Shown here one piece after another: positions 1 through 64,000 of a stretch of DNA of 64,000 nucleotides. A program made the translations under genes and the position numbers. The stretch comes from Escherichia phage vB_EcoM_G2540. Positions within the stretch are counted from its first letter, which is position 1; the number at the start of each line of letters is the position of its first letter. The stretch is taken from the sequence record MK327936.1; one strand, written 5' to 3'. Below the pieces are notes generated by a model, which saw only the letters and a list, made by a program, of their open reading frames with translations, was not told the origin of the DNA and ran no database searches.

Positions 1-2178
1 TTAGGCCGCAAGGGCCTTCATAGTTTTAGCGATTTGGGAAACTTCATCATCACTTAAAGAGTTGCGATAACCGATGAAGTCGGAAACAATACGGAATTTC
101 TTGGTAAACTCAGCAACCATTTTATCACTGTTTTTTGAAGCATTATTTGATAATATATCAAAAAGATTAGTTACTGTCCAGATGTCATGACCGATGGTAT
201 CTTTTCCACCATTAAAATATACGCCGCGCAATGAACTAACTATATTAGCGAGTCGTGTATATTCTTCAGAAACTTCATCTGTACTGAAGTACTTCATCAT
301 AAAATCTAGTTCAGGATACTTGATAATTTTATCAATATATCGTTGAGCTGAACTTGAATAACCTACATACTTATCATAATCTACATCATCAAAAGCATCT
401 ACATATAAATCACGCAAAGCTTCAAAAATACATTGGCACTGACCGAGTTCTTTTACCTTTTTCTGCAAAAGCGGACGAATAACATAAAACTCATTAATGC
501 CAATAAGATTAGCCATACGAATCAAAATATTCATAGATGGATGACAAAGAGATGTAGTACCATCCATAGAGAAAATATCAGAACGATGCATATACGCTAC
601 ATACCCAGTAATTTCATCTGCTTCTGATGTGAGCGTAAATAATTCCTCTTTTTCCCAGCGCCCGTCTTTAATTTCAAACTTAAATGCTGTAGCAGCTTTA
701 GGACGAGGAGCTTTACTTTTAACTACCTTTGGAATATAGCTTTTAACTAAAGCTTCAATTTCTGACAAATAATGAATGTTAACTTCATCACTTTCAAACA
801 TCGCCATAATATCAGGAAGCAAATCAATCTGCGATTCTACTTCTGGATTAATAAACAGAAGGCGTTCGTTGTGATGAATATTCAAAGTGTTATTAAATTC
901 ACTATCATCTAACGCATGTGCTAATCCACGGACAATATTAACACGATTTTTAATATTATCAATAACGATATTAATTTTTGTTGCATTAATACCAAACAGA
1001 CGATAACTTGATGCAACGGCTGAAGTTTCATGACTTTGCTTAATGCGCTTCAGTCGAGGGTCAAGATTTACTTCATACACAACTCCTGCATTGCATAACT
1101 TACTGTCAGGTTCAAACATGCTCTGCATCTTTTTATATGACAGATTTTTAGTCGTAAATTTGACTGAATTACTAATCATATAATCTCGAGCAGAATACCC
1201 CATCTTCATCAATTCACGATATGTATGACGGGGAGATGTGGATTCTTTAAATCGTTTTACATCTTCATTAAATGCTTTCTCACTGAGTTCTTTAACTCGT
1301 TCAATAATATTTTTACGAGTACGATCATCCAGTGAAAGAGCCTCGCGAGATGGAGCAATATCAAGTGAACCCATTGGAAACTTAATGTAATTCACTTCAT
1401 TGCGAATGCTTAGCCAGTTACGGTCTCTAATAACACCATCGATAGGATAAACAATACCGCCATAGATAGCATATAATCCACCACGATCAGGCCAGTATCT
1501 TTCTGGATTTACACCGTAATAGTCATTAAAATCCGGAAAATAATCAATTTCGCGGTCAAGACCATTAATGATAGCCAAATCTTTGAATGGTCGCATGATA
1601 TAAGAAACTTCATAAGCAAAGTTTCTAAAGTCTTTTTCTTCAACTGGAACTACGATTTCAATACCAGTTTTATCATCTGGACCCATTTCTTTTACGAATG
1701 TAGGTTTAATCTGTGGACCATCACCATCCATGTAAGCTACATAACCACGAATTTCACCTTTATGATACGAAGTAATACTAAATGTATCAGTATAACTAAA
1801 CGGAGATTTAGAACCTAAACCAAACCCGCCAATAAAGTCATTAGATTCAGCCTTAGATGAACTGAAGTATGAATTATATAACCCAGGAGAATTATCATCA
1901 CCCTGAATATCAAAATCACTCATACCCGGACCAAAATCTCGACAAACAAATCGCGGATCTAATCGTCCTGGAACTTGTATGATAAATTTTTCAGGATTTC
2001 CATTAAGTGCATGGGCATCAATCATATTAGTAATTAATTCACGGACTACTGCACGAATCTTGTTTGTATACAAATCAGATGACAGAATTTTAAATACTTT
2101 AGGAGATGCTGTGATGCTAAATGCTTTTGATTTAGAACCATTGCCAAGAATTGTTTCTTTTTCAGTGGTGATAATCAT
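1..2178 (-). CDS. rIIA: rIIA protein, 725 aa
   Basis: 725-aa ORF ending at window position 1; length and N-terminus ([14 protein letters not shown]...) match recalled T4 rIIA. Confidence 0.85.
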
Positions 2179-2188
2179 AATTTCCTCA

Positions 2189-2392
2189 TTAATTCATATT
2201 ACGCTTAATAACTTCAGCAACTTCTAGTAATTCATCTTTAGTTGCAGTGTCGGATTGAATTTTATCTCTAATATCTTTAAAGCGGTTTTTAAATTCTTCG
2301 GCTTCTCCCATATCGAAAAAGCGTTGAATGATTCTATATTCTCGATGAACTGCTTTATCAAAAAGTTCTAAATTTACTTTATATGATTTCAT
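2189..2392 (-). CDS. small conserved protein downstream of rIIA (rIIA.1 position)
   Basis: 67-aa ORF in the rIIA.1 position by synteny. Confidence 0.55.
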
Positions 2393-2417
2393 TTCAATAT
2401 CCTCATTTGCCCAATTA

Positions 2418-2447
2418 ATTATACCACATCCTTGTGGTAAAGTAAAC
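2418..2447 (-). promoter_or_regulatory. T4-type early promoter
   Basis: minus-strand -35 GTTTAC (plus gtaaac 2442-2447), 18-bp spacer, -10 TATAAT (plus attata 2418-2423) preceded by GTGG; upstream of rIIA.1/rIIA. Confidence 0.6.
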
Positions 2448-4267
2448 TACTGGCTCATCCATTCTTTACGAAGGTCAGCATTATCTCCCATGAGCATTTC
2501 AAAAAGCTCTTTCCAGTTCTCAGGAAGTTTAACAACATCATATACTGGATTTTGAATCATCTCACGATATTCAGATTTTTCCAAAGAGCCAAGTCCTTTA
2601 ATATAACGGATGCTATGTTTAGGTAGAGCATCTTTAGCACTCTCATATTCAGCGACTGTATAAAACCATTCTTGTTTTTTACCAATCTGTGCGATGATTA
2701 CAGGAGTTTTGACAAAGCGAATTCGTCCTTGCTCAAACAGTTCTGGCCAATTACTAAAAAATCCAAGCAGAGAAGGATAAATGCTTCCTAGACCATCATG
2801 GTCAGCATCAGTCATAATAGCAATATTATGATAATTCAAGTTTTCAGCTTTTTCACCGAGAACTAATCCAGTGATTGCGCAAATATCAAACAGTTCTTTG
2901 TTTTTAAGCATGTCAGCATATGACATACCCCAACTGTTGAGAACTTTACCACGTAATGGATAACCACCGTGAAGTTCTTTATCACGAACATCAATAAGAT
3001 ATCCGATAGCCGAATCACCCTCAGTCAAGAAAAGAGTAGTATCAGCATCTTTACCACAAAGATTCGCTTTAATATGTTTATGAACCTTAGCTTTAGAAGC
3101 CTTTTTAGCTGCTTTAGTTTCTGCTGCTTTTTCTGCCGCTAATTTACGAGCCAAAGCAGCTTCAATAATCGGCATTAGAATTGCTTCATTATTTAGAATA
3201 GCACGTGAAATCTTTTTAGCATCAAGTTGAATATGACTACGGATTTCACCAAATGGAGAAGTCAAACGCTCTTTAGTTTGAGAATCAAATCGCATGTTTT
3301 TCATATCACGGACAAACATAACGATAGTCAAACATTCTTTAACGCGTGCTTTAGTCACATCAATTTTGAACTTACGTTTGATTTGTGGAATAAGGTCTTC
3401 ACAAATATCATCCATAACACAGTCAATGTGATGGCCACCATTCTTAGTGTGAATGTTATTCACATAAGTTAATTGACGAAAACCATCCGGTGAACGACCA
3501 ACCGCAATAGAGCAATTTTCTTGTTCTTGAACGATAGCATGCTCATCATATTGGCGTGCATATTTCTTAAAATTGCCCTGAACCTTTTTACCATTAAAGG
3601 TAAATTGAATATCAGGATAAACTACTGCAAGTGTCTGGAGACGATCTAGTGTAATGTCAAGATAAACTTGGGACAGCTCATTAGTTTCAAATGACATAAA
3701 ATCAGGAATGAAAGTAACGCGAGTTCCTTTCCATTTTCCTGGAATAGTTTCCCATGATTTATTTTCCATGCCATTTGAACAACGAACTACAATATTATTT
3801 TGACCATCACCAGTTTCACCGACAAACATCACAGAAAAAATGTTTGTCAAACTAGAACCAACACCATTCATACCACCGGTGACGCGTTCTTTATCATCAC
3901 CGAAGTTACCACCTGCTTTTGGAATAGTCCAGGCAGCAACAGGACCAGGAATTTCTTCACCAGTAGGTGTTTTGACCATCGCTTGTGGAATACCGCGACC
4001 GTTATCTTCAACTGTTACTTGATTGTTTTTAATAGTAATATTAATTTTATTTGCGAATTTAAACTTAGTACGAATACCTTCATCTACTGAGTTATCGATA
4101 ATTTCATCAATAAGCTTAACAAGACCAGGTACATACTGAACACTTTCCCATTTACCAAACAGAAAGCGCTCATGCATTTCATTAGCAGAAGAGCCAATAT
4201 ACATGCCGCTACGCTTTTTGATATGTTCAATATCGCTCAGAATTTTAATTTCATTCTTAATCATCAC
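2447..4267 (-). CDS. 39: DNA topoisomerase II large subunit (GyrB-like ATPase), unsplit 606-aa form
   Basis: N-terminus MMIKNEIKILSDIEHIKKRSGMYIGS..., GHKL ATPase motifs (EDNGRGIP); single ORF covers what T4 splits into genes 39 and 60. Confidence 0.85.
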   Translation of the reverse strand: MMIKNEIKILSDIEHIKKRSGMYIGSSANEMHERFLFGKWESVQYVPGLVKLIDEIIDNSVDEGIRTKFKFANKINITIKNNQVTVEDNGRGIPQAMVKTPTGEEIPGPVAAWTIPKAGGNFGDDKERVTGGMNGVGSSLTNIFSVMFVGETGDGQNNIVVRCSNGMENKSWETIPGKWKGTRVTFIPDFMSFETNELSQVYLDITLDRLQTLAVVYPDIQFTFNGKKVQGNFKKYARQYDEHAIVQEQENCSIAVGRSPDGFRQLTYVNNIHTKNGGHHIDCVMDDICEDLIPQIKRKFKIDVTKARVKECLTIVMFVRDMKNMRFDSQTKERLTSPFGEIRSHIQLDAKKISRAILNNEAILMPIIEAALARKLAAEKAAETKAAKKASKAKVHKHIKANLCGKDADTTLFLTEGDSAIGYLIDVRDKELHGGYPLRGKVLNSWGMSYADMLKNKELFDICAITGLVLGEKAENLNYHNIAIMTDADHDGLGSIYPSLLGFFSNWPELFEQGRIRFVKTPVIIAQIGKKQEWFYTVAEYESAKDALPKHSIRYIKGLGSLEKSEYREMIQNPVYDVVKLPENWKELFEMLMGDNADLRKEWMSQ

Positions 4268-4316
4268 TTATCCTCGTTTGGTTTCGGGAATATTATACTC
4301 CGGTAATCATAAAGCT

Positions 4317-4334
4317 AAAGGCCCGAAGGCCTTT
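4317..4334 (-). terminator. intrinsic terminator hairpin
   Basis: aaaggcc-cgaa-ggccttt stem-loop (UUCG tetraloop on the transcript) immediately 3' of the 4334..4603 ORF. Confidence 0.5.
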
Positions 4335-4603
4335 TATTTAAAACGAATAGTCGAATCCTTGAAGAATAGTCCAGAACATACTGTTCCTTCTACTTTCTGC
4401 CCAGTAGGTCCAATAGCACGAAATCCAGTATGCTGGAAATCATTTTCAGAGCAACCGAACCAATTATATCCAGTGATTTCAATATTAGTAAAACCACTTG
4501 AAGACAAAACTTTGGTTGCATTATCAGCATCAGTACATCCTATTAAAGACACTGCTAATACTAATGCTGCGATAGAACGATTAATATATTTCATAATTTT
4601 CAC
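4334..4603 (-). CDS. putative lipoprotein, 89 aa
   Basis: signal peptide with lipobox-like LIGC motif (MKIMKYINRSIAALVLAVSLIGC). Confidence 0.5.
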   Translation of the reverse strand: MKIMKYINRSIAALVLAVSLIGCTDADNATKVLSSSGFTNIEITGYNWFGCSENDFQHTGFRAIGPTGQKVEGTVCSGLFFKDSTIRFK

Positions 4604-4971
4604 TTAAATTTAATGGCTTGAAGAAGACTAATAATTCTCAAGCGACTTCCTTCATCTTTAACTGTAAAAGAAAGAGGGTCACCAGATTTCATAGTGATAG
4701 TGCATTCAAAAGCAAAACCTTCGGGAACTTCTTCGAAGAAGTCAAATTCTTCATCATAAATTAGAACATTACTCTGAAAACTGTGAAGAATTTTTCCGTC
4801 ATTTCCAGATGCTGTACTAATCATTGTAACATTATTACCTTTCATATCTTCAACGATAAATTCGCTTGTAGATATTACAGCATTAATAGAACCATTCCTA
4901 TAAATAGCAGAAAATAGATATTTCTTTTCTTCACCTTCGCGAATGCGATATTTCTTACCGATTTTAAACAT
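4600..4971 (-). CDS. hypothetical protein, 123 aa
   Basis: ORF tightly packed with neighbours (start overlaps stop of upstream ORF). Confidence 0.45.
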   Translation of the reverse strand: MFKIGKKYRIREGEEKKYLFSAIYRNGSINAVISTSEFIVEDMKGNNVTMISTASGNDGKILHSFQSNVLIYDEEFDFFEEVPEGFAFECTITMKSGDPLSFTVKDEGSRLRIISLLQAIKFK

Positions 4972-4973
4972 AA

Positions 4974-5150
4974 TTACCCTTTAAGTAAGTCGTAAAATCC
5001 GCCATTCACATGCTTAGGGGCAGAGACTAACCGAATAGCAATCCGATGACAATCAGGACATACATCAGTATCTCTTTCAGAAATTTTCTTGATTTTTTCG
5101 TATTCTTTTGCGCAGTCTTTTGATTGACATTTATAATCATAAAGCGGCAT
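4974..5150 (-). CDS. small zinc-ribbon protein, 58 aa (below the ORF-track size cut-off)
   Basis: hand translation MPLYDYKCQSKDCAKEYEKIKKISERDTDVCPDCHRIAIRLVSAPKHVNGGFYDLLKG; two CxxC pairs; fills the gap between flanking ORFs. Confidence 0.45.
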   Translation of the reverse strand: MPLYDYKCQSKDCAKEYEKIKKISERDTDVCPDCHRIAIRLVSAPKHVNGGFYDLLKG

Positions 5151-5152
5151 AA

Positions 5153-5566
5153 TTATTCCTTAAAGTGAGCTTTCAACATCTGATACAAGGACCATGCCTG
5201 TTCATCATTTTCAATAGTAACTTTCATTACAGGGAATTTAGATTGATCAGTTATCGGTGCAGATTCTTCCTGCTCTTCAGCTGCCTGGTATGGATTTTCA
5301 ACTTCATTAAAGAATTCAGCTTCATTCGATGAAAGCCAAATAAAATCTTCATCCAAAATATCTTTACCAGAAGATAGTACTAAATTTCCAGCAAATGACA
5401 TAATTTTAATAGGACGCCCAAGAGCATCCACATCTAAAATTTTAAAAGGATGCATACCTAAACGGCGTGCATAGATTCCGTTATCAGTATGGTCTTTAAT
5501 AAAATTTTCTTGAGCTTGTTTATTTTTAAACTGATACCATTTATTAACTTCAAATTTAATAGCCAT
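5153..5566 (-). CDS. hypothetical protein, 137 aa (goF position by synteny)
   Basis: ORF in the position and approximate size of T4 goF; no motif recognised. Confidence 0.4.
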
Positions 5567-5781
5567 TAATAAATTTCCTTCCAGTAAGTTGTACCATCTT
5601 CAGTGATTTCACGAAATACACCGTAAATTGGTTGTTTATCCCCAACCTTTTCATACACATAAACCGAAGTCAAGTGAGTAAACTTAGCAGTGTGTTCCTT
5701 TTGAACTACTACCAAATCTGGATCGAATAACACATCTTCAAATTCGTCATTAGTGCAGTTCTGAACAATTTTACGTTTCAT
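5566..5781 (-). CDS. hypothetical protein, 71 aa (cef position by synteny)
   Basis: 71-aa ORF, size and position consistent with T4 cef; sequence identity not verified. Confidence 0.35.
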
Positions 5782-5953
5782 TACAATTTCCTCGTTAATT
5801 GAACATTGGAGCGATGCGTTTCAGAAGAGTAGCAGCACCTTTGGCAAATTTTCCATTTTATTCTCCAAATTATTTTCTATATCAGTAGTTGATATTGATA
5901 TAGTACCATAATCAACTACTGATGTATATAGTTTTATGAAAAAATTTTAAACT

Positions 5954-6445
5954 TTATGCATAGCGAGCTTTGCTGTAGTGTTTAATCCAACTTTCAGGAA
6001 TGACTTTGTATGTTCCTAAAAATACCGCGTTGTATAACTTAACGCCATCTTCTACCCATTGATCAGTAATGTATGCACACATAGCGCGAGTACGCTGAGG
6101 AAGTGGTTGTCCACCTTCGGTAAATTCAAACTCATAAGGAGCAATGAACTTGATAGCTTGACCAAGTTTCCACTTAAAGTCTACACCTACATGCGAAGTA
6201 TCAATCGTTTCAATTCCTTTAGCAGGAACAGCTTTCAAAAACGCAGGCTCAAGAAATTTCCATCGAACATAACCAAACTGGGGCTTAGACATTCCATCTT
6301 TAGCAATGATACGTACTTTTACTTCAGAATCTTCATCTTTAACACCATGTTTAAGCTGAATGCTTACAACTTCGACCAATTTTCCTGCTGCTTTAGAACG
6401 GGATTTATCAGATACACGAGCAATTTCACCGATATTAATATTCAT
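5954..6445 (-). CDS. motB: MotB-like protein, 163 aa
   Basis: size (T4 MotB 162 aa) and position; a frameshifted paralogue with a similar C-terminus lies immediately upstream. Confidence 0.5.
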   Translation of the reverse strand: MNINIGEIARVSDKSRSKAAGKLVEVVSIQLKHGVKDEDSEVKVRIIAKDGMSKPQFGYVRWKFLEPAFLKAVPAKGIETIDTSHVGVDFKWKLGQAIKFIAPYEFEFTEGGQPLPQRTRAMCAYITDQWVEDGVKLYNAVFLGTYKVIPESWIKHYSKARYA

Positions 6446-6489
6446 AATTATCTCTCACTTGTTAAAAAGATTTTATACTCCACAGGACC

Positions 6490-6519
6490 ATTATACTCTG
6501 GTCCCAAGAGTTTGTAAAC
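6490..6519 (-). promoter_or_regulatory. T4-type early promoter
   Basis: plus gtaaac 6514-6519 (-35 GTTTAC), 18-bp spacer, plus attata 6490-6495 (-10 TATAAT); upstream of motB. Confidence 0.5.
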
Positions 6520-7066
6520 TAGCTTAAACGAACATTAATCACTGCGCTACGAGGAACTACAGAGTATTCTCCAGCATGAACTACGTTCAGAAGTTCAACG
6601 CCATCTTCAATCCACTGGTCTGTTACCCAACCACAGATAGGATTATCAAAAGGACGACGGATAGACACAGCAGCACACAACAGGTCTGTAGGGTCTTGTT
6701 CTTCAACTTCTTGGAACAGGATGAACTCATCTTCATAAACCAGGTTTTCTTTATTTTGTTATTATCTAACCGGCGACCGTGGATGACGTAAGATTTGTCA
6801 AACCACTCACTTTTGGCAAATTCTTCAACAATAAATTCGCCTTCGCCAAAAACATCAGTCAGAGTTTTATGACCAGAAATCAAGGCATTAGTTTTAATTT
6901 TAGGTTCAACCAGTTTGTAGGTTTTGCCGATTTCAATAGCGGTAGTCATAATAGGTTCCTTAATTTCCAGTGGTTTAACAGGGCATACATAAGTGCTTAC
7001 AACATCAAAATCAATCAGTTTAGCTACCGGATTTGGTATGTATTCAGGATTATAATTAAATTTCAT
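6519..7066 (-). pseudogene. motB-family paralogue interrupted by a frameshift
   Basis: N-terminal frame (6623..7066) runs into a junk tail; a second frame (6519..6758) with no Met encodes ...CGWVTDQWIEDGVELLNVVHAGEYSVVPRSAVINVRLS, matching the MotB C-terminus; frames switch in an A/T-rich tract near 6745-6775. Confidence 0.5.
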
Positions 7067-7068
7067 AA

Positions 7069-7569
7069 TTATCTCATTTCAATAAAATCTACGAGTTCAG
7101 CATGCGATTTGCGGAACATTACTTGGTGCCCACCAATGATAACTTCATCTTCAGGAACTTCGTATACAGCGAGATAAAATCCTTTAGAAGATAATTCTTC
7201 CCGCTCTTCTCGTGTGAACCATCTCATCATATCATATTCACTAGCGAAAGCAAAATGATAAAGACCTATAAACCATCCTGGAATATGATATTCTACTCCA
7301 ACATAATCTTTCTTGAACTTAGTATTAATTACTATATTAGCGTTTTTAACTAATAGTTTATCTTCGTGTGGTAAAGGAATTCTTTTATTATTATCGCTAT
7401 GATGCATAAAATTAGGTCTGTCATAACCTACGTGTAATAGCCACTCTTCGCTCCATGAATCTATTATACTCCTGTACGGCGTTATTTGAACACAAAGATT
7501 TCGACGTATTGTTATAGCATCTTCATAATCAAGAATACTAAACGATGATTCAACACGATAAATTTTCAT
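7069..7569 (-). CDS. hypothetical protein (~166 aa from internal Met)
   Basis: ORF 7069..7608; start placed at MKIYRVESS (GAGGA Shine-Dalgarno upstream) because the ORF-track start overlaps the promoter. Confidence 0.45.
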   Translation of the reverse strand: MKIYRVESSFSILDYEDAITIRRNLCVQITPYRSIIDSWSEEWLLHVGYDRPNFMHHSDNNKRIPLPHEDKLLVKNANIVINTKFKKDYVGVEYHIPGWFIGLYHFAFASEYDMMRWFTREEREELSSKGFYLAVYEVPEDEVIIGGHQVMFRKSHAELVDFIEMR

Positions 7570-7596
7570 TTTATTATCCTCAGTAGCTATGGTGTT

Positions 7597-7626
7597 ATAA
7601 TACCACAACTAACCGAGGAAGTAAAC
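7597..7626 (-). promoter_or_regulatory. T4-type early promoter
   Basis: plus gtaaac 7621-7626, 18-bp spacer, plus ataata 7597-7602 with GTGG context. Confidence 0.5.
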
Positions 7627-7632
7627 AACTTT

Positions 7633-8316
7633 TTATCGTTTTGTTGTAAGAGATAGAGGATCGCAATCTTCCTCTGACGGAGCATCTTCAAGACCCATAG
7701 CATATCGCAAAGCATACTTCATCATCAGAATATCTTTCGCACAGTCATGAATAGAATCATGCGCAACGAATCCATCTAAAGTTCCTTTTGGAAGAGGACA
7801 CGTGGTCATATCACGAACAAGCAGAAGTGCTTCAATTCTGGTACGAATATCACGCTGATTCCAGAATTTACATGGTTCTAACTTAAATGTGTCAAGCTCA
7901 TTCTCAGAAACACCATTAAGACGTTGAATATCACGAATGAGATCGACTAAAATTGGAAAATCAAACGACATTCCACGGCACCAGCCTTGAGATTTCCAAG
8001 GATCGATATTATGTGCATTGATGTAATCATTAAATTTTGCAATACCATCGATGGTGCTTACATCTTCATCTGATGGTGCAATATTTTTTCGAGCTTCAGG
8101 AGACTGATTTTTCCACCATTCGATAGTGCTTTTAGTAAAAAGACGATGTCCTTTTTGGCTTTTTAAATCAAATTTGATTTTAATGCCGCGTGAAACTAAT
8201 TCATCAAATGTTTCAACTACTTCTGGGTTAGGGTCAAAAGCAATTACAGCTAAATCAATAACAGCTGCTTTTTCACCACTTCCCATTGTTTCAAAATCTA
8301 TAATAAAATCAAACAT
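7633..8316 (-). CDS. dexA: exonuclease A (DEDD 3'-5' exonuclease), 227 aa
   Basis: 227 aa as in T4 DexA; N-terminal acidic exonuclease motif (FDFIIDFETMG); synteny upstream of dda. Confidence 0.75.
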   Translation of the reverse strand: MFDFIIDFETMGSGEKAAVIDLAVIAFDPNPEVVETFDELVSRGIKIKFDLKSQKGHRLFTKSTIEWWKNQSPEARKNIAPSDEDVSTIDGIAKFNDYINAHNIDPWKSQGWCRGMSFDFPILVDLIRDIQRLNGVSENELDTFKLEPCKFWNQRDIRTRIEALLLVRDMTTCPLPKGTLDGFVAHDSIHDCAKDILMMKYALRYAMGLEDAPSEEDCDPLSLTTKR

Positions 8317-8591
8317 TAAATTTTCCTTGCTAAATCGCGAATTTGACCTACAGTATAGTCTTGAATATAAACTTTATTAATAGGTTCATCAATAAATTTT
8401 GCCATAGATTCAATATCTTTTTGCATCTCTTCAAGACTGTATATTATCTTTAAAGCTTTTTCGCGAATAGTAATATTTTCAGGACCAGAATTTTTCTCAA
8501 TGACAGCTTTAACATTTGTCATAAGAGATTTAAACTGACACCAACTTAATTCAATCATTAATAACCGCCTTATAAAGATGGCTAATTTCAC
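8316..8591 (-). CDS. small hypothetical protein (start uncertain)
   Basis: one of three small tandem ORFs between dexA and dda; C-terminus resembles the next ORF. Confidence 0.35.
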   Translation of the reverse strand: MKLAIFIRRLLMIELSWCQFKSLMTNVKAVIEKNSGPENITIREKALKIIYSLEEMQKDIESMAKFIDEPINKVYIQDYTVGQIRDLARKI

Positions 8592-8811
8592 CTAAAATGT
8601 AATCACTGATTGTAACAGTTTTTACTTCACCACAAAAGAATTCTAACGCAATCAAATCTCGTTCAATTTCTTCCAATTGAAGCATTAACTTGCCTGATTC
8701 AATTTTCACGTTTTTGCGATTTTTACTATAAGCTATTTCATAAATTTCGCTAACTTTATCCTGAAGAAGATAAAACTGATCTTTAGTTATTTCCACGAAT
8801 AGCTTCCTCAA
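8551..8811 (-). CDS. small hypothetical protein (start uncertain)
   Basis: C-terminal motif ...ISDYILGEI resembles ...IQDYTVGQI of the downstream ORF. Confidence 0.35.
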   Translation of the reverse strand: MRKLFVEITKDQFYLLQDKVSEIYEIAYSKNRKNVKIESGKLMLQLEEIERDLIALEFFCGEVKTVTISDYILGEISHLYKAVIND

Positions 8812-9043
8812 ATTTAATTAGTAATTTACAGACACTTTCATCTAGTGTAATTACCGTATCTGTATTACTGTGATATGATTGTTTTTCAATTCGTTTAATT
8901 GCTAATATAGTATCACTTATAAGATAAAGCTTATGAAGGAGCTCAGCTCCTGTTACCATAACATTAAGATTATCTTGCTTATTAGTATGCTTCCTTATAC
9001 CATCTATTAGACGATTTAAATATTTTGAATTGATGTTAATCAT
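8783..9043 (-). CDS. small hypothetical protein
   Basis: 86-aa ORF in tandem array. Confidence 0.35.
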   Translation of the reverse strand: MININSKYLNRLIDGIRKHTNKQDNLNVMVTGAELLHKLYLISDTILAIKRIEKQSYHSNTDTVITLDESVCKLLIKFEEAIRGNN

Positions 9044-9049
9044 ATAGCC

Positions 9050-10369
9050 TCACACATAAAACACATCATAACGACCACGGGTAACACCAACATAAAGAAG
9101 TTGTTGGGCCAATTCAGCATCTGCATAATGAATACAAGGCGTATAAATGAAAGCACGGTCTACAGACATACCCTGAGCTTTATGGAATGTTGATGCAGGA
9201 AGTGCTTTCACTTTACTAAACTGTGATTTAGCATCCCAAAAATCACTCCATGGAGCTTTTCCGCCTTTGTTCCAATTTTTATAAGTTTCTGCCGTTTTAC
9301 CTAAAAATAGGTTAAACTTATATAACTCTTCATCAGATGAAATTATTTTAATCTTTTCACGATAATATTCATCATCGCCGTAAGTTTCTACTGTTAAATC
9401 CCAATGACGAATTAAGTATTCTCCAGGAACACCACGAGCTTTAACAAACGTCGATGTATACTCTGCTTCTATAATACGAACTAATTGTCCGTTATTAAAA
9501 ATAATTTCTGACACAGGCTTTCCATCAATTTTATATGTTTTAATTAATGGTTCCTGCATTACAATAATTTCACCGACAATAAAATCTTTATCAGTTTCAA
9601 AAATCTTTTTACGAATAATGCTATTTAACTTGTCAACAGATTTATTCGTAAATGCCATTACGCGATTTTCAAACAAATCATCTAGTGATTTTACGATTGA
9701 AAAATAATTTACCATAAAATCGCGTAAAGCGGTATCACCAGTAAATCCACGTACTCCATGCCCGTCAACAATTTTATCATAAATCCACTTACCGTTACGA
9801 ACGTCAGTAGCTACATCAATAATAGGAGCATTACTGCGTTTAACTTCAGTGAGTTCACACTGATAAAAATCTTTGTGTGTAAAGAATGGACTGATATAAG
9901 CAGTGTTTTCTCCTGGGTCAACAGGTCTAATCTGCTTATTATCACCTATTCCAATTATAGTACACCACGGCGGGATAGTTGAAAGCAAAATTTTGAAGAG
10001 CTTTCTATCATACATTGACACTTCGTCGCAGATTAATACCCTGCATTTAGCTAAATCTGGTACTTCTTTTTGTTCAAAAAGAACGTTTTCTTCATACGTA
10101 ACTGGGTTAATTTTAAGAATACTATGAATAGTACTCGCTTCTTTCCCTGACAGTTTTGAAAGAATCTTTTTAGCCGCATGCGTAGGAGCTGCTAAAATAA
10201 TACCAGTTTCACCCGTAGATATTAAAGCTTCAATGATGAACTTAGTAAGAGTAGTCTTACCAGTACCGGCAGGTCCATTAATAGTTACATGGTGTTTCTT
10301 TTCTTTAATAGCCTTCATAACAATGTTAAAGGCATTTTTCTGGCCTTCGGTCAAATCATCAAATGTCAT
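9050..10369 (-). CDS. dda: Dda DNA helicase (SF1B), 439 aa
   Basis: 439 aa as in T4; Walker A GPAGTGKTT; N-terminus MTFDDLTEGQKNAF. Confidence 0.85.
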   Translation of the reverse strand: MTFDDLTEGQKNAFNIVMKAIKEKKHHVTINGPAGTGKTTLTKFIIEALISTGETGIILAAPTHAAKKILSKLSGKEASTIHSILKINPVTYEENVLFEQKEVPDLAKCRVLICDEVSMYDRKLFKILLSTIPPWCTIIGIGDNKQIRPVDPGENTAYISPFFTHKDFYQCELTEVKRSNAPIIDVATDVRNGKWIYDKIVDGHGVRGFTGDTALRDFMVNYFSIVKSLDDLFENRVMAFTNKSVDKLNSIIRKKIFETDKDFIVGEIIVMQEPLIKTYKIDGKPVSEIIFNNGQLVRIIEAEYTSTFVKARGVPGEYLIRHWDLTVETYGDDEYYREKIKIISSDEELYKFNLFLGKTAETYKNWNKGGKAPWSDFWDAKSQFSKVKALPASTFHKAQGMSVDRAFIYTPCIHYADAELAQQLLYVGVTRGRYDVFYV

Positions 10370-10677
10370 CGTAAATTCCCTGCAATTGGTATACTAACAA
10401 TACGCCCAGTATCTAAAATTCGCTGATATAATCTTTGCGTGTCTACGTCAGGCTTAACATGTTTAACTTCTATTTTATTAAACCAAAACTTGCGTGGAGT
10501 CTCAACTAATCTTGGAATTCCCTTACCTAAAGCTAGTCGATACTGCTCTTTAAGAGTAGTAAATACTTTATCAGCAATATTCCATTCAAAAAATACAGCA
10601 GGACGATGTTCATCAAGCGGAACTGGCGCCGTAAATCCGTCTTTGTCTCGGTAAACTATCGCATATACATAAACCAT
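10366..10677 (-). CDS. hypothetical protein (dda.1 position)
   Basis: 103-aa ORF overlapping dda start; synteny. Confidence 0.5.
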   Translation of the reverse strand: MVYVYAIVYRDKDGFTAPVPLDEHRPAVFFEWNIADKVFTTLKEQYRLALGKGIPRLVETPRKFWFNKIEVKHVKPDVDTQRLYQRILDTGRIVSIPIAGNLR

Positions 10678-10678
10678 A

Positions 10679-11425
10679 TTATCCTCGGATAAGTTTAAAA
10701 ATTGAACAATTTAGCGGGTATCCTCTTTTCAGTTTAAGTTTATCAATAAAAGACAAATTTTGATACCGCTCTACACCTTGAATAATTTTATCACACATAT
10801 CATATTGCATTTCTGCTTCTGACAGCTTTTTCACAATTTTCCAATCCGAGCCTTTAAGAAGAACGTTCAATTTAACAACTTCAGCGCCTTCTGCTATGCG
10901 AGAACCATCAATACGTGCTTTAAGTGCTATAATCCTTAGCTTAATGTCAGAGGTCTGTTTTGATTTAGAAAGCTGAGAAATGTGTTCAATTCGGTTTTCA
11001 CGTTTTTTCTGTATAGCTTTAATTTGATTATAAGTCTTTTTGATTTTAGCCCATTTCTTTTCATCTAAATTTAGTTTATGAACTTTTTTCGCAGATGAAC
11101 GACCAATTCGCAAAGCAAATAAATCACGCTTTTCGATCAACTCTTCTAAAGTATAATCAGAACGAAATGTATTATACTTTTTCTTTACTGCAATAACATT
11201 CCCTTTAATGTATCCAACGTTATTATCAAAACGTTCTAATGATAATTTCTCTCCTTCAATACGATTATCAAAAGGTTCTCCTGAATAGGCACAAACTTTT
11301 TGATCTAAAATATTCTTAATATAATTGAAGTCTAAGTTAAAATCTTTAGAACGTCTTTTTGCAGATGCCTGAGTATGCTCTAGACGACGTTTAATTTTAC
11401 GAATTTGGTTATTAGACAGCTTCAT
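10679..11425 (-). CDS. srd: Srd-position protein, 248 aa
   Basis: between dda.1 and modA as srd is in T4, similar size; assigned by synteny only. Confidence 0.45.
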   Translation of the reverse strand: MKLSNNQIRKIKRRLEHTQASAKRRSKDFNLDFNYIKNILDQKVCAYSGEPFDNRIEGEKLSLERFDNNVGYIKGNVIAVKKKYNTFRSDYTLEELIEKRDLFALRIGRSSAKKVHKLNLDEKKWAKIKKTYNQIKAIQKKRENRIEHISQLSKSKQTSDIKLRIIALKARIDGSRIAEGAEVVKLNVLLKGSDWKIVKKLSEAEMQYDMCDKIIQGVERYQNLSFIDKLKLKRGYPLNCSIFKLIRG

Positions 11426-11451
11426 ATTTTTCTCACATCTTACGGACGGTT

Positions 11452-11481
11452 AACTACTTATACTATAACATTTTTACCTTA
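11452..11481 (-). promoter_or_regulatory. candidate T4-type early promoter
   Basis: plus gtaaac 11476-11481; weaker -10 (plus actata region 11452-11458). Confidence 0.35.
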
Positions 11482-11548
11482 ACTTGTAAACAACTTTATG
11501 TAAAAATGCTTTAAAACTTTCATGGTATAATGAATCTAAGTCCTTCCA

Positions 11549-12151
11549 TTATAGATTAAATCCTTCAAAATCAAGAGTATAGATAGTGTATGTTGAATAC
11601 TTTTTGTACTCATATCTATCTGCAATTCTAAATACACTTCCAGCTGGTATCATTACTTCTTGTTCATCTGAAACTAATTCCATATTACGATAACGATGGC
11701 TATCCGGAAACTTAAAGTTTGGATTGTATTCTTTACAACGTAGAGCTTTTATAGCATACTCCTGGAAATTGAATACCATAGGAGCTTTGAATTCAAAAAT
11801 AACTTGTGTGTTATACTCTAAACCGGAAGCAAAATGTAGAGCTATATTTTTATCATATGAAGCTGATACGACTTTATCAAATGTAATAATATCAATTCCT
11901 TGATTTAATACTTGCTTAGTCTCAGCTGGAACACCTCTCCAAAGAGGTTTATCGTTTGGTTCCAAACGAGATTTGATTATTTCATTTAACCAAGTATGGT
12001 CATCTGGTTTATTAGTAATACAATGAATTAAAAGTTCAATTTCAGATAAATTAAACCCTTCAGAAAGTAATTCTTCACGAATAGAAGCACGCACCGATGC
12101 ATCCATTGATTTTATTTTAAAATCTTTTAGTTGCATTACTGAGTATTTCAT
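11549..12151 (-). CDS. modA: ADP-ribosyltransferase ModA, 200 aa
   Basis: 200 aa as in T4 ModA; adjacent paralogue of 207 aa (ModB); start overlaps modB stop. Confidence 0.7.
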   Translation of the reverse strand: MKYSVMQLKDFKIKSMDASVRASIREELLSEGFNLSEIELLIHCITNKPDDHTWLNEIIKSRLEPNDKPLWRGVPAETKQVLNQGIDIITFDKVVSASYDKNIALHFASGLEYNTQVIFEFKAPMVFNFQEYAIKALRCKEYNPNFKFPDSHRYRNMELVSDEQEVMIPAGSVFRIADRYEYKKYSTYTIYTLDFEGFNL

Positions 12152-12771
12152 TCAACTACCTCAATATCATAAACTTTAAATGTTCCAAATGAATCGTGTA
12201 ATTTTTCTTTTGAAATAGAAGTTATTCTATACTTTCCAATTGGAATCATCCATTCTTGTTCACGCACAATCATCATTAAGTTATCAGTACGCTCTGAATC
12301 TAGCCCATCAGTATCTTCATACGTGTACTTAAACTCAGTATTAGGAGAAGAAAGTATAATATCGCTGATATGGTCAGAATAATTAAAAGCTTTATCAGTT
12401 TTTAAGCGAAATATTATTTCAGTGAAATACTCAACATAAGAAAAACCACATGCTGTGTGCAAACTAGTAGTAAATGAATCTACCCTATTCGTTGAAAACA
12501 CTTCTCCAACTTGTAAATCTTTAATGAGTTCTTTTGTCGATTTTGATATACCACGATATAACTGATAAGGTGATTTAGTTAAATGCTTTTTAACGATTTT
12601 ATTCAACTGCCGATGAAGAGCTTCATTCTTTTTAGCTTCCATACATTGCCAAAGAATTGACTGCTCAAAGTCAGTAAATTTTTCACAGACTTTTTTATAC
12701 ATATCATATTGAAAATCAACGCTTTCAGCTTTTATAGATAACTGTTCAACATCTGCAAGATTAATAATCAT
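12148..12771 (-). CDS. modB: ADP-ribosyltransferase ModB, 207 aa
   Basis: 207 aa as in T4 ModB; paralogous to the downstream 200-aa ORF. Confidence 0.7.
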   Translation of the reverse strand: MIINLADVEQLSIKAESVDFQYDMYKKVCEKFTDFEQSILWQCMEAKKNEALHRQLNKIVKKHLTKSPYQLYRGISKSTKELIKDLQVGEVFSTNRVDSFTTSLHTACGFSYVEYFTEIIFRLKTDKAFNYSDHISDIILSSPNTEFKYTYEDTDGLDSERTDNLMMIVREQEWMIPIGKYRITSISKEKLHDSFGTFKVYDIEVVE

Positions 12772-12797
12772 GATAGCCTCCGTATACTTCAGAAGCT

Positions 12798-12827
12798 ATC
12801 ATATCATCGTTAGAAAGGAAAGTAAAC
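12798..12827 (-). promoter_or_regulatory. T4-type early promoter
   Basis: plus gtaaac 12822-12827, 18-bp spacer, plus atcata 12798-12803 (-10 TATGAT). Confidence 0.5.
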
Positions 12828-12838
12828 AACTTTTTGAA

Positions 12839-13021
12839 TTATTTTGCCCAGGGAGCCCAAGGCGGAGGGTCAAGATGGTATGAAGCTAGTTCTTCTAGAA
12901 GAGCATCTGGGGCTTCAATTCCATAATTCTGTAATACTATACGGTATTCTTTCTTATAATCACTAGAATCATTCTGGATATTCGTAGAATGATTATCTTC
13001 TAACATCTCAAATAAATCCAT
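12839..13021 (-). CDS. small hypothetical protein, 60 aa
   Basis: ORF in the modB-soc variable block. Confidence 0.35.
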   Translation of the reverse strand: MDLFEMLEDNHSTNIQNDSSDYKKEYRIVLQNYGIEAPDALLEELASYHLDPPPWAPWAK

Positions 13022-13029
13022 ACTAATTC

Positions 13030-13512
13030 CTAGCGATAAAAACCAAATTGACGATTAGCTTCAATAATCTTTCTTTCTTCTTCAGATATTCTCCAGCGTA
13101 GTCCAACATCAAAATGAGCCCAGACCATCTTAACAAATGCATTTATATCTTTAATATCTTCAATAATGAATGTTTTACTTTTAGAAGGTTGACCTGCTAA
13201 ATTAAGTGCTAATTTAACTTTATCGTCTTCAAACAGGGCAAAAAGACCATATTCATGAGCTCTTTTATAGCCTTTAATAGTTAAAGCTTCAGAAGAAGAA
13301 AACGGTGAATCAGTATTCTGTAAAATATCTTCAGTATGCTTTATAATTAGAATAACATTTTCTGGATATTTTCTTTCTTTTATATCTTTAATTAAAAGAT
13401 CCGGATTTTCTGCTAAAGGAATAATTAATGAGCATTTTTTATCAAGTGCATTTACTGATTTACCTTCTTTAGACATAAATTCTATTGAATAATGTTTTGC
13501 TACTTCAATCAT
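13030..13512 (-). CDS. hypothetical protein, 160 aa
   Basis: ORF in the modB-soc variable block; no motif recognised. Confidence 0.45.
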
Positions 13513-13665
13513 GTGATTTCCTTTTGCCTACTAATGGGCCGTCAGGAATTTTGTTTTCCTGGATATATTTCTCATTTTCTTCCATCATTTTACTGCCAAT
13601 TTTAAGAAGCAAATCCAGTGCTTCATTTGCTTTTGCTTTAGCCTCTTCTAACGTTATATCTTTGT

Positions 13666-13869
13666 TCATGATTTATCACCATAGATGTCTCTCATCAATT
13701 TAAGCGCTGAGCGTTCTAATTTCTTTTCTTTCTCAGCACTAATCATTGATTTCATCCATTCTTCCGATTCGTTCTGCATTTCTTTATTTGCTTGTTCAAC
13801 CCAACCATCGTCAATATACATTGAGTTTGGTCTATTGAACCATTCAAGAATCTTCTTGGGAGCTTTCAT
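13666..13869 (-). CDS. small hypothetical protein, 67 aa
   Basis: ORF overlapping next gene by a few codons. Confidence 0.35.
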
Positions 13870-14341
13870 TTATTTTACCTAAAACAATAGTAGGAGCATC
13901 GTCAAATTTATGAATTTTTAGTAAATTTGGATTTAACTTATTCCATAAAGAGGTAATAAAATATGATAGCGCACTTTCGTCCGTAATTATAAATTTATTT
14001 CCTTTATCTATTTTCCAATCATATATTGAATCATATGAATAGAAGGATAACGGTTTATTATTATAATATGCTTCACTAACATCAATATAGTTAGATTTAG
14101 TAAATGCTTGAATTGCCATAAATGGAGAATTTTGTACAGTTTCAATAATTCCGATCTTTTTAAGTTTTATTTCAACATCTTCTGGAATTGGCATTGAAAT
14201 AAAATCTTCTACTAGATACATGTTATTGTCATATCTTTTATCAATCATTACTGCTACGGTAATTGGAACATCCTTGACAAACGCCATACTAATACTATTG
14301 ATAAACATTTCAAACAAAATTGCTTCCATAATTTTCCTCAA
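13844..14341 (-). CDS. hypothetical protein, 165 aa
   Basis: ORF; no motif recognised. Confidence 0.45.
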
Positions 14342-14679
14342 TCACAAGATGTAGATGAACAACTAGAATCACAAGAACTTCCACATGAATCACCTGCCCA
14401 TACGTGAACAGGAACATTTGTATCATATGAATCAGAACTAGACTGTGTTTTCTGTGCATTAGATGATGTAGTAGGTGTTGACCAGCGCCAAGGATTTTTA
14501 TAATATTCTTGGGCTTCTTCATAAGTCATAGTAACTGCTTCTACTGTTCCATCTCCCATATAAACATACTCAACTACAGTTAAAGGAAGGTAGTCATTTG
14601 AAATAGGAACTACACCTTCTCCGGGAGTTGTAGAGAAAAAATCTGTAAAGAAACTTTTAAACCAATTAAAGATAAACAT
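14338..14679 (-). CDS. hypothetical protein with Cys/Ser-rich C-terminal tail, 113 aa
   Basis: C-terminus ...[20 protein letters not shown] (five Cys in 18 aa). Confidence 0.45.
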
Positions 14680-14885
14680 TACAAAAAGCCTTTCTTGAAT
14701 TCGACTTGCTTCTCACCATAATCATATCGAATTTCTGCATTAAATTCGACAGAACCATCTGCGTACATCATAAATGAATGCACAACAACTTCTGTAGACC
14801 ATGGTTGTAGTTCATATTTCTTCATTACGTGTCGTGAAATGATAATATCTAAATCTTCATTCGGTTTAATCCAACGATTTAACAT
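14679..14885 (-). CDS. small hypothetical protein, 68 aa
   Basis: ORF directly downstream of an early promoter. Confidence 0.4.
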   Translation of the reverse strand: MLNRWIKPNEDLDIIISRHVMKKYELQPWSTEVVVHSFMMYADGSVEFNAEIRYDYGEKQVEFKKGFL

Positions 14886-14912
14886 AGCGCTCTCCTCTAT
14901 AAGATAATTCTA

Positions 14913-14941
14913 TTATACCATACTCATTTTGGAAAGTAAAC
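14913..14941 (-). promoter_or_regulatory. T4-type early promoter
   Basis: plus gtaaac 14936-14941, 17-bp spacer, plus attata 14913-14918. Confidence 0.5.
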
Positions 14942-14950
14942 CATTTAAAT

Positions 14951-14977
14951 GAAAAAAGGACTCCCGAAGGAGTCCTT
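14951..14977 (-). terminator. intrinsic terminator after soc
   Basis: aggactc-ccgaa-ggagtcct hairpin followed on the transcript by a U-run; lies just 3' of the soc stop. Confidence 0.6.
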
Positions 14978-14983
14978 GAATTA

Positions 14984-15229
14984 TTAACCACCAGTTACTT
15001 TCCACAAATCTTCGTTTGCAGCAATCCATTCAGTACGCTGATTTTCTTCATATACAGTAGTATATGCTGCTTTTTCTGAAGGGAACGTCTGGTAATGAGC
15101 ACCAGAAATTTTGTGAACGTCAGAATAAAGAGGGAAAGCTACTGAAATTTCCTTTCCTTCAATTTTCTTATTTCCATCTAATTTCTGCTCAAATGTTTTG
15201 ATATTAACATAACCGCGAGTACTAGCCAT
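14984..15229 (-). CDS. soc: small outer capsid protein Soc, 81 aa
   Basis: MASTRGYVNIKTFEQKLDGNKKIEGKEISVAFPLYSDVHK... matches recalled T4 Soc; late promoter upstream. Confidence 0.8.
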   Translation of the reverse strand: MASTRGYVNIKTFEQKLDGNKKIEGKEISVAFPLYSDVHKISGAHYQTFPSEKAAYTTVYEENQRTEWIAANEDLWKVTGG

Positions 15230-15259
15230 GTAATTCTCCTTTTATTTAAATTACATGAT

Positions 15260-15267
15260 TATTTATA
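15260..15267 (-). promoter_or_regulatory. late promoter (TATAAATA) for soc
   Basis: plus tatttata at 15260-15267 is the reverse complement of the T4 late consensus TATAAATA, ~30 bp upstream of the soc start. Confidence 0.6.
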
Positions 15268-15297
15268 ATAAATTCTCGCGGCTTTTAAGACGAGCTG

Positions 15298-15816
15298 TTA
15301 ATAACCTCGGTCTTGACGAGCGAAATTTTCAGCATTTTTCAGATAATAAAGTTTAAAGATTTCTTCAGCCGTAAGACCGAGGCCTTGGAACATGTTCAGA
15401 ACGAAATGAAGAATATCAATCATTTCGAATTTAATTTCCAACTGGTCTTGTGGAGACAAATCAGTAATCAGAGTTTCACGTCGTTCACCATGTTGAGCTT
15501 TCCAAGGCTTCCATACAGCAGATGCATCTTTTTCACCATTGCTCATACCACCAAGAGAAGTCAGAAGTTCGCGGAATTCATCATCAATATAATCTTTCTG
15601 ATTACGCAGCCAATCAACAACTTCACCTGCAGTAGCCAAATCATCAGGATGACGGTTATATTCAGGTTTATCTTTAGCTAAACGAATCTGCAGAGATTTC
15701 TGCATGTCAAGCATTACCTGCAGCGGGTCTTTTTCATCACCGAGAATATCCCAATATTCATTTTGAGCTTTATCAGCGCCTTCGATCAGTTGACTACATT
15801 CGTTAAAGTAAGCCAT
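15298..15816 (-). CDS. 56: dCTP pyrophosphatase (dCTPase/dUTPase, MazG-like), ~171 aa
   Basis: matches recalled T4 gp56; start placed at MAYFNE giving 171 aa (ORF track extends to 15831). Confidence 0.75.
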   Translation of the reverse strand: MAYFNECSQLIEGADKAQNEYWDILGDEKDPLQVMLDMQKSLQIRLAKDKPEYNRHPDDLATAGEVVDWLRNQKDYIDDEFRELLTSLGGMSNGEKDASAVWKPWKAQHGERRETLITDLSPQDQLEIKFEMIDILHFVLNMFQGLGLTAEEIFKLYYLKNAENFARQDRGY

Positions 15817-15876
15817 TATTTTTCCTTTCAATTCATCAATAAGTTAAATAATTATATCATTTGAGTATGTAAGCAA

Positions 15877-17216
<1,340 letters not shown>

Positions 17217-17241
17217 TATATCATCCTCAGCAATTTATTTT

Positions 17242-17271
17242 ATAATACCATAACAAGCTGAGAAAGTAAAC
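17242..17271 (-). promoter_or_regulatory. T4-type early promoter
   Basis: plus gtaaac 17266-17271, 18-bp spacer, plus ataata 17242-17247; upstream of the nuclease-like ORF and dam. Confidence 0.5.
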
Positions 17272-17315
17272 AAATTTATGAAATTTGTGATAAATATTAA
17301 TTTAAAGGAGGACAT

Positions 17316-17516
17316 ATGGCACAAAAATTAATGGCACTTGTTAATGCCATAAAAGGTAATAAAAAACGTATAGCTTTTACTATTTCTGCTATGGTAGGAA
17401 TTTTACTCTGGAACTTTATTTTATCACCAATTGCAATTGCGCATGGTGTTAATATTCCAGTAGTTACTCTTGATACATTCGTAGATCTAGCATTTGCTTT
17501 AGTTGGGTTAATTTAA
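17316..17516 (+). CDS. small hydrophobic (membrane) protein, 66 aa, plus strand
   Basis: strong Shine-Dalgarno AAGGAGG 5 nt upstream of the ATG; hydrophobic sequence; GATAAATA (one mismatch to the late consensus) at 17289-17296. Confidence 0.5.
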   Translation: MAQKLMALVNAIKGNKKRIAFTISAMVGILLWNFILSPIAIAHGVNIPVVTLDTFVDLAFALVGLI

Positions 17517-18541
17517 ATCTTGGCATATTTAGATAACCGCATTTTAGCCATTAACCCCTGGGCAATATTATTTTTCATATATTCCATAATTTGTTCAGGG
17601 GTTGCACCTTCCTTTCTAATCATATCATTAACATCTTTTGATTTCCAGGGAGATTTATCCCAAAACATAACCCTTTCTCCTGCATCAACTAATTTAGTCA
17701 TTCGCTTGATAGTGTCAGGGTGACGAGGCTCATTATCTAAAACCCACACTCGTCTATCTTTAAATGGAACAACTTCTAGGTCTAATTGACCACCCGTAAT
17801 AGCTATACCATTTTCAATAAAAAGTGAATCTATAGGTCCTTCTAGAACATATACATCACCATCTTTAACTCGTTCGACTCCATATATTTTTGTTGCCTCA
17901 GGATAAGCTTTGATGGTGATATATTTTTGAGGAGCATCTTTCTTTAATGCACGTCCTTGAAAAGACTCAGCTTTTCCATTAGCATTATAAATTGGAATAA
18001 CAAGACGAGGCTCAGAAATTTCCTTTTTGTATGTTCCCGGTGCTATGCTATTAACTAATTTAGGCCATTCGGTTGTAAACCAAAGATATTTCCATTTATC
18101 CTTTGGAATACAACGAGCTTTTACATATTTTATAATTGGATGGTCTTCCGCCAGTTTATCTAATCTAACACATGACGGAAGAGATTTAATTATTTTCTTC
18201 TCAGGATGTTTAGGAAGTTCTTTAGGTTTTTCTACTGGACGACTTTTACCTTTTTCTTTTCTTATTTCAAAGATATACTCACGATATAAATCAGGTTCAA
18301 ACTCCTTTAAATATATTCCGATTGGCGCATGATAGTTACAGTTATAACAATGAATATTTCCTTCATTATTATCACCATAATACCATCCACGCGCTTTATT
18401 TTGGTCGGTTTTTGAATCTCCACAAACTGGGCATCTAAACCGTAATTTAAAAGTTGAACTATTATTTACTTGTGTGAATTTAGGTAAATGAGCTAATGCA
18501 CGATATGCAAACTCATTATCAATCCAAGCTATTGATGACAT
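17513..18541 (-). CDS. 61: DNA primase gp61, 342 aa
   Basis: 342 aa as in T4; N-terminal zinc-binding domain (CPVCGDS...CYNCNYH) and TOPRIM-like core. Confidence 0.85.
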   Translation of the reverse strand: MSSIAWIDNEFAYRALAHLPKFTQVNNSSTFKLRFRCPVCGDSKTDQNKARGWYYGDNNEGNIHCYNCNYHAPIGIYLKEFEPDLYREYIFEIRKEKGKSRPVEKPKELPKHPEKKIIKSLPSCVRLDKLAEDHPIIKYVKARCIPKDKWKYLWFTTEWPKLVNSIAPGTYKKEISEPRLVIPIYNANGKAESFQGRALKKDAPQKYITIKAYPEATKIYGVERVKDGDVYVLEGPIDSLFIENGIAITGGQLDLEVVPFKDRRVWVLDNEPRHPDTIKRMTKLVDAGERVMFWDKSPWKSKDVNDMIRKEGATPEQIMEYMKNNIAQGLMAKMRLSKYAKI

Positions 18542-18544
18542 TCT

Positions 18545-18709
18545 TTACTCTTCTTTTTCTTTAGATTCCTCTTTTTTCTTTTTAGGAATCTGTTCAGGAC
18601 CTTTATTTACTACAGCACCTGATGTTGTTCCAGTAGAGATATTTTCAGGATTACCACCTGAATCTCCAGCAACCATATCTTCTTTAATAAATTCTTTATA
18701 TGTTTTCAT
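18545..18709 (-). CDS. small protein with internal-protein-like N-terminus, 54 aa (61.1 position)
   Basis: hand translation MKTYKEFIKEDMVAGDSGGNPENISTGTTSGAVVNKGPEQIPKKKKEESKEKEE; below the ORF-track cut-off. Confidence 0.45.
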   Translation of the reverse strand: MKTYKEFIKEDMVAGDSGGNPENISTGTTSGAVVNKGPEQIPKKKKEESKEKEE

Positions 18710-18710
18710 A

Positions 18711-19067
18711 TTAACCTCTATTCATAAAAGCATTAAAAATTTGGTCATCAATAGATGGAATAGCAACCTTTTCGGCATCATTTAGCAAATCATTAATTTC
18801 ATCAGATAGCATAACACATGTGCCTTTATTTCCTGTAATTGTTACTGCACAATTACGAACGTTTTCTTTATTAAATTTTAGGTTAATATTTTCGTAATGA
18901 AAATCCTTTAATGCTGAATATATTTTTAAAATAAAATTGTCTTTTACTACAATAAACCCAACCTCACTATTAAAACGTGGTTCATGGAAACTGTAATAAA
19001 CCTTTTCATCTATAAAATCGTATGAAATTTTTTCCATTTTTAAATATGAAAATTCAGAACTATACAT
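18711..19067 (-). CDS. hypothetical protein, 118 aa (61.2 position)
   Basis: ORF between gene 61 and sp. Confidence 0.45.
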   Translation of the reverse strand: MYSSEFSYLKMEKISYDFIDEKVYYSFHEPRFNSEVGFIVVKDNFILKIYSALKDFHYENINLKFNKENVRNCAVTITGNKGTCVMLSDEINDLLNDAEKVAIPSIDDQIFNAFMNRG

Positions 19068-19079
19068 ACTAACCTCTAA

Positions 19080-19373
19080 TTACTCACCTACCACTTCAGC
19101 GATGATATTTTTATTATTAAAGTTTTTATCGCAATACAGAACATAATTATACTGCATTACACCACCAGATTTAAGTTGTTTTTGCACTTCAGCTTTCATT
19201 TCAGGACGATCACGTTCAACGATATTCATAATATCCGCTTCAATTTGAATTTCAACTTCAGTCTGATCTGCAGTCATAGACCATTCGCACAAATCTTTGT
19301 CATAACCCGCCATAGCAGGCTGAGCAGCGCAAGAAGATAAAGCAAAAATTGCAGCAAAGATAAATTTTTTCAT
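19080..19373 (-). CDS. sp: Spackle-like periplasmic protein, 97 aa
   Basis: 97 aa with signal peptide (MKKFIFAAIFALSSCAAQPAMA); size and position as T4 sp (superinfection exclusion). Confidence 0.6.
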   Translation of the reverse strand: MKKFIFAAIFALSSCAAQPAMAGYDKDLCEWSMTADQTEVEIQIEADIMNIVERDRPEMKAEVQKQLKSGGVMQYNYVLYCDKNFNNKNIIAEVVGE

Positions 19374-19401
19374 GATAATCTCCTCAGTAGTTTATGTTTA
19401 T

Positions 19402-19431
19402 ATAGTATCTCAATTTCCAATAAAAGTAAAC
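19402..19431 (-). promoter_or_regulatory. T4-type early promoter
   Basis: plus gtaaac 19426-19431, 18-bp spacer, plus atagta 19402-19407. Confidence 0.45.
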
Positions 19432-19433
19432 AG

Positions 19434-19733
19434 TTATTTTAAAACTTCTGCATAATCACATGTTACAAACTGTTTCTCTAACTTGGCGATTTTACGAAAG
19501 TATCTTTTGCATTGACGAATCTGTCGCTTTGTAGGGCGCACAGCAAACTTAATAAATTCCACTCGACCAAATGGAGGGCTTTCTTCTGCCGGAATATCTA
19601 ATACTAATTCCCACGTATCTGCAATAAGTGCTTTGAATTGAGTATTTTTCCTGACATTATACGGAGTAGGTTTAAATAAAACGATATGCATATTATCCTC
19701 GGCAATCCACTTCACATACCTTCTTGTCATCAA
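19434..19733 (-). CDS. hypothetical protein, 99 aa (61.4 position)
   Basis: ORF between dmd and sp; overlaps dmd 3' end. Confidence 0.45.
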   Translation of the reverse strand: MMTRRYVKWIAEDNMHIVLFKPTPYNVRKNTQFKALIADTWELVLDIPAEESPPFGRVEFIKFAVRPTKRQIRQCKRYFRKIAKLEKQFVTCDYAEVLK

Positions 19734-19875
19734 TGAAAGATTTAACTAGTGCTTTATTAACTTCAGCATATTGAGTAGTAGCCCATTGAACGTCATCTTT
19801 CATCATTGTGATCTCTTTAGTAAACATGCTTTCGTTCTTAAACCACCCCATAAAAACTACCTTTACCAATTCCAT
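19693..19875 (-). CDS. dmd: Dmd-like antitoxin (inhibitor of RnlA/LsoA RNases), 60 aa
   Basis: 60 aa directly downstream of gene 41, as T4 dmd (61.5); N-terminus MELVKVVF... Confidence 0.55.
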   Translation of the reverse strand: MELVKVVFMGWFKNESMFTKEITMMKDDVQWATTQYAEVNKALVKSFIDDKKVCEVDCRG

Positions 19876-19903
19876 AACAATCTCCTCATTTAACCAACAA
19901 GAC

Positions 19904-19934
19904 TACTATACCATAGTCTTGTCAGCTTGTAAAC
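19904..19934 (-). promoter_or_regulatory. candidate early promoter
   Basis: plus gtaaac 19929-19934 overlapping the gene 41 stop; -10-like plus actata 19904-19909 (19-bp spacer). Confidence 0.4.
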
Positions 19935-21361
19935 TAAAATTTTAATTCATTTGCCAAAGCATCTAACTGAGCTCGAGCGGATTCGTTTCTTTGATAGCGA
20001 TTCTGTTCAGCCTGAATTTGCTGTGAACCTGCTACTTCGTTCACTTCAGTTGGAGTAGAATCTTGTTCAATTTCTACCCATTTCTGATTTCCTTTTTGAA
20101 CACCCATCAAAAACTTATTCCATTTATTCTTATCACCGTATCGTGATTTGATTTGCTTAATGAGTTGTTGTTCAGCAGCTGCTAGCTCCTCGGTTTCAAT
20201 GACCGCAAGCATAAAATCAGCTGTTGCTGGAAGACCGGCAGATTCTGCAATATCGCTCATGTTAACATCAGAAGAATCCCAAGCTTGTTTACCAACCTGT
20301 GCTGCAGTCCAAAGAACAGTTTCGGTTTCAACAGCAAGAGCACGTAATTCCTCTGCAATGGCTTTAACAGTTGTGTAACTATTTTCTGAGTAAACTCTAA
20401 TGCGGCAAGATTTACAAATACCCAGATAGTCGACAATAATGATTGTTGGAACAAAATTCTTCTTGAGCTTTAATTCGTTTAAAAGCGATCGAAATGTATT
20501 AGCATCTGCTCCACCAGTAGGATACTGTTTAACTATTAAACGACCGAGAGTAGATTTCTCGCGCCATTTTTCCATTTTTCCTTTATACTCAGCGTAAGAA
20601 ATATGCCCGTCATCAATGTCATCAAGAGAAACATCAAGCATATTAGCATCAATACGCTTAGCACAGACTTCTTCTGCCATTTCCATGGAAATGTAAAGAA
20701 CATTATGTCCGAGCTGCAAATAATCTGCTGCCAATGAACACAGACCTAATGACTTACCGACGTTAACACCAGCCATTAAAACGTTCAGTGTTCCAGTTTC
20801 AGCTCCACCTTTAGTAATTTTATTTAGAATTTTGAGTCTAAATGGAACCTTACGAGCTTTATTCATATAAGATAGCCAACGTGCTTCGTAGTCATCCATC
20901 CAATCATGACCAACGTAACTATCAAATGAAATTGATAATGCTTGGCGCATGATGTCAGGAATAGCACCTACATCTGGCATTTTCTTATTTCGTTTTTCCG
21001 GAGGAAGCTCAGCATTAGTTTGAATTTCGATTATTTTAGACGTAGCATTAAACATCGCCCTTTGCTGAACATATTTTTCTGTTTCTTTTATTAACCAACT
21101 GTGGTCTTCCGGAGAATCAGCCAGTTTTGAAATAAGTGTTTTTACACCAGAATATTCTGTTTCAGTAAATGAACTATTTTCTAATGCAACATTTAACGCA
21201 TTAATAGATGGAACGCTATGATACTCATTAACATGAGATTTAATTAATTTGAATGTATTTTTAGCTGGACCACTTTCAAAATATTCTGAATCCATATATG
21301 GCCAAACTTTTGAAAAATAAGCTTGATCAAATATGAGATGAGAAAGAATAATTTCTACCAC
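19934..21361 (-). CDS. 41: replicative DNA helicase gp41 (DnaB-like), 475 aa
   Basis: 475 aa as in T4; RecA-fold Walker A (MAGVNVGKSLGL). Confidence 0.85.
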   Translation of the reverse strand: MVEIILSHLIFDQAYFSKVWPYMDSEYFESGPAKNTFKLIKSHVNEYHSVPSINALNVALENSSFTETEYSGVKTLISKLADSPEDHSWLIKETEKYVQQRAMFNATSKIIEIQTNAELPPEKRNKKMPDVGAIPDIMRQALSISFDSYVGHDWMDDYEARWLSYMNKARKVPFRLKILNKITKGGAETGTLNVLMAGVNVGKSLGLCSLAADYLQLGHNVLYISMEMAEEVCAKRIDANMLDVSLDDIDDGHISYAEYKGKMEKWREKSTLGRLIVKQYPTGGADANTFRSLLNELKLKKNFVPTIIIVDYLGICKSCRIRVYSENSYTTVKAIAEELRALAVETETVLWTAAQVGKQAWDSSDVNMSDIAESAGLPATADFMLAVIETEELAAAEQQLIKQIKSRYGDKNKWNKFLMGVQKGNQKWVEIEQDSTPTEVNEVAGSQQIQAEQNRYQRNESARAQLDALANELKF

Positions 21362-21370
21362 ACTTACTCC

Positions 21371-21715
21371 TTAAAAGAATTTAAACTTTTTCTTTGACCT
21401 TTTATTGAATGCATCTTGCAGTTGCATTGTAATACATTTTTCTACATGAGGAGCTAACTCAGCTTTTCTTTCTTGGTCAAGAACAGCAAAGTCCATTACA
21501 ACCTTTCCATCAACCCAATCCAGTTTAGTTACATACACTATATGTGTAGAACCATCTTCTAGTTTAATGACAATCTCCTGGATAACATTTTCCATAGCGG
21601 ATTTAATTATCTTAAGAGACTCATTAAAAAGACGTTCTTTTCTTTCTTCTTCCCCCTCCGAAGAGGGGGATTCATCGATAATTTCTAGATCTAAATCTAA
21701 ATCATCTTTATTCAT
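21371..21715 (-). CDS. 40: gp40-position protein (~114 aa from second Met)
   Basis: uvsX-40-41 synteny; ATGAATAA overlap with the uvsX stop if started at MNKDDLD. Confidence 0.55.
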   Translation of the reverse strand: MNKDDLDLDLEIIDESPSSEGEEERKERLFNESLKIIKSAMENVIQEIVIKLEDGSTHIVYVTKLDWVDGKVVMDFAVLDQERKAELAPHVEKCITMQLQDAFNKRSKKKFKFF

Positions 21716-22883
21716 TAAATTCTTCCATATCACTTAACTGTTCGAGGTCAGTTTCTAAATCAGCAGCTGATTTACTTTTACTTTCTGGAGATTTAAATTT
21801 TTCAACCTTTGAGTTAATCAATTCATCAACTTCAGCTTCAACAATTTCATTACTATCAATAGCACCTAACTGATAAGCACGTTTAATAGCATCTCGGAAT
21901 GGTTGATGCTTAAATAAAGGACCCCAGAATGTAGTGCAGTTAGTATCTTTTGCACGCCAAGATTTTTCTTCGCGAATCATCTCGCCGGTTTCTTCATCAA
22001 GAAATTCACGAGCATACCAACCATTTTTAGGTTTTACCACAAATCCTAATTCTAGAGCCATATCTAACAATCCAGAATAAGGATCGATACCACCGTCAAA
22101 TTTAACATCAATAAAGAATTTACTTTTTTCTTTAACGGTACGAGATTTTTCTACATTTAGAACAAATTGATACCCCTGAAGATCAGAACCATCTTTAATC
22201 TGACGCTTACCGATAATGAATACGGTATCAGCCGAATACATTACGCCTGTACCACCTGTCATCACGGTTTTACTAAACATTTCAATGGTTTCAATTGTAT
22301 GGTTAACTGCAACACATGGAATATTTTTAATGCTAAAATAAGGAGTAACAATACGGAATAATGACTTCAGTGATTTAGCACGAGTCATATCTGCCACAGA
22401 TTTTTCATTCAAGGCATCTTCAGTTTCTTTCTTAGAAGCCATATTACCAATTGAATCGATGAATACAATAACTTTTTCACCACGCTCAATAGTTTCAAGC
22501 TGATTCACCATATCAATTTTCAGCTGTTCAACTGACTGGATTGGCGTATGAATTACTCGTTCTGGGTCAACTCCCATAGACTTAAGATAAGCCGGAGTGA
22601 TACCAAACTCTGAGTCATAGAACAAACAGATAGCATCAGGATACTTATTCAAATAAGCTGCTACCATTGTCAGTGACATATTAGATTTAAAATGTTTAGA
22701 AGGCCCTGCGAAAATAGTTAAACCAGACTGCATACCACCGTCCAACGCACCGCTAATTGCAATATTCAGCATTGGAATTTTAGTACGAACCACATCCTTT
22801 TCATTAAAGAACTTGCTTTTAGTAAGCTCTGCAGTCATTTTAGAAGTGGAAGCTTTAATCAAACGGGATTTTAAATCAGACAT
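21708..22883 (-). CDS. uvsX: UvsX recombinase (RecA-like), 391 aa
   Basis: 391 aa as in T4; RecA core with Walker A (FAGPSKHFKS). Confidence 0.85.
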   Translation of the reverse strand: MSDLKSRLIKASTSKMTAELTKSKFFNEKDVVRTKIPMLNIAISGALDGGMQSGLTIFAGPSKHFKSNMSLTMVAAYLNKYPDAICLFYDSEFGITPAYLKSMGVDPERVIHTPIQSVEQLKIDMVNQLETIERGEKVIVFIDSIGNMASKKETEDALNEKSVADMTRAKSLKSLFRIVTPYFSIKNIPCVAVNHTIETIEMFSKTVMTGGTGVMYSADTVFIIGKRQIKDGSDLQGYQFVLNVEKSRTVKEKSKFFIDVKFDGGIDPYSGLLDMALELGFVVKPKNGWYAREFLDEETGEMIREEKSWRAKDTNCTTFWGPLFKHQPFRDAIKRAYQLGAIDSNEIVEAEVDELINSKVEKFKSPESKSKSAADLETDLEQLSDMEEFNE

Positions 22884-22999
22884 TATATTTTTCCATAGGC
22901 AGCATTATATTTTACTCATGTTTATAATAAAGGGTATTGTTATACCCAGAGTTTAACTACATCATATTTAATAATGAGATAATTATATCACCTTATCAT

Positions 23000-23113
23000 T
23001 TAGCATTTACTTTTTGATTTCTTACTTTCATAAAGGTCATACAGATACAATCCAGCAAGACTAACTGCGGCAAATATTCCTAAGCCAGTAATGAATAATA
23101 AAGGTCCTAACAT
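23000..23113 (-). CDS. candidate small hydrophobic peptide, 37 aa
   Basis: hand translation MLGPLLFITGLGIFAAVSLAGLYLYDLYESKKSKSKC in the uvsX-bgt intergenic region. Confidence 0.3.
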   Translation of the reverse strand: MLGPLLFITGLGIFAAVSLAGLYLYDLYESKKSKSKC

Positions 23114-23125
23114 ATTAACCTCAAA

Positions 23126-24203
23126 TTAAGCGGTGATATCGAGAACGCGAAGAAGCTCTTCTTGCCATTCTGATTTTAAACTTTGATACTTAAATAGGGT
23201 TTGATGTTGTATTGTAATCAATTCCCGCCTCAAGCACTCATTGGTTTTTAACTCATTTACTAAAGTTTCAAAATCATTTTTATTCTTAACGTAGAATCTA
23301 GGGTCGTCAATAATAAGATGCTCGCTATCAAACTCTTCATCGATAAGCATCACAGCATCTGATGCCATGGCCTCCCAGACTCTAATTGTGATAAAATTAT
23401 CATTGTAATCTTTATCACCAATGACTATAGTTGCTATCGCTTGGCTATTCGTGTCAATAACCAAATTTGATGCTATTTTTTTGACTGAATGATGGAGCTA
23501 CATTCCACGGAAATTTAGGATTTTTAAACTGTTTCTCTTTAATAGTTCCAAACATTTTAATATTTAAATTGGTATCAAAAAGAAATTCAACTATTTTAGA
23601 CTCTCGTTGCCCACCTCTAAACGCGCCGCAGTACACAACGTCATATTTTTTAATAGTTTGATTCGCAGGTTTAAGTTTCTGTGAATGAATAAAATATCTA
23701 TCTACAGGAAAGTAATCATACTCAAATTCTTTACCGTATCTTTCGGTTGTTTTCTTATGAGCCTTTTTAGCAATTTCTAGATTTCTGCCCTGAGATATTA
23801 CTTTAAAGTCAGATGACACAAATAAGTCTTCATCTTTGTATTCACTTGAAAATTTCTTTCTGCGAACTACCGGAAGAACTTGCATAAATCCAAGACGGCC
23901 ATCAGTAAAAATATAATAAATTTTACTTCTATATTCAGCCATCAATTTATATGAATTTAAAACGATTGGATTTTTCTTTCCACCGAAGAAATTGATAGCG
24001 CCATTAATTACTATTAGTCTATCGTATGAATTTATATCAGTTACTACATCAAATGATATAGTGTATTCAGTATTTCGCATTGAAATTATATCAACGGAAT
24101 GCCCTAATTCAGTTAAAGACCTGCCTATTAAAATAGTTTCGGCTGATGATACTATTTTAAAATCACTCACAGTATTACTTAAATTTAGAATAGCTATTTT
24201 CAT
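23126..24203 (-). pseudogene. bgt: beta-glucosyltransferase-like gene split by a frameshift in an A7 run
   Basis: 249-aa N-terminal ORF plus 112-aa C-terminal ORF together resemble recalled T4 beta-gt (~60% identity); frames switch at the T7 run 23476-23482; removing one base restores FSQKIASNLVIDTNSQAIA, colinear with T4. Confidence 0.65.
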
Positions 24204-25057
24204 GATATTTCCGTAACTTCAACTTTGTGAATAGCATTAAACTTATGAAATGCTTCTGATTTTTCTTTACGCGAAACGCACATGCGAAGAACCTTTAATG
24301 GCTCGTCTTCTTCACCCAACGATTTTCGTTTTTCAATATTAGAAGTTTTCCAACGAGCTTGCTCTGGAAACTCTCTATTGATTTGCTCAAGCGCTCTATT
24401 ATGTTTAGAATTACTACGAATTGAACTACACCCGCCAGGAGCTTGTGCTTTTCCAGATACAACTAGATATTTGAACAAGGCCAAATGCGGATAACCTTGA
24501 TTAATTAAATTGAGAAATGCATACATATCTTCGCATAAATCAATTTTTCCATACCCAATTTGTTCTGTCGTAAGTTTTCCGAGGTCATACCATGTATTCG
24601 TGAATCCATATGAATTTTCACGATAATTACCCCAAGATGAAGTAATTTTAAAAATTGGTAGACGAGCATGACCGTGATAATACCCGCAATCCATGGCATC
24701 TTCAACATATTGAATCAATTCATAGAACTGTTCACGAGTCAATTGATTGACTTTATCTACGCAACGCCGATCATCTCTTTTTCGCATTGAACTCATACGA
24801 ATAGTAGTATCATCGTCAATCATCCAGATTCGTTGACCTGCATACATATCAGTAATTGCTTTACGAGTACCAGCAATTCCATTTACATCATCAGGAATAG
24901 TTATAATTTTAGCTCTAGACCCATAGGCATCATAATAAGCTTTTTCTTCGTGTTCACGTACTACAATATGTGGTTCATAATCAGTCGGAAACATATCAAG
25001 GGCAGAAACTGCCCCTACACGTTGATAGCTTGGAATTACGAATTGAATCATTTCCAC
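24200..25057 (-). CDS. putative GT-A-fold glycosyltransferase, 285 aa
   Basis: N-terminal QFVIPSYQR resembles the GT2 VIPTYN motif; DxD-like IWMIDDDTT ~80 aa in; sits between bgt and gene 42. Confidence 0.4.
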   Translation of the reverse strand: MEMIQFVIPSYQRVGAVSALDMFPTDYEPHIVVREHEEKAYYDAYGSRAKIITIPDDVNGIAGTRKAITDMYAGQRIWMIDDDTTIRMSSMRKRDDRRCVDKVNQLTREQFYELIQYVEDAMDCGYYHGHARLPIFKITSSWGNYRENSYGFTNTWYDLGKLTTEQIGYGKIDLCEDMYAFLNLINQGYPHLALFKYLVVSGKAQAPGGCSSIRSNSKHNRALEQINREFPEQARWKTSNIEKRKSLGEEDEPLKVLRMCVSRKEKSEAFHKFNAIHKVEVTEIS

Positions 25058-25788
25058 TCACCGTTATAATCTTTTTTCACAATATGAGTTTCGCCAGTAT
25101 TCCACCAATGATCAACCAAGTAAAAATGACGAGAATATACATGAAGACTTCCAACATTCCATATAATAGAACCTGCTTTATACTGACGAGTTGAATCGCC
25201 TGCATTCAAATCAGATACTAATTTATCTAATACGTATTTTTGCCATGCATAATCATTACGGAATCCGAAGACCACGTCATTTGAGCGCATGCTTACTACT
25301 GCATTGACTTTCTTATCACGAATCAGGTACTGTACTGTATTAGTACACATGAAATCTGACATACCATCTTTATTGTAGTCAAATTGCATGGATGGACGAG
25401 TATAAATCATGATACCACGTCGAGAATCAGGATTTTGACCAAGTTCAGCTAAACACATATCATACTGGGCATAGTTATCTTCTGACCAAATAGCCCAACC
25501 ATAATTCGAGTTAATTTCACCTTTAGAAGATGCTACCTGCTGCCAAATTTTCGGTGTTTCACCTGGAATATCTTTAACAAACAAGCTTTTAGATTTATAC
25601 CATTCAAGTTCACGCTGAATGTATTCATCATTAAGAGCGCCAAAAATAAACGGTTCATCTGCTACAAATGATGCGCCAATAATTTCAATAGTTTTAACGC
25701 CAGTTTTATCAACTACGAAATCTTTTTCTTTTAATGCAGTTCCCAAATAAAAACGGATTTCTTCAACTGTCATAGAGTCATTAATCAT
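25048..25788 (-). CDS. 42: dCMP hydroxymethylase gp42, 246 aa
   Basis: 246 aa as in T4; N-terminus ...DSMTVEEIRFYLG... matches recalled gp42. Confidence 0.85.
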   Translation of the reverse strand: MINDSMTVEEIRFYLGTALKEKDFVVDKTGVKTIEIIGASFVADEPFIFGALNDEYIQRELEWYKSKSLFVKDIPGETPKIWQQVASSKGEINSNYGWAIWSEDNYAQYDMCLAELGQNPDSRRGIMIYTRPSMQFDYNKDGMSDFMCTNTVQYLIRDKKVNAVVSMRSNDVVFGFRNDYAWQKYVLDKLVSDLNAGDSTRQYKAGSIIWNVGSLHVYSRHFYLVDHWWNTGETHIVKKDYNGEWK

Positions 25789-25941
25789 TTAAACCTCAAT
25801 TGATGCATTCATATTTAAATTGTAACAGTAATAAACCCCACCCTATGATAAGAGTTGGAATCATAGCAGGAACTGTTACGCTATAGTATATACTTATTAT
25901 AACCATCAAGATTAAAAGCAACACTGTTATAATTTTGCTTT

Positions 25942-26193
25942 TCATTCCTTCTCTCTGATGATAATTACCTGATTTGGTTGTGCAGACTTTTTAGTTTCAC
26001 CCGCAATTGACCAAATAAATGTAATAAACCAACCAATAATTGACCAGTTAAACAGTAAAGACGTGAAAAAGATTCCTACTGTAGATTTTGACCCACGCAT
26101 CAAGGCGATAAACCACGGAAGCATGTATATAATAATAGCCAACACGCCTGAAACTAAAACCATAAAAATTGAACCTGCTACTAAAGTTTCCAT
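25942..26193 (-). CDS. imm: Imm superinfection-immunity membrane protein, 83 aa
   Basis: 83 aa with two hydrophobic helices; position between 42 and 43 as in T4. Confidence 0.65.
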   Translation of the reverse strand: METLVAGSIFMVLVSGVLAIIIYMLPWFIALMRGSKSTVGIFFTSLLFNWSIIGWFITFIWSIAGETKKSAQPNQVIIIREKE

Positions 26194-26208
26194 CTTTTCC
26201 TCACTTAG

Positions 26209-26580
26209 TCAAATTTTTACGCATGAATTATAAGAATTCACTACATACTCCATCGGAGCATTTTTACCAGTACGCCATTGGTAATTATTAGCCCAATTAG
26301 CCCAAAGCTCGGCGCAGTAGTTTTCAATTTTTTCTTCGCGTGTAATTACATCCGAATTACGATATGCTTGAGCAGATTCATCTGGACGAATAGCTTCGTC
26401 AAAATTCGCCTGCATTTGTTCTACTGTTTGCTTTGGAGCTTCTTTATAACACTTGACATTAGGATTATAAAATTTGCTTGAACAGTTTACAATTTTTCCT
26501 ACATCAGACTGATTTACTACCGGTCCTTGAGCTACACAACCAGTAAGACCTAATGCAATAACCAAAATAGCGATTTTCAT
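26209..26580 (-). CDS. putative lipoprotein, 123 aa
   Basis: signal peptide with lipobox (MKIAILVIALGLTGC). Confidence 0.5.
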   Translation of the reverse strand: MKIAILVIALGLTGCVAQGPVVNQSDVGKIVNCSSKFYNPNVKCYKEAPKQTVEQMQANFDEAIRPDESAQAYRNSDVITREEKIENYCAELWANWANNYQWRTGKNAPMEYVVNSYNSCVKI

Positions 26581-26590
26581 AATAATTTCC

Positions 26591-26827
26591 TCAAATGCAA
26601 GTAGTAATTACTCCAGTAGTGCTTATGCAGGTATTACCCATTTGCACACCTAAAGATCCATTGGTATTCACATGAAGATTATCATCAATTTTAACTGATA
26701 TTTTACCATTAGTGTGAATAACGGTGCTAGATTCAATCACAGGTTGAGTATCATTTTCAACACTAACAAATGGAACTGCTGCTAATGCAACTAAACAAAC
26801 TGCTAAGCATCCCATAACAATTTTCAT
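26591..26827 (-). CDS. small secreted protein (~78 aa from internal Met)
   Basis: signal-peptide-like MKIVMGCLAVCLVALAAVPFVSVE; the ORF-track N-terminal extension overlaps the promoter so start is trimmed. Confidence 0.4.
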   Translation of the reverse strand: MKIVMGCLAVCLVALAAVPFVSVENDTQPVIESSTVIHTNGKISVKIDDNLHVNTNGSLGVQMGNTCISTTGVITTCI

Positions 26828-26864
26828 TTTATTCTCCAAATCTGTATCAGTAGTTGATAGTTGT

Positions 26865-26894
26865 ATAGTACCATGGAAGAACAGTCTTGTAAAC
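26865..26894 (-). promoter_or_regulatory. T4-type early promoter (repeated cassette family)
   Basis: plus gtaaac 26889-26894, 18-bp spacer, plus atagta 26865-26870; shares the gatagttgtatagtacca block with promoters at 53.3, 55.2 and 58.8 kb. Confidence 0.5.
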
Positions 26895-26974
26895 AGTTTT
26901 GTGAAATTTTTTAGGGAATCCAAAGGGTCCAGAATCATCTGTTTTTCATAAGTATAGATTTATATTACTTGTAT

Positions 26975-26998
26975 GAAAAAGGGACCCGGAGGTCCCTA
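26975..26998 (-). terminator. intrinsic terminator after gene 43
   Basis: agggacc-cgga-ggtccct hairpin followed on the transcript by UUUUUC; 3' of the gene 43 stop. Confidence 0.6.
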
Positions 26999-27009
26999 GA
27001 TTTATTCTA

Positions 27010-29706
27010 TCAGCCAAACAGGAAGTCTAACGAAGCTTTTTCTTCATAGTCCATACCAGCCGATTCACACATACCCGCAAGCGGTTTAACAAACGATTTT
27101 TGGAACAAAGTTGAGTAGTCAATCCAAGACAGTACGTCAGAACGAATTTCTTTTGGAAGTTCTGTTCCCGACGGCCAAGCAATGCACTTGTCACCAAATG
27201 GATTTCCTTCACGCAATGGAAGAACCATTACCTTATTTCCATCCAAAATTGGAGCTACACCTAAACCGCTAACAGCTCGACGATAAGTTAGCACACCACG
27301 AATATGGAACGGACATTTAAATCCTGGCCAACCTTTATCATCATATTTCGCTATATCGTTCGCAGTTTTTACTTCAGCAATAACTTTATAGTCAAGCTGA
27401 CGATATTCTTTCTCGAAGTTTTTGTAATATTCTTGGACAGACTCTTCACCTTCCTGAAGAATACGACGAATACTTTCTTCGAGAGCTTCTTGCACTGCTT
27501 TTGGTGTTGAACTCTGCTGAGTTTCCATACCCATGATTTTTAGATGCGGTTCAGCAAATCGCTTATCTTCCATATCATAAACGTTCAGAGCATAACGCTT
27601 TTTCGCTTTCCAAAATCCGCCAACGCCCTTTGAACCAAGCGGAGGACAAGAAATAGCTTCACGGTCCATATGCATCAGATGCTCGCGGTTATTCATATAA
27701 TCACATAACTCACGATATGCAACATCAATCATAGGTTCCATCTTTTTCTTACCGAACTGATTCATAAATTCAACTAAATCGTTCTGCTCTTTGAATCGGT
27801 CAAGACCAACTTTTTCAATAACTTTATCTACACAAACATATACCGAATCAGTATCACCTGCTGCAATGAAATCTTCGCCATTAGTTCCGCATACTTTATT
27901 CAGATATTCATTAATTTTACGAGCAATCCACTGAATACCAACTTGGCCGAAAATTGTGATAGCAGTAGCATTTCGCAAATCATAGTAACGGAAATGAATA
28001 TTACCAAGAGCACCGTAAAGGCTGTTAATAAGAATTTTACGGTTCAGCTGATTTGTATTAGCAAGTGTAGCCGCTTTTTCACATTCTTCAATCAAACTAT
28101 TGAGAACAGATTCAGTATAATTCGATAGTTCATTTAAGAAATCATCACTGAACTTAACATATCGTTCAACTTCAGGTTTAGTTGAACAAGACCCTGCGCC
28201 TTTCATAATAATCTTTTTAATAGCTTCGGCATTCATTTCTTCAGCGAACATTTTCTTTTTCCAGTCTTTACGCTGGAAAAATACTTTAGCGATTTCCTTT
28301 GGAATGATACCTTCTTGATGCTTATCGTACATCCATCCATTCGGAGAACAAGAATATTCATCACTCGGTTTAGGAGCTGTTCCTGCGATATATTCATGAA
28401 TTGGATGAACTTTAAACTGACCACGAATAGTCTCAGGACTAATGTTAACCTGACGAATAATGCTCGGATACAGAGACGTCAAGTCAAAACTCATAATATA
28501 TCGACGAGCAATTGGTTTAGGTTCAAATACAAATGCACCCGGAAAACTTTGTTTAACGTGCGAACCTTGTTGAGGAATAACCTTGTGTTCACTTTTCAGT
28601 GAGTTAAAAATAATAGCATCCCAAGTTTTAATAGGACTCATTACACCAGAAAAAGGCATTTTAGCGTAATAAGACATACTTAAAACTAGATCGATAAACC
28701 CGCGAATTTTATCAATTGCTTGAACTGATTCTACGTCAATGATGTTATAACTGATGTATCGTTGATGATTAGTCTCACGAAGTTTATTAATAGGACCGTC
28801 GTATGGTAATTTGCCCTTTTTGGTTTCATGTTGAGCAACTGATTCCAAAGAGAATGACGGCAAATTAGTAAATGCGAATTTCTTGTACAAATCTAAATAA
28901 TCAAGAATAGATACGCCATCAATAGAATAAATTTCTTTGCTACCGTACACATTTTGAATTAGTTTAGATTTTACCCGACCGATTGGAGAGAAGCGTTTCA
29001 TACTGCGTTCACCAAGAACCATTTTAACGCGATTCATGATATACGGAACGTCAAATCCCTCAATATTCCAACCAGTAAAAATAGCAGGTCGTTTCTGTTC
29101 CCAGAGATTGATATATTCCATGAGCATATCACGCTCATTATCGAATGGCATATAAATTACTCGGTCAAGAATTTCTTGAGGAACTTCATCACCACCTTCA
29201 CAGTCAAGCTTAGCAGCTAACTTTGCATCCCATTTTGATACTGAACCATACATTGAATTCAAAAGGTCGAAAACATAAAAACGATCATCAATTGAATCGT
29301 AATGAGTGATAGCATCAATTTCATATTCAGCTTTCATTGGGTCAGGAAATTTATCACCAGTAACCTCAATGTCACAGTTAGCTACACGAACAAATTTTCG
29401 GTCATAAACAATTTCTGAACCGTATGTATCACTGATATAAGCGAGTTTAAAATCGTTCATACCGAGAGCTTCGAGACCGATGTCTTCCATTCGTTTCATC
29501 CAATCTCGAGCATCTTTCATTGATGGAAATTTTTGAGGAGCGCAGTTTTTACCATAGATGTCTTTGTACTTTGACTCTTCCTTACAATGCCTAAACATAG
29601 TTGGAAGATATTCTACTTCACGAGTACGTTCCTTTCCGTTTTCATCAATATAACGTTCAACAATGTTATTTCCGACTGTTTCGATAGAGATATAAAATTC
29701 TTTCAT
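27010..29706 (-). CDS. 43: DNA polymerase gp43 (family B), 898 aa
   Basis: 898 aa as in T4; exonuclease and polymerase motifs (YGDTDS-type AAGDTDSVYV). Confidence 0.9.
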   Translation of the reverse strand: MKEFYISIETVGNNIVERYIDENGKERTREVEYLPTMFRHCKEESKYKDIYGKNCAPQKFPSMKDARDWMKRMEDIGLEALGMNDFKLAYISDTYGSEIVYDRKFVRVANCDIEVTGDKFPDPMKAEYEIDAITHYDSIDDRFYVFDLLNSMYGSVSKWDAKLAAKLDCEGGDEVPQEILDRVIYMPFDNERDMLMEYINLWEQKRPAIFTGWNIEGFDVPYIMNRVKMVLGERSMKRFSPIGRVKSKLIQNVYGSKEIYSIDGVSILDYLDLYKKFAFTNLPSFSLESVAQHETKKGKLPYDGPINKLRETNHQRYISYNIIDVESVQAIDKIRGFIDLVLSMSYYAKMPFSGVMSPIKTWDAIIFNSLKSEHKVIPQQGSHVKQSFPGAFVFEPKPIARRYIMSFDLTSLYPSIIRQVNISPETIRGQFKVHPIHEYIAGTAPKPSDEYSCSPNGWMYDKHQEGIIPKEIAKVFFQRKDWKKKMFAEEMNAEAIKKIIMKGAGSCSTKPEVERYVKFSDDFLNELSNYTESVLNSLIEECEKAATLANTNQLNRKILINSLYGALGNIHFRYYDLRNATAITIFGQVGIQWIARKINEYLNKVCGTNGEDFIAAGDTDSVYVCVDKVIEKVGLDRFKEQNDLVEFMNQFGKKKMEPMIDVAYRELCDYMNNREHLMHMDREAISCPPLGSKGVGGFWKAKKRYALNVYDMEDKRFAEPHLKIMGMETQQSSTPKAVQEALEESIRRILQEGEESVQEYYKNFEKEYRQLDYKVIAEVKTANDIAKYDDKGWPGFKCPFHIRGVLTYRRAVSGLGVAPILDGNKVMVLPLREGNPFGDKCIAWPSGTELPKEIRSDVLSWIDYSTLFQKSFVKPLAGMCESAGMDYEEKASLDFLFG

Positions 29707-29764
29707 AGATATTCCTTAGTTTATAGCCCGAGTTATTAGGCTCTTGATATATTATACTCCAAAT

Positions 29765-29782
29765 AAGGGGCCGAAGCCCCTT
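29765..29782 (-). terminator. intrinsic terminator after regA
   Basis: ggggc-cgaa-gcccc hairpin directly 3' of the regA stop. Confidence 0.55.
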
Positions 29783-29784
29783 GC

Positions 29785-30153
29785 TTAATTACCAATCGTA
29801 TATTTAGGAACGAGTTTCCATTCATGTTTTTGTTTAAAAGAAATAACTCGGAAGTTATTAGTTAAATCTTTCATAAAAGTTCTTTGACCAGGAACGATTT
29901 CAATCAGTCCCCAATCTTCTAATAGCCATGCAATCGAATCACGACGAACTTCATCTTCTTCTGTCATTTCAACTTGGCGACCATCCATACGAAGCATTTC
30001 TTTAAAATGAACGATATAGTATAGTCCTTTTTTCTGAAGAATATGACAGGACTGATACAGAACTTTATCTTTATTATTAGCAATTCCCATACGAGTCAAA
30101 GTTTCTTTTACTTTCAGAAAATCTTCAGGTTTTTTAAGAGTAATTTCAATCAT
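29785..30153 (-). CDS. regA: translational repressor RegA, 122 aa
   Basis: 122 aa as in T4; position between 62 and 43. Confidence 0.8.
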   Translation of the reverse strand: MIEITLKKPEDFLKVKETLTRMGIANNKDKVLYQSCHILQKKGLYYIVHFKEMLRMDGRQVEMTEEDEVRRDSIAWLLEDWGLIEIVPGQRTFMKDLTNNFRVISFKQKHEWKLVPKYTIGN

Positions 30154-30154
30154 T

Positions 30155-30718
30155 TTACCATTCCAATGCTAGTTTTTTGAGTTGTTTCTGTTCTTTTACG
30201 TTCTTAGTCACTTCTTTCAAAAAATCATCCGTGACTAATCCTTTAAGTTCTTTTAATACTAAAGGTAGTTTTCCATTTTTAGTAAGAATTGATTTATAGT
30301 TAATTGCATCATTTGTATTAACTTGATACCGCTTAGCAAGTAACTTAATAATCAATACTTCGGTGGAATCTTCAACTAGTTTTGCCCATTTACCATATCT
30401 TTTACCACGAGGAACTGCAGCCATTAGATAATTAAAATGAGCTTCATCACTTAAACCTGATCCAATTAAATTCATAGCATATACAGCTGGCATGCACTCT
30501 GGAAATTGTGATAATGCATTTTCAACCATGAATTTTGAATAATCCTTTTGAGCAATAGAGCATTTAGTTTTATTATTAATAGCTCCAATTATTTCAAAAA
30601 ATTCATTTTCAGCTTTTTCTTTAAAAGAATCAGCAGCGGATTGGACAGCTGTCCAATCTTTTGAATACCAAGCAACTTGATGCTCGTTTAATTGAATATC
30701 ATCTTCAAATAAGCTCAT
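30155..30718 (-). CDS. 62: clamp loader small subunit gp62, 187 aa
   Basis: 187 aa as in T4; synteny with gene 44. Confidence 0.8.
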
Positions 30719-30719
30719 A

Positions 30720-31679
30720 TCACTTCCACTGCATTTCGCATGCTAATTGAATGAAAAGATAAGCTAAATGTAATTCAGTATTAGCTGCAATACCATGATA
30801 CTGATTATTTTCACCGACAATTTCGTACATACGAATAATACTCTGTGGTGTTACACGTGAATAGATTTCTTCGGCAAGTTTACCAATAAACCAAGAATAA
30901 TCTGCTGCATATTTTGGTGCTAAAGCTCTGAGTTGTTTAACATCTTTATTTTTGAGAGACTCAAGAACATCATCAATAGCACCACGATCGTTAGTAACCA
31001 GTGATAAAATACCAGCATCCAAAACACCTTTAGATGAATAACTATCGAGTTCGCCAATAGTTTTACGAAAATCAGGAAAATTCTTTTTAACCAAAGCTGC
31101 TACAACTTTCATATCAGCTATAGCAATTCCTTCATGCTTGCAGATTTCAGTCAATCGACGAATCATCTGCTTCATCATTTCAATTTTATCTTCATCAGTC
31201 GGTTGACCGAATGTAATAACTCGGCAGCGTGACTGAAGCGGTTTAATAATACCATCAATATTGTTAGCAGTAATAATAATACTACAGTTTGAACTATAAG
31301 CTTCCATAAAGGAACGAAGATGTCGCTGAGACTCTGCTAACCCTGAGCGGTCAAATTCATCAATAACGATTACTTTTTGACGACCATCAAATGAAGCTGC
31401 ACTAGCAAAATTAGTCAAAGGACCACGAACGAAATCAATTTTACAATCTGAACCATTCACAAACATCATATCAGCATTTACATCATGACACAATGCTTTT
31501 GCTACAGTTGTTTTACCTGTTCCTGGAGAAGGAGAATGAAGAATAATATGTGGAATCTTACCTTTACTTGTAATAGATTTAAAGGTTTCTTTATCAAAGG
31601 CGGGAAGAATACATTCATCGATAGTAGATGGACGATATTTCTGTTCAAGAATGTGTTCTTTTTCATTTACGGTAATCAT
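30720..31679 (-). CDS. 44: clamp loader ATPase gp44 (AAA+), ~319 aa
   Basis: Walker [11 protein letters not shown]; start placed at [17 protein letters not shown] (T4 length 319). Confidence 0.85.
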
Positions 31680-31711
31680 AATTTCCTCATTCAAGTTTTA
31701 GTGTAAATTAT

Positions 31712-31729
31712 AAAGGGCCGAAGCCCTCT
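31712..31729 (-). terminator. intrinsic terminator after gene 45
   Basis: agggc-cgaa-gccct hairpin directly 3' of the gene 45 stop. Confidence 0.55.
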
Positions 31730-31730
31730 A

Positions 31731-32417
31731 TTAAAAATCGTGGGTAGAATCAGCTTCAAGAGCTACCACATAATTCGCGTGTTCACCTTCAAATTTAGCA
31801 GCACCTTGTTTACCTTTTGCCCAGAGCAGAAGTTTATAATTTCCTGGTTGCATTTTCATATTTGCCATATTGATAATGAAATTAAATGTGTTTTCACCAT
31901 CATAATCACCAAGAGTCAAAGAATATTTAACACGAGTCAAAGCAGAATCTTCTACTTTATTAAAACCGTTAATTACGATTTTACCTTCTTTTACTGTGAT
32001 AGCAATTGTATCAATCTGCAGACCGCGAGATACACGCAACAGCTGTTGAAGGTCTTCAGCTTTAATTTCGGTAACAACAGATGCTACCGGGAATGGAATT
32101 GGTTTATTAGGAGCAACTACTGTACTCGGATCGGCTGCTGGCCAAAAAATTGTTGAACGGGCATCAGCAATTTTAATATTTCCATCTTCTGACTGGGAAA
32201 TTTCTGCATCATCATTAACTAGAGACAGAATACCGAGAAAACCGTTCAAATCGTAAATTGCTACATCAAAATCAATAGTGTCAGAAATATTTGCTTCCGC
32301 GTAAGTTGTACCATTAACTGCGCGAGTCATAATAAATTGACCGGATTTAAGCATAATACCAGAGTTAATAGTAGCGAAATTTTTGAGCAGAGCAGTAGTA
32401 TCTTTAGACAGTTTCAT
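31731..32417 (-). CDS. 45: sliding clamp gp45, 228 aa
   Basis: 228 aa as in T4; synteny 45-44-62. Confidence 0.85.
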   Translation of the reverse strand: MKLSKDTTALLKNFATINSGIMLKSGQFIMTRAVNGTTYAEANISDTIDFDVAIYDLNGFLGILSLVNDDAEISQSEDGNIKIADARSTIFWPAADPSTVVAPNKPIPFPVASVVTEIKAEDLQQLLRVSRGLQIDTIAITVKEGKIVINGFNKVEDSALTRVKYSLTLGDYDGENTFNFIINMANMKMQPGNYKLLLWAKGKQGAAKFEGEHANYVVALEADSTHDF

Positions 32418-32440
32418 GTAATTTCCTTCAATTCAAATGA

Positions 32441-32473
32441 GATTTAATTTTATAACTAATTTAATAAAGCAAT
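32441..32473 (-). promoter_or_regulatory. candidate MotA-dependent middle promoter for gene 45
   Basis: MotA-box-like TTGCTTTAT (plus aaagcaa 32466-32472) ~50 bp upstream of gene 45 with an A/T-rich -10. Confidence 0.35.
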
Positions 32474-32862
32474 TAACGATTAAAATCAGCCGCAATTGTT
32501 TCCGCAACAATTTGAGCAGCAACAATTAGACGTTCATCTGCATTACCGCAATAATCATCTTCAAGACGTTCACCACATGAAGTCATAATAAATTTAGCAC
32601 CGGCGTTTAGGGATTCTGTAGTATGTTTGCGCATTAGTTCAATCCATTTATTACTTACTTCACGATCGATAGCTTCATAATACGCATGACGAGCAGGTGC
32701 AGATTTAATTTTGTTCTGAATAACTTCCATTGCGTTATCAGAAAGAGACAAAACCCATGCTCGACGAATTTTATTTTGGTTTTGTGGATTTGATTCAGAA
32801 CGCACGTGTTTTGGCTGAATATCTTTTACATCAACAGTATAATTCACAGTAATTTTAGTCAT
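32473..32862 (-). CDS. rpbA: RNA polymerase-binding protein RpbA, 129 aa
   Basis: 129 aa as in T4; synteny upstream of gene 45. Confidence 0.7.
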
Positions 32863-32871
32863 AATACACCT

Positions 32872-33063
32872 TTAGTCATAATAATCAGTAACAGTCCAAG
32901 CTTCATTTCTATTGGACATTATTTTTGTATATTCTGCTTTAAATGCATTCCTAAGCATAGATTCAGTAACTATATGCTCTTCATTAGAAAAATTATTTCT
33001 CAGAATATATCGTTTTATTTCAGGAATAGTTAATAGATGCTGTCCGGTTGAATATTCTGCCAC
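32872..33063 (-). CDS. small conserved protein (45.2 position), 63 aa
   Basis: size and position. Confidence 0.5.
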   Translation of the reverse strand: MAEYSTGQHLLTIPEIKRYILRNNFSNEEHIVTESMLRNAFKAEYTKIMSNRNEAWTVTDYYD

Positions 33064-33073
33064 AGTTCCTCCG

Positions 33074-33081
33074 TATAAATA
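33074..33081 (+). promoter_or_regulatory. late promoter TATAAATA on the plus strand
   Basis: exact TATAAATA at 33074-33081, 34 bp upstream of the HNH ORF start, followed by an AAAGGA Shine-Dalgarno. Confidence 0.55.
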
Positions 33082-33114
33082 TGTTTATCACTCGCTGTAT
33101 CAAAAGGATATGTT

Positions 33115-33831
33115 ATGAATTATAAACTAATTTATGAAAAGTTAATCTCTAATGCTAAATCTCGAAAACTTGATTGTTATACTGAATCTCATCACATTAT
33201 ACCACGCTGTTTAAATGGCAGCGATGATGCTTCAAACTTAGTAGATTTAACACCAGAAGAGCACTATGTAGCTCATCAACTTTTAGTAAAAATTTATCCT
33301 TCTGAACCAAAATTAGTCTATGCTGCTAACATGATGACAGTTTCTACGAAATACGCTAAACGCAACAATAAAACTTTCGGTTGGATTCGTCGTAAACTCT
33401 GGGAAATAGAAAAGAATAAAGAATTCTCCCAGGAGACACGAAAGAAAATGTCTGATGCAGTAGCTAATAAAGCAAGACTAACTTGTCCTCATTGCGGTAA
33501 GTCTGGATTAAGCGGGAATATGAATCGTTGGCATTTTGATAACTGCCCAAATCACCCTAATCCTAAAGTTAGACCACCAATGTCTAAAGAACACAGAAAT
33601 AATATCTCAAACGGGCTTAAAGCAATCGTTCTTGAAGAAACATCCTGCGAATTCTGCGGAATGATAGGCAAGAAATGCGTTATCGCAGCGCATAGAAATT
33701 TCTGCAAGAAAAATCCAAATGGACGCAAGAAAACTGAAAAGACTGGTACTTGCGTCCATTGTGGTAAAGTTACCACTTTCGGAAATTTATCAAGATGGCA
33801 TAATGATAACTGTAAATATAAACTTAGCTAA
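33115..33831 (+). mobile_element. free-standing HNH homing endonuclease, 238 aa, with three C-terminal zinc-ribbon repeats
   Basis: HNH motif ESHHIIPRCLNGSDDASNLVDLTPEEHYVAHQ; three Cys-rich repeats (CPHCGK...RWHFDNC, CEFCG...AAHRNFC, CVHCGK...RWHNDNC); opposite strand to neighbours. Confidence 0.8.
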
Positions 33832-35512
33832 TCTTAGCTAAACTAAATCTACCAACTTTTTCCATCTGAATATGCTGACCATATTCTTGTGGGTCATGGT
33901 CTTTATGTGAAATTATGAAGAAGTTGGTATCCTTCAAACCATCTAAAATTTTAGCTACATTTTTAATACCTTCAGCATCAAATGCACCGTCATACACTTC
34001 ATCAAGAAATAAACAACTTATTTTAACACCTGAAACTTTTTCAGCAATATCACGCCAAGTAAATAAAAGAGCAATATCAATTCGTGCTTTTTCACCTTGA
34101 CTGAATGAAGCATAACTAAAATCTTCACGACCACGGGATTTAATTGTCTCATTAAATTCTTCATCTAATGTAAACACATAATCCGCTTCCATTATTTTAA
34201 GATAATGGTTAATCTGCTTATTAAATAATGGAATGTACTTTTTAATAATAGCACCTTTAATACCAGAATCTTTGAGCATATCAGTCAAAATTCCTCGGTG
34301 GTATTTTTCCATTACTAAATTAGTTTTTGTCTTAACAATTTTATCAAGTTCTTCTTGAAGCAGTGCTATTTCATCAGCATGGTCAATAAACTCAGAAGAT
34401 GCTTTTTCTATAGCCGCTTTAACTTTTTTAGCTTTATCTACCGTCGTGATTAGAGATTGCTTTTTATTGCGAATATCATTTGCCAGCGACTGCTGGGTTT
34501 TAATATTATCTCGGTATTCATCAACAAGAACTTTTAAATTATCACGATGTGTTGAAAGCTGTTCAAACGAATGCGTGCATTCAGAAACTTTATCTTTAAT
34601 TTTAGAAACAACTTTATCACCGGAACTTAATTGTGACAAACAGGTTGGACATAATCCACCTTCGTGATACATATTAATGACTTTATTATATGAGTCAATT
34701 TTTGATTTAATTAAAACTGCTTCTTGACCGATTTTATTAAATGCATCAGTCGGGTCTTCATCCAAAACAATATTAACTAATCTTTCATTAGCTTCTTCTA
34801 TTTCCGATTTTAGCGTTCTAGCTTCTTTTGCCAAATCATCGTACATATTTTGCAGACGAGTAAGGTTGTCACCCGTTAATTTTTTCTGGCGTTCAACGTT
34901 ATCATTATATATTTTAATTTGTTGGATAATACTATCTTTTTTAACATCAAGCACTTGGTTCTGCGAATTTAATTCACGTATTAGTGCTTTATTAAGCTTA
35001 TCCATTTCAGCTAATGTTCCTACCTCGAGCAGGTCTTCCACAAGCTTTCTTCGCGCAGGGGTCGACAAACCCATGAAAGGGGTATACCCTGCTGTACCAA
35101 GGACAACAATCTGCTTGAAACTGGCATATGACATTCCGATAAGCTGTTCAAATTCTGCTTGGAAATCTTTACTGCTGGCAGATTCATTAAGACGTGTACC
35201 GTTAACGGTGATTTCGAAAACGTTTGGTTTTTGTCCTCTTTTGATATAGTACTTTTTCTCATCATATTCCATCCACAGTTCAACTAAAAGTTCTTTCTTA
35301 TTTGTGCTGTTTATTAATTGACCTTTCTTTACATCACGGAATGGCTTGCCAAAAAGCCCAAATGTGATGGCTTCTAACATAGTAGACTTACCACCGCCAT
35401 TTCGTCCAGTAATAAGAGTTTTTTGAACCTTATCTAATTGAATGTCAATAGGATTTCCACCTACTGACATTATATTTTGATACCTAACTCGGTTTAGTTT
35501 AAAATTCTTCAC
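33824..35512 (-). CDS. 46: recombination nuclease subunit gp46 (Rad50/SbcC-like ATPase), 562 aa
   Basis: Walker A GRNGGGKST, long coiled-coil middle, signature/Walker B at C-terminus; T4 length ~560. Confidence 0.85.
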   Translation of the reverse strand: MKNFKLNRVRYQNIMSVGGNPIDIQLDKVQKTLITGRNGGGKSTMLEAITFGLFGKPFRDVKKGQLINSTNKKELLVELWMEYDEKKYYIKRGQKPNVFEITVNGTRLNESASSKDFQAEFEQLIGMSYASFKQIVVLGTAGYTPFMGLSTPARRKLVEDLLEVGTLAEMDKLNKALIRELNSQNQVLDVKKDSIIQQIKIYNDNVERQKKLTGDNLTRLQNMYDDLAKEARTLKSEIEEANERLVNIVLDEDPTDAFNKIGQEAVLIKSKIDSYNKVINMYHEGGLCPTCLSQLSSGDKVVSKIKDKVSECTHSFEQLSTHRDNLKVLVDEYRDNIKTQQSLANDIRNKKQSLITTVDKAKKVKAAIEKASSEFIDHADEIALLQEELDKIVKTKTNLVMEKYHRGILTDMLKDSGIKGAIIKKYIPLFNKQINHYLKIMEADYVFTLDEEFNETIKSRGREDFSYASFSQGEKARIDIALLFTWRDIAEKVSGVKISCLFLDEVYDGAFDAEGIKNVAKILDGLKDTNFFIISHKDHDPQEYGQHIQMEKVGRFSLAKIS

Positions 35513-35772
35513 AAAAGATTCCTTTTAATGTATCTTTTAGACCATTCTATCATATCATCATAATCTAAAAAGTATTCATCAAATTCAGCCATGCAAACAA
35601 CACCTTGTGCTGCTTTTGATGTGATATAAATTATTCCAACATATCTAGAATCTTCTTCGGTATAATCAATATTTGCTATGAATTCATCATTAATGTCAAA
35701 TGTCGAAAACTTCACAGTATGCATCCTTAATACAAGATACAGCCATATCTTGTAATGATTTAGGTGTGTCAT
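35509..35772 (-). CDS. small hypothetical protein (46.1 position)
   Basis: 87-aa ORF between 47 and 46. Confidence 0.4.
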   Translation of the reverse strand: MTHLNHYKIWLYLVLRMHTVKFSTFDINDEFIANIDYTEEDSRYVGIIYITSKAAQGVVCMAEFDEYFLDYDDMIEWSKRYIKRNLL

Positions 35773-35959
35773 TATCTAAAATGTTGAAGTTAAAAGATAC
35801 AGCCCAGTCAGTGCAGACCGTAACCTTTTTAATACAATTATCTTCAACCTCTAACGGTTCAAACCAATATTCAATAATTTCTTTATGACCAATATCATCT
35901 TTTACTTCGCATTCAAAATGCTGACTCATCATAACATTTTTAAATTCATCAAAAGTCAT
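35696..35959 (-). CDS. small hypothetical protein (46.2 position)
   Basis: 87-aa ORF overlapping the previous one; start uncertain. Confidence 0.4.
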   Translation of the reverse strand: MTFDEFKNVMMSQHFECEVKDDIGHKEIIEYWFEPLEVEDNCIKKVTVCTDWAVSFNFNILDNDTPKSLQDMAVSCIKDAYCEVFDI

Positions 35960-36975
35960 TGTGTTGCCTCTACATATAACTGATTTGCATATTGAATAAG
36001 TGCTTCACGGTCAGAATCAGTGATGTCTGGAATTGCATTAATGTATTCTTCCATCAACGTCTGAAGAGATTGAACTTCAACTTCTTCACTTTCATCTGAC
36101 TCGACAGAGTTATCAATCTTTGACACAACTCGTAATGAATGCACAACTTTTTCTAGTTCAGATTCGAACTTCGTTAGATTTTTGTCTACTTCAGTTACTA
36201 TAACACGTACTGATAGATTTGTAAAATCTTTATAGTCAATTTTTCCTTTAAATGGATAATGAATTCTGCGATGCCAAGTAGTGTTGTTTGGAATAAATTC
36301 CATTCGTTCTGTTTCTGTATCAAACATCCAGAACCCGCGAGGGTCATTCTCGTCACCTGCAGTTAGTGTCCATGGTGTCCCAATATATCTGACATTTGCA
36401 GCCTCAGAGATAGTATGGAAGTGACCAGACCACACTTCTTTATAAGTCTTAAGGAAATCAGGTTCAAGACCGTGAGATTTCATTCCTTTATAAAAATAAA
36501 ATCCATTCAGTTCCCAGTGACCAACACAAAAAGAAGCAGATGAAGTTTTGATGTGTTCAAGAATTTCACCAGTATTTTCTTCGCACATCCAAGGAATCAA
36601 ATCAATCAAACATCCGTCAAAATCTACTGTAGTAGGCTTATCATATACTTTAACATTAGGATATTTAGCCAAAAGCTCAGTAGAGGCATTTGGATGCATT
36701 ACATTTTTGTAGTGGAGATCGTGATTTCCTACAATAGTATGTAATGTGATTCCAGCGTCATCAAGCATTTGAACTATTTCACGGGCAAACTCCATAGTTT
36801 TATGCGTGATTGCTTTTCGCACATCAAAAATATCACCATATTGAATCCATACAGTAATTCCATTTTTCTTAGAATATTCTATCGCTTGCTTAATTCCATC
36901 AATTTGAATACCGCGAATCCACTCATCATCAGCTTTAACGCCTAAATGCCAATCACCCAAGTTTAGTATTTTCAT
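35956..36975 (-). CDS. 47: recombination nuclease subunit gp47 (Mre11/SbcD-like), 339 aa
   Basis: 339 aa as in T4; phosphoesterase motifs (LGDWHLG, GNHD). Confidence 0.85.
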   Translation of the reverse strand: MKILNLGDWHLGVKADDEWIRGIQIDGIKQAIEYSKKNGITVWIQYGDIFDVRKAITHKTMEFAREIVQMLDDAGITLHTIVGNHDLHYKNVMHPNASTELLAKYPNVKVYDKPTTVDFDGCLIDLIPWMCEENTGEILEHIKTSSASFCVGHWELNGFYFYKGMKSHGLEPDFLKTYKEVWSGHFHTISEAANVRYIGTPWTLTAGDENDPRGFWMFDTETERMEFIPNNTTWHRRIHYPFKGKIDYKDFTNLSVRVIVTEVDKNLTKFESELEKVVHSLRVVSKIDNSVESDESEEVEVQSLQTLMEEYINAIPDITDSDREALIQYANQLYVEATQ

Positions 36976-37576
36976 GGTGTCTTTTCCATCCTAATTTAGC
37001 TGCTTTTGAAACCAGTTCTTTAATTTTTCCTTTTGTCCATTCAGGACCAGGAGGTTCATGACATAACATTTGCTTAACTCCGTTATTATACCATTTTTTA
37101 CCTTTATTATGTGATGAAGCTTTAAATTTATTTGACCTTCCTTTTACATAACCTTCTGGAATATAAGGCAAAAAGGCAGATTTTCCTGTTAATGGATCAT
37201 GTGAATGTATATTTCCTTTACAATTATGAGAACCATATAATGGATGATTTTGTCCTTTATTATCTCTTCCAAATGAACCTTTTGGAGCAGCATATGACAT
37301 ATTAAAGAATAATGGATTTTTAACTGCATCATGCAATCGTTGATAATATAACTCGCATTTAATAGCTTCTTCACGCGTATCAAATTCAGCTAAAATGCAT
37401 GAATCAAATAAGTGAGGATTATCTGAAAGCTCTTTATTATAAATTTTCTTATACTTTTTAGATAAAACTGAACCATGATATCCAGCTAAATGCCTATCTA
37501 AAGACGTAGATCCAATATAAAAAGGAGGAAGTTTATCTCCACTATATATTGTTAAATAAGTTATATATTTTTTCAT
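36953..37576 (-). mobile_element. GIY-YIG (Seg-like) homing endonuclease, 207 aa
   Basis: GIY-YIG module YITYLTIY...FYIGSTS with downstream Arg and Glu; basic C-terminal region; 3' end overlaps the gene 47 start by 23 nt. Confidence 0.7.
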
Positions 37577-37736
37577 ATATCAAGAACCGTCATTGAAATG
37601 CAAAATAAAATTATTGAAATAAACCCATCTGGTGTGCTAAAGAACCCAATCCAACATGCTTTAGTGAATAGATAAAATGCAAGAAAAAGTATCACATATC
37701 CAAGAAATATCATTATATCAAACTCCGTATAAAGCT

Positions 37737-37754
37737 AAAGGGCCGAAGCCCTTT
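37737..37754 (-). terminator. intrinsic terminator after alpha-gt
   Basis: aaaggg-ccgaa-gcccttt hairpin overlapping/adjacent to the alpha-gt stop. Confidence 0.5.
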
Positions 37755-38955
37755 ATTTTGTAATAATGTCAAACTGTTCTTTAAAGCAGAAGCTTGAATC
37801 TTGATGCTGATACAAAAATTCATATGCTTTTTCACGCTCACGGTCATAAAGAGCTCGGTCAGATGACAGTTCTTTAATACGTTCAAATGTTGATTCCATA
37901 TCATTTTCATCAAACCAAATGATACCGCTATCATGCGAGGTCAAAGGAGTATTATCAACACGGAATTTTAAATTTTCGCCAGTAGATTTCCAAAATACCG
38001 GAATTGTTCCACATGCACCAAGCTCGAGATGAGTATATTCTAAAGAGCGCTGTAGATATTTTTTATCCAACTTACTCAACTGATAACCAAATCCGGATTT
38101 ACTCATACGTTCAAGCATTTCGCTATTTACATAACGATCGAGAATTTGCGTTGGTAAATTAGGAGCAATTTTAATTTGGTCTACTTGATGAAGACGATAA
38201 TACTCGTATGGAATTCCTTTTTCTTTAATAGGAATGAACGCTGGAGAACGTTCCAGACCTTCCATAATAGTACTTAGTCCTGCAGGTTTAAGATGTTTTT
38301 CGTGAAAATCAAACATCTGATAAAAACCTTTCCATGTAGTCGTACGACCAATCCAACGGTTGACATTCATGTTAATTTCAGAAACATCTTTCCAGTAGGT
38401 TGACCGAACCTTCGCAATATCCATAGGAGGCTGAAAGTTATATACGGTCGGCGCTTCTTCAATATCATCAAACAGAGAAACAGTTTCTGGATACCATTCT
38501 TTCATCAGAACTTTATTAAAATCACCATTATCAGAATGGCTAAAAATAACATCAGCTCGACGAACAGTTTCTTCTAATCCCAAATTTCGACGCAAAGAAA
38601 GAGAAGAATGGTCATGTTGATAAACTACAACACGAACCGAAGGTTTAATGTTATCAATAATTTTTTTATAGTTATTAATAGTGTCTTCTTCAACTGAAGT
38701 AGCAGGAACTGAATTGATAATTAGAATATCACAATCATTTACCAGCTTAAGTGTTTTATCGTATTCTTTTGCCAATAAAACCGGAATTGAAAATGATTTA
38801 TAATCATGCGCACAGTTACGAGTAAATGATTTATCTTTGGCATAAACCAAAGTTACTTCATGACCATTTTTAATAAACCAATCACGTTGCTCGAGTGAGA
38901 ATTTTGTTACACCACAACCTTCAAGACCTCGAGCCATAAAAATACATACTTTCAT
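37753..38955 (-). CDS. agt: DNA alpha-glucosyltransferase, 400 aa
   Basis: 400 aa; N-terminus M.VCIFMARGLEGCGVTKFSLEQRDWFIKNGHEVTLVYAKDKSF closely matches recalled T4 alpha-gt. Confidence 0.85.
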   Translation of the reverse strand: MKVCIFMARGLEGCGVTKFSLEQRDWFIKNGHEVTLVYAKDKSFTRNCAHDYKSFSIPVLLAKEYDKTLKLVNDCDILIINSVPATSVEEDTINNYKKIIDNIKPSVRVVVYQHDHSSLSLRRNLGLEETVRRADVIFSHSDNGDFNKVLMKEWYPETVSLFDDIEEAPTVYNFQPPMDIAKVRSTYWKDVSEINMNVNRWIGRTTTWKGFYQMFDFHEKHLKPAGLSTIMEGLERSPAFIPIKEKGIPYEYYRLHQVDQIKIAPNLPTQILDRYVNSEMLERMSKSGFGYQLSKLDKKYLQRSLEYTHLELGACGTIPVFWKSTGENLKFRVDNTPLTSHDSGIIWFDENDMESTFERIKELSSDRALYDREREKAYEFLYQHQDSSFCFKEQFDIITK

Positions 38956-39004
38956 TTAATATCCTCTTTGTTTTGGTTTATTTTACCAAAAATTTATAAA
39001 GCAA

Positions 39005-39024
39005 TATAGGAGCCGAAGCTCCTA
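39005..39024 (-). terminator. intrinsic terminator
   Basis: ataggagc-cgaa-gctcctat hairpin upstream of alpha-gt. Confidence 0.5.
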
Positions 39025-39198
39025 TCCGCATAATACGCCATACAAAGGCTCATTAGAACTTCTAAATTTTATGCGCTTATATGTTATAGTTCCTTCTGCT
39101 TTAGCTTTATCATAAGACTCTTTAAAGCGTCTCATCATTTCCTCTTTAGAGGAACGAATTTTATTATAATCTATTTCAGAAGTCTGGATGTTCATCTT

Positions 39199-39405
39199 TC
39201 ATAACTGCCACCATTTTTTGACTTGATAAGAATCAACCCACACTTTCATATTAGGGTCTGCTCTTACAATAGGAGGATTAACTTCTTTAATTGAACTATC
39301 ATGGTATTCTTTTTCAGAAATTTTCACACAAAGATGACCATTCAAAGATTCAGTAAATCCTGCATTAATTTTAAGACGCTTGAATTTTACGTGTGTAAGC
39401 ATCAA
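39199..39405 (-). CDS. small hypothetical protein, 68 aa
   Basis: ORF in the 55/alpha-gt interval. Confidence 0.35.
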   Translation of the reverse strand: MMLTHVKFKRLKINAGFTESLNGHLCVKISEKEYHDSSIKEVNPPIVRADPNMKVWVDSYQVKKWWQL

Positions 39406-39688
39406 TCATATCCTCAATTTGCGATCTAGTAGTCTTCCAAAGAATACTGATGAGTTCATCGTTATATGGCTGTTTTAGAATATCCCGACTTTTCTTGATA
39501 GCATATTCGTATTGAGCAAAATTATTATTTTCAGCCGCAATCTGAGCATACTTATAAAGACGATTCAGTTCGCGTTTGTTTTTAGACAATAACTTATTTG
39601 CTTTTCTTTCTGCTTCAAGACGGTTCTTTTCTTCAATAGAAGAAATAAGCTTTTCCACTTCATCATTAATTTCGGGTTTATCAGTCAT
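39371..39688 (-). CDS. hypothetical protein, 105 aa
   Basis: ORF; helical, charged. Confidence 0.4.
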   Translation of the reverse strand: MTDKPEINDEVEKLISSIEEKNRLEAERKANKLLSKNKRELNRLYKYAQIAAENNNFAQYEYAIKKSRDILKQPYNDELISILWKTTRSQIEDMIDAYTRKIQAS

Positions 39689-39689
39689 A

Positions 39690-39908
39690 TTATTTCTCTA
39701 ATATAAAATAAAAATCATCATCTGTTAAATGATACCTGTAATTTAATTCTACACCATTAGATTTAAAAGCGGTATCATACGGATTTTCTGGATCAATATC
39801 AATGTCAAGAGCTAAAACTTCCCTGAGATACATTTTAAGTAAATAGGGAATAGCTTCAACTTCAGGTATTTCTTCCAAGAATCCGGAGAGGTTAATCGTT
39901 AGCCTCAT
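39690..39908 (-). CDS. small hypothetical protein, 72 aa
   Basis: ORF directly downstream of gene 55. Confidence 0.4.
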
Positions 39909-40455
39909 ATAAAAAATCCAAACTAGGAGAATCGTCTACAACACTTTTCTTTTCAGCCCCCGGTGTTCTATAGGTTGATTCTTCGTAATGCGTCATTTTA
40001 TCGTAGATGTCTTGAATAAAAGTTTCATCTACTAACGCAACCATATCGTCGTCACGGCTGTCATAGACATTGTGAACGAAGTAACTATATTTCTTTGCAA
40101 CTTCCTTACGTTCTTTTTTAATACGTTGGACGAATGCATTAAAACAAGCTTGAGTTATATACGCATGTGGGTTTTTATATTTCGTTTCATCAAAATTATG
40201 AAGCCCCTTAATAGAAGCTTCTATACCATCTGCAATCATTTCTTGTTTCCAAGACTGGGTGTATCCTGAAAAGTTGAAACGTTTAGATAAGCCTTCTGCA
40301 ATAAGCATAATGGCTAATCCGATAGTATCATTTTGACGAACTACTTTATTTGGGTCTTTATTATTTGCTAATTCTGTTTTCCAATCAATAATAGCTTGTA
40401 AAAGCTCTTTATTGTTTACGTAATTATATTTAGGCTTAGTTTCTGACATTTTCAC
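39892..40455 (-). CDS. 55: late-transcription sigma factor gp55, ~187 aa
   Basis: size (T4 185 aa) and N-terminus [26 protein letters not shown]... Confidence 0.8.
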
Positions 40456-40527
40456 CTCTTAGCTCAATTCATAGATCTATTATATCATAATATTTGAAGA
40501 TCTATCTTAAAGCATAGAGGATATCAG

Positions 40528-40734
40528 TTATCTAAGTAAGCAGTATGCTTGGAACACTTTCTCCATCATCTTTTTAAATTCATGAATATCTATATAATGA
40601 CTAGTTAAATCAGCATGATATAAAAAGTCTAAAAACTTTTCATGTGTGCTAACATATTCACTTTCATTTAATTCAGAAACATGACTTTCCCAATATCCAA
40701 CACCAGTCTTATTTGGGAAAAATGAAATTTTCAT
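40528..40734 (-). CDS. small hypothetical protein, 68 aa
   Basis: ORF in the 55-nrdH variable block. Confidence 0.35.
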   Translation of the reverse strand: MKISFFPNKTGVGYWESHVSELNESEYVSTHEKFLDFLYHADLTSHYIDIHEFKKMMEKVFQAYCLLR

Positions 40735-40793
40735 GCATTAATCAACATAGAAAATGCCATAATTTTCAATAGTAATAGAAATATTAATAAATT

Positions 40794-41015
40794 TCATACA
40801 TTCATCAACTTAGCCGCTTCAAGAGCTGCATCTAGTGAATCAAATTGGTCAACATATTCAATCAATTCGCCATAATTGGCATATAACCACCATTGGCTAA
40901 ATTCATACTCAAGGATGAATCCGTTTCCTTCAATTTGAGTTAAACCAATGCCATTTGTATTTACTTCATATCCAGCAAGACGCAAATCGTTAATAAGAGC
41001 TTCGTTCATATTCAT
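40794..41015 (-). CDS. small hypothetical protein, 73 aa
   Basis: ORF. Confidence 0.4.
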   Translation of the reverse strand: MNMNEALINDLRLAGYEVNTNGIGLTQIEGNGFILEYEFSQWWLYANYGELIEYVDQFDSLDAALEAAKLMNV

Positions 41016-41338
41016 ACCTTAGCAATTTTCAGGTCAGCAAATTTTTTCTTGCGTTGATTTTTCATACGACGAATAGTTTTATCGGAAATTTCATGCTTTT
41101 GATAAGCTTTAGATTCTACGCCAAAAGCTTTAACATCAAATTCCGACAAGATATATTGAACCAGCAATTCACGGACAGTATTACGTCCAATTTTCTGATC
41201 ATTCTGTTTCATCGTCTGATGAAGCTCTTTTTCCCATTTATCCAAAATTTGAGGAGTTACAATATCGCCTTTTTCTAGCAAAGAAACTACTTTATCATAT
41301 GCGTAAGAATTGATGGCGTTTTTAATTTGAATAGTCAT
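41012..41338 (-). CDS. hypothetical protein, 108 aa
   Basis: ORF with basic C-terminus. Confidence 0.4.
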   Translation of the reverse strand: MTIQIKNAINSYAYDKVVSLLEKGDIVTPQILDKWEKELHQTMKQNDQKIGRNTVRELLVQYILSEFDVKAFGVESKAYQKHEISDKTIRRMKNQRKKKFADLKIAKV

Positions 41339-41375
41339 ACATTATCCTCAATTGCGTTAAAATTTTATTATCCAA

Positions 41376-41392
41376 AAAGGGCCGAAGCCCTT
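41376..41392 (-). terminator. intrinsic terminator
   Basis: gggc-cgaa-gccc hairpin flanked by A/T runs. Confidence 0.45.
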
Positions 41393-41591
41393 AGCTAAAC
41401 TTTTTGGCACCCTTCCAGCCTTCATACATCATTGCGGCTGATATTAATATTGCTCCTGAGCAACTTGAATATTTGTGATTCCAAAACCAGTTTAGAAAAA
41501 CTTCGTCATCAATACCTTGTGCTATCATATTTTCAAAGAACTGACGACGAGCTTCGGCAATTCGCTGCGATAATTTAGATTCAGGATTCAT
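41391..41591 (-). CDS. small hypothetical protein, 66 aa
   Basis: ORF. Confidence 0.35.
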   Translation of the reverse strand: MNPESKLSQRIAEARRQFFENMIAQGIDDEVFLNWFWNHKYSSCSGAILISAAMMYEGWKGAKKFS

Positions 41592-41723
41592 TTAAATTTT
41601 CCAATTACCGTTTTCATCAATGAATTTAATCCAGTCATTTACTGACCACTTAGTTGTATCGCCTTTTGGAGTAACATTTAAAGTATATAGCCCTTGCTTA
41701 AAAAGCATTCGTTTGATATTCAT
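41592..41723 (-). CDS. small hypothetical protein (~43 aa from internal Met)
   Basis: ORF 41592..41807 trimmed to an internal Met to avoid overlap. Confidence 0.3.
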   Translation of the reverse strand: MNIKRMLFKQGLYTLNVTPKGDTTKWSVNDWIKFIDENGNWKI

Positions 41724-41730
41724 AATTTCC

Positions 41731-42024
41731 TCAGCTGTAACGATAGCACTCGTTTGATTTACGTTTAGCAACTCGTTGAGAAGTATTATAATCAAAATCA
41801 TCGTCAATGTAAACTGATTTTTTCAACTTTCTTACTTCACCACGTAATTGGCGATTTAGCTCATCTTTAACTTCTGAATCAATACCTTTCATTCTACGCC
41901 ATTTATCTGAGCGAAAAATGTTTTCAACCATATCTTTATGACTTACCCCATCAGGAGCTTTACGCTTTCCGAAATAGTCATAATCACGCACTTTTAAGTC
42001 TTTACGACGATACGTTTTACCCAT
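41731..42024 (-). CDS. basic hypothetical protein (~97 aa from internal Met)
   Basis: ORF 41731..42063 trimmed to MGKTYRRKD...; Lys/Arg-rich. Confidence 0.35.
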   Translation of the reverse strand: MGKTYRRKDLKVRDYDYFGKRKAPDGVSHKDMVENIFRSDKWRRMKGIDSEVKDELNRQLRGEVRKLKKSVYIDDDFDYNTSQRVAKRKSNECYRYS

Positions 42025-42199
42025 GGAGTTTAATTTCCTTAGCAACTGAACTAAATGCAGCACGATCGCAAATCATGCGTTTATGTAACTTGAGTATAAT
42101 ATAGCAAACTTCAAAACTATTTACATGAGTAACACGAACAGCATTACCATTAATGAGATAATACTGTCCCTTTTTAATTTCTTTATCAACCATAACCAT
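42017..42199 (-). CDS. small hypothetical protein, 60 aa
   Basis: ORF downstream of an early promoter. Confidence 0.35.
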   Translation of the reverse strand: MVMVDKEIKKGQYYLINGNAVRVTHVNSFEVCYIILKLHKRMICDRAAFSSVAKEIKLHG

Positions 42200-42228
42200 A
42201 TCAATTCCTCAAAGGTAATTCATATGTT

Positions 42229-42259
42229 AATAATACCACGGTTTGAACTTGTTGTAAAC
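42229..42259 (-). promoter_or_regulatory. candidate T4-type early promoter
   Basis: plus gtaaac 42254-42259; -10-like plus ataata 42229-42234 with GTGG context (19-bp spacer). Confidence 0.4.
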
Positions 42260-42336
42260 AACTTTGTGAAAAATATTTCAGGGAATGATAAGAAAGGAAC
42301 GATAGCTTAGAATGGTAATATACAGAATGTAAGAAA

Positions 42337-42356
42337 GAAAGGCCCAGAGGGCCCAT
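42337..42356 (-). terminator. intrinsic terminator
   Basis: ggccc-agag-gggcc hairpin followed on the transcript by a UUUCUUUCUU tract; 3' of the glutaredoxin-like ORF. Confidence 0.55.
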
Positions 42357-42357
42357 C

Positions 42358-42681
42358 TTAGTCTTCTATGATATCTCTATCATATCCAAGTGAAATGAGA
42401 GTTTCTTTGAAGTGTTTAATGTTCTTTTGTCTGGAATCATTAATGAAAATGACTGGATAACGAATGTTAAGAGATGTGAATCCAGCGCGTTTAGCAAGAG
42501 ATACAATCAGTTGACGATCATACTCAATCTTACCATTATTAGTAAGAACTTTATAAAAAGTAAAAGGAACATTGAGCTCCTTTAGAAGTTTTGTAACTGA
42601 TTGACATCCAGGACAACGACCTACTTCATCTGGAATTCCATAGACTTCAATCTTATTCTTTAAGTTCGAGTTTTGTTCCAC
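42358..42681 (-). CDS. nrdH: glutaredoxin-like protein (NrdH position), start uncertain
   Basis: CPGC active-site motif; no in-frame ATG after the upstream stop, so a GTG start is assumed. Confidence 0.5.
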   Translation of the reverse strand: MEQNSNLKNKIEVYGIPDEVGRCPGCQSVTKLLKELNVPFTFYKVLTNNGKIEYDRQLIVSLAKRAGFTSLNIRYPVIFINDSRQKNIKHFKETLISLGYDRDIIED

Positions 42682-42964
42682 GAGAAATAATTCCTTGGTA
42701 AGCCCAATAAGGAGGATTAACAGAATCCTCACCAGAGTTTTCTTCAGGAAAATAAACCTGGATAACGAAGCCGGATTCATCAAAGGTAAAATAAACCGTA
42801 GGCAGTTCACCTAACAAATCGGCACGAGCGTTGATTTCGTCGAGGTCTTGTTCACGTCCAGCCCAGAAGCTTGGGTTCAGACTACATTCATAGAAATAAT
42901 AGTCATTACCGAACATATCAAAACCATTCCAACTCTCTACTACATACCGCTCAAAACTAATCAT
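42653..42964 (-). CDS. hypothetical protein, 103 aa
   Basis: ORF whose stop abuts the glutaredoxin domain. Confidence 0.4.
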   Translation of the reverse strand: MISFERYVVESWNGFDMFGNDYYFYECSLNPSFWAGREQDLDEINARADLLGELPTVYFTFDESGFVIQVYFPEENSGEDSVNPPYWAYQGIISRGTKLELKE

Positions 42965-42966
42965 AA

Positions 42967-43182
42967 TTAATCCTTTTTATCAAGAACCGCATTCAGCTTG
43001 TTAGTAATTTTATCCAGACGCTCATTGAACTCACTAGAAGATAAGCCCTTTTCTGGAGAAATTAAACTAATCACGAAAAATACAACAATAAAAGGAATAA
43101 GAAAAATAGCTCCAACCGCCATAAACAGAAAGAACGTTACAGTTGTAAGAAAATCAGCTAAACCTTTACGAAATTTATACAT
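42967..43182 (-). CDS. small membrane protein, 71 aa
   Basis: one long hydrophobic helix (TTVTFFLFMAVGAIFLIPFIVVFFVISLI). Confidence 0.4.
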   Translation of the reverse strand: MYKFRKGLADFLTTVTFFLFMAVGAIFLIPFIVVFFVISLISPEKGLSSSEFNERLDKITNKLNAVLDKKD

Positions 43183-43297
43183 ATTTTACCCTTAATTGAT
43201 TAACCAAGCATTGATAAGCACTAAACTATATTGCGAATAAAATTCTGGACCAAAATGAAAAATCATATCATTTATAGTGTCCATAATATAATTCAAT

Positions 43298-43768
43298 TTA
43301 ATCATGTTTCCACACCCCATCGGTATTTGACCAAAGTCGCTGATTATCTGATCCTCGCCACAGCTTTTTAGTCGGAAGATTTTTCTCATACTTCCCATCA
43401 ATAATAACATCAACATATTTAAGCATTTCTAGTTGTTTAATATCTTCAAACTTATATCCTGTCCACAACCAAATGCTTTTATTGGGATAAAGATTTTTTA
43501 CTGTTTGAACCACAGAGTGAATCACGTCTCTGTTATCAGGATAAAGAGGGTCACCTCCGGTTATAGTTAATCCTTCTATATAATCATTATTCAAACATTC
43601 AATTAATTGTTCTAGTGTTTCACCAGTGAATGGAATACCATTTCTAGCATTCCATGTTGATTTATTATAACACCCTTCGCATTTATGCAAACAACCTGTA
43701 ACGAAAAGAACGACCCTGCATCCAGGGCCATTCACAAAATCGCAAGGATAAAATCTATCATAATTCAT
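43298..43768 (-). CDS. nrdG: anaerobic ribonucleotide reductase activating protein NrdG, 156 aa
   Basis: 156 aa as in T4; radical-SAM-type Cys cluster (CxxxCxxC in GCLHKCEGCYN). Confidence 0.8.
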   Translation of the reverse strand: MNYDRFYPCDFVNGPGCRVVLFVTGCLHKCEGCYNKSTWNARNGIPFTGETLEQLIECLNNDYIEGLTITGGDPLYPDNRDVIHSVVQTVKNLYPNKSIWLWTGYKFEDIKQLEMLKYVDVIIDGKYEKNLPTKKLWRGSDNQRLWSNTDGVWKHD

Positions 43769-45582
43769 TGGTGTTTAACCCTATGCATGATTTCTTTATT
43801 TTTACCGAGATTAAATCCGCGTTCGTTCGGATTTCCCAAATAACCACATGTTCTTCTTATTGTGTTCATCTTTTTAGGATCAGTTTCTCCACAAATAGAA
43901 CAAACAAATCCGTTTTCAGTAGGAGTCATTTCATGGGTACTTCCACATGTAAAACATTTATCTACTGGCATATTAACACCAAAATAATCTAAATGTTGTG
44001 CAGCATAATCCCATACGGCCTCAAGGCCTTTCAAGTTATTTTTCATATCAGGAAGTTCAACATAAGAAATGTGACCACCTGTCGCAATGAAATGATATGG
44101 CGCTTCACGAGAAATCTTTTCAAACGGAGTAATATTTTCTTCTACTGAAACGTGGAAACTGTTAGTGTACCAGCCTTTATCGGTAACATCTTTTACACTT
44201 CCATATTTTTCTGTATCAAGTTTACAGAAGCGATAACAAAGGTTTTCAGCAGGAGTAGAATACAAACTAAAAGCAAACTCAGTTCTTTCAGTCCACTGTT
44301 TAAGACGAGCATTCATTTTAGTTAAAATTTCTCGTCCAATATCACGACCGACAAGAATATTCAATTCGTGAATACCAATGTATCCTAGAGACACTGAACT
44401 TCTACCATTTTTAAATAACTCAATTATATCGTCATCAGGTTTAAGACGAACCCCGAATGCACCTTCTTGGTAAAGAATAGGAGCAACAGTCGCTTTAACT
44501 CCTTTTAAGGAACTAATTCTACACATCAATGCTTCAAAACATAAATCCATTCGTTCATTGAACAATTCAACAAATTTCTGTTCATTGAATTGTGTTCCAA
44601 TATAAGAATCTAACGCGATACGAGGAAGATTCAGTGTTACAACACCGAGATTATTACGTCCATCAAGAATTTCATTACCAGTCGAATCTTTCCATACGCT
44701 CAAGAAACTACGGCAACCCATTGGAGAAACAGGAATAGATGAGCCGGTGATAGCTTTATTGTTCTTAGCTGAAATAATATCAGGATACATTCTTTTGCTT
44801 GCGCACTCTAGAGCAAGCTGTTTAATATCATAGTTCGGATCGTCTTTATAAAGATTAACACCTTCTTCAACAAACATAACAAGCTTAGGGAAAATAGGAG
44901 TTATCCCATCACGACCAAGACCTTTAATACGATTTTTCAGAATTGCTTTCTGAATCATTCGTTCAGTCCAGTCAGTTCCTGTACCAAATGTAATTGTTAC
45001 AAAAGGTGTTTGTCCGTTTGAACTAAAGAGAGTATTTACTTCATATTCATAAGCTTGGAATGCATCGTATACATCTTTTTCTGTTTTAGATTGAGCATAA
45101 TTCAACGCATCAGCGATTTGCCATTTTTCTGCATCCTCAATATGTTTTGCATAGGTGCGTTTAACATAAGGAGAAAGTACTTTATCTACATTAGCAAAAG
45201 TCGTTCCGCCGTATTGATGGGAAGCAACCTGTGCAGTAATTTGTGCCATAATTGCAGTAGCAACACCGATTGATTTAGGAGTTTCAATCTGTGCATTACC
45301 AAGCTTAAATCCATTCTCAAGCATTCCTTTTAAATCTACTAAACAACAATTAGTAAATGGAAGAGCAGGGGAATAATCAATATCGTGGAAATGAATAATT
45401 CCGCTTTCATGCGCTTTCATAATAAAAGACGGGACCATATTTTTGGCAATGTGTTTAGACACAATACCAGCCATAAGGTCCCGTTGAGTTGGAAAAACAC
45501 GAGAATCTTTATTAGCATTCTCGTTTAAAAGGTCTTTATTAGTTTTATGAATCAATCCTTCAATTTCTTTTTCAATTGTCAT
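43765..45582 (-). CDS. nrdD: anaerobic ribonucleoside-triphosphate reductase NrdD, 605 aa, uninterrupted
   Basis: 605 aa; C-terminal glycyl-radical region (...RTCGYLG) and Zn-ribbon CxxC...CxxC; no intron in the ORF. Confidence 0.85.
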   Translation of the reverse strand: MTIEKEIEGLIHKTNKDLLNENANKDSRVFPTQRDLMAGIVSKHIAKNMVPSFIMKAHESGIIHFHDIDYSPALPFTNCCLVDLKGMLENGFKLGNAQIETPKSIGVATAIMAQITAQVASHQYGGTTFANVDKVLSPYVKRTYAKHIEDAEKWQIADALNYAQSKTEKDVYDAFQAYEYEVNTLFSSNGQTPFVTITFGTGTDWTERMIQKAILKNRIKGLGRDGITPIFPKLVMFVEEGVNLYKDDPNYDIKQLALECASKRMYPDIISAKNNKAITGSSIPVSPMGCRSFLSVWKDSTGNEILDGRNNLGVVTLNLPRIALDSYIGTQFNEQKFVELFNERMDLCFEALMCRISSLKGVKATVAPILYQEGAFGVRLKPDDDIIELFKNGRSSVSLGYIGIHELNILVGRDIGREILTKMNARLKQWTERTEFAFSLYSTPAENLCYRFCKLDTEKYGSVKDVTDKGWYTNSFHVSVEENITPFEKISREAPYHFIATGGHISYVELPDMKNNLKGLEAVWDYAAQHLDYFGVNMPVDKCFTCGSTHEMTPTENGFVCSICGETDPKKMNTIRRTCGYLGNPNERGFNLGKNKEIMHRVKHQ

Positions 45583-46052
45583 TTTAAACTCTTTCTAAGC
45601 TGCTTCTTAAATGAAGCTATTAATTGTGTTTTGGTGTCAGATTCATTATATTCAAATCCTCTTTGAAGCATCTCGGCCATCATTTCCTCTTTTCCTAAAC
45701 GAGAAAATTCCTTTGATTTATCTCCAACGAAGTTAGGGTGAATATTATTTTGGGTGTAATCGGATTTTAAATAAGTAAGTAAATTTTCTAACCATTCAAG
45801 ATAATCAACGCCTTGTCCCTTTAAACCAGAGCGATTAAATTTATGTTTCATTTGACCTTCTGCAGCATTGCAGAGATTACAAAGCAATCCACGTACCTTT
45901 CCTGCTTTTGGTCCATTTAATTCATGGTCATGATCGAGGTGATTAGCTTGAACATCAGGATTTAGTTCTCGTTGGCAAATTAAGCATTTACCGTTTTGTG
46001 CATCATAAAATTTCTGTTTTTCTTCTTTATATAATTTGCCAGTCAATAACAT
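45579..46052 (-). CDS. 49: endonuclease VII gp49 (Holliday-junction resolvase), 157 aa
   Basis: 157 aa as in T4; Zn-binding CLICQ...CNLCN and HDHE motif. Confidence 0.8.
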   Translation of the reverse strand: MLLTGKLYKEEKQKFYDAQNGKCLICQRELNPDVQANHLDHDHELNGPKAGKVRGLLCNLCNAAEGQMKHKFNRSGLKGQGVDYLEWLENLLTYLKSDYTQNNIHPNFVGDKSKEFSRLGKEEMMAEMLQRGFEYNESDTKTQLIASFKKQLRKSLK

Positions 46053-46094
46053 AATAAAACCCTTACCTTAAATAGATAAGGGTATTTATTATTT

Positions 46095-46598
46095 TCAAGT
46101 ATTGTAAAACATTTGATGCAATCGCTTATATTGCCGAATCATTTGGTCAGAAAAAGAAATTTGAGTTTCAAGCCATTCAATGTATTCTGCGGCAGCTTGC
46201 ATCAGGTTACCTTCATAGCCATCGTTATTTTCTTGTGCAGCTAATTTAGCTAATGCGTATGAAATACGTTCACCTTGAAAATCGGCTTTAGGCTTCTGAA
46301 CAACTTGATTAGTTCGCTCTACAACTTCTTCAATTTCGCCATTTTCGACTGATTCAGTATTCCACAAACACCAATACGTAATTGGCTTATCGTAGATGTT
46401 AATAATCTTTCCATCAGAAAGTTCAATTTCAATAATTCCAGTATCAGGTTCTATATCATCTTCACATTCTTTTGCAAGTTCACGAACTTTAAAGACAGTA
46501 CCTGCACTAAGTTCCGGCCAGTAATTACACAGCCCTGTATCAGCACGATTAATTCTAAACCACTTATCTACTGTAATCATGTCCCATCTCCATATCAA
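46095..46598 (-). CDS. hypothetical protein, 167 aa (pin position by synteny)
   Basis: ORF adjacent to gene 49; identity as pin not verified. Confidence 0.35.
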   Translation of the reverse strand: MIWRWDMITVDKWFRINRADTGLCNYWPELSAGTVFKVRELAKECEDDIEPDTGIIEIELSDGKIINIYDKPITYWCLWNTESVENGEIEEVVERTNQVVQKPKADFQGERISYALAKLAAQENNDGYEGNLMQAAAEYIEWLETQISFSDQMIRQYKRLHQMFYNT

Positions 46599-46703
46599 TT
46601 AAGTCATTTATCGTTGGTTCATTATACACCGTTTCTTCATCAGTGTAAACCGGTTCTTCCGGCTCTGGCTCTACAGTTTCCCATCTAGCCGCCCACCAAG
46701 GTT

Positions 46704-47024
46704 TTATAGCGTAATCCATTCTCTTACTGTCTGAGTTACTACACGTTCTCGAAGCTCAACCAGTTCAACGGTAGGAACTGCATAATACCAATCAGAATGG
46801 TAAGAACCTGAGCGAGATTCATTTACAGCCACATGTACATTATGTTTTGGACTAAAATAAACACACTGACGATATTGGCATTTACCATCTTGCACCCAGT
46901 CTTCTATTTCGACAGGTTTAAGATAATCGGAAAAATCGAAATCATAGTTTTCTGAAAATGCATCATGGTCTTCAATGATTTCACTCAGAACTGCATCAAC
47001 ATCTAATTTATTTTCAATAGTCAT
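46704..47024 (-). CDS. hypothetical protein, 106 aa
   Basis: ORF. Confidence 0.4.
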   Translation of the reverse strand: MTIENKLDVDAVLSEIIEDHDAFSENYDFDFSDYLKPVEIEDWVQDGKCQYRQCVYFSPKHNVHVAVNESRSGSYHSDWYYAVPTVELVELRERVVTQTVREWITL

Positions 47025-47034
47025 TTTTCACCAA

Positions 47035-47244
47035 TTAATTTCGCAATTTATTAAGTTCTTCATAATCAATCCAGGATTCTAATCCTGATGGCAAATCAGA
47101 TTCAATTTCCCAAAGAAGTTCTTCAATTTTATGAAGACGATCTAGTTCTTCAGCAGGAATAGTAACCATTGACGGAGCTCTTGCTACATTAATATCGTAA
47201 ATCATATTTACCCCAGTTTGACCATACAATCGCCGTATTTCCAC
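47035..47244 (-). CDS. small hypothetical protein, 69 aa
   Basis: ORF. Confidence 0.35.
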   Translation of the reverse strand: MEIRRLYGQTGVNMIYDINVARAPSMVTIPAEELDRLHKIEELLWEIESDLPSGLESWIDYEELNKLRN

Positions 47245-47423
47245 TTAGAAATAGACTTTTCACCGTTAGAATAATAAACTTCAAGTTTAGCACGATTATT
47301 TTTAATTTGAATAACCTTTGCTGTCATCAAAGTTCCATACCCATAATAAACTGCAACTTCATCACCTACATATACCGCGCTTCCGCGGTAATCGTGAATA
47401 TAGTCAGTTCCTTCGAGCATCAT
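47208..47423 (-). CDS. small hypothetical protein, 71 aa
   Basis: ORF downstream of nrdC. Confidence 0.35.
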   Translation of the reverse strand: MMLEGTDYIHDYRGSAVYVGDEVAVYYGYGTLMTAKVIQIKNNRAKLEVYYSNGEKSISKWKYGDCMVKLG

Positions 47424-47683
47424 TTAAAATATTCTCGCAGTTGGTCAAATCCACCAATATGACTTCCATCAGGAGCAAATACTTGTGGCATTGTCAAACC
47501 AATTTGAGTATCACGACCTAGTTTAGCCAGAAGCTCAGCGATTTTCTCATCATCAAAAACACCTTTTTCCGGCATAATGTTGATAAATTCAAACGGCTGT
47601 TTCTTCACGGTCAAAAGACGTTTTGCATTATCGCAATACACACATTTATGAATGTTGCTATCATAACCATATACTTTAAACAT
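47420..47683 (-). CDS. nrdC: thioredoxin/glutaredoxin NrdC, 87 aa
   Basis: 87 aa as in T4; CVYC active site. Confidence 0.8.
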   Translation of the reverse strand: MFKVYGYDSNIHKCVYCDNAKRLLTVKKQPFEFINIMPEKGVFDDEKIAELLAKLGRDTQIGLTMPQVFAPDGSHIGGFDQLREYFK

Positions 47684-47684
47684 A

Positions 47685-47927
47685 TTATTCCTTAATTCCT
47701 AGTACTCGTTTAAAAGTCTCGTCGTAATCAAGACTTTGGCCCGTTTGTTCTTTATGTTTGTATATAATATCACTTACTTCTGATAGCATATTTTTATATG
47801 AACGAGTTAAAGCAGATTTAAGCACGCTGTATCTATCAGGAAATTTACCATGTTCATTATAATACGCTATTGCTAATTCACGGACTGCCTTTTCAGCAGT
47901 CTCCATATATTCTTTACGCTTTGTCAT
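47685..47927 (-). CDS. small hypothetical protein, 80 aa
   Basis: ORF. Confidence 0.4.
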
Positions 47928-47929
47928 TT

Positions 47930-48319
47930 TTAATCCAAAATATTATTAGGCATTGGTTGAACACTCACAAGTTCTTTAAAGAACTCAGTAGAATCAGGCA
48001 ATTTAACCATTTCCGGAGCATGCTTACTGAATTTATGTTTACATTGACGGCATTTATATTCAAGCTCTGGTTTACGCCAGTTAATCAATTGAACTTGTTC
48101 AGTACCGCATTCAGGGCAATTAGGAACGTTTTTAGAAGCTCTTTCACGTCGTTCAACCATAGCCATAATAGCATCCCATGCTGGAGGTTTAAAATCTAAA
48201 TCGTCGCAGCCGTGAATCTTTCCACGCATTTCCATATCATCTTCCTCACCAGCCATAATAATTTTAATTAAACTGGAATTACTTGAAGCTGCAATGTCTT
48301 CTAATAAACGCTTTTTCAT
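47930..48319 (-). CDS. zinc-ribbon protein, 129 aa
   Basis: CPECG...CRQCKH four-Cys motif. Confidence 0.45.
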
Positions 48320-49245
48320 TTCAATACCTCAATAGCATTACGTAAACCATTTGCTTTTGCATTAAGAGCTTTTAACAATTTGGTGTGTTCTGCAATTTGG
48401 GCTTCAACTCCAATCAAACGGGCATTGAGATATTCACGTTCTTCACTCAGATTATCAACCTTTTCTACTTTAGGCTCTTTTACAACTGTCTTATATGTAT
48501 TAGGGTTCTTCAGTTTAATTAGAATGCGTGAACTGTATAACATTGAATCATTATCTTCGGTTTCGTCATACATTTCTACTACATCCATAATTTTTAACAT
48601 CATGCGGAGTTTATAAGACAACGAACGAATAGTTTTGTTGTGCTTATTAATTTCTTTAGCTGTCATGGTGCCGAGATTACGTGAGTAATAATAAGGAACC
48701 TGGATATTAATTAATACTGATGAACCACCTGGCTTGTGTGTTACTTCATCAGCAATAACCCAGTCCTTAACATGAACTGTATTTGTACGGTCATCACCCG
48801 CGGTAAACAGTTTGCGAGCATGCTTAAAAAGCATATTCACTTGGTCATTGAATTGACAAGCAAATTTATCAGCAAATTTAGTTTCAGGAATGGTAGATAA
48901 CCAATCAGCCAAATGAGTCTTTTTAACATCGTTAACAATAGTAAATTCAACCAAATCGGTTATAGATGTCTCAGATTTAATAAAGCTCGGCTTCATAAAG
49001 TTTTTAATGTTATCGTGAGCTACAGTAGAAGATAACATACGAGAACGTTTAAACCATTCAAGCAAATTACCTAACGAATGAGAATAAGCGTTTTGAGTAT
49101 CTTTACAGATATGATTTTCCTGGCCAACATATTGAAGGAAATCACGAAGAATATTATTGATTACTGCTCTGTGTCCTATCTGATAATTACGGTGTTTAGT
49201 AATAAGACTGTCAAAATAATCAATATAATGTTTACGAGTTTTCAT
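48316..49245 (-). CDS. paralogue family member 1 (C-terminal coiled coil), 309 aa
   Basis: N-terminus MKTRKH...; C-terminal heptad-like ...[42 protein letters not shown]. Confidence 0.5.
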   Translation of the reverse strand: MKTRKHYIDYFDSLITKHRNYQIGHRAVINNILRDFLQYVGQENHICKDTQNAYSHSLGNLLEWFKRSRMLSSTVAHDNIKNFMKPSFIKSETSITDLVEFTIVNDVKKTHLADWLSTIPETKFADKFACQFNDQVNMLFKHARKLFTAGDDRTNTVHVKDWVIADEVTHKPGGSSVLINIQVPYYYSRNLGTMTAKEINKHNKTIRSLSYKLRMMLKIMDVVEMYDETEDNDSMLYSSRILIKLKNPNTYKTVVKEPKVEKVDNLSEEREYLNARLIGVEAQIAEHTKLLKALNAKANGLRNAIEVLK

Positions 49246-49297
49246 GTTCTTCTCACTTGGTTAATGGTTTATACTCCGAGCCATCCTTGGCTTTAAA

Positions 49298-50299
49298 TTA
49301 CTTAATTAACTGTAAAGCTTGTTCAAGACGATCAAGACGATTAACGGATTCTTCCCAAATCTTTTTAGCCTGCTCATATTCTTTCTGCGCTTTATTAGAA
49401 ATTTCTAGAACTTCTTTATAAGCTTTTTCTAGTGCAATAACTTCTGGACGAATTTCTACCGGTTCAGGAGAATCATCAAGATTATCCATTAGTTCCTCAA
49501 GGGTAGTTTCTTCTTTAGGAGTATTCACAATTTCATCACATTTTTGTTGGTAAATTTCTTTATCAGTCGGTGAGTACGCACACTTTACTTCACGAAGACT
49601 AATTATAATTTTATATCCTTCCCATCCACACATATTTTTGAAAGGATATGTATGAATACTTTTTACAGTTTCCATACAGCCCAAAGCCGTCTCTAATTGA
49701 TGAGTTATAGTGCTAGCAATTGAGAAAAATTTATTAATGTTCTTTTGGTTAGTTTCTGGTGTAAAAAATCCATAATTCACAAAAATAGCTACTTTATTTT
49801 TATCAAGTTCATATTCTTTTATGATAATCATATCAGAAGCCAAAGGATGAATTTGACGATAATCGCCATAGCATAATTTAGAAGCTGATTTTAGAATTTG
49901 CTTCTTAAAAAGTCTGAAATTACTAATCCAACGACGAGTAAAAATATTCTCAGGGTCTTCTTTATTATTAAGATGATAAGAATTAACATCACCGAACCAA
50001 TTATATCCTACTACATCTTTGGTTCGTTTAATTTCTTTCCCAAAATTACCAAGAATATCCCGATTAACCAAATATGAAAGAAGACGAGACTCTTTAAAGG
50101 TTTTCTTGATAACATCTTTATCTACACGGCTAGAAATTTTACGAATTTCATGAATAAATTTAGTAGAAGAAACAATACTTGCATCAACACTATTGAGCCA
50201 TTGATTGATAATAGAAAGAACGATATTTTGACCAAACATCGGTATAGCTTTATCATCAATAACGCTATTGAATGATTTGATATATTCGTTACGAGTCAT
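49298..50299 (-). CDS. paralogue family member 2, ~333 aa
   Basis: start trimmed to MTRNEYIKSF (GAGGAGA Shine-Dalgarno) because the ORF-track start overlaps the promoter; motif FRLFKKQILKSASKL; C-terminal coiled coil. Confidence 0.5.
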   Translation of the reverse strand: MTRNEYIKSFNSVIDDKAIPMFGQNIVLSIINQWLNSVDASIVSSTKFIHEIRKISSRVDKDVIKKTFKESRLLSYLVNRDILGNFGKEIKRTKDVVGYNWFGDVNSYHLNNKEDPENIFTRRWISNFRLFKKQILKSASKLCYGDYRQIHPLASDMIIIKEYELDKNKVAIFVNYGFFTPETNQKNINKFFSIASTITHQLETALGCMETVKSIHTYPFKNMCGWEGYKIIISLREVKCAYSPTDKEIYQQKCDEIVNTPKEETTLEELMDNLDDSPEPVEIRPEVIALEKAYKEVLEISNKAQKEYEQAKKIWEESVNRLDRLEQALQLIK

Positions 50300-50327
50300 A
50301 TTAATCTCCTCATTAGAAAGTAAGAAC

Positions 50328-50357
50328 ATTATACCACATCCTTGTGGCGAAGTAAAC
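50328..50357 (-). promoter_or_regulatory. T4-type early promoter (near-identical to the one at 2418-2447)
   Basis: plus gtaaac 50352-50357, 18-bp spacer, plus attata 50328-50333; block ataccacatccttgtgg..agtaaac shared with the rIIA.1 promoter. Confidence 0.55.
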
Positions 50358-51382
50358 TAGTTTAGTGCATTTAGTGCATTGTTCAGTTTAGAACGTTGCT
50401 TTGTCAGATTTTGAACCCTTGACTGAGCTTGTTCTAACACCTTTTCAGCTTCTAGCACTTCATTGGTCGCTTTAACGAGTTCATCATCTACTGCCTTAAG
50501 AGACTTCTCAATCGCGCCAGCGTGCCATTTTTCTACAGGTTTAAGACTCGGATTTTCAACAGGAAGAAAATTCACTTTATTGAATTTCCATGCATCATTA
50601 TTACCTGAACTATACATCCAAAATTTAGAATCGTTTGATGAGCAATTGGATAAATTTAAATTTAAGTTATCTTGCACTTCTTGCTTTTTCTCTTGCGGGA
50701 CTTCGTCCTTTCTCAAAAAATCGTATTTAAATGAAACAATCATATCAAGTTCATATGTTGTCGTATCTAACTTAAATCGTTCAAAACGAGGTAAAATCTT
50801 AGATTGAACAGCAGCAACAACATCCATATACTTAAATGCTTCTGTCAACTGTGATTTAAGGCATTCACAAATTGAAAGAGAATTTTTTGTATTAGGTTTA
50901 AAGCTAATTCGTGCAGTTCTGTTATTTTCTTTTAATGGTCTTACTTCCATCTGAAGAGTATAACCATCAAATTTCAGATTCTTTAAGTTAATATCAGAAC
51001 CTTTTAATCGACTAGCCGTCGACAAAATTTGCTTTAATTGTTTACGGAATAGAGCAATAAATCTCCACTCAATACGATAATGATTTGGATTAAAAAATCC
51101 TGTTGATAAATCAACCTTACTCTGACCAACGCCTTGAACAAATAGAGGATTTTTATAATCAATAGTTTTACAGAAATCGGTGAGCTGCTCACGAGCCGTC
51201 ATTTGTGTAATATACCCCGCTTTACTAAAATGACGTAACCATTCACTGCTATTCATATATTTAAAGTGAATATCACGATTAACTTTATCAGGGTCTAAAT
51301 TATTTTGGCACAAAAATGTCATAACATCACGAGTATAACTGGCATTACGAACCATATCTTCAATTTGAGAACGAGTTTTCAT
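50357..51382 (-). CDS. paralogue family member 3, 341 aa
   Basis: N-terminus MKTRSQ...; motif FIALFRKQLKQILSTASRL; C-terminal coiled coil ...VLEAEKVLEQAQSRVQNLTKQRSKLNNALNALN. Confidence 0.5.
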   Translation of the reverse strand: MKTRSQIEDMVRNASYTRDVMTFLCQNNLDPDKVNRDIHFKYMNSSEWLRHFSKAGYITQMTAREQLTDFCKTIDYKNPLFVQGVGQSKVDLSTGFFNPNHYRIEWRFIALFRKQLKQILSTASRLKGSDINLKNLKFDGYTLQMEVRPLKENNRTARISFKPNTKNSLSICECLKSQLTEAFKYMDVVAAVQSKILPRFERFKLDTTTYELDMIVSFKYDFLRKDEVPQEKKQEVQDNLNLNLSNCSSNDSKFWMYSSGNNDAWKFNKVNFLPVENPSLKPVEKWHAGAIEKSLKAVDDELVKATNEVLEAEKVLEQAQSRVQNLTKQRSKLNNALNALN

Positions 51383-51390
51383 GGTGTTCC

Positions 51391-52293
51391 TTAAAATTTA
51401 AGTAAATCAACGATTTTAATTAATTTTTCACGCTCAGATTTAGCTTTACTACTCAATCCAGATAGTCTGAAAATTTCATCATCATATTGCTGAATAGAAA
51501 TATTTAGCTCTTCAATCTGTTTATTAAAATAATCAATTTGTTCAGAATGTTTTTCGTTACTACGAACTGGTACAGGTTTTGTAGGCAATTTAGTTGAACT
51601 GGATTCATCCGGGCGATAAATTAAAATACAACTTGAACCAATAGGGCATTTTGCACCAGATGAATATTCTAATGTTCCGGCTTCTTTTAAAACTTCAAAA
51701 GCTAAACAGAGATGATGCCCCATATTGACATAATCTGTAGAGTGAGCTCTGATGTAATAATCATCTCCACGAGTACTAAATTTAAAGCATTTAAGGTCTT
51801 CTGTATTATTGGTCTTAAAAATCATTTGTTTATCTAGACCTTTAGCTAATCGAGCGCCTAATGCTAATAATCGTCGTTGATTTTCCCACAAATCCGCAAT
51901 CATTTGGTCAAATGATAATTTCGGCATTAGTCGACCATAAAGGTCATATCCTTTATTATAATTGCGAAGGATTTCACTCGCATTAATACGAGACAACGCT
52001 CCAATTTTATTAAGGGCTTTCATGATGCGATTAGATAAACCCATTCCAGATCCGTTTGTTCGTTGCAAATGTTTATCTAATCCAAACCCAATATCAACTT
52101 TAAATTTATCTAAAATTTCAGCATGAACATCTCTGTCAATAACATTCAAATCCAAAGTTGGGTTAAATCTATGAAAAAATTTATCTGGCTCTCCACGACG
52201 AAGTACAGTCCATTCATTTAATTTTTTATTAACTAAAGATTTAATTACTGCATTGACATTATTAATTACTACTGACATATTTTTCTCACTCAA
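51391..52293 (-). CDS. paralogue family member 4, 300 aa
   Basis: C-terminal coiled coil ...IEELNISIQQYDDEIFRLSGLSSKAKSEREKLIKIVDLLKF; weaker internal similarity. Confidence 0.45.
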   Translation of the reverse strand: MSEKNMSVVINNVNAVIKSLVNKKLNEWTVLRRGEPDKFFHRFNPTLDLNVIDRDVHAEILDKFKVDIGFGLDKHLQRTNGSGMGLSNRIMKALNKIGALSRINASEILRNYNKGYDLYGRLMPKLSFDQMIADLWENQRRLLALGARLAKGLDKQMIFKTNNTEDLKCFKFSTRGDDYYIRAHSTDYVNMGHHLCLAFEVLKEAGTLEYSSGAKCPIGSSCILIYRPDESSSTKLPTKPVPVRSNEKHSEQIDYFNKQIEELNISIQQYDDEIFRLSGLSSKAKSEREKLIKIVDLLKF

Positions 52294-52694
52294 TTTTCAA
52301 TTTTACTAAATACACAGAATATGATGGAAAAGACTATATAAGCACCGCATACAGATTGAACTAATACCATTCCAAAGAACCAAACAATATTATCAAACAA
52401 TGTCTGTTTTACGTCGAAAGGACGTAAACTTACAGTAATATTATCACCTTTTTCTATTGAAGAATACATCTCTGGGGAAATATATTCACTAAATCTATAA
52501 CCGTCTTTGAGTTCATATACAGCAATAAACGATAAACTAGACCCCTTTCCTTGAGTTCCTGTAAAGGTATTAACTACAGTAACATCATAATCTTTATAAT
52601 GCATATAATCATTAATTGCGTAATAACCATATGCAACTACTACACATAAACAACATATCAATAAATTCAATCTTTTAATTATCAACTGTTTCAT
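52290..52694 (-). CDS. membrane protein, 134 aa
   Basis: hydrophobic N- and C-terminal helices; stop overlaps the next start. Confidence 0.45.
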   Translation of the reverse strand: MKQLIIKRLNLLICCLCVVVAYGYYAINDYMHYKDYDVTVVNTFTGTQGKGSSLSFIAVYELKDGYRFSEYISPEMYSSIEKGDNITVSLRPFDVKQTLFDNIVWFFGMVLVQSVCGAYIVFSIIFCVFSKIEN

Positions 52695-52749
52695 AATAAT
52701 CTCAATTAAAAGGGCTTAGAACCATTATACCATCCTTGGTATAAAGCGG

Positions 52750-53277
52750 TTATGCGAGTACCGTCTTTAACCGTTCTTCAAACTTCCGAAGAGTATTCTG
52801 GCGTTCAGCTCTTTGCTTTTTGTAAGTTTCAATACGCTCTGAAATGAGAGTGTATCGTTCATTTACTGATTCTTTCATAAAATCAGGAATTTCACGAGAA
52901 GCTTTAATCTCGTCAAATTTATCAATAACTGCTTGCTCTTCAGCAATTAAGTTATCATACATCAAAATATCTTTCTTGATGAACTCAATATCTTCTTGAG
53001 TTACACGAGATAATTTAGATGCTTTATCCTTTTTGTACTGTTCGTTAGTATCACGAGACCAGTGTAATGTACGATTTTTATTCGTATTCTTGTAAATTTC
53101 TACAATACCAATCTCATCGATAATAACGATCCAATTCCAACGAGATTTGTAAATTTGTCCTCCGTCAACCGTGATTTCACCTCCGATTGAGATGTCATTA
53201 AAGAACTTGCTTTGTGCTTCAGATTTAAATTTACCATCGTTGTAATTTACCAGGTTGAAAATATCTTTAGCGTTCAT
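52750..53277 (-). CDS. hypothetical protein, 175 aa
   Basis: ORF with GGAGG Shine-Dalgarno; helical, charged C-terminus. Confidence 0.45.
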   Translation of the reverse strand: MNAKDIFNLVNYNDGKFKSEAQSKFFNDISIGGEITVDGGQIYKSRWNWIVIIDEIGIVEIYKNTNKNRTLHWSRDTNEQYKKDKASKLSRVTQEDIEFIKKDILMYDNLIAEEQAVIDKFDEIKASREIPDFMKESVNERYTLISERIETYKKQRAERQNTLRKFEERLKTVLA

Positions 53278-53305
53278 TTTGTGTTCCTCCGTAGTTGATA
53301 GTTGT

Positions 53306-53335
53306 ATAGTACCACAGAGGAACAGTCTTGTAAAC
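53306..53335 (-). promoter_or_regulatory. T4-type early promoter (repeated cassette family)
   Basis: plus gtaaac 53330-53335, 18-bp spacer, plus atagta 53306-53311; shares the gtagttgatagttgtatagtacca block. Confidence 0.5.
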
Positions 53336-53337
53336 CA

Positions 53338-53652
53338 CTAAAAGAAACTTCTTTCACAATTTTTTCCACTGAACCATGCGCTTACCGCTTTCTTAGTCTC
53401 AGGAGCAGTGTTATCCATAAACCATTCAAAGGCAGCCTTTTTATGATTCTGGAGGGCTTCTCGGGCTTTAATCTGCTCACGGTCTATTAACACTAACATA
53501 TGAGCCTTTCTTGTCACCATGGGCTTCTTATGATTTTTTGAATACTCCCAGTCATTTGTCCATCGCATTGTCGTTGCGAACTTAAATACTGCTTCTTTAA
53601 TTTTAGTTTCGTAAATTTCACGAGCCTTTGAGTATAACATCATTACCTCCAT
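53338..53652 (-). CDS. hypothetical protein, 104 aa
   Basis: ORF. Confidence 0.4.
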   Translation of the reverse strand: MEVMMLYSKAREIYETKIKEAVFKFATTMRWTNDWEYSKNHKKPMVTRKAHMLVLIDREQIKAREALQNHKKAAFEWFMDNTAPETKKAVSAWFSGKNCERSFF

Positions 53653-53742
53653 TCACCAGTTTAATTCTAGTCATCTTTTTAATGGCAGTCCATATAATCT
53701 ATTTCTGAACTGCCTTTTTGTCATAGAAGTCCTCTTATGAAT

Positions 53743-54711
53743 TTATTTCAGAAGAGTAACCTCAGCGATTTCTTCCCAACCGTTTTTGTCGGTCATAATA
53801 AAGTCAGCAAGATAAAGAGCAGTACGCAGTGAAACATTGCGTAAACGATTAACATTAACTTTCATCCATGATAATGCTTTATAAGTTTCTTCATCAGAAA
53901 GACCGCGCTTTTGCATCATGTCGGTTGAAAGAATAACATCTTCAACCCTGACCATAATTTCTTCATTAGTGTGAACACCCAAATCTAAATAAACTGAGCG
54001 GGACACTAATGCTTGTAAATGTGGAGCAAGTTTAGTACCGCGGTCTAATTCGCGGTCAATGTCAACGTTTGTGATAAAAACAATCGTTCCTTTAAATTCA
54101 AACTCACGGTCAATGCCTTTTTCTTCTAAGTAAGAAGATGCAGTGCTCCAGCAGACTTTACGGGTCTCTCCAGTGTCCAGAGCAGCTTTTAGAAGATTAA
54201 GAATGTCCATATCAGAGAAAACATCCACATCATCAATCAAAAGGACAGAGTTCTCTTCACGATTATACCAAAGCTGCTCATAAAGACCAATACCAGAGAT
54301 TTTACCATTAATGCTTTTATATTCAATGTATCCAATATCGTTTGCTTTATTTAAAGCTTTATCTAAAGAATACGTTTTACCAATACCTGCTGCGCCAGAG
54401 ATAATTAATGAACGAATATTTCCATTAATAATACCATTCGTCATCATTCCCATAACATTAAATCTTTTATTAATGCGGGTTTTCATATCTTCATATGATT
54501 CTTTAACTTCTTCAACTTTTACACCATCATATGAAATATCTGATTTGTAAACCCAAACACCACGACGTTTACCGTCAATTTCAACAAAAACTTTACCATC
54601 TCCTTGTGCATCTACCGGAGCATTATCTGGGAACCATTCGCCTAAGAGCTCAAAAGTTCCAGAGATTTCTTTACCGAAGTAGATACCCTTATTGATAGTT
54701 ACAGTTTTCAT
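53743..54711 (-). CDS. P-loop AAA+-type ATPase, ~322 aa
   Basis: Walker A SGAAGIGKTYSL and Walker B VLLIDDVD; start placed at MKTVTINKG (GGAGAA Shine-Dalgarno). Confidence 0.55.
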   Translation of the reverse strand: MKTVTINKGIYFGKEISGTFELLGEWFPDNAPVDAQGDGKVFVEIDGKRRGVWVYKSDISYDGVKVEEVKESYEDMKTRINKRFNVMGMMTNGIINGNIRSLIISGAAGIGKTYSLDKALNKANDIGYIEYKSINGKISGIGLYEQLWYNREENSVLLIDDVDVFSDMDILNLLKAALDTGETRKVCWSTASSYLEEKGIDREFEFKGTIVFITNVDIDRELDRGTKLAPHLQALVSRSVYLDLGVHTNEEIMVRVEDVILSTDMMQKRGLSDEETYKALSWMKVNVNRLRNVSLRTALYLADFIMTDKNGWEEIAEVTLLK

Positions 54712-54747
54712 TTTATTCTCCAATCTCACATTTGTTTTGATAGGGTA

Positions 54748-54777
54748 ATAGTATCACACTACTACCCTTTTGTAAAC
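54748..54777 (-). promoter_or_regulatory. T4-type early promoter
   Basis: plus gtaaac 54772-54777, 18-bp spacer, plus atagta 54748-54753. Confidence 0.5.
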
Positions 54778-54780
54778 AAT

Positions 54781-55044
54781 TTATTTTAACGTTCGCCAAA
54801 TTTTTACTGCTTCACGGCGAGATACTTCTACAGCTCCAAGTTCTACAGCTTTTTGGCGTCGGCGAGCGTGTAAGTCATAATGTTTAATGCGTTTATCTTG
54901 AAACCAAGAACGTTTCATTCCTATTGCTTCTGCCATTTCATGAAGCTCTTCAATATCTCCATCAGTGAACATATGACAATTTTTAGTTGGATGACCGCGA
55001 AGTTTCCATCCATGATTCATTAAAACATCTACGTAAACTGTCAT
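54781..55044 (-). CDS. hypothetical protein, 87 aa
   Basis: ORF; His/Arg-rich. Confidence 0.4.
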   Translation of the reverse strand: MTVYVDVLMNHGWKLRGHPTKNCHMFTDGDIEELHEMAEAIGMKRSWFQDKRIKHYDLHARRRQKAVELGAVEVSRREAVKIWRTLK

Positions 55045-55190
55045 TGATTCTTCTCCAAATAAGTTTCGATAATTTTCTGAGCGAGATAAACTGCATTATC
55101 TTCAGTTGCATCTTCTAAGAAACTTTCAAAACACTCTGAAATTTCTTCTGTATCAATCAACTTTTTTACTTCAATTGGTGTAATTTTCAT
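55041..55190 (-). CDS. small hypothetical protein (~49 aa from internal Met)
   Basis: ORF 55041..55361 trimmed to MKITPIEVKK because upstream sequence is promoter/terminator. Confidence 0.3.
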   Translation of the reverse strand: MKITPIEVKKLIDTEEISECFESFLEDATEDNAVYLAQKIIETYLEKNQ

Positions 55191-55227
55191 TTTGTTTTTC
55201 CGTTTAAGTGTTTGTTTTGATAGTTGT

Positions 55228-55257
55228 ATAGTACCATAAAGCTTTATGCTTGTAAAC
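55228..55257 (-). promoter_or_regulatory. T4-type early promoter (repeated cassette family)
   Basis: plus gtaaac 55252-55257, 18-bp spacer, plus atagta 55228-55233. Confidence 0.5.
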
Positions 55258-55282
55258 AATTTTGTGAAAAATTTTTGAAATA

Positions 55283-55308
55283 AAAAAAGGGAGCCCGAAG
55301 GCTCCCTA
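55283..55308 (-). terminator. intrinsic terminator
   Basis: agggagc-ccgaa-ggctccct hairpin followed on the transcript by UUUUUUUAUUU; 3' of the 328-aa ORF. Confidence 0.6.
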
Positions 55309-56295
55309 TCATTTATAATAACTTCGGTGGTTTTCAAGATAAACCCTCTCAAGGAAGTCATCCCAAAAACCCATGTCTACTTTTTGCTGCATACCGTTCT
55401 TAGAAGCTTCAGTAGATGCTGCTTCTACTTGATCGACCACATCTTCCAAAAACTCTTGAACCGTTTTAAATGGATGTTTACCCAACTTCACGTCGAGAAT
55501 AAATGGAGCATCTTGGAGTGGATAAACCAAGTCACCAGTTTTGTAAATTTCCAATAGTTGGAGTCCACCACGGCAAGCATGACTCAGAGCTTTCCAGTCA
55601 ATACCTTCATTGGCTTCGGCCTTACGAGCACGTTCACCGTATTCAGCATCTAATTTGTTCAGTGACTGCTTAAGCTCAATAAGAGAAAGCGTTGTCTGAT
55701 ATTTACGACCCAACACTGTGTAGAACGTCTGTGGGCCTGTTTTCTCATGATTATGGAACACCCATTCACAGAATTCGTTTTCTGGAAGACGATGCTTAAT
55801 ATCTTCAACTTTAGTACGACGCTGCTTAATAGAACCATCTTCTTGGTAATCAACCCATTGCTCAGGGATTTGATTAACTACTTTCAATACATCACGTAAT
55901 GCAGCCAAACGAGAACCCTTAACGCCGTATTTAGAAGCTTGCTTACGGACATATCCTAAATAGGATTTCATGTTAGTCGTATAAAAACGAGAACGGTTGT
56001 CTTGAATAAACTTCCACACATCAGGCAAATCAGATTTAACCACTAGTTCAGGTGGAGTGTGAAGCATATCTAACGCTACAGTTTCACCATCTGCTGCTAA
56101 TTTAAAGAAATATTTAAGACTGTATAGTTCATGGTCAATATCATCTTTAGTGTTTTTAGATGATGTGTTGTTAGTGTTTTTACTCATGTGCTCTTTAACA
56201 TTTCCGATAAGAATATCACGAGCAGGAGGAACAAAGATTTCTTTAAAATCTACATCAGATTCTGGGGGTAGAAGTTCCATAAAGATGACTACCAA
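55309..56295 (-). CDS. hypothetical protein, 328 aa
   Basis: large ORF with no motif I can name; directly upstream of the AAA+ ATPase block. Confidence 0.5.
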   Translation of the reverse strand: MVVIFMELLPPESDVDFKEIFVPPARDILIGNVKEHMSKNTNNTSSKNTKDDIDHELYSLKYFFKLAADGETVALDMLHTPPELVVKSDLPDVWKFIQDNRSRFYTTNMKSYLGYVRKQASKYGVKGSRLAALRDVLKVVNQIPEQWVDYQEDGSIKQRRTKVEDIKHRLPENEFCEWVFHNHEKTGPQTFYTVLGRKYQTTLSLIELKQSLNKLDAEYGERARKAEANEGIDWKALSHACRGGLQLLEIYKTGDLVYPLQDAPFILDVKLGKHPFKTVQEFLEDVVDQVEAASTEASKNGMQQKVDMGFWDDFLERVYLENHRSYYK

Positions 56296-56319
56296 AATAG
56301 CTTTTCATTACTGTTTTCA

Positions 56320-56781
56320 TCATTCAGCCTTATATTCAATAACAGGACATACTTTAGCTTTACGAGCTTTTAAAAATTCAACGATAATCGATTTCTTGGG
56401 TTGAATAGGAGGTAAACCTTTATACGCCCTATCAATATTTTCTACGTGTAAAGCATAATCCTTTTTCCATTTATAATCTTTATATTTTTCACGCAGTTGT
56501 GCAGGAATAACAAATGAACCGATAATAAGTAAAACAAGCAAAATGGCAAGTATAAATGCTGATGGAATAAGAGTCCATAAACTACCAAAAATAAGCCATT
56601 TCTGTATGATTTCTGCGCAGATGATAGTTAGACCTACGAGTATAGTACATCCGAAAAAAGAAACGAAAAATGTAGGAATAACAATAGACCAAAAATACGC
56701 GCACAGTGTCTTAGGTCGTTTCCATTCATCATTAAACATTTTGAATAATTTATAATGCCAAGAGTTTTCATTAATAATCAT
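56320..56781 (-). CDS. membrane protein, 153 aa
   Basis: two to three predicted TM helices. Confidence 0.45.
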   Translation of the reverse strand: MIINENSWHYKLFKMFNDEWKRPKTLCAYFWSIVIPTFFVSFFGCTILVGLTIICAEIIQKWLIFGSLWTLIPSAFILAILLVLLIIGSFVIPAQLREKYKDYKWKKDYALHVENIDRAYKGLPPIQPKKSIIVEFLKARKAKVCPVIEYKAE

Positions 56782-56783
56782 AA

Positions 56784-57305
56784 TTATCCTTTCATTGAAG
56801 GTGTAACAGTTGTTAAATACTTAATCATAGCTTCAGCTTCTGATTTTGATAATGAAATTTCTCCATTGTTTTGACGAATAGAAATAAAATCCGGATGACG
56901 GTCACCACCAGCTTTTAAAACACACATATAAGTATCAGTTTCATCTTCAATATTTGAAATGATTGAAGCAGTTCCACATGAATGTGGTTTTTGATAAATC
57001 AATACAGCTTTTCTTCCACCGTTTGACTGTTCATAAACTTTTAACACATCAAACAAATCACTTCTTTTATCAATAGCTAAGATGTTGTTTTCATCTTCAA
57101 TGTTAAATCCTTCGGATACTTCATAAAGCGTTACCCATAAATCACCTATATCGATAGTAGCATTTTCCTTTCCATGACTTTCAAGAGCATGACAAATTTT
57201 CTTGATTTCATCATAACTCATTTTAATAATATCATCTCCTTGAATAAGGAAGATGTCATTTTTAAATTCAACACGAATTAAACCGCTTCCACTTGAAATA
57301 AACAT
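56784..57305 (-). CDS. hypothetical protein, 173 aa (paralogue pair)
   Basis: C-terminus ...SKSEAEAMIKYLTTVTPSMKG resembles that of the adjacent 188-aa ORF. Confidence 0.45.
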   Translation of the reverse strand: MFISSGSGLIRVEFKNDIFLIQGDDIIKMSYDEIKKICHALESHGKENATIDIGDLWVTLYEVSEGFNIEDENNILAIDKRSDLFDVLKVYEQSNGGRKAVLIYQKPHSCGTASIISNIEDETDTYMCVLKAGGDRHPDFISIRQNNGEISLSKSEAEAMIKYLTTVTPSMKG

Positions 57306-57311
57306 ATTTCC

Positions 57312-57878
57312 TCACTTTGAAATCATAGTTGGAATGGCAGAATCAAGATAAGTCTTTAGCGCAATAGCTTCGTCTTTTGTAAATGTAACAATATGTGCTC
57401 GAAAATCGTCAATTTGGCGAATAGTTAAGACATCTCCTTCTTCATAACATTTTGATACATTTAAAACAGTTTCATCATTCTGATCGCACTGATCGCAAGC
57501 GTTAGTAATAATAGCATTGCAATTTTTGAGCCATTTTAAACTATGTTTTCTTTCATTAGAATAATAAAAATATTTAATCTTAGCTATAAAACTATCCCAA
57601 TGGATAACTGATAAACACATTGACTCACTTTTAATATTAAATCCTGGGCATGAAGAATAAAAATGAATTTTGTGCTCATCATTGATGCTTACTATTTTAT
57701 CAGTATAAGGATATTCAATTTGGATTAAATGAACGATTTCACTAGGCGTAAAATATAGCATATCGTCTTCTTGCGTCAAACGATACATGTTATTTACTTT
57801 TTCTATAGCCAATTCACCAAAAAGCGGACTAACTTCTAATACTAATCGTTTCATATTGATTCTCTTCGACTCACTCAC
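57312..57878 (-). CDS. hypothetical protein, 188 aa (paralogue pair)
   Basis: C-terminus ...TKDEAIALKTYLDSAIPTMISK; probable GTG start with AAGGAG Shine-Dalgarno. Confidence 0.45.
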   Translation of the reverse strand: MSESKRINMKRLVLEVSPLFGELAIEKVNNMYRLTQEDDMLYFTPSEIVHLIQIEYPYTDKIVSINDEHKIHFYSSCPGFNIKSESMCLSVIHWDSFIAKIKYFYYSNERKHSLKWLKNCNAIITNACDQCDQNDETVLNVSKCYEEGDVLTIRQIDDFRAHIVTFTKDEAIALKTYLDSAIPTMISK

Positions 57879-58013
57879 AATTACATACTCCTTTGAATAA
57901 TATCAATAATGTTGTTCACCAGATTATAAGTAAACATTGGGTAATTATATTGAATCATCACATACACAACAAACAAAACTTTCATTCTCTTCTCCTTGAC
58001 CGTTGACAAGATT

Positions 58014-58043
58014 ACTATACCATAACCTTGTCAACTTGTAAAC
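58014..58043 (-). promoter_or_regulatory. T4-type early promoter
   Basis: plus gtaaac 58038-58043, 18-bp spacer, plus actata 58014-58019. Confidence 0.45.
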
Positions 58044-58208
58044 CATTAAATGACGTTTTCAATAAAATTCTGAAGCTTTGTGTGAGCATCAACCATAATT
58101 TTCATTTCTTCCTTTGCGAAAGCTGTACCTCTTTCCCGAGCAGAATACTCATAGTCAGAAACTGCATTAGCATATTCTTCAATTAGCTTCATTAAAAACA
58201 TTTGCTTT

Positions 58209-58439
58209 TCAGTTTTCATTATTCCACCTAATCATTTCAAGATATTGAACTAACTTAGCTTTGGATTTATCCAAATCCTTTTTAGCTGCTTCTATACCGT
58301 CGTATGAATATCCTTCACAGTGCTCAACTGCCAATTGATATGAATCTATTTCAATATCACGTGCTAATTTAATGATTTTTTCAAACTGTTCACGTGTTAG
58401 CATACTAAACTCTCGTATTATGATCAATAATTTCATCAA
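58209..58439 (-). CDS. small hypothetical protein, 76 aa
   Basis: ORF. Confidence 0.35.
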   Translation of the reverse strand: MMKLLIIIREFSMLTREQFEKIIKLARDIEIDSYQLAVEHCEGYSYDGIEAAKKDLDKSKAKLVQYLEMIRWNNEN

Positions 58440-58644
58440 GAAACATATCTAACGCTTCTAAAGCATTATCAACTTTAGCTTCAAATTTTTCAATACCTTT
58501 ATTTGCAATGCCTGCCGAAAACCAAGCAAAGTCACTAAGTTCCTCATCTGCTTTGCGAATTAAAGCTACCAATTCTTTAATTTTATCTGCTTGTTCAATT
58601 CTAGTCATTATTCCACCACATATGAAAGAGAGAATATTGCACAC
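58405..58644 (-). CDS. small hypothetical protein, 79 aa
   Basis: ORF. Confidence 0.35.
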
Positions 58645-58796
58645 GCCATATGAGTTGCAGCTTCATCACACATATCATAACGTTTCTTAAGAAGTTCTAC
58701 AAGTTCTTCACTAGTAACTTCATCCATGTCGACGAAAAAATCACCATTAATGATGACGTAGATATTTCCTTCTTGATTGAGTGCTTCAATTTTCAT
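58608..58796 (-). CDS. small hypothetical protein (~62 aa from internal Met)
   Basis: ORF 58608..58841 trimmed to MKIEALNQ (GGAG Shine-Dalgarno) because the upstream part overlaps the promoter. Confidence 0.35.
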
Positions 58797-58824
58797 GATG
58801 TTCTCCTCTTTATCCGATAGTTGT

Positions 58825-58854
58825 ATAGTACCACAGCTCAAACGGAAAGTAAAC
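58825..58854 (-). promoter_or_regulatory. T4-type early promoter (repeated cassette family)
   Basis: plus gtaaac 58849-58854, 18-bp spacer, plus atagta 58825-58830. Confidence 0.5.
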
Positions 58855-58864
58855 CGGCAAAATG

Positions 58865-58888
58865 AAAAAAGTCTCCCGAAGGAGACTA
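58865..58888 (-). terminator. intrinsic terminator
   Basis: agtctc-ccgaa-ggagact hairpin followed on the transcript by UUUUUUC; 3' of the 128-aa ORF. Confidence 0.6.
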
Positions 58889-58891
58889 ATG

Positions 58892-59278
58892 TTATTCGAG
58901 GGAAAGAAGATACTTACTCTGGTAAAACATTCCAGTAATATCATCTATCGTGCTTTGAATGGCTGGAGGCATTTCTTTATAAATGCTGTTAGATTGATCT
59001 AGTATGCGATCAATCATTTTAATTGTGTCGGTAGGAAGTTTACTGGCATCTGGAATTGAAGGCGTGTATTTTCTACCAGAATACCCCAAATATTGCTCAC
59101 CAAATTTATCAATCAAATCTGGCAACTCGGAGAAAATAAAATCGTATGCTTTGTGTCTAGCATAACTTTTAGTTTCAAAATGTGCAGAATGAAAATAAGC
59201 TTGTGCAGCCATTAATAAACCTAAGTATTCATCTGCCTTTGAAGGTTTTCCACTTTGTGAAAAGTCGCTGAATTTCAT
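58892..59278 (-). CDS. hypothetical protein, 128 aa (rI.-1 position)
   Basis: ORF directly downstream of rI. Confidence 0.45.
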
Positions 59279-59568
59279 TCAGTCTCCAATTTAATGTTCA
59301 TAATTCTAGCGTATGATTGTGCCATCTCCGCGCCTCGCTCTATACATTCAAAATCGGAAGAGCACGGGTCATTTTTATAAGTCGTTCGCATAAAACTATA
59401 GAACTGTTCAGATGATTCTACGCTTTTGTTTTCAAAAAGCATATAAACGTGTCTAATACCAGATTCCATAAATTTATCAAAATGAGAATCGACATTCGCT
59501 TCAATTGGTGGAGATAAAGCAAATGCTAATCCTAGCATGGCAAATAGTGCCGTTGCTTTTAAGGCCAT
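59275..59568 (-). CDS. rI: lysis-inhibition regulator RI, 97 aa
   Basis: 97 aa; MALKATALFAMLGL...[69 protein letters not shown] matches recalled T4 RI. Confidence 0.8.
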   Translation of the reverse strand: MALKATALFAMLGLAFALSPPIEANVDSHFDKFMESGIRHVYMLFENKSVESSEQFYSFMRTTYKNDPCSSDFECIERGAEMAQSYARIMNIKLETE

Positions 59569-59580
59569 AAAGGCCTCCTA

Positions 59581-59793
59581 TCATTTTTGTCCTGTATTTA
59601 CTTTATGCCGATGCACGGCCTTAACTTTATCAAGGTATTTTTCAAAATTTCGCAATCTAGTATAGTCTGCCGGAGATTGGTTGAGTGATACTTCTCGACG
59701 CAAAGCTGAAATGATATTTCCAACTTCCCTACGAATTTCATCTAATTGAAGAACAGTAAGATTGCGAAGTTGCTTTTCAGTTAATTGTAGCAT
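59581..59793 (-). CDS. small hypothetical protein, 70 aa (rI.1 position)
   Basis: ORF between the late promoter and rI. Confidence 0.4.
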
Positions 59794-59818
59794 ATATACC
59801 CCTTTAGTTAGATAAACC

Positions 59819-59826
59819 TATTTATA
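59819..59826 (-). promoter_or_regulatory. late promoter (TATAAATA)
   Basis: plus tatttata 59819-59826 is the reverse complement of TATAAATA; lies in the tk-rI.1 intergenic region. Confidence 0.5.
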
Positions 59827-59835
59827 ACTTTTGCA

Positions 59836-60417
59836 CTAACCGAGCTTTTTAGTTAATTCATTCCAATGTTTTCTACACAAAGAAACATAAATTTCATCAC
59901 CAATACAGATTTGATTACCTTCTTTAACTGGTGTTCCATCTTCCATTAATCGAGCTGTTATAATAGCTTTTTTACCACAATGACAAACTGCCTTTAGTTC
60001 AATAAGTTTATCTGCAATCGCCAAAAGTTCTTTAGAACCTTCAAATAATTTTCCAGCGAAATCAGTCCTTAGCCCATAAGCCATAACAGGAACATTATAT
60101 GTATCAACAATTCGACTTAATTGATGCACCTGTTCAGTTTTTAAAAACTGAGCTTCATCTACAAATACACAATGAATATCTTTTTGTGCTTCAGCCCATT
60201 TATAGAACTCAAAAATATCCATATCATCCGTAATAATATTCGCTTCCTGCTTAATTCCAATGCGAGAAACGACTTCACAGACAGAATCGCGAGTATCAAT
60301 AGCAGGCTTAAGAACTAATACACCCATTCCGCGTTCTTTATAATTATGTGCAGCAGTCAAAAGAGAAGCAGATTTTCCAGCATTCATTGCTGCGTAAGTA
60401 AAAATTAAACTCGCCAT
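59836..60417 (-). CDS. tk: thymidine kinase, 193 aa
   Basis: 193 aa as in T4; P-loop (AAMNAGKS) and C-terminal Zn-binding Cys pairs. Confidence 0.8.
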   Translation of the reverse strand: MASLIFTYAAMNAGKSASLLTAAHNYKERGMGVLVLKPAIDTRDSVCEVVSRIGIKQEANIITDDMDIFEFYKWAEAQKDIHCVFVDEAQFLKTEQVHQLSRIVDTYNVPVMAYGLRTDFAGKLFEGSKELLAIADKLIELKAVCHCGKKAIITARLMEDGTPVKEGNQICIGDEIYVSLCRKHWNELTKKLG

Positions 60418-60426
60418 ATCACCTTC

Positions 60427-60612
60427 TTAAAGCATATTCACATAAGCTATTAATTCGTTTTCTTTCTTATCAAACCGATCAGCAAATTCTTCTTGCTGTT
60501 CGGGAGATAGCGGGCCGTATTCATCATAAAAGGTGTTTGCTTCTGTATGCTCATCTAGAAGTTCATGGATAAGCTCAAACAATTTATCTTTTTGTTCTTT
60601 ACTCAGACTCAT
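60427..60612 (-). CDS. small acidic protein, 61 aa
   Basis: ORF immediately downstream... positioned next to tk. Confidence 0.4.
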   Translation of the reverse strand: MSLSKEQKDKLFELIHELLDEHTEANTFYDEYGPLSPEQQEEFADRFDKKENELIAYVNML

Positions 60613-60778
60613 ATATTAATTTCCAGGAGTTTTAAAATAATTCGCTTTTGCTTAAATATTTCCATAGTTAAATGACCAGTATCTTTTTGACCGATTCCAA
60701 TGGCAAAACCTTTATTGACAGCGAGTTCAATTAAATTATCAAGCTCACGTAACACTTCATACTGTAACTCAAAACTAT

Positions 60779-60991
60779 TCATTTCGGTTTACCTTCTTTA
60801 ACGAAATCTGGATAAGGATAAAATCCCGAATAAAATCCTTCACCTTTATGATTGATGCATCCTTTATTAGAACAATAGCACCAATAATCGAAATCACAAG
60901 CCATTTCATCGTTGCATAAAGCAAAAACAACTGGCCATTTACACTTTTCACAATGGGCATTTTTAAGAATACTAGTTTGGCTCATAACCAT
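60779..60991 (-). CDS. small Cys-rich protein, 70 aa
   Basis: ten Cys (CEKCKW...CNDEMACDFDYWCYCSNKGC); preferred over the overlapping alternative frame. Confidence 0.35.
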   Translation of the reverse strand: MVMSQTSILKNAHCEKCKWPVVFALCNDEMACDFDYWCYCSNKGCINHKGEGFYSGFYPYPDFVKEGKPK

Positions 60992-61209
60992 GTAACCTTT
61001 AAGCAGTATTCTTCTACATGCTGTTTACGACCTTTCTTATCAATAAAGGTATATTCAACGAATGTTCCAATGTAGTCTTTATCTACATCATGCGGACTAT
61101 TAATTGGACATTTAGTACGGCAAATGCGTTCCCATTGACGAATAATTACTGCCTTATTCTTTGGGTCATATGGATGTGGATAATGTATATTCATAATAAC
61201 GGTTCCCAA
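60982..61209 (-). CDS. small hypothetical protein, 75 aa
   Basis: ORF. Confidence 0.35.
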   Translation of the reverse strand: MGTVIMNIHYPHPYDPKNKAVIIRQWERICRTKCPINSPHDVDKDYIGTFVEYTFIDKKGRKQHVEEYCLKVTWL

Positions 61210-61658
61210 TCAACAATCACAATTTCTAATTTAGAGGAATATGTATCTAAAATCCCCTCAATAATATCCCAGTTCCCTTTACCTATGCCTGCACCAATCC
61301 TAGGCATATAGATTGTAGGTTTAATCAGTTTATTTTCACCAAACTCATTTAATTCTAACATACAATTCATTAAAGCGGAATACTCAAAATTTGGCCCTGG
61401 TTGAAATTGAGTATAAAGGTTGAAGCAATACGCTTTATGAGTCCTAAAATATTTTTCATAGACTGAGTAAGAACCGAGTTTAGTTACATCACCCCATTCA
61501 GTCTGTAATTTATCAGCTTCCAAAATTTTAGGGAAAGCTTTGGTTAATTGACCCGCTACGCCTGAACCCATAGTATGAAAACAATTGCATCCATGCGCAA
61601 TATTTTTACCTTCAGCGAAAAGGGCGACAATATCGCCCTTGATATATTTTACAATCAT
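61191..61658 (-). CDS. macro-domain protein (candidate ADP-ribose binding/hydrolase), 155 aa
   Basis: macro-domain-like motifs: IAHGCNCFHTMGSGVAGQL (cf. NAAN...GGGV loop) and PRIGAGIGKGNW (cf. PAISTGIYG). Confidence 0.5.
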   Translation of the reverse strand: MIVKYIKGDIVALFAEGKNIAHGCNCFHTMGSGVAGQLTKAFPKILEADKLQTEWGDVTKLGSYSVYEKYFRTHKAYCFNLYTQFQPGPNFEYSALMNCMLELNEFGENKLIKPTIYMPRIGAGIGKGNWDIIEGILDTYSSKLEIVIVDWEPLL

Positions 61659-61996
61659 CTAGTACTCAATCCTCGATTATAAGAATCTACCAAACGGTCA
61701 ACCATTGAATGACAAGCGGCTTTATCTTTCTCCTCCGCAACTGAACATTCTAAGGTATTCCACTTTTTAGCATATCGTTTTAACAATGTATCATTTTTAT
61801 ATCTGCTTGATTTATCTCTTTCTCCGTCTTTATATGCATATATTAATTTCTGCGCAAATTCAGCTTGGCATGCTTTATTTTTCCCGCAATAATCCGCGGC
61901 AGTACGGTTTACATACTCTCTAATTTCAGTATATGATGTATCTGCTAACGCAGAAAATGAAATTAATCCTATACATAAAACCAAAATTTTAGTCAT
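61655..61996 (-). CDS. secreted protein, 113 aa
   Basis: signal peptide MTKILVLCIGLISFSALA; several Cys. Confidence 0.45.
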   Translation of the reverse strand: MTKILVLCIGLISFSALADTSYTEIREYVNRTAADYCGKNKACQAEFAQKLIYAYKDGERDKSSRYKNDTLLKRYAKKWNTLECSVAEEKDKAACHSMVDRLVDSYNRGLSTR

Positions 61997-62534
61997 TTAC
62001 TATTTCCAAAAGTTTATTATTTTTAAGGTAATTAGCCTTTTCTAGGACTTCAGAAGCATATTTAGAACCTGCTTTAACATTCCATCCCGAATTATAAGAG
62101 GATATTGCTTTTCTTATATCGCCCTTATGTATATTTAACCAATAAGAAAGTTCAATGTACGCCCAGGAAGCTGAATTGGACCGTTTATTCAACATTCTTT
62201 TTATTTCTGCATCGGTCATATTATAACCAAGTTCCTTAACTCTTGCTCGCATAGTAGGCAAATAATTTTGGAACATTCCGTAGGCGTGATGCTTTGGTTT
62301 AGATTTTAAATTAACTCCGCCAGAGCTTTCTTGCCATAAAATAGCAGCCATTATATGACCTAATCCGCTCTTATGGATATTTTTGTGTGTTTTATATTTT
62401 CCATCCTTAGAAAATTGTTCCCCGAATTGATACGCGTAACGCATGTTATCGAGTTGGACATTACTGAAAGTATGCTCGGAGCTATGTGCCATCATTGAAA
62501 TGGCCAATAGACCAGCGAGTAGTGCTTTTCTCAT
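61989..62534 (-). CDS. periplasmic lytic transglycosylase (SLT domain), 181 aa
   Basis: signal peptide MRKALLAGLLAISMMAHS; catalytic-Glu motif AAILWQESSGG and downstream YN.G-type motif. Confidence 0.55.
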   Translation of the reverse strand: MRKALLAGLLAISMMAHSSEHTFSNVQLDNMRYAYQFGEQFSKDGKYKTHKNIHKSGLGHIMAAILWQESSGGVNLKSKPKHHAYGMFQNYLPTMRARVKELGYNMTDAEIKRMLNKRSNSASWAYIELSYWLNIHKGDIRKAISSYNSGWNVKAGSKYASEVLEKANYLKNNKLLEIVND

Positions 62535-62541
62535 GCTTACC

Positions 62542-63003
62542 TCATTGAGTTTTAATTACTGCTTTAGAAGCCTTTCCTGGTAAACGACGACTGTTGATAA
62601 TTGCCATCCTGCATTGAAGTGACGGGTTTTTGAACTTCTCATTAGGCTTACAAACCGTAAATCCAAGCCAAAGATTTCCATCTGTGATTTCTAAACGTCC
62701 AGGACGATATTCAACCCCATCAATAAAATCCTCGTCAATGTCAGGACGCGGAGGCATACTCAGGAATTCATTAACTTCTAAAACATGGTCTTTTATTTTA
62801 TGGAATAATTCAAAAACATATGTCTCATCAATCTCCCGTTGAATTGCACGATCAAGAAGATGCTGAGAATATTTTAGATGAAACGATGAGACTCCTGCTG
62901 CTTTTGATGCCTCACGAATCTCATTGTTAATTTGACGAAACTCCGACTCAAAGTGACGACGAAGCTTATTTCGACGGATAAAAACTTCTGTATTGATAGT
63001 CAT
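62542..63003 (-). CDS. regB: endoribonuclease RegB, 153 aa
   Basis: 153 aa as in T4; position between the vs block and denV. Confidence 0.75.
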   Translation of the reverse strand: MTINTEVFIRRNKLRRHFESEFRQINNEIREASKAAGVSSFHLKYSQHLLDRAIQREIDETYVFELFHKIKDHVLEVNEFLSMPPRPDIDEDFIDGVEYRPGRLEITDGNLWLGFTVCKPNEKFKNPSLQCRMAIINSRRLPGKASKAVIKTQ

Positions 63004-63030
63004 GTTATTCTCCTCTTAACTGATAGAAAA

Positions 63031-63060
63031 ATTATACCACAGTCAAGAGGAAAAGTAAAC
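63031..63060 (-). promoter_or_regulatory. T4-type early promoter
   Basis: plus gtaaac 63055-63060, 18-bp spacer, plus attata 63031-63036; upstream of regB. Confidence 0.5.
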
Positions 63061-63062
63061 AG

Positions 63063-63650
63063 TTATTCTTTAAATCTAATCAATTTATTCATAGACTTTG
63101 AAACTTCTGCACGAACCTCATGTAAGTTTTTAAGCTGTTCAAGACGCTGCTCATAGTAAGCAATTTCATCTTCTTCGAGACAGTCCTGTGAATCTTCTTT
63201 AAGATAACGTGCATAGTCCTGAAAAGCTTTACGGACTACTTCCTGGAAGTCATCAAGACTTTGAATTTTCTTAGGAGCGGCAGATACACGACGAGGTGCA
63301 GTATAATACTCATAACCAAACCCTGCACTTAATTGAGCCATTAGTATTTTTCCTCTGGTTGGAATATCGCTGATGTCAGGAACTTCAGTATCTTTTATAC
63401 TAAACCCACGTTTTAAGCATTCCGTTATAATGTCTGATTGACGCTTTCGCAAAAATTCTAACTTATCGTAAAAGAACGTAACATGACCAGAGCCTAAAAT
63501 AAACTCGGAAGATATTTTAAAATCTTTAACCCGCTTACCATTTGCCACATGTTTACGAACTATACCAAAAACACGCGGCAATTCACGATACTCAGCCATA
63601 AGATGTTGGTCGGTCAGTTCAGAAACAAGTGTTAAATTGATACGAGTCAT
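63063..63650 (-). CDS. denV: endonuclease V (pyrimidine-dimer DNA glycosylase) homologue with divergent, extended C-terminus, ~195 aa
   Basis: first ~100 aa match recalled T4 DenV ([12 protein letters not shown]...[10 protein letters not shown]); T4 is 138 aa; start placed at MTRINL after a GGAGGA Shine-Dalgarno. Confidence 0.7.
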
Positions 63651-63677
63651 AATTTCCTCCAAGTAGTTGATGAATGT

Positions 63678-63707
63678 ATAGTATCAAAGTCCTTGGAGGA
63701 AGTAAAC
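63678..63707 (-). promoter_or_regulatory. T4-type early promoter
   Basis: plus gtaaac 63702-63707, 18-bp spacer, plus atagta 63678-63683; upstream of denV. Confidence 0.45.
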
Positions 63708-63708
63708 A

Positions 63709-63990
63709 CTATTTTTCTGAAGCGCCTGAAATATATTTTTCAAGACGTTGTTTCATTAGCGAGCCGTTCTTAGCGATTTCTTCTGGTTTATCGCACATAC
63801 GCAACAAGGCTTCAAGCTTAACGATATCGCTGGTACGTTCAAATTTGCGAGTATCTATCTTACTAGCAAGTTCAGAAATACGTGCTAATAGACTTTCAGC
63901 TTCAACCAAAGCTGCACCTAGCTTAGTTGCAAATGTGTCAGTAGCTTCGTTAAGAATAGATTCTGATAAAAATTCACTATATGTTTTCAT
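63709..63990 (-). CDS. internal protein (IPII-like) with capsid-targeting N-terminus, 93 aa
   Basis: N-terminus MKTYSEFLSE resembles the T4 internal-protein capsid-targeting sequence (MKTYQEFIAE); position next to denV. Confidence 0.55.
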   Translation of the reverse strand: MKTYSEFLSESILNEATDTFATKLGAALVEAESLLARISELASKIDTRKFERTSDIVKLEALLRMCDKPEEIAKNGSLMKQRLEKYISGASEK

Positions 63991-64000
63991 ATATACGCTT

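Follow-up and report, generated by a model that had tools for sequence, protein, structure and literature searches.

The DNA analysed here, a window of 64,000 nucleotides from Escherichia phage vB_EcoM_G2540 (sequence record MK327936.1), comes from a Tequatrovirus (T4-like phage) genome and harbours, between gene 45.2 and gene 46, a gene that most probably encodes a free-standing homing endonuclease of the T4 Mob class, organised as a self-contained cassette of late promoter, leader and open reading frame (ORF). We put the probability of this reading at roughly 0.7. Judged from sequence comparison, carriage of the cassette appears to show the usual marks of self-copying into related phages. 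All positions given below are those of the window.

The Probable Endonuclease Gene and Its Neighbours

The two flanking genes were recognised by 95.5–99.7% nucleotide identity to T4, and on the left side homology to T4 stops just past the ribosome-binding site of 45.2 (Table 1). Gene 46, the right neighbour, occupies positions 33824-35512 on the minus strand. A preliminary description of this DNA, made from the letters alone, had reported a plus-strand gene of 238 aa wedged between 45.2 and 46 and overlapping the gene 46 stop by 8 nt in convergent orientation, and the ORF coordinates agree on both counts. The endonuclease gene ends with its stop codon at 33829-33831, gene 46 with one read from the opposite strand of 33824-33826, and the palindrome TTAGCTAA recurs at 33834-33841. 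The same description had counted the gene as one of two on the plus strand. Among ORFs of at least 110 aa it is the sole plus-strand ORF that is not nested, that is, not inside a longer minus-strand ORF, and no second gene was found in this set. The plus-strand ORF at 4203-4607, considered as the second gene, is not a gene; it has no family match and lies opposite, and within the bounds of, a lipoprotein-like ORF on the minus strand. Downstream of the endonuclease ORF, a search for an intrinsic terminator on the plus strand found none.

Table 1: Features of the endonuclease locus, with positions in the 64,000-nucleotide window.
Feature	Position	Strand	Remarks
Gene 45.2, left flank of the insertion	32872..33063	-	99.7% identical to T4 up to 33057
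T4-type late promoter -10 element, putative	33074..33081	+	TATAAATA, exact match
Leader	33082..33114	+	conserved block GTTTATCAnTCGCTGTATCAAA; Shine-Dalgarno AAGGA (33104-33108)
Mob-class HNH homing endonuclease, coding sequence (probable)	33115..33831	+	238 aa, ATG start; = RB32ORF054w
HNH catalytic core, aa 22-54	33178..33276	+	HH...N...H..AH; YTESHHIIPRCLNGSDDASNLVDLTPEEHYVAH
Zinc finger 1 (predicted), aa 124-144	33484..33546	+	CPHCGKSGLSGNMNRWHFDNC; C-x2-C-x12-H-x3-C
Middle-promoter-like motif	33599..33627	-	GATTGCTTTA, 13 nt, TATTAT; antisense inside the endonuclease gene
Zinc finger 2 (predicted), divergent, aa 178-197	33646..33705	+	CEFCGMIGKKCVIAAHRNFC; C-x2-C-x11-H-x3-C
Zinc finger 3 (predicted), aa 213-233	33751..33813	+	CVHCGKVTTFGNLSRWHNDNC; C-x2-C-x12-H-x3-C
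Convergent overlap of endonuclease ORF and gene 46	33824..33831		8 nt, palindrome TTAGCTAA; contains the stop codon of both genes
Gene 46 3' end, endonuclease-linked allele	33824..34120	-	putative co-conversion tract and resistant target allele
Walker B codons of gp46	33989..34012	-	inner edge of the divergent tract; candidate target region

Family Membership and Known Relatives

The ORF matches PHROG 655 ("homing endonuclease") with an E value of 7.5e-69 and has more than 2300 homologues. A tblastn search of the protein against T4 yielded five places, the best of them at mobE with about 35% identity over the full length, and Foldseek comparison with viral models (BFVD) returned T4 MobB (P13329, E 1.6e-11, 32% identity) and MobC (P07074, E 3.7e-9) together with other Mob-like endonucleases. 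The Mob class has been described as combining an N-terminal HNH domain with a C-terminal zinc finger (PMC10448857, PMC2790892), and by this architecture and by the matches to MobB, MobC and MobE the protein belongs to the free-standing HNH endonucleases of this class. The gene is not new, having been annotated since 2006: the RB32ORF054w record of that year labels the same gene "similar to mobB", and it was tallied among the "mob-like HNH" genes (PMC2993671). No paper on this ORF or its orthologues was found in the literature.

T4 MobE shares with the present protein the N-terminal HNH domain, with an MNY..IY..L start and HHIIP..GG.D...N..L...EH..AH, and the terminal Cys2-His-Cys finger CPHCGK...RWH.D.C. 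It is likewise free-standing, patchy in occurrence and located beside a conserved essential gene, the adjoining sequence of which is polymorphic between carriers and non-carriers. The two differ in locus (nrdA/nrdB versus 45.2/46) and in expression, mobE having no promoter of its own and being co-transcribed with nrdA, whereas the gene described here lies on the opposite strand to its neighbours behind its own TATAAATA; in addition, MobE-type relatives have NUMOD3-type repeats where this protein has two extra fingers. MobE introduces a strand-specific nick into nrdB, mapped at nt 122-126 (Wilson & Edgell 2009, PMC2790892). MobB and MobC are the best named structural matches, and MobB likewise has its own upstream promoter (PMC2988022); these genes are inserted at different sites, alpha-gt/alpha-gt.2 and nrdG/nrdD, and the TM-scores of 0.4 indicate that the modules alone are shared and not their arrangement.

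Two further candidate identities were dismissed. An intron-encoded or intein origin does not apply to an ORF that lies between two intact genes, 45.2 and 46, and the neighbourhood is wrong for a terminase-associated HNH protein. I-TevIII of phage RB3, which has zinc fingers, and I-HmuI presumably resemble the enzyme in combining an HNH domain with an extended modular DNA-binding region; both are intron-encoded, whereas the present enzyme is free-standing. I-TevIII is described as producing a double-strand break via dimerisation (PMC1865063).

The HNH Domain

Residues 26-54 of the translation read HHIIPRCLNGSDDASNLVDLTPEEHYVAH. The Pfam HNH profile stays below its gathering threshold (E 0.007, 16.9 versus 21.4 bits), and a family profile aligns the core to the HNH domains of EcoKMcrA (E 5e-4) and Cas8-HNH (E 0.007). 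Residues H26, H27, N41, H50 and H54 are invariant among 80 homologues. An AF2 model of the protein, with a mean pLDDT of 93, places strands at residues 24-27 and 42-45 and a helix at 47-60 in this region. The HNH motif claimed in the preliminary description is thus upheld by the EcoKMcrA alignment and by the invariant residues, and by the motif test the protein can be assigned, as far as sequence goes, to the HNH (beta-beta-alpha-metal) nuclease superfamily.

Three Predicted Zinc Fingers

The C-terminal half had been described as three tandem zinc-ribbon repeats of the pattern CGK...RWH-x-DNC. Fingers 1 and 3 do fit this pattern, and they are 64% identical to each other over 22 aa (E 3e-10); finger 2 does not fit, BLASTP against finger 1 revealed no similarity, and it has no detectable likeness to either of the others. 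Neither are the modules tandem, because linkers of 33 aa (between fingers 1 and 2) and 15 aa (between 2 and 3) part them. The name zinc ribbon had to be given up as well. In a zinc ribbon, a three-stranded beta-sheet bears a pair of zinc knuckles, as a rule C-x2-C ... C-x2-C. The modules here have Cys2-His-Cys ligands spaced as in classical zinc fingers, the model shows every one of them as a beta-hairpin with a helix, and the match to the zinc-ribbon Pfam family Lar_restr_allev is far below threshold (15.9 versus 28.6 bits).

The strand-strand-helix order recurs in all three modules of the model at a pLDDT of 92–96, with beta-hairpin 121-132 and helix 133-143 in finger 1 and strands 175-186 and helix 187-199 in finger 2, and in each module a helix of 11–13 residues bears the His and the last Cys. 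Measured against C-x2-4-C-x12-H-x3-5-(H/C) spacing combined with a beta-beta-alpha fold, the three modules are predicted to be classical zinc fingers in the C2HC variant. The ligands of finger 3 (C213, C216, H229 and C233) are invariant among the 80 homologues and the module recurs at the C-terminus of T4 MobE (CPHCGKKVNKGNALRWHYDKC), which marks finger 3, on sequence comparison, as a hallmark of the Mob family. The ligands of finger 2 are kept in the orthologues. Finger 1 is present in close orthologues, NUMOD3 repeats standing in its place in more distant relatives, and many homologues of 35–45% identity carry PF07460 in place of fingers 1 and 2. In the present protein the NUMOD3 profile (PF07460) stays below threshold (E 0.13, 12.6 versus 20.4 bits) and covers residues 103-115 alone.

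The Cys/His modules are likely to form the DNA-recognition module. Zinc fingers are found in phage homing endonucleases (PMC2988022). No PDB structure was matched by Foldseek at E ≤ 0.001, and single-sequence and whole-chain searches of solved structures likewise returned nothing significant; no Mob protein was among the structures searched. The top PDB matches, non-significant at E 0.018–0.5, were the classical C2H2 arrays of CTCF, Tramtrack and ZFP568. These share with the endonuclease the C-x2-C-x12-H-x3-(C/H) spacing and the predicted beta-hairpin plus helix, but the phage fingers end in Cys, are separated by helical linkers of 15–33 aa instead of the short canonical linker, and have no sequence homology to these arrays.

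Expression Signals

The exact TATAAATA that had been noticed upstream of the gene is indeed present, 33 nt before the ATG. It occurs four times in 64 kb, compared to 11.4 occurrences expected from shuffles; the motif is depleted and the copy at 33074 is therefore not background. Its position relative to the ATG is kept in the cassettes of Tequatrovirus, Mosigvirus, Dhakavirus and Klebsiella phage Roth67, and the leader block GTTTATCAnTCGCTGTATCAAA is common to the four lineages despite proteins that are just 57–64% identical. These findings suggest that the gene has its own late promoter, and endonuclease-specific middle or late promoters are the rule in T4 (PMC2988022). Some T4 endonuclease genes are known to have a ribosome-binding site masked by an RNA hairpin; no significant hairpin of this kind was detected at the present gene (-7 kcal/mol, z -0.92). 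An operator in the manner of I-TevI, that is, a promoter or leader resembling the target, was sought by comparing this region with the gene 46 3' region of T4, T2 or Mosigvirus, and the best 20-mer matches were no better than those of shuffles.

On the opposite strand, the motif GATTGCTTTA with TATTAT at a distance of 13 nt resembles the middle-promoter consensus (PMC2988021). The interval from 45.2 to gene 46 has no other match of this kind on the minus strand. The motif is kept in four Tequatrovirus copies despite three synonymous changes in its spacer, and 1.9% of shuffles yield one like it. The T4 45.2/46 spacer, which the cassette replaces, has TGCTTTA, 11 nt, TATAAT. As a lead from the sequence, the antisense motif might possibly serve as a substitute for the displaced 45.2 promoter. 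In T4, promoters embedded in endonuclease genes favour retention of the gene (PMC2988022).

Distribution and Insertion Site

The gene is far from universal: of 599 Tequatrovirus records, 59 have it, roughly a tenth. Phages RB32 and RB51 are carriers. T4, T2, KIT03 and PYps10T have a 55-nt spacer at 45.2/46 and no endonuclease gene, and none of the 17 gene 46 loci retrieved from IMG/VR viral contigs carries it; these loci, five of them on T4- or T2-like contigs (L004-L008), were used as extra non-carrier references. Orthologues occupy the same slot in the same orientation in Mosigvirus 348Ecol098PP (57% amino-acid identity), in Dhakavirus MX01 (64%) and also Bp7, in Klebsiella phage Roth67 (64.5%, decayed and split into two ORFs) and in Pseudotevenvirus EC-F1 (44%), and non-carrier relatives exist in these groups (LF82-3, SF, JS98 and Roth66). 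Insertion was in every case at the stop codon of gene 46, with overlaps of 8, 4, 14 or 23 nt or a 5-nt gap. Comparison of the junction with ORF-less relatives, proposed in the preliminary description, showed that the 55-nt spacer of T4/T2, which holds a hairpin and promoter-like sequence, has been displaced wholly by the cassette and that the gene 46 flank has diverged. With the patchy presence and the same slot used across genera, this bears out the earlier view of a mobile insertion at the 45.2/46 junction; neither universal presence nor identical flanks were observed. The presence of the gene in about 10% of records and its occurrence at one locus in numerous named species and several genera call for mobility that is ongoing or recent. 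Between copies, dN/dS is 0.016–0.18 for the whole protein, which indicates purifying selection.

A Diverged Allele of the Gene 46 3' End

Gene 46 is Rad50-like, and its product gp46 is the ATPase subunit of a complex that processes DNA ends. In the tract at 33824-34120, identity to T4 and T2 falls to 53–93%, whereas the next approximately 1.3 kb are about 96–100% identical. Four genus-level pairs of carrier and non-carrier, including Mosigvirus, Dhakavirus and Klebsiella-phage pairs, show the same pattern: the last 180–210 nt of gene 46 are 47–87% identical and the remainder mostly about 93–100%. In control pairs, in which both members are non-carriers, the tract is 90–100% identical. The left flank is 98–99.7% identical up to the 45.2 start, so that the divergence is on the gene 46 side alone. 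A search of the phage collection with the carrier tract found 59 records at 95% or more, none at 90–95% and 507 at 80–90%; the carrier-type allele and the endonuclease gene are therefore equal in number, 59 and 59. By sequence, this pattern is that expected of a co-conversion footprint, in which the flank would have been inherited together with the endonuclease gene.

At the inner edge of the tract, the Walker B codons specify LFLDEVYD here versus LILDEVFD in T4, T2 and the non-carrier Mosigvirus genomes, and we infer that the target of the endonuclease lies in the gene 46 3' end, at or near these codons. No tract position cleanly parts all carriers from all non-carriers, and an attempt to pinpoint the target by positions invariant in non-carriers and changed in all carrier lineages revealed no such block. 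Variation at the Walker B codons extends to some lineages without the gene (L011-L013 and L017), and CLFLDEV occurs at the protein level in two non-carrier contigs (L012 and L013). The target region therefore stays a candidate. The tract boundary might be no more than the first long conserved stretch where recombination resolves. The T4-type and T2-type alleles, both from non-carriers, differ from each other in the tract, and the hot spot is therefore not due to this endonuclease alone.

Proposed Homing and Alternative Readings

Taken as a homing element, the cassette would act as follows. Late in infection, the TATAAATA promoter would give rise to a plus-strand RNA that runs antisense to the early genes around the cassette. 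The predicted product would consist of the N-terminal HNH domain, helical linkers and the three Cys2-His-Cys beta-beta-alpha fingers, the latter arranged along the DNA and presumably providing site specificity. During mixed infection the enzyme may, as its family suggests, nick or cut the genome of a relative that has no such gene, probably somewhere in the final 200 nt or so of gene 46, with the Walker B codons or their vicinity as the likely site. Repair by recombination, with the carrier genome as template, would introduce both the cassette and the neighbouring stretch of gene 46, and the carrier itself would be protected by the heavy divergence of its own stretch.

The same enzyme might instead have its target in the 45.2/46 spacer at the insertion point, with immunity arising from replacement of the site and the gene 46 tract being a passive donor flank. 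Such a target would agree with the loss of the entire spacer, hairpin and promoter-like sequence included, with the constant insertion at the gene 46 stop codon and with the lack of a single discriminating position in gene 46. It is nevertheless rather unlikely, since the spacer is not conserved among the host genera (those of T4/T2 and Mosigvirus are unrelated to each other, and JS98 has none because 46 and 45.2 overlap there), since the divergence is one-sided, 45.2 being nearly unchanged up to the junction, and since characterised free-standing endonucleases of T4, for example MobE, cut inside the neighbouring conserved gene (PMC2790892). We consider it quite improbable that the gene has ceased to home actively and is either a relic or kept for DNA binding, for regulation or for an antisense promoter serving 45.2/rpbA/45. 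The selection on the whole protein and the invariant catalytic HNH residues are unlike a relic, the constraint from an embedded promoter would extend over about 30 nt and not 238 codons, and the spread over species and genera at one locus needs mobility, even though many Mob genes of T4 are without demonstrated activity (Table 1 of PMC2988022), the Roth67 orthologue is already split, and a middle-promoter-like motif lies antisense in the ORF that displaced the original promoter, for which T4 provides a precedent of embedded promoters favouring endonuclease retention (PMC2988022).

A use of the nuclease mainly as a weapon in co-infection, which would disable recombination and repair in competitors by cutting their Rad50-like gene 46 and would have homing as a by-product, appears very improbable. 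The inferred target region does encode the Walker B motif of gp46, and PMC11620839 reports an intron-encoded endonuclease interfering with a co-infecting phage; however, nothing here tells a weapon apart from ordinary homing, gp46 is made early and would be in place before a nuclease expressed late could act, and repair by gene conversion gives back a working gene 46. Returning to the enzyme as a homing endonuclease aimed at gene 46, a more far-reaching version, which we regard as doubtful, sees in it a modular "zinc-finger nuclease", the relatives of which would swap fingers or NUMOD3 helices and thereby retarget the HNH head to new phage genes, the present lineage having specialised on the Walker B region of gene 46; in this version the cassette would be hard to lose because its antisense strand would hold the replacement middle promoter for 45.2/rpbA/45.

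Significance

The endonuclease is an ordinary Mob-class gene that behaves as its class predicts, and as a discovery it carries little weight. Its value is rather a practical one, as it represents a tractable Mob enzyme with carriers and non-carriers that are about 95–99.7% identical in the compared flanks, with a narrow candidate target interval of about 200 nt of gene 46 and with four independent genus-level replicates. The endonuclease would account, though not alone, for a local mosaic hot spot in the conserved recombination gene 46, and its predicted three-finger DNA-binding module could reveal how Mob enzymes read DNA.

Gene structure and protein product

The Tequatrovirus (T4-like) early region in the window comprises genes 44, 45, rpbA, 45.2, 46, 46.1, 46.2 and 47, all located on the minus strand. 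The plus-strand HNH gene that the preliminary description had placed between 45.2 and gene 46, overlapping the latter by 8 nt, was confirmed. It is the sole plus-strand ORF of at least 110 aa in the window that is not contained within a longer ORF of the minus strand. The palindrome TTAGCTAA forming the overlap provides a stop codon on both strands, so that the endonuclease and gp46 both end in Ser. A second copy of TTAGCTAA is located 2 nt beyond the first (33834-33841), and the base preceding the first copy is T in the window versus C in RB32 and two other copies.

Features of the endonuclease locus (window coordinates)
Feature	Position	Strand	Remarks
Gene 45.2	32872-33063	-	left neighbour of the endonuclease ORF
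Late promoter motif TATAAATA	33074-33081	+	exact match; 33 nt to ATG
Shine-Dalgarno AAGGA	33104-33108	+	ahead of the endonuclease ORF
Endonuclease ORF	33115-33831	+	ATG start, 238 aa; between 45.2 and gene 46
Convergent overlap TTAGCTAA	33824-33831		8 nt; contains the stop codons of the endonuclease ORF and gene 46
Gene 46	33824-35512	-	right neighbour of the endonuclease ORF
Walker B codons of gp46	33989-34012		coincide with the inner edge of the divergent tract

The protein matched PHROG 655 "homing endonuclease" (E 7.5e-69) and has more than 2300 homologues. Its HNH core (aa 22-54) is below the Pfam threshold alone; nevertheless, a profile of 80 family members aligned it with the HNH of EcoKMcrA (E 5e-4), Cas8-HNH, a group II intron maturase and IscB, and H26, H27, N41, H50 and H54 are invariant in these members, in keeping with the HNH motif noticed earlier. 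The AlphaFold2 model obtained with the family alignment (mean pLDDT 93) contains a nuclease domain and helical linkers as well as three beta-hairpin-plus-helix units (121-143, 175-199 and 210-232). Fingers 1 and 3 have predicted metal ligands in the pattern C-x2-C-x12-H-x3-C, and finger 2 has C-x2-C-x11-H-x3-C. This is classical zinc-finger spacing with Cys as last ligand, arguing against zinc ribbons. Sequence identity between fingers 1 and 3 is 64% (E 3e-10), whereas no sequence similarity of finger 2 to either was detected. Thus, of the proposed triple tandem zinc-ribbon repeat the three Cys/His modules remain, but as predicted zinc fingers, only two of which are sequence repeats, and these are not in tandem. 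The last finger is invariant across the family and likewise terminates T4 MobE, whereas relatives at 35-45% identity carry NUMOD3 repeats in place of fingers 1 and 2. Comparison with other copies yielded dN/dS values of 0.016-0.18, demonstrating purifying selection on the protein.

Distribution at a fixed locus

Megablast of 32400-34600 matched 599 phage records, 59 of which, including RB32, RB33 and RB51, contain the whole stretch at 98-99.6% identity; tblastn against the phage collection gave 59 records with the endonuclease at ≥95%. The gene is not new and had been annotated before: most records name it homing endonuclease, the RB32 counterpart is RB32ORF054w, and a 2010 review counted two "mob-like HNH" genes in RB32 (PMC2993671). 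A literature search found no paper characterising the ORF. In T4, T2, KIT03 and PYps10T, a 55-nt spacer takes the place of the 760-nt cassette of late promoter, leader and endonuclease ORF.

Orthologues in other genera occupy the same slot; there too, the gene lies between 45.2 and 46, is convergent with 46 and directly adjoins the 46 stop codon. They are present in Mosigvirus 348Ecol098PP (57% amino-acid identity), Dhakavirus MX01 (64%), also Bp7, Klebsiella phage Roth67 (64.5%, two ORFs) and Pseudotevenvirus EC-F1 (44%), and the gene is missing from the same-group relatives LF82-3, SF, JS98 and Roth66. The Roth67 orthologue is a decaying copy, as it is split into 1501-1770 and 1834-2235 of that locus (1501-2235 overall); the adjacent gp46 still has the CLFLDEVYDGAFDAEGIKNV segment of the window's allele. 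In the Bp7 locus, gene 46 (1664-3164) is annotated in two pieces, 1664-1846 and 1926-3164, with a gap of ~180 nt from the endonuclease ORF to the first piece, which could reflect a sequencing error or real damage beside the endonuclease gene. In JS98, a Dhakavirus without the gene, 46 and 45.2 have 4 nt in common (1485-1488 of its locus) and no spacer, so that the cassette of MX01 and Bp7 sits where both genes were once translationally coupled.

A diverged gene 46 allele beside the cassette

The left flank matches T4 at 99.7% identity as far as 33057, and homology stops just beyond the 45.2 ribosome-binding site; on the right, homology restarts at 33844. There, the 180-290 nt of gene 46 nearest the cassette show 53-93% identity to T4 and T2, followed by ~1.3 kb at about 96-100%. 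In four pairs of phages with and without the endonuclease gene, the divergent tract extends from the gene 46 stop to ~180-210 nt upstream (47-87% identity), beyond which identity jumps to mostly 93-100%; control pairs both lacking the gene show 90-100% in the same tract. At its inner edge, Walker B reads LFLDEVYD in the window versus LILDEVFD in T4, T2 and those Mosigvirus genomes that lack the gene. A 309-nt gene 46 segment searched against the whole phage collection was found at ≥95% in 59 records, at 90-95% in none and at 80-90% in 507. Judged by these equal totals of 59, the diverged allele and the endonuclease gene appear to travel together. With the patchy occurrence and the diverged flank, comparison with relatives lacking the ORF supports the proposed mobile insertion at the 45.2/46 junction. 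The T4-type and T2-type alleles, neither of which is accompanied by the endonuclease gene, also differ from each other in the tract, and no block invariant in all genomes without the gene and changed in all carriers was found there. Between T4 and T2, the equivalents of 33894-34020 differ by 20-40%, the rest of gene 46 being 96-100% identical.

Promoter and leader

T4 homing endonuclease genes normally have their own middle or late promoters (PMC2988022). The late motif TATAAATA occurs four times in 64 kb compared to 11.4 copies expected from shuffles; it is thus avoided in the region, making a correctly placed copy more credible as a signal. Four lineages with proteins just 57-64% identical have this motif and a leader block (GTTTATCAnTCGCTGTATCAAA followed by AGGA) in common in their cassettes, indicating that the promoter moves with the gene; in the EC-F1 cassette the version is diverged. 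A hairpin masking the ribosome-binding site was not supported, no plus-strand terminator was found downstream of the ORF, and the leader showed no similarity to the candidate gene 46 target.

The T4 46/45.2 spacer (1448-1502 of the T4 locus) contains a middle promoter matching the consensus of PMC2988021 (MotA box TGCTTTA, 11 nt, TATAAT), enclosed by the 9-bp inverted repeat AGAGATTAT/ATAATCTCT. Antisense inside the endonuclease ORF, GATTGCTTTA, 13 nt and TATTAT are found on the minus strand from 33627 down to 33599. This is the only comparable minus-strand motif upstream of 45.2 in the window, it persists in four Tequatrovirus copies even though the motif's spacer has synonymous changes, and such a motif arises in 1.9% of shuffles. 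As a lead, it may restore transcription of 45.2, rpbA and 45, which would fit the promoters for downstream neighbours reported in T4 endonuclease genes (PMC2988022).

Other ORFs in the window

The plus-strand ORF 4203-4607 had no PHROG or NCBIfam match. The opposite 89-aa ORF (4334-4603, minus strand), with a lipoprotein-like signal (…LVLAVSLIGC…), is more likely the gene. A single topoisomerase-like ORF of 606 aa (2447-4267, minus strand) shows, on visual inspection, motifs of the GHKL ATPase and Toprim types, which suggests one unsplit gene for the large subunit in vB_EcoM_G2540. In T4 this subunit is encoded by two genes, 39 and 60, on either side of mobA.

Proposed mode of spread

The endonuclease is an ordinary member of the known Mob class, and we consider it probable (roughly 0.7) that it is active or was so recently. 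MobE nicks nrdB in mobE-less genomes, and recombination then copies mobE with its flanks (PMC2790892). By analogy with the family, the protein here would be expressed late, its finger array would bind about 200 nt at the 3' end of gene 46 in genomes without the endonuclease gene, and the HNH domain would make a nick or break there; repair would be templated by the carrier genome, whose diverged gene 46 allele would confer self-immunity. That the gene is instead an inactive or repurposed relic is improbable in view of the dN/dS values and invariant catalytic residues. Even less credit is given to a weapon in co-infection; no evidence here separates it from ordinary homing.

Concerning the target, we give even odds to the 3'-terminal ~200 nt of gene 46. 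Homing with co-conversion between a putative cut site and the endonuclease gene would be expected to leave such a one-sided tract, as for MobE and nrdB (PMC2790892). A target in the spacer at the insertion point is unlikely, since divergence lies on one side only and host genera have unrelated spacers, or none in the case of JS98. At its 3' end, gene 46 forms a mosaic hot spot with three alleles, which past invasions and losses may have left behind.

Follow-up and report, generated by a model that had tools for sequence, protein, structure and literature searches.

The 207-residue open reading frame set against the start of gene 47 is best explained as a free-standing, intron-less GIY-YIG homing endonuclease gene of the Seg type that would target the empty 47.1/47 junction, a reading to which we give a probability of about 0.75 from sequence comparisons and a predicted protein model. 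The window (i.e., the whole 64,000-nucleotide stretch of DNA analysed) carried on its minus strand, in this order, a-gt, a hairpin, 47.1, the endonuclease ORF and gene 47. The features of the region were the following, in window coordinates.

37753-38955, minus strand: a-gt (Pfam AGT, E 4e-237)
37736..37755, no strand: G+C-rich hairpin between a-gt and 47.1, outside the insert and found in T4 too
37573..37713, minus strand: gene 47.1, upstream neighbour, 46 aa, a predicted membrane protein in the T4 annotation (PHROG 6693, E 8e-31)
37570..37576, minus strand: left copy of the 7-nt repeat ATGAAAA, holding the endonuclease ATG (T4 alignment; sequence)
36953..37576 including the stop, minus strand: putative homing endonuclease gene, free-standing, 207 aa (ORF listing; PHROG 10820, labelled "HNH endonuclease", E 1e-94; PHROG 314, "homing endonuclease", E 5e-18)
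37277..37576, minus strand: predicted N-terminal GIY-YIG catalytic domain, about residues 1-100
36956..37276, minus strand: C-terminal half, about residues 101-207, presumed DNA-binding/target-recognition module (AF2 secondary structure)
36969..36975, minus strand: right copy of the 7-nt repeat ATGAAAA, which is the gene 47 start (T4 alignment; 601 bp between copies)
36953..36975, minus strand: 23-nt overlap of the endonuclease 3' end with the gene 47 start (ORF listing and sequence)
36958..36967, minus strand: substitution block, four synonymous changes within codons 3-6 of gene 47; may be an immunity site or a co-converted one (allele comparison)
35956..36975, minus strand: gene 47, downstream neighbour and presumed target, 339 aa, Mre11/SbcD-like nuclease subunit (Pfam Metallophos)

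The endonuclease ORF started with ATG and its translation began MKKYITYLTIYSGDKLPPFYIGSTS (ORF listing). A sequence-only reading of this DNA had placed the 207-aa ORF just upstream of gene 47 on the same strand, with its last 23 nt overlapping that gene; the ORF listing gave both genes on the minus strand, and the ORF (36953..37576) and gene 47 (35956..36975) share positions 36953-36975, hence an overlap of exactly this length. The last seven endonuclease codons and the stop (..H E N T K L G *) lay out of frame on gene 47 codons 1-8, and the TGA stop was formed within gene 47 codons 7-8 (GGT GAT). Gene 47 of the window shared 96% nucleotide identity with T4 gene 47, and the hairpin between a-gt and 47.1 bore a terminator annotation in several related records. 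Judged from its conservation, the endonuclease ORF is not a chance reading frame: base-by-base comparison of six verified carrier records found it intact in every one, tblastn recovered it full-length at 97.6-100% identity from verified Tequatrovirus records among the matches listed, and its homologues were conserved across genera.

The insertion was defined by comparison with T4 (NC_000866), in which 47.1 (36444-36584) overlaps gene 47 (35428-36447) by ATGA, with no gene between them. The alignment of the window to T4 was identical up to ...GATATATGAAAA and resumed at ATGAAAAT..., leaving a 601-bp insert between 47.1 and 47. The endonuclease ATG occupied the T4 position of the gene 47 ATG, overlapping the 47.1 stop (ATGA), and gene 47 of the window began inside the endonuclease 3' end, preceded by ..TTAGGATGGAAAAGACACC. 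The suspicion that this arrangement differs from that of T4 was thus borne out, as T4 47.1 abuts gene 47 directly, and comparison of the interval between 47 and a-gt among T-even genomes showed that the insert was missing from T4, T2, RB14 and others. None of the 15 T4 homing endonucleases tabulated in a review resides at the 47.1/47 site (PMC2988022).

Other endonuclease genes varied in presence around the same operon. In T4, the interval from a-gt to a-gt.2 holds mobB, an HNH homing endonuclease gene, and the gene-47 cassette is missing; in the window, mobB was absent and only a spacer of about 66 nt (38956-39021) separated a-gt from the a-gt.2 homologue (39022-39195). A separate annotated homing endonuclease gene (about 284 aa) was found between 46.1 and 46 in T2, SHFML-26 and BCPEco_001. 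It spanned positions 4791-5645 of the extracted loci of SHFML-26 (L041) and BCPEco_001 (L043), and was split into two ORFs (4791-5405 and 5386-5643) in the T2 record (L046). This gene was missing from T4 and from the window, where the matching site is 35509-35512. With this second gene, the 46-47 operon has at least two endonuclease insertion sites.

The assignment of the N-terminal domain came from profiles, conserved residues and the predicted fold. The protein matched the Pfam GIY-YIG family (PF01541) just under the gathering threshold (21.4 bits for a cutoff of 22.6; E 3e-4, residues 4-84), and an NCBIfam search returned one weak match, judged spurious. Since neither the protein by itself nor a profile of 51 sequences retrieved anything relevant from the PDB by sequence, I-TevI included, the fold was tested through a predicted model. 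This AF2 model (mean pLDDT 85, with residues 1-90 at 93-98) retrieved the I-TevI catalytic domain at ranks 1-3 in a Foldseek search against the PDB (probability 0.96-1.0; TM 0.52-0.61, target-normalised), followed by Slx1 and UvrC, and all of its named BFVD structural neighbours were GIY-YIG, NUMOD or homing endonucleases. Homologues collected at E<=1e-5 numbered 170, of which 51 were aligned (alignment A2). In the numbering of the window protein, Y7, Y11 and Y20-I21-G22 were each conserved in 50 of these 51 sequences, K/R28 in 42, and E75 and N92 in all of them, their equivalence to I-TevI residues being judged by order and spacing rather than by residue-level superposition.

Among characterised proteins tested, the closest sequence relative was T4 SegA, encoded between uvsX and beta-gt, which matched the family profile with an hhalign probability of 94% (E 9e-8) across the YIG...GY.GS...E...N core and into the linker. 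SegF, the other Seg protein covered by this comparison, showed no detectable similarity to the profile. When the 51 aligned homologues were searched against Pfam, 15 matched PF01541 (E<0.01, best 2.4e-5), 25 matched NUMOD3 and one matched SegE_GIY-YIG, while an HNH model was matched neither by the window protein nor by any of the 51. The proposal of a Seg-like GIY-YIG enzyme is therefore supported by fold neighbours, conserved residues and the SegA match, and the structure prediction, which could have given another fold, returned GIY-YIG. On the strength of these profiles and of the model, the N-terminal domain is accepted as a Seg-like GIY-YIG nuclease. The "HNH endonuclease" label carried by many RefSeq records and by PHROG 10820 was rejected as a misnomer, given the fold neighbours among GIY-YIG enzymes and the lack of any HNH model match.

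The C-terminal half set the gene-47 family apart from other homologues. The AF2 model was in two parts joined by a low-confidence linker (residues 100-120), and its C-terminal half was made of two beta-hairpins and a terminal helix. Neither Pfam nor NCBIfam models of known DNA-binding domains matched the protein, and NUMOD3 (Pfam) was not detected in it. Many homologues matched only the N-terminal 55% or so and had NUMOD3 tails, whereas those matching over the full length were located beside gene 47 at all eight loci, window included. The seven other loci were the following.

QL01-like coliphage (L024): 205 aa, 14-nt overlap with gene 47
vB_EcoM_005 (L027): 251 aa, ATGA (4-nt) overlap with gene 47
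Klebsiella KP185-like (L032/L033): 202 aa, 17-nt overlap with gene 47
Aeromonas L9-6 (L034): 249 aa, 23-nt overlap with gene 47, same TGA in GGTGAT
Erwinia FBB1 (L048): 201 aa, 14-nt overlap with gene 47
Metagenomic contig (L049): 205 aa, 23-nt overlap with gene 47
Serratia LC53 (L047): 210 aa, 121 nt upstream of gene 47

The reading-frame relation to gene 47 was identical in the window and in the QL01-like, Klebsiella (L032) and Aeromonas loci, in all of which the endonuclease codons ..(H/N)-E-N.. overlay the ATGAAAAT of gene 47. This start was found in 27 of 28 gene 47 loci, followed by GG(T/C)GA(T/C)T(G/T)GCA, the coding sequence of the metallophosphatase motif GD(W/L)H. Orthologues from other genera were 50-76% identical to the window protein, for 59-74% identity (protein or DNA) of gene 47 across the same genera. 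Pairwise dN/dS between the window gene and four of these orthologues ranged from 0.13 to 0.24, and was at most 0.29 over all comparable cross-genus pairs, so that the protein appears to be under purifying selection.

Paralogues bearing NUMOD3 instead of this C-terminal half lay beside gene 39: in Yersinia phage TG1 (L050, 2001-2684) and coliphage IME281 (L051, 2001-2678), they overlapped the gene 39 start by 8 nt and were 45-58% identical to the query over its N-terminal 60-95%. These paralogues make up a second sub-family whose members sit flush against a gene start. Homing endonucleases are classically modular in just this way, one nuclease domain being combined with alternative tails that are each tied to a different conserved gene start. 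The way in which the tails co-vary with location, gene 47 or gene 39, argues that the C-terminal half may read the gene 47 start region. The QL01-like carrier differed upstream of the cassette (L024, 1-2500), where neither 47.1 nor a-gt homologues were found and an a-gt.2-like gene directly preceded the cassette. Its cassette-less relatives (L021-L023, L030) retained a 47.1-like ORF, hence the cassette appears to have replaced 47.1 in this lineage.

Within Tequatrovirus, the cassette was patchily distributed. Of the 521 phage records matched by a 1301-nt query spanning the element, 68 were matched over its whole length, and junction-specific queries distinguished 66 carrier records from about 432 with an uninterrupted 47.1/47 junction, i.e., about 13% of records with the cassette and 87% without, in counts that contain GenBank/RefSeq duplicates and records that are not phylogenetically independent. 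The cassette differed by only 0-4 of 624 nt among the six verified carriers. Their flanks were more diverse, with differences of 2-4% in gene 47 past nt 100 and of up to 10% in a-gt, and carriers diverged from one another in these flanks as much as they did from non-carriers. The haplotype invariant among carriers was short, reaching from about -47 to about +86 relative to the insertion point. That copies so alike occur in such varied surroundings is consistent with recent horizontal transfer and short co-conversion tracts; alternatively, the cassette may have inserted once, and its flanks may then have recombined intensely. A mosaic hot spot was also observed in the 3' half of a-gt (window about 38040-38370, or -465 to -790 from the 47.1 stop), where Tequatrovirus genomes that are close elsewhere, cassette carriers among them, diverged by about 9-10%.

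Two records suggested decay of the cassette and were set aside. ERS-1 (PP337211, L039) had six 1-nt indels in the 624-nt gene, which frameshifted the ORF, and KNP1 (KX452694, L040) had a run of N within the gene; both are flagged UNVERIFIED. Apparent decay or deletion in ERS-1 and KNP1 is probably a sequencing or assembly artefact, and decay or deletion in ERS-1 and KNP1/KNP5 ("internally deleted") was not counted, these records being unreliable.

A block of four synonymous differences in codons 3-6 of gene 47, located 8-18 nt from the insertion point, also set carriers apart from most non-carriers. Carriers had A, C, C and G at nt 9, 10, 15 and 18, where the T4-type allele has T, T, T and A (ATG AAA ATA CTA AAC TTG GGT in carriers; ATG AAA ATT TTA AAT TTA GGT in the cassette-less genomes first examined). 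Beyond the block, the next 70-100 nt or so of gene 47 were identical between carriers and those cassette-less genomes. The block was present in 65 of the 66 carrier records and in about 9 of about 432 non-carriers, and the sole carrier with the T4-type allele was ERS-1. Cassette-less phages with the block and an otherwise T4-like junction were SHFML-26, BCPEco_001, BCPSen_003, PBM-1, Ec_YwIITB1, UGKSEcP1 and EPIMAM01, and the block was nearly complete in UGKSEcP2, also cassette-less. RB14 (L045) displayed a single block change, T10C, at a cassette-less junction, possibly an intermediate or partially resistant allele.

Cytosine in T-even DNA is glucosylated hydroxymethylcytosine. Three of the four changes put an added C on one strand or the other, and we infer that the block would thereby add three glucosyl-hydroxymethylcytosines. 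A translational reason for the block was considered and dropped: the predicted mRNA accessibility of the gene 47 start, computed for both alleles with and without the cassette, was alike (0.55 vs 0.60; 0.43 vs 0.47), with no meaningful difference.

As far as allele comparisons can tell, the block is a probable immunity or resistance site, and the main competing account is that it represents hitch-hiking donor DNA, a co-conversion remnant, self-protection then coming only from the split target or from a cut site elsewhere. This account is a serious one, to be held at somewhat under even odds. Linkage alone would hold the block with the cassette, its near end being 8 nt away from the insertion point, and its first 15 nt (ATGAAAATACTAAAC) are identical to the beginning of gene 47 in L023, a phage from a different genus that lacks the cassette, so the block could simply be donor sequence. 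Known Seg enzymes can, moreover, cut far from their own gene (PMC2988022). Against a mere remnant, the cassette-free copies of the block lie on two distinct downstream haplotypes, the next polymorphic site being nt 45, 27 nt further on, which implies either very short transfers or selection on the block. ERS-1, the only carrier with the T4-type allele, has its endonuclease ORF frameshifted, in a record flagged as UNVERIFIED, and the uniform predicted mRNA accessibility leaves the translational reason for the block unsupported. In three independent lineages, codons 3-6 differed between carriers and their cassette-less relatives. In the QL01-like and Klebsiella lineages, however, gene 47 was unusually diverged beside the cassette across its entire 5' end (about 100 nt), beyond codons 3-6 and over a background divergence of 8-12%, and for this reason the parallel pattern at codons 3-6 is only suggestive there. 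We tentatively entertain, as a joint reading that falls well short of an even chance, that immunity would be conferred by the three glucosyl-hydroxymethylcytosines in the recognition site, that the allele would circulate cassette-free as resistance, and that the family would have kept to the start codon of the Mre11-like gene from genus to genus within Straboviridae, its C-terminal codons (..HEN..) being locked to the ATGAAAAT of the target. Were the immunity allele genuine, Tequatrovirus would show all three states of the homing-endonuclease life cycle (susceptible, invaded and resistant/empty) at one site.

No T4 late promoter (TATAAATA) was found within the region, and sigma-70-like sites that could serve as a private promoter were not above chance (8 found for 10.7 expected). 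The cassette thus appears to have no promoter of its own and to be transcribed on the 47.1-47-46 message. The same organisation is known for segC, segF, segG and several mob genes, likewise promoterless cassettes on the message of their neighbours (PMC2988022).

Under the preferred reading of a homing endonuclease gene, the gene would be transcribed as part of the 47.1-47-46 message and, in a mixed infection, its product would cut a co-infecting phage that lacks the cassette at its empty 47.1/47 junction, no more than a few tens of bp from where gene 47 starts; the conserved coding sequence of MKIL..GDWH would be read by the C-terminal module. The break would then be repaired from the carrier genome, with the cassette and a short flank (about -47 to +86) copied in, and the carrier would be protected by the insertion itself and probably also by the four synonymous changes in codons 3-6. 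The cut may also fall elsewhere, since for Seg enzymes already characterised a distance of hundreds of bp between gene and cut site is common (PMC2988022).

The cassette could instead be an immobile relic, an old insertion maintained by vertical inheritance and ordinary phage recombination, whose product no longer drives its own spread. Orthologues about as diverged as gene 47 itself (50-76% and 59-74% identity, respectively) would fit long co-residence, and the cassette has no promoter of its own, but we consider a relic unlikely in view of several features. The ORF was intact in the six verified carriers and full-length in the other verified carriers listed, catalytic-type residues were invariant, dN/dS was 0.13-0.29, copies were near-identical in backgrounds with flanks differing by 2-10%, and the distribution was patchy (about 13% of records). 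Such a combination is what an active element in recent spread usually shows. Still less probable, in our view, is co-option for another role, such as nicking host or competitor DNA, aiding gp46/47, or tuning gp47 translation via the overlap. T4 EndoII is indeed a GIY-YIG enzyme that nicks host or competitor DNA; yet about 87% of Tequatrovirus records manage without the gene, and a family tracking one gene start while paralogues with other tails track another is predicted by target-site specificity and not by a general nuclease.

Among known systems, SegA and the gene-47 endonuclease are alike in being free-standing two-module proteins of about 210-220 aa, and differ in their sequence (about 20% identity only), in their site or target (uvsX for SegA, 47 here) and in the NUMOD3-type repeats of SegA, which had no counterpart match in the gene-47 protein. 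SegF (soc/56) and SegG (32/59) resemble the element in organisation, being promoterless cassettes on a host polycistronic message, each adjoining, as it does, an important replication or recombination gene. T4 segF overlaps its neighbour gene 56 by 11 nt, for 23 nt between the endonuclease gene and 47. SegF is located downstream of its target gene, whereas the gene-47 element is upstream and has taken over the start position of its target. Homing with flanking-marker co-conversion and marker exclusion is established for SegF and SegG (PMC2988022); activity is proven for these two enzymes and only predicted for the gene-47 endonuclease. I-TevI, in contrast, is intron-encoded in T4 td, and the free-standing gene-47 endonuclease had no sequence-level PDB match to it and no detected zinc-finger or helix-turn-helix tail. 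The gene-39 paralogues of TG1 and IME281 share with it the nuclease domain and a gene end flush on the start of an essential gene, and differ by their NUMOD3 C-terminal module and by their target, the topoisomerase subunit gene 39.

Among the papers searched, none was found that named or studied this endonuclease gene, although GenBank labels are already in use ("putative homing endonuclease" in BASEL phages, "homing endonuclease" in KP185 and LC53). The gene adds a new and uncharacterised member to a kind already thoroughly known, and does not reveal a new kind of system; its fidelity to the gene 47 start across genera and the three-state allele pattern are useful details that would not surprise a specialist. 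The analysis also corrects a widespread "HNH endonuclease" database label. The products gp46 and gp47 are listed as "possibly" among the exonucleolytic functions in homing (PMC2988022), and gene 47 is therefore a pointed choice of target. Free-standing homing endonuclease genes shape the survival of alleles in co-infection by related phages, which is a practical concern where therapeutic or model T-even phages get mixed. More than 500 sequenced Tequatrovirus records contain susceptible, invaded and possibly resistant alleles, and BASEL carrier phages (bas39 locus-tag series) may be obtainable. The gene-47 junction would thus offer a ready natural system in which to measure how targets on glucosylated DNA are recognised, how long co-conversion tracts are and how the endonuclease life cycle runs.

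Follow-up and report, generated by a model that had tools for sequence, protein, structure and literature searches.

The nrdC.3 to nrdC.6 array

The window, the whole 64,000-nucleotide stretch of Escherichia phage vB_EcoM_G2540 that was analysed, belongs to a Tequatrovirus (T4-like) genome. It contains four co-directional minus-strand ORFs arranged head to tail: nrdC.3 (48316..49245; 309 aa, pI 9.3; ORF and annotation), nrdC.4 (49298..50299; 333 aa, pI 7.6), nrdC.5 (50357..51382; 341 aa, pI 9.3) and nrdC.6 (51391..52278; 295 aa, pI 9.2). All four belong to the early, non-essential accessory genes of the T4 type, and their names follow the annotation of related records; nrdC.6 is the most divergent member. 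The encoded proteins are 34-40 kDa and three of the four are basic: nrdC.3, nrdC.5 and nrdC.6 carry net charges between +8 and +11, at a pI near 9.2. Two begin with MKTR (nrdC.3 and nrdC.5), as an earlier note on this DNA had observed, and nrdC.4 begins with MTR.

The ORFs, shared direction and order given in the earlier note are correct, but its start for nrdC.6, a TTG at 52293, was rejected in favour of the ATG at 52278; the M-S-x-x-I-N start is invariant among homologues. A longer ORF of 343 aa for nrdC.4 was also rejected, as it begins within a promoter -10 box; the ATG at 50299 follows a GAGGAG ribosome-binding site. The promoter is of the T4 early type (GTTTAC-N17-(TG)TATAAT; 50356-50328, minus strand) and lies between nrdC.5 and nrdC.4. 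The earlier note had placed an early promoter here, and the site is a match to the consensus pattern only; in a pattern scan, promoter-like sites in the region showed no excess over shuffled sequence. In the eLife 2022 study, nrdC.5 is termed an early gene (PMC9391042).

It had also been claimed that no characterised T4 protein could be matched to any of the genes. This is wrong: the function of nrdC.5 has been published, and the protein encoded here is 94% identical to that of T4. It matches Pfam DUF7235 with 398.8 bits (cut-off 30); in the same Pfam search nrdC.3, nrdC.4 and nrdC.6 fell below the DUF7235 threshold.

Internal motif, fold and C-terminal tails

The internal helix motif described earlier is real, and occupies homologous positions in all four proteins. 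It is found as FNDQVNMLFKHARKL in nrdC.3 (48808..48852, minus strand; aa 132-146), FRLFKKQILKSASKL in nrdC.4 (49874..49918, minus; aa 128-142), FRKQLKQILSTASRL in nrdC.5 (51005..51049, minus; aa 112-126, within model helices 104-127) and LWENQRRLLALGARL in nrdC.6 (51847..51891, minus; aa 130-144). The four fall together in a single block of the MAFFT superfamily alignment (A5) and also align by hhalign and HMM; in A2, too, the nrdC.3 motif is aligned with those of the other three. LWENQRRLLALGARL of nrdC.6 aligns to NYNWRMILTLGSRL of the IME523 protein and hardly varies among nrdC.6 orthologues. In the orthologues compared, a 25-residue core motif of nrdC.6 stays nearly invariant even where identity falls to about 43%.

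AlphaFold2 monomer models of nrdC.5 (mean pLDDT 68) and nrdC.6 (mean pLDDT 79), both of moderate confidence, share one architecture. An N-terminal helical domain is followed by a small beta-beta-alpha-beta-beta domain, a flexible linker and a C-terminal helix of 45-57 aa. No solved fold matched the array proteins, and no domain of assigned function was detected in them with Pfam, NCBIfam or PADLOC; the sole weak match, in one of 20 members, was to an integrase SAM-like domain. The superfamily alignments (A2, A5) contain no catalytic constellation of conserved residues, and the only near-invariant polar residue is Arg4 of the N-terminal TR motif.

Every protein had been said to end in a heptad-like segment, and family profiles bear this out. 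The heptad contrast of each profile was compared with 2000 column shuffles, and exceeded them for all four tails; each is coiled-coil-like, its conserved hydrophobic repeat having a period of 3.45-3.51 residues. The nrdC.3 tail (48319..48465, minus; aa 261-309; period 3.45) has a contrast of 0.67 against 0.20 when shuffled, a value reached in none of the 2000 shuffles; for the single sequence, 1.5% of shuffles equal the observed score. The signal is weakest in nrdC.4 (49301..49447, minus; aa 285-333; contrast 0.36, P = 0.023, period 3.48). In nrdC.5 (50360..50530, minus; aa 285-341) the contrast is 0.67, again reached in 0/2000 shuffles, and AlphaFold2 models a single 56-aa helix (285-340, pLDDT 78-92). 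The nrdC.6 tail (51394..51555, minus; aa 242-295; P = 0.0015 against column shuffles) is modelled as helix-break-helix, and appears folded back as a hairpin in the monomer. The tails are similar in length and all terminate in ...L-x-x-(A/I)-x-x-L-K. The proposed pattern of a diverged body with a better-kept tail holds within families.

Paralogy and distribution across T4-like phages

Comparison of family profiles with hhalign links nrdC.3 to nrdC.4 (98.6%, P 1.4e-15), nrdC.4 to nrdC.5 (90.8% over 239 columns, P 1.2e-6) and nrdC.3 to nrdC.5 (P 2e-5). Five neighbouring genes used as controls gave P >= 0.05 against the array, and when all 147 ORFs of the window were scanned, the sole cross-hits were among members of the array. 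At the level of sequence profiles, this establishes common descent for nrdC.3, nrdC.4 and nrdC.5.

The most divergent member joins through intermediates. Compared directly with nrdC.3, nrdC.4 and nrdC.5, nrdC.6 has no significant similarity (hhalign P 0.0016-0.16; HMMER), and a search of 1.84 billion proteins with the nrdC.3/4/5 profile recovered no nrdC.6-type representative. Its profile does match the single-copy family of Kanagawavirus (77.5% over 157 columns, P 1.9e-5), which matches the single-copy protein of Marfavirus (97%, P 9e-11), and this one in turn matches nrdC.4 (95.5%) and nrdC.5, both at P about 1e-8. Structural comparison with Foldseek points the same way. The nrdC.5 model matches the BFVD model of JS10 NrdC.6 (E 2.2e-5) and the nrdC.6 model matches a 335-aa protein of IME523 (E 9.2e-7), each over more than 300 columns although with low TM-scores (0.3-0.45). 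Both models also match the same proteins of Acj61, fHe-Yen9-01, Mineola and Merlin. The HMM alignment of nrdC.6 with the IME523 protein starts at the core motif and takes in the tail, covering more than the coil alone, and five motif blocks are colinear in A5. No signal against the array comes from nrdC.8, whose product likewise has a helical tail. We infer that nrdC.6 is a true homologue of nrdC.3, nrdC.4 and nrdC.5.

Copy number varies from one to four across T4-like loci. The phages of Kanagawavirus and Marfavirus that were examined carry one copy, in the corresponding place of the genome; the Mosigvirus phage ATK48 and nine more T4-like loci with JS98/VR-type proteins carry three; and Tequatrovirus carries four. 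The array genes, probably nrdC.6 included, descend from one ancestral gene, and it is this gene that has stayed single-copy in the former phages. The order nrdC.6 - nrdC.5 - nrdC.4 is kept in Tequatrovirus, ATK48 and the JS98/VR-type loci, with a nrdC.3-type gene replacing nrdC.4 in ATK48. Among the Tequatrovirus sequences compared, nrdC.3 has a second form, about 60% identical. Individual members are absent or fused in natural phages and are thus dispensable in nature: Pinarejo lacks nrdC.6, Manna lacks nrdC.5, ACG-C40 lacks three members, and nrdC.4 is frameshifted in the G8-type phage L005.

The family had been called diversifying, a term for which support is weak. The dN/dS values of nrdC.3, nrdC.4 and nrdC.5 (0.2-0.39) are higher than those of neighbouring genes (0-0.1), but all are well below 1 and nrdC.6 is conserved (0.04-0.14). 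The near-invariant motif and low dN/dS of nrdC.6 look more like those of a protein with a conserved partner than of one in an arms race.

Known and proposed counter-defence, alternatives and related systems

Dsr1 is a bacterial immune protein, a SIR2-type NADase. Srikant, Guegler and Laub (eLife 2022) reported that nrdC.5 overcomes Dsr1; on cells with Dsr1 from ECOR17, a T4 deletion clone plates again when T4 nrdC.5 is expressed in trans (PMC9391042). The E. coli Dsr1 sensor is made of TPR repeats, and the trigger identified in a co-expression screen was the major capsid protein of phage ZL19 (2026 preprint, PMC12803255). The suggestion of counter-defence made in the earlier note is therefore borne out for nrdC.5, through the published phenotype of a 94% identical T4 protein. 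Functional evidence within the array is restricted to this gene, and no functional literature was found on nrdC.3, nrdC.4 or nrdC.6. Since their paralogue is a published anti-Dsr1 factor, these three are candidate counter-defence genes.

We hold it moderately probable that the array encodes paralogous stoichiometric inhibitors, with nrdC.5 directed against Dsr1, the tails oligomerising and the other copies diverged to other targets. Binding rather than catalysis is favoured because the searches yielded neither a catalytic signature nor a Pfam domain of assigned function nor a solved fold. The proteins would be stoichiometric, non-enzymatic binding proteins made ahead of the late structural proteins that trigger Dsr1-like sensors. 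Binding of a host immune protein would fall to the globular body, with Dsr1 as the target of NrdC.5, and oligomerisation of the inhibitor to the coiled-coil tail; divergence of the paralogues would serve to cover different targets or variants.

It is rather unlikely, though deserving of attention, that nrdC.5 alone serves in counter-defence and that the other three use the same scaffold in another early role, such as host takeover by binding either a conserved protein of the host or nucleic acid of host or phage. A pI of about 9.2 would be as compatible with binding nucleic acid as with binding protein, and the conserved core and low dN/dS of nrdC.6, like the lack of functional literature, suit such a role; however, no nucleic-acid-binding domain was detected beyond the weak SAM-like match, the genes are dispensable in Manna, Pinarejo and ACG-C40, and the single characterised member is an anti-defence protein. 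The paralogues might instead be subunits of one hetero-oligomeric complex, joined by their tails and acting as a unit. This would account for the conserved gene trio, the similar tail lengths and the common ending, but is improbable given that plasmid-borne nrdC.5 alone restored infection (PMC9391042; the extent of the clone's deletion is not given in the text), that Pinarejo, Manna, L005 and ACG-C40 are viable with members missing or frameshifted, and that one copy is all that the examined phages of Kanagawavirus and Marfavirus carry.

Equally doubtful is the view that nrdC.6 is no paralogue and merely shares a generic layout of helical domain plus terminal helix with its neighbours. The direct hhalign values, the empty profile search and its separate family in Pfam and PHROGs would be expected if this were so; the three-step profile chain, the alignment to IME523 from motif to tail, the two long Foldseek matches, the colinear blocks and the silent nrdC.8 control oppose it. 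Many records label these genes "thioredoxin", yet a redox function is refuted at the sequence level and merits practically no credence. There is no thioredoxin or glutaredoxin family match in Pfam or NCBIfam, CxxC is absent from all four sequences, and neither the nrdC.5 nor the nrdC.6 model has a thioredoxin fold. Evidently the records took the label over from the nrdC.N names, which only mark position beside nrdC.

The genes and the function of nrdC.5 are already known. T4 NrdC.5 (DUF7235, PF23882) is the orthologue of nrdC.5 and occupies the same slot between nrdC.6 and nrdC.4; nothing differs for this gene, whereas nrdC.3, nrdC.4 and nrdC.6 are related to it at the profile-profile or fold level only. 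DSAD1 of SPbeta-like Bacillus phages is reported to repress DSR2, which recognises the phage tail tube protein; in outcome it resembles nrdC.5, each being a phage protein that neutralises a SIR2-domain NADase sensing a virion structural protein. The NAD+ reconstitution pathways NARP1, NARP2 and NARP3 also overcome Dsr1, together with other NAD+-depleting systems, but they are enzymes that rebuild NAD+, and nrdC.3-nrdC.6 have neither catalytic-type conserved residues nor an enzyme domain. Existing libraries divide the array into three unrelated families without assigned function: PHROG 1435 and Pfam PF26897 (both nrdC.3 and nrdC.4), PHROG 2351 (nrdC.5), and PHROG 2257 and Pfam PF26899 (nrdC.6). 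The evidence presented here joins them into one superfamily, a link absent from the libraries and literature searched.

Gene identity and boundaries

The phage genome is that of a Tequatrovirus (T4-like). Over the 4.7 kb around the array, 656 phage records give a match; Escherichia phage vB_Eco_NR1 shares 97.9% identity there, and its record annotates the four genes as NrdC.3, NrdC.4, NrdC.5 and NrdC.6. The array is flanked by nrdC.2 and nrdC.7, and the early region around it stretches from nrdC.11 as far as nrdC and gene 49. All four genes lie on the minus strand: nrdC.3 at 48316-49245 (309 aa), nrdC.4 at 49298-50299 (333 aa), nrdC.5 at 50357-51382 (341 aa) and nrdC.6 at 51391-52278 (295 aa). 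The earlier note needs correction on two points. It began nrdC.6 at 52293, a TTG; the start is ATG 52278, since homologues keep the M-S-x-x-I-N beginning invariant. Its upper length of 343 aa is that of a longer version of nrdC.4, from a start that falls inside a promoter -10 box; the true ATG, 50299, is found behind GAGGAG.

The early promoter that had been placed inside the array corresponds to a clean putative sigma-70 site of the T4 early type on the minus strand (50356-50328), with the sequence GTTTAC-17-TATAAT and TG. The match is to the consensus only (10 of 12 positions), and shuffled sequence has promoter-like sites at no lower frequency than this region. nrdC.5 is termed an early gene by Srikant, Guegler and Laub (eLife 2022, PMC9391042). 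Three near-identical promoter-like sites of another form, TTTACA-17-TACTAT with TG, lie on the minus strand, each in the upstream gap of one gene: the ORF at 54781-55044 (site 55256-55228), nrdC.10 (54776-54748) and nrdC.8 (53334-53306); they suggest several early promoters along this region. Upstream of the first of these sites, at 55288-55307, a strong GC-rich hairpin, AGGGAGCC-TTCG-GGCTCCCT, leads on the minus strand into a run of T and is likely an intrinsic terminator.

Database families divide the array. The window's nrdC.5, which is 94% identical to T4 NrdC.5, matches Pfam DUF7235 (PF23882) with 398.8 bits over residues 1-341 (gathering threshold 30 bits). The Pfam scan gave no DUF7235 match for nrdC.3, nrdC.4 or nrdC.6, so nrdC.5 alone is filed in PF23882. 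In PHROGs, nrdC.3 and nrdC.4 make up one family, and nrdC.5 and nrdC.6 are each separate. Many GenBank records call the nrdC.N genes (nrdC.1 to nrdC.11, 47685-55044 in the window) 'thioredoxin'. A thioredoxin or glutaredoxin label was rejected for the four array genes, the translations of which have no Pfam or NCBIfam match of this kind and no CxxC; on sequence grounds, the name is a propagated misannotation which stems from the gene names. The analysis flags a widespread misannotation of nrdC.3-nrdC.6.

A proposed four-gene superfamily

The proposal that the four genes are paralogous was checked by profile alignment. Pairwise BLASTP detects nrdC.3-nrdC.4 (24% identity over 225 aa, E 6e-6) and no other pair above noise. 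Orthologues were taken from 13 viral contigs, protein searches and four further phage records, and the family profiles were compared with hhalign. nrdC.3-nrdC.4 scored 98.6% (P 1.4e-15, 212 columns), nrdC.4-nrdC.5 90.8% (P 1.2e-6, 239 columns) and nrdC.3-nrdC.5 76.6% (P 2e-5, 125 columns, in the globular part, residues 62-201). Direct comparison of nrdC.6 with the other three was not significant (P 0.0016-0.16), and bridging families are needed. These are single-copy relatives from other T4-like genera, located at the corresponding place in the genome. Between a Kanagawavirus protein (phages IME523 and PEi26; 335-337 aa) and the nrdC.6 family the score is 77.5% (P 1.9e-5, 157 columns), with an alignment from the core motif through to the C-terminus; the Kanagawavirus protein scores 97% with a Marfavirus protein (315 aa, from Klebsiella phage F48), which in turn matches both nrdC.4 and nrdC.5 at about 95%. 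Profile similarity covers the globular part and not the tail alone, in the case of nrdC.6 only via the Kanagawavirus protein.

Two controls support this homology network. The hhalign P values were at least 0.05 for five neighbouring genes, one of which, nrdC.8, likewise has a helical tail. When six family HMMs were run against all 147 ORFs of the window, array members were the best cross-hits for every profile except that of nrdC.6, which found nothing significant beyond nrdC.6 itself. nrdC.8 (52750-53277, 175 aa) has a long charged helix, …ERIETYKKQRAERQNTLRKFEERLKTVLA, at its C-terminus and was considered as a fifth member because of this tail; it was rejected (hhalign P 0.12-0.65) and is unrelated to nrdC.3-nrdC.6. 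A word-indexed search of proteins, for which nrdC.3, nrdC.4 and nrdC.5 were combined in one alignment, returned only 71 proteins; it missed divergent nrdC.5 sequences and the Tequatrovirus nrdC.3 and nrdC.4 clusters, and diversity was therefore taken from the loci instead. An exhaustive HMMER search of 1.84 billion representatives returned 17 relatives, none of the nrdC.6 type.

A MAFFT alignment (A5) that takes in all clades is colinear and shows five blocks in common. One is the internal helix motif that had been noticed in all four genes, F-x(4-5)-(I/L)-L-x-x-(A/G)-(S/A)-(R/K)-L; a second is the ending that the proteins share, ...(R)-x-K-L-x-x-A-x-x-x-L-K. It is concluded that nrdC.3-nrdC.6 are one superfamily. 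The paralogy is significant directly for nrdC.3, nrdC.4 and nrdC.5, and nrdC.6, reached only through the bridging families, very probably belongs with them.

The heptad-like segment described at the C-terminus of every gene holds up. Tail profiles, comprising the last 49-56 residues of each family, have a hydrophobic period of 3.45-3.51 residues. Their a/d contrast, compared with column shuffles, has P <= 0.0015 in three array families. It is far above the shuffles in nrdC.3, nrdC.5 and both single-copy clades, and has P = 0.0015 in nrdC.6; it is weaker in nrdC.4 (P = 0.023). Judged by a/d periodicity over at least four heptads in a predicted helix, the tails qualify as coiled-coil-like; terminal helices are modelled for nrdC.5 and nrdC.6. 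Matches to the tails among PDB sequences were discarded as tropomyosin- and myosin-type noise.

Two array proteins, nrdC.5 and nrdC.6, were modelled with AlphaFold2, at moderate confidence (mean pLDDT 68 and 79, respectively). The order of predicted elements is identical: a helical N-domain (nrdC.5 1-127; nrdC.6 1-150), a beta hairpin - helix - beta hairpin unit (143-218; 167-221), a low-confidence linker (226-284; 227-242) and a terminal helix. The last is one 56-aa helix in nrdC.5, and helices of 30 and 18 aa with a break between them in nrdC.6, the tail of which appears folded back as an intramolecular hairpin in the monomer model. In Foldseek searches of BFVD, the nrdC.5 model finds the JS10 NrdC.6 model (E 2.2e-5) and an NrdC.6-like protein of Sf25, and the nrdC.6 model finds the IME523 protein (E 9.2e-7); the two models also have matches in common, to uncharacterised proteins of phages Acj61, fHe-Yen9-01, Mineola and Merlin. 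The TM-scores of 0.3-0.45 are low, as expected for multi-domain models with flexible linkers, and the fold evidence is treated as supportive, not decisive. No solved relative of the array proteins was found. The nrdC.5 model (m2c4d95d1ec60) also has weak Foldseek matches (E 4e-3 to 3e-2, probability up to 0.99), at residues ~143-225, to phage proteins labelled tail completion, head-to-tail connector or minor tail; the nrdC.6 model has no such matches. Residues ~143-225 of nrdC.5 may have a virion-protein-like predicted fold, which is taken as no more than a lead.

The genes and the function of nrdC.5 are already known, and the observation of the array is confirmed. What is new, relative to the libraries and literature searched, is the joining of three database families into a four-gene superfamily with a defined architecture, together with the single-copy relatives in other T4-like genera and the natural chimeras. 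Testable domain boundaries (body, linker and tail) are now on hand for studies of mechanism.

Copy number, divergence and natural deletions

Copy number varies among the phages examined. Those of Kanagawavirus (IME523, PEi26) and Marfavirus (F48) have the single-copy relative. Three copies are found in the collected loci L006-L014, the proteins of which match JS98/JS10 and VR-type phages (nrdC.6, nrdC.5 and nrdC.4), and in Mosigvirus (ATK48; nrdC.6, nrdC.5 and an nrdC.3-type gene); Tequatrovirus has all four. By tblastn, 653 records of the phage collection have an nrdC.3-type gene, 553 have nrdC.4, 579 nrdC.5 and 741 nrdC.6. The Kanagawavirus and Marfavirus phages examined also encode a conserved 256-257-aa protein (MLTKIINDLFEENRKAHREHRAKVEKRAEE…; L015:4247-5017, L016:4269-5042 and L017:3664-4434) a few genes upstream of the single nrdC.3-6-like gene; HMM comparison reveals no relation to the family.

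The array had been described as a diversifying family. Among five Tequatrovirus loci, dN/dS for nrdC.3, nrdC.4 and nrdC.5 is 0.2-0.39 in the highest comparisons and 0.08-0.19 in the closest pairs; it is 0.04-0.14 for nrdC.6 and mostly 0-0.1 for gene 49, nrdC, nrdC.8, nrdC.9 and nrdC.10. Three of the four genes therefore outpace their neighbours, which lends the description weak support; there is no gene-wide positive selection. nrdC.3 occurs in distinct forms: 357 records have at least 90% identity, 182 have 60-80% (including the ATK48-type Mosigvirus gene), and a further set at about 60% includes Tequatrovirus phages. The adjacent nrdC.2 (47930-48319), which is zinc-ribbon-like, has variants at 65-83%; flanking genes stay above 97%. 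This suggests that the nrdC.3/nrdC.2 segment undergoes mosaic exchange.

Viable phages show the array to be a hot spot for deletion. Salmonella phage Manna (L020:4215-5252) carries an in-frame nrdC.6(1-262)::nrdC.4(251-333) fusion, which joins a body to a linker and tail at a DDEI/CDEI microhomology and is accompanied by loss of nrdC.5. In phage ACG-C40 (L019:4805-5216), an out-of-frame junction links codon ~68 of nrdC.5 with the last ~72 codons of nrdC.3; nrdC.4 is gone entirely, and nrdC.5 and nrdC.3 for the most part. Only the last 46 residues of nrdC.6 are left in phage Pinarejo (L021:5001-5138), and a frameshift splits nrdC.4 into ORFs of 193 and 158 aa in a G8-type phage (L005, 8950-9982). 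Two metagenomic proteins are also chimeric: P0056 is an nrdC.5(145-273)::nrdC.3(137-309) fusion, and P0176 joins an N-terminus with no match in the window to an nrdC.5 tail. As these variants show, phages can do without any one member, which argues against the four proteins being subunits of one obligate complex. The single-copy relatives and natural chimeras are ready-made domain-swap experiments; the Manna fusion is a tail-swap.

Counter-defence and proposed mode of action

The earlier note guessed at a counter-defence role. For nrdC.5 this is correct and already published: an evolved T4 clone with compensatory deletions no longer plated on ECOR17, deletion of dsr1 restored plating, cloned dsr1 protected MG1655, and T4 nrdC.5 neutralises Dsr1-mediated defence (PMC9391042). 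For the other three genes the guess is extrapolation; the literature on nrdC.3, nrdC.4 and nrdC.6 holds nothing beyond genome notes, and no specific anti-Dsr1 factor other than NrdC.5 is named in the literature searched. If NrdC.5 belongs to a four-gene family of one architecture, nrdC.3, nrdC.4 and nrdC.6 become direct counter-defence candidates. DSR1 was still termed poorly characterised in a 2026 paper. According to a 2026 preprint (PMC12803255), the TPR sensor of Dsr1 is a homologue of the Avs7 sensor, and the trigger of E. coli Dsr1 in a co-expression screen is the major capsid protein of phage ZL19.

Arg4 of the N-terminal TR motif is the only polar residue conserved across the superfamily. 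Pfam, NCBIfam and PADLOC scans gave no informative domain, and matches to PADLOC defence-system models are at chance level (E 0.003-0.05, 12-14 bits). A weak match of nrdC.3 to Phage_int_SAM_1 (XerD N-terminal) was set aside, as it is present in only one of 20 family members. The lack of a conserved polar set, of a domain and of a solved relative argues against an enzyme, and stoichiometric binders are favoured. The proteins have a pI of about 9.2, except nrdC.4 (7.6), and their tails are neutral to acidic; they are therefore not acidic DNA mimics. Their basic charge fits binding of nucleic acid, which may be an alternative to binding of protein. As a stoichiometric protein binder, NrdC.5 would be made early, before the late trigger appears, and would occupy Dsr1 ahead of it, with the tail providing oligomerisation. 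In its outcome this would be like DSAD1 acting against DSR2, but no homology to DSAD1 was found.

A broader reading can be put forward, although it is improbable as a whole: nrdC.3-nrdC.6 could be a modular anti-sensor family found in many Straboviridae phages. The body, swappable and quick to evolve, would occupy in advance the sensor domains of different pattern-recognition proteins of host immunity; examples are Dsr1 and its relatives with TPR sensors, which detect virion proteins. The body might mimic a virion protein, an idea which comes from the weak matches of the modelled nrdC.5 beta-domain to tail-completion and connector proteins. The conserved coiled-coil tail would give oligomeric avidity, and recombination between paralogues would yield new body-tail combinations, as the in-frame nrdC.6::nrdC.4 fusion in Manna suggests.

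Follow-up and report, generated by a model that had tools for sequence, protein, structure and literature searches.

Early promoter and stem-loop cassettes in a T4-like Escherichia phage and the variable gene slot between nrdC.11 and nrdC.10

Tuerk and colleagues are said to have described, in 1988, C(UUCG)G tetraloop hairpins in the intercistronic regions of T4. The promoter-early stem-loop (PeSL) was named by Arbiol et al. 2010 in RB49/phi1, where terminator and promoter activity was shown with lacZ reporters and the formation of excision mini-circles by PCR (PMC2839356). A catalogue of the PeSLs of PST and T4 (and also of nt-1/KVP40), with the consensus TTTACW-N17-TAYWAT, was given by Comeau et al. 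2014 (PMC4122927). Stem-loops that lie within the spacer or across the -10 have also been described for PeSLs (PMC2839356, PMC4122927). The early promoters of T4 are 'uber' UP/-35/TGn/-10 promoters used by host sigma-70 RNA polymerase immediately post-infection (Hinton 2010, PMC2988021). The cassettes studied here are already known, because they are found in T4 itself and the class has been published for T4 and PST. The additions of the present study are only the description of the multi-state nrdC.11|nrdC.10 slot and a negative enrichment result.

The window, that is the whole stretch of DNA analysed, comprises 64,000 nucleotides of Escherichia phage vB_EcoM_G2540 (MK327936.1). It is a Tequatrovirus (T4-like) segment spanning rIIA to denV, with nearly all of its genes on the minus strand. 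Using T4 nomenclature for the gene names, the order is rIIA, 39, dda, modA/B, soc, 56, 61, 41, uvsX, 42 and 43, followed by 45, 46/47, a-gt, 55, nrdD, 49 and nrdC.1-11 in the middle, and by the mobD.x genes, rI, tk, vs, regB and denV at the end. From 54 to 60 kb it is 100% identical to Escherichia phage vB_EcoM_G9062 (Tequatrovirus), and outside this region it is a mosaic with 95-99% identity to hundreds of T4-like phages. Structural differences were mapped against ten relatives (T4, G9062, G29, EPIMAM01, BMB16, ECO4, YwIITB1, EcNP1, 215Ecol and CT01); 44-64 kb was covered by all ten and 1-44 kb by T4, G9062, G29 and YwIITB1 only. Breakpoints were mapped by stringent megablast with a 200-bp overlap tolerance; with permissive blastn, replacements were masked within long low-identity alignments. 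Sequence anatomy, strand bias, repeat structure and the seams in relatives, as given below, are direct observations. The features are collected in Table 1.

Table 1. Location of cassettes, promoters, hairpins, modules and insertions (window positions except where another segment is named)
Feature	Location	Strand	Details
14.9-kb cassette, soc/mrh.2	14912..14977	minus	hairpin 14977-14956, AAGGACUCC-UUCG-GGAGUCCUU + U6, -15.1 kcal/mol; promoter 14941-14912, GTTTACTTTCCAAAATGAGTATGGTATAAT
26.9-kb cassette, gene 43/downstream ORF	26865..26997	minus	hairpin 26997-26980, AGGGACC-UCCG-GGUCCCU + U5, -13.9 kcal/mol; promoter 26894-26865, GTTTACAAGACTGTTCTTCCATGGTACTAT
55.3-kb cassette, nrdC.11/nrdC.10	hairpin 55307-55288, promoter 55257-55228	minus	UUCG loop
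58.9-kb cassette, rI.-1/mobD.5	58825..58887	minus	hairpin 58887-58870, AGUCUCC-UUCG-GGAGACU + U5, -10.8 kcal/mol; promoter 58854-58825, GTTTACTTTCCGTTTGAGCTGTGGTACTAT
nrdC.11 unit terminator	55288..55307	minus	AGGGAGCC-UUCG-GGCUCCCU + U7; -17.5 kcal/mol, z = -4.1
T-tail and A/T-rich UP-like stretch	55258..55287	minus	TTTTTTTATTTCAAAAATTTTTCACAAAATT; module B seam in G29, 215Ecol, T2
P55257	55228..55257	minus	GTTTAC-N15-TGG-TACTAT (-35, extended -10, -10)
Leader	55191..55227	minus	shared motif ACAACTATCAAAACAAA, then ATG of 49-aa ORF; upstream seam of module A
Module A (493 bp)	54724..55216	minus	49-aa ORF 55190-55041, 87-aa DUF4031 ORF 55044-54781
P54777	54748..54777	minus	early promoter without upstream terminator
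Module B ORF	G29 segment 11697-12182; T2 segment 575-1060		outside window; segments compared
P53335	53306..53335	minus	early promoter without terminator; nearly the same as P26894
P50357	50328..50357	minus	early promoter; second subfamily, with P2447
P2447	2418..2447	minus	early promoter upstream of rIIA.1; partner of P50357
P5929, cef/motB intergenic	5965-5845	minus	variant -35: TATACA-N17-TACTAT
Other C(UUCG)G-type hairpins	4334, 21670, 29782, 29859, 31731, 37755, 39025, 41392	minus	no downstream early promoter
Spacer/SD pairs	63707-63640, 63060-62995, 53335-53270, 7626-7560, 17271-17210, 14941-14880	minus	predicted duplexes
Insertion against several relatives	22924-24228		1303 bp, between uvsX and glucosyltransferase gene
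Insertion against several relatives	33057-33844		786 bp, between 45.2 and 46
Insertion against several relatives	36975-37570		594 bp after gene 47; HNH endonuclease annotation in G9062

About 20 T4-type early promoters (GTTTAC-N17-TAYWAT) are present in the window. A motif search with GTTTACW-N17-TAYWAT gave 17 strict matches against an expectation of 0.08; every one of them is on the minus strand of the window. With a looser -10 there are 19 consensus promoters, and each of the 19 is followed by SD and ATG 25-45 nt after the -10. Matches at 41814 and 46650 were left out because they are intragenic, have no downstream SD/ATG and score low (14.3 for 41814) or below threshold (under 12 for 46650) with the PWM. 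Scanning the window with the PWM added P5929, a good promoter whose -35 is a variant, together with two weak promoters; no match was found on the plus strand. The highest score in the window (45.0) belongs to P55257 of the nrdC.11|nrdC.10 cassette. The promoters consist of an A/T-rich upstream stretch (often TTTTTCACAAA(A/G)TT), the -35 GTTTAC, an extended -10 (TGn) and the -10 TAYWAT, which is the UP/-35/TGn/-10 architecture of the T4 early promoter (Pe) on the early-transcribed strand.

Hairpins of the C(UUCG)G type are equally one-sided, with 12 on the minus strand of the window and 0 on the plus strand. An early promoter is downstream of only four of the 12, and the eight promoter-less hairpins lie mostly between replication and modification genes. 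The pairing of four in 12 exceeds that expected for random positions (p = 0.0002) but does not significantly exceed what the proportion of promoter-bearing gene junctions would give (p = 0.11). In addition, about 15 early promoters of the window have no upstream terminator. The terminator and the promoter are not an obligate unit. The four cassette hairpins have folding energies of -10.8 to -17.5 kcal/mol (fold z -2.9 to -4.2), and like rho-independent terminators they combine a 7-9-bp stem, in which 4-6 pairs are G-C, with a run of 5-7 T directly behind it; the stem sequences differ from one cassette to the next while the structure is kept. The same sites carry terminator or promoter annotation by the depositors of G9062, G29 and Lutter. 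An Rfam scan of the whole window gave no family above threshold, so the cassettes are not a curated RNA family. Since several of the C(UUCG)G hairpins precede U-tracts, they may act as intrinsic terminators or as stabilisers of mRNA 3' ends.

Cassettes in which a terminator is followed by an early promoter are present on the minus strand at 14.9, 26.9, 55.3 and 58.9 kb, where the first-pass annotation had placed them, and T4 has the same cassettes at the same loci (soc|mrh.2, 43|imm.1, nrdC.11|nrdC.10 and rI.-1|mobD.5). All four fit TTTACW-N17-TAYWAT, their hairpins lie 13-84 nt upstream of the -35, and the A/T-rich stretch and SD/ATG of PeSLs are also found in the window. The identification of T4-type early promoters behind tetraloop terminators with the published PeSLs holds, with 17 matches to the consensus (PMC4122927). 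The promoter had been said to follow within about 30 bp of the terminator; this is true at 14.9, 55.3 and 58.9 kb (13, 29 and 14 nt, respectively) and not at 26.9 kb (84 nt). A block of about 25 bp had been proposed for the promoters at 26.8, 53.3, 55.2 and 58.8 kb. Its 18-nt part TGGTACTATACAACTATC is exact in all four (0.02 expected even allowing up to three mismatches), but the 'cttgtaaac' part (GTTTACAAG) occurs in three of them and the 58.8-kb copy reads GTTTACTTT. The other block, proposed for the promoters at 2.4 and 50.3 kb, was recovered as well, P2447 and P50357 being identical at 28 of 30 positions with an exact run of 20 nt. The copies are more alike than random promoter matches, as had been supposed: exact runs of 18-24 nt are shared among 26894, 53335, 55257 and 58854, against at most 12 nt in pairs of random 120-mers. 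The identity of the promoter core is 0.60 on average over all 171 pairs and 0.90-0.93 in the closest pairs. The identity of the UP elements is only 0.17-0.67, and the likeness fades outside the functional elements.

The promoters P26894 and P53335 share a 24-nt exact run and are about 90% identical over about 48 nt, leader included. Similarly, a segment of about 80 bp with P54777 recurs in more distant phages in other contexts, beside the internal head protein gene and cef, with 87-88% identity. It could be argued from such cases that the promoter subfamilies are products of recent duplication or gene conversion and represent a self-spreading mobile promoter element. We consider this very unlikely, as the same promoters stand at the same loci in T4 and in hundreds of relatives, so that any spread of promoters must be ancient, and as the likeness decays in the UP elements. 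A self-mobile promoter element was rejected: there are no terminal repeats, no target-site duplications and no transposase, integrase or other recombinase.

The clearest variation among relatives was observed at the nrdC.11|nrdC.10 slot. The terminator at this place has the same sequence in T4 and is an annotated terminator in G9062. The alignment of the window to T4, ECO4 and YwIITB1 breaks at 55217, and these three phages are without module A. In the search bearing on module A, at least 80% of the query was covered by 136 of 557 records and about 45% by most others. The module brings its own promoter, P54777, at its distal end. Measured from the two -10 hexamers, the ends of the module are 11 and 25 nt downstream, at the shared CTATCAA(AACAAA). 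Among the 557 phage records, three modules are arranged in at least six combinations. The slot is empty (nrdC.11, terminator, UP, promoter, nrdC.10) in T4, ECO4 and YwIITB1; module A is added in the window, G9062, EPIMAM01, BMB16, EcNP1 and CT01; module B is found in T2, and B together with A in G29, 215Ecol and SYGD1; module C, which has a 66-aa ORF, is found in phiD1, and A together with C in slur03. A 146-bp tandem duplication inside module A was seen in CT01 (segment 9335-9482, corresponding to window 54916-55061), giving an extra 49-aa ORF.

Module B (about 620 bp) comes with a promoter of its own, a 161-aa ORF and a separate, different terminator. The 161-aa protein matches the C-terminal part of phrog_832 (RNA polymerase ADP-ribosylase; E = 7.5e-24) and has no Pfam match. 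Module B is flanked by direct repeats of 41 bp in G29 (window 55252-55292) and of 56 bp in 215Ecol (55252-55307), and the repeated sequence is that of the terminator arm, T-tail, UP element and -35. The seams in the slot lie in the terminator tail, the UP element or the -35, or just past the -10, within 13-56 bp of shared cassette sequence, and every inter-module junction examined has promoter-like sequence. No endonuclease gene was found at the slot in any of the states examined. On sequence evidence, exchange of modules through cassette homology is clearly indicated at nrdC.11|nrdC.10, and to a lesser degree beside the promoters at 26.9 and 17.3 kb.

At 26.9 kb, a slot for a 78-aa ORF just downstream of P26894 (26581-26813) is present, absent or replaced among relatives, and the seam of the insertion is at the SD/ATG (ATGAAAAT), outside promoter and terminator. 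At 17.3 kb, T4 is without 540 bp bearing P17271, its junction falling within the UP motif ATCACAAA, and YwIITB1 has a 1468-bp deletion which ends 34 nt upstream of the -35 of P17271. For the 14.9-kb query, no single aligned place covered 80% in 147 of 504 records (about 29%); the sampled non-covering records break at 14992, 15 nt beyond the soc terminator, and have a divergent soc allele instead. In 498 of 501 genomes the 58.9-kb cassette shows no structural change. Its single variant, phage Shinka, has a 4.8-kb deletion from inside the -10 hexamer to the middle of nrdC.10; an exchange between two PeSLs was rejected for this case, since a deletion that starts in the -10 hexamer and ends inside the nrdC.10 gene is illegitimate and not cassette-to-cassette. 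A siting beside variable genes, with seams in the element, is seen at 55.3 kb, partly at 26.9, 17.3 and 14.9 kb, and is absent at 58.9 kb, and over the window there is no excess relative to other gene junctions.

The census of breakpoints, which rests on a small panel (10 genomes) and an approximate gene model, placed eight of 60 gene-content boundaries within 60 bp of an early promoter, against 4.5% at random (3x, p = 0.005), and the other 52 at greater distances. Gene-content boundaries fall at gene junctions anyway, and when junctions were compared, five of 18 promoter-bearing and 37 of 101 promoter-less ones were broken, with no excess (Fisher p = 0.84). Counting P5929 gave the same result (6/19 against 36/100, Fisher p = 0.73). 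The expectation of the first-pass annotation that breakpoints in relatives would coincide with the cassettes is borne out by the seams at nrdC.11|nrdC.10 and contradicted by the 52 distant boundaries. Likewise, its proposal that these elements are recombination substrates fits the flagged site at 55228-55308, where whole modules differ, and fails as a general rule, there being no junction excess and hardly any change at 58.9 kb. Its statement that the elements exactly bound the blocks of unknown genes is incorrect, as the upstream neighbours are soc, the DNA polymerase gene 43, nrdC.11 and rI.-1; only the unit between P58854 and the 55307 terminator (mobD.5 to nrdC.11) is such a block with a cassette at either end.

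These results bear on whether the cassettes could be regulatory only, the likeness of the promoters arising from selection to consensus with no special role in recombination, and the proximity of seams being a by-product of indels that are tolerated only at gene or operon boundaries. We regard this as possible, though unlikely. It is consistent with the lack of breakpoint excess at promoter-bearing junctions, with the near invariance of the 58.9-kb cassette, with the co-occurrence of terminator and promoter not exceeding the junction background, and with terminator stems that keep their structure and not their sequence, so that they have little homology on offer. It does not account well for the slot. 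There, the repeats of 41-56 bp that flank module B in G29 and 215Ecol are cassette sequence, modules A, B and C are joined within shared cassette sequence and not at arbitrary intergenic spots, and at least six module combinations occupy one place. Moreover, the exact runs of 18-24 nt reach into the transcribed leader, beyond the obvious needs of a promoter.

Many indels, including many of the largest, involve homing-endonuclease genes or introns (mobA-D, segA, segF and I-TevII in T4, and an HNH gene in the window), and three insertions of the window (Table 1) are probably homing-endonuclease genes. Several deletions have overlaps of 2-19 bp at plain gene starts, for example 49239/50280 (17 bp) and 63346/63364, where the 19-bp overlap was found in several comparisons. 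The window is also without about 2-2.9 kb (the vs.6-vs.8 region) that is found between vs.4/vs.5 and denV in all ten relatives, including G9062. The exact homology between cassettes within this genome, 18-24 nt, is short for efficient homologous recombination in T4. It could be supposed that homing endonucleases and illegitimate (microhomology) recombination are the main causes of variation in gene content, with the cassettes as bystanders that are sometimes hit, as the deletion of Shinka with its end inside a gene would suggest. This is improbable in our judgement, as the seams at nrdC.11|nrdC.10 fall on stretches of 13-56 bp that belong to the shared cassette sequence, and the states examined there are free of endonuclease genes.

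The cassettes are very probably signals of insulation and restart whose conserved 20-55 bp occasionally provide the homology by which promoter-carrying modules are moved. For termination, promoter activity and the mechanism of recombination we infer from the T4 literature the following course of events. A stable RNA hairpin of the C(UUCG)G type with its U-tract would end one prereplicative transcription unit, and host sigma-70 RNA polymerase would start the next unit from the early promoter immediately post-infection. Terminator and promoter together would insulate each group of early genes from the last and boost expression anew. As selection for the strongest possible promoter would keep 20-55 bp almost the same at many sites and across many phages, these signals could serve as opportunistic short patches of homology, and recombination at the patches could insert, delete or swap modules that carry their own promoter. 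This explanation is the published PeSL model.

Several promoters carry a further layer of structure. The palindrome CCACAAGGATGTGG is found in the spacers of P2447 and P50357, and inverted repeats lie across the -10 of P54777, P58043, P19934 and P6519. In P54777 the repeat is GGGTAGTA/TACTATTACCC, followed by CTATCAAAACAAA, and its counterpart in slur03 keeps an inverted repeat with another sequence (GGTCT/AGACC). The repeat of P58043 (58043-58000), TTGACAAG...CTTGTCAA, reads GGCAAG/CTTGCC in BMB16 and EcNP1, a single compensatory change, and EPIMAM01 and YwIITB1 show G·T intermediates. Together, this compensatory change and the retention of the stem in the slur03 counterpart of P54777 hint at selection on promoter-embedded stem-loops. 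P5929 has a perfect 11-bp inverted repeat across the -10 (CAGTAGTTGAT/ATCAACTACTG); downstream of it there is SD and ATG with only an 11-codon ORF remnant, and at cef|motB YwIITB1 has 197 bp more, giving an 89-aa ORF.

Several early promoters also have, between -35 and -10, a spacer whose sequence complements the Shine-Dalgarno region of the gene that follows the same promoter (Table 1). The predicted duplexes have energies of -10 to -23 kcal/mol, that of P53335 being -23 kcal/mol, and a permutation test of cognate against non-cognate pairs gave p ~ 0.01. With such complementarity, read-through transcripts could hide the ribosome-binding site, which transcripts from the proximal promoter would not do. 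This is analogous to the known late-promoter cases of e, soc, 49 and I-TevI (PMC3014915). A more far-reaching reading joins two proposals, that nrdC.11|nrdC.10 is a dedicated site of recurrent cassette acquisition and that promoter stem-loops are a general gate of translation; we give this joint reading little credence. In its first part, the terminator-UP-promoter sequence may act as a quasi-specific recombination site, with modules that include an RNA-polymerase-ADP-ribosylase-like gene. In its second, the first gene may be translated only from transcripts of its own promoter and not from read-through.

Beyond annotation, the meaning of these elements is limited. They define early transcription units of the phage and explain why accessory genes differ between T4-like phages in a few slots, above all at nrdC.11|nrdC.10. 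As T4-like phages are collected in bulk for therapy and for studies of defence and anti-defence, knowledge of such slots is useful. For the PeSL model there is a note of caution, in that for this window and this panel of relatives a cassette alone does not predict plasticity: one stays fixed across about 500 genomes, and another is a hotspot with many states.

In comparison with known systems, the elements of the window are PeSL composites of a stem-loop, an A/T-rich stretch, an early promoter of the sigma-70 type and SD/ATG. Like PeSLs they are intergenic, on the coding strand and beside variable ORFs; one module at the studied locus is flanked by two elements, as in the excision and insertion model; and the PeSL subclasses with a stem-loop in the spacer or across the -10 are represented by P2447, P50357, P54777, P58043 and P5929. 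Nothing essential differs, although the stems of the window are C(UUCG)G and those of RB49 are polyG/polyC, and although only some of the elements border variable genes, one being invariant in about 500 genomes, with no breakpoint excess. Against the early promoters of T4, architecture and loci are the same, with minor sequence differences and an extra P54777 in module A. The C(UUCG)G hairpins resemble the intercistronic hairpins of T4 in that all 12 lie on the transcribed strand only, and differ in that only four, with U-rich tail and early promoter, form cassettes, the rest lying between replication genes. A functional analogy, and only that, can be drawn with the attC cassettes of integrons, where one slot likewise receives varied small promoter-proximal modules joined at conserved structured sequences. 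Unlike attC cassettes, the slot has no integrase or site-specific site and each of its modules has its own promoter, exchange presumably taking place through general homologous or short-homology recombination.
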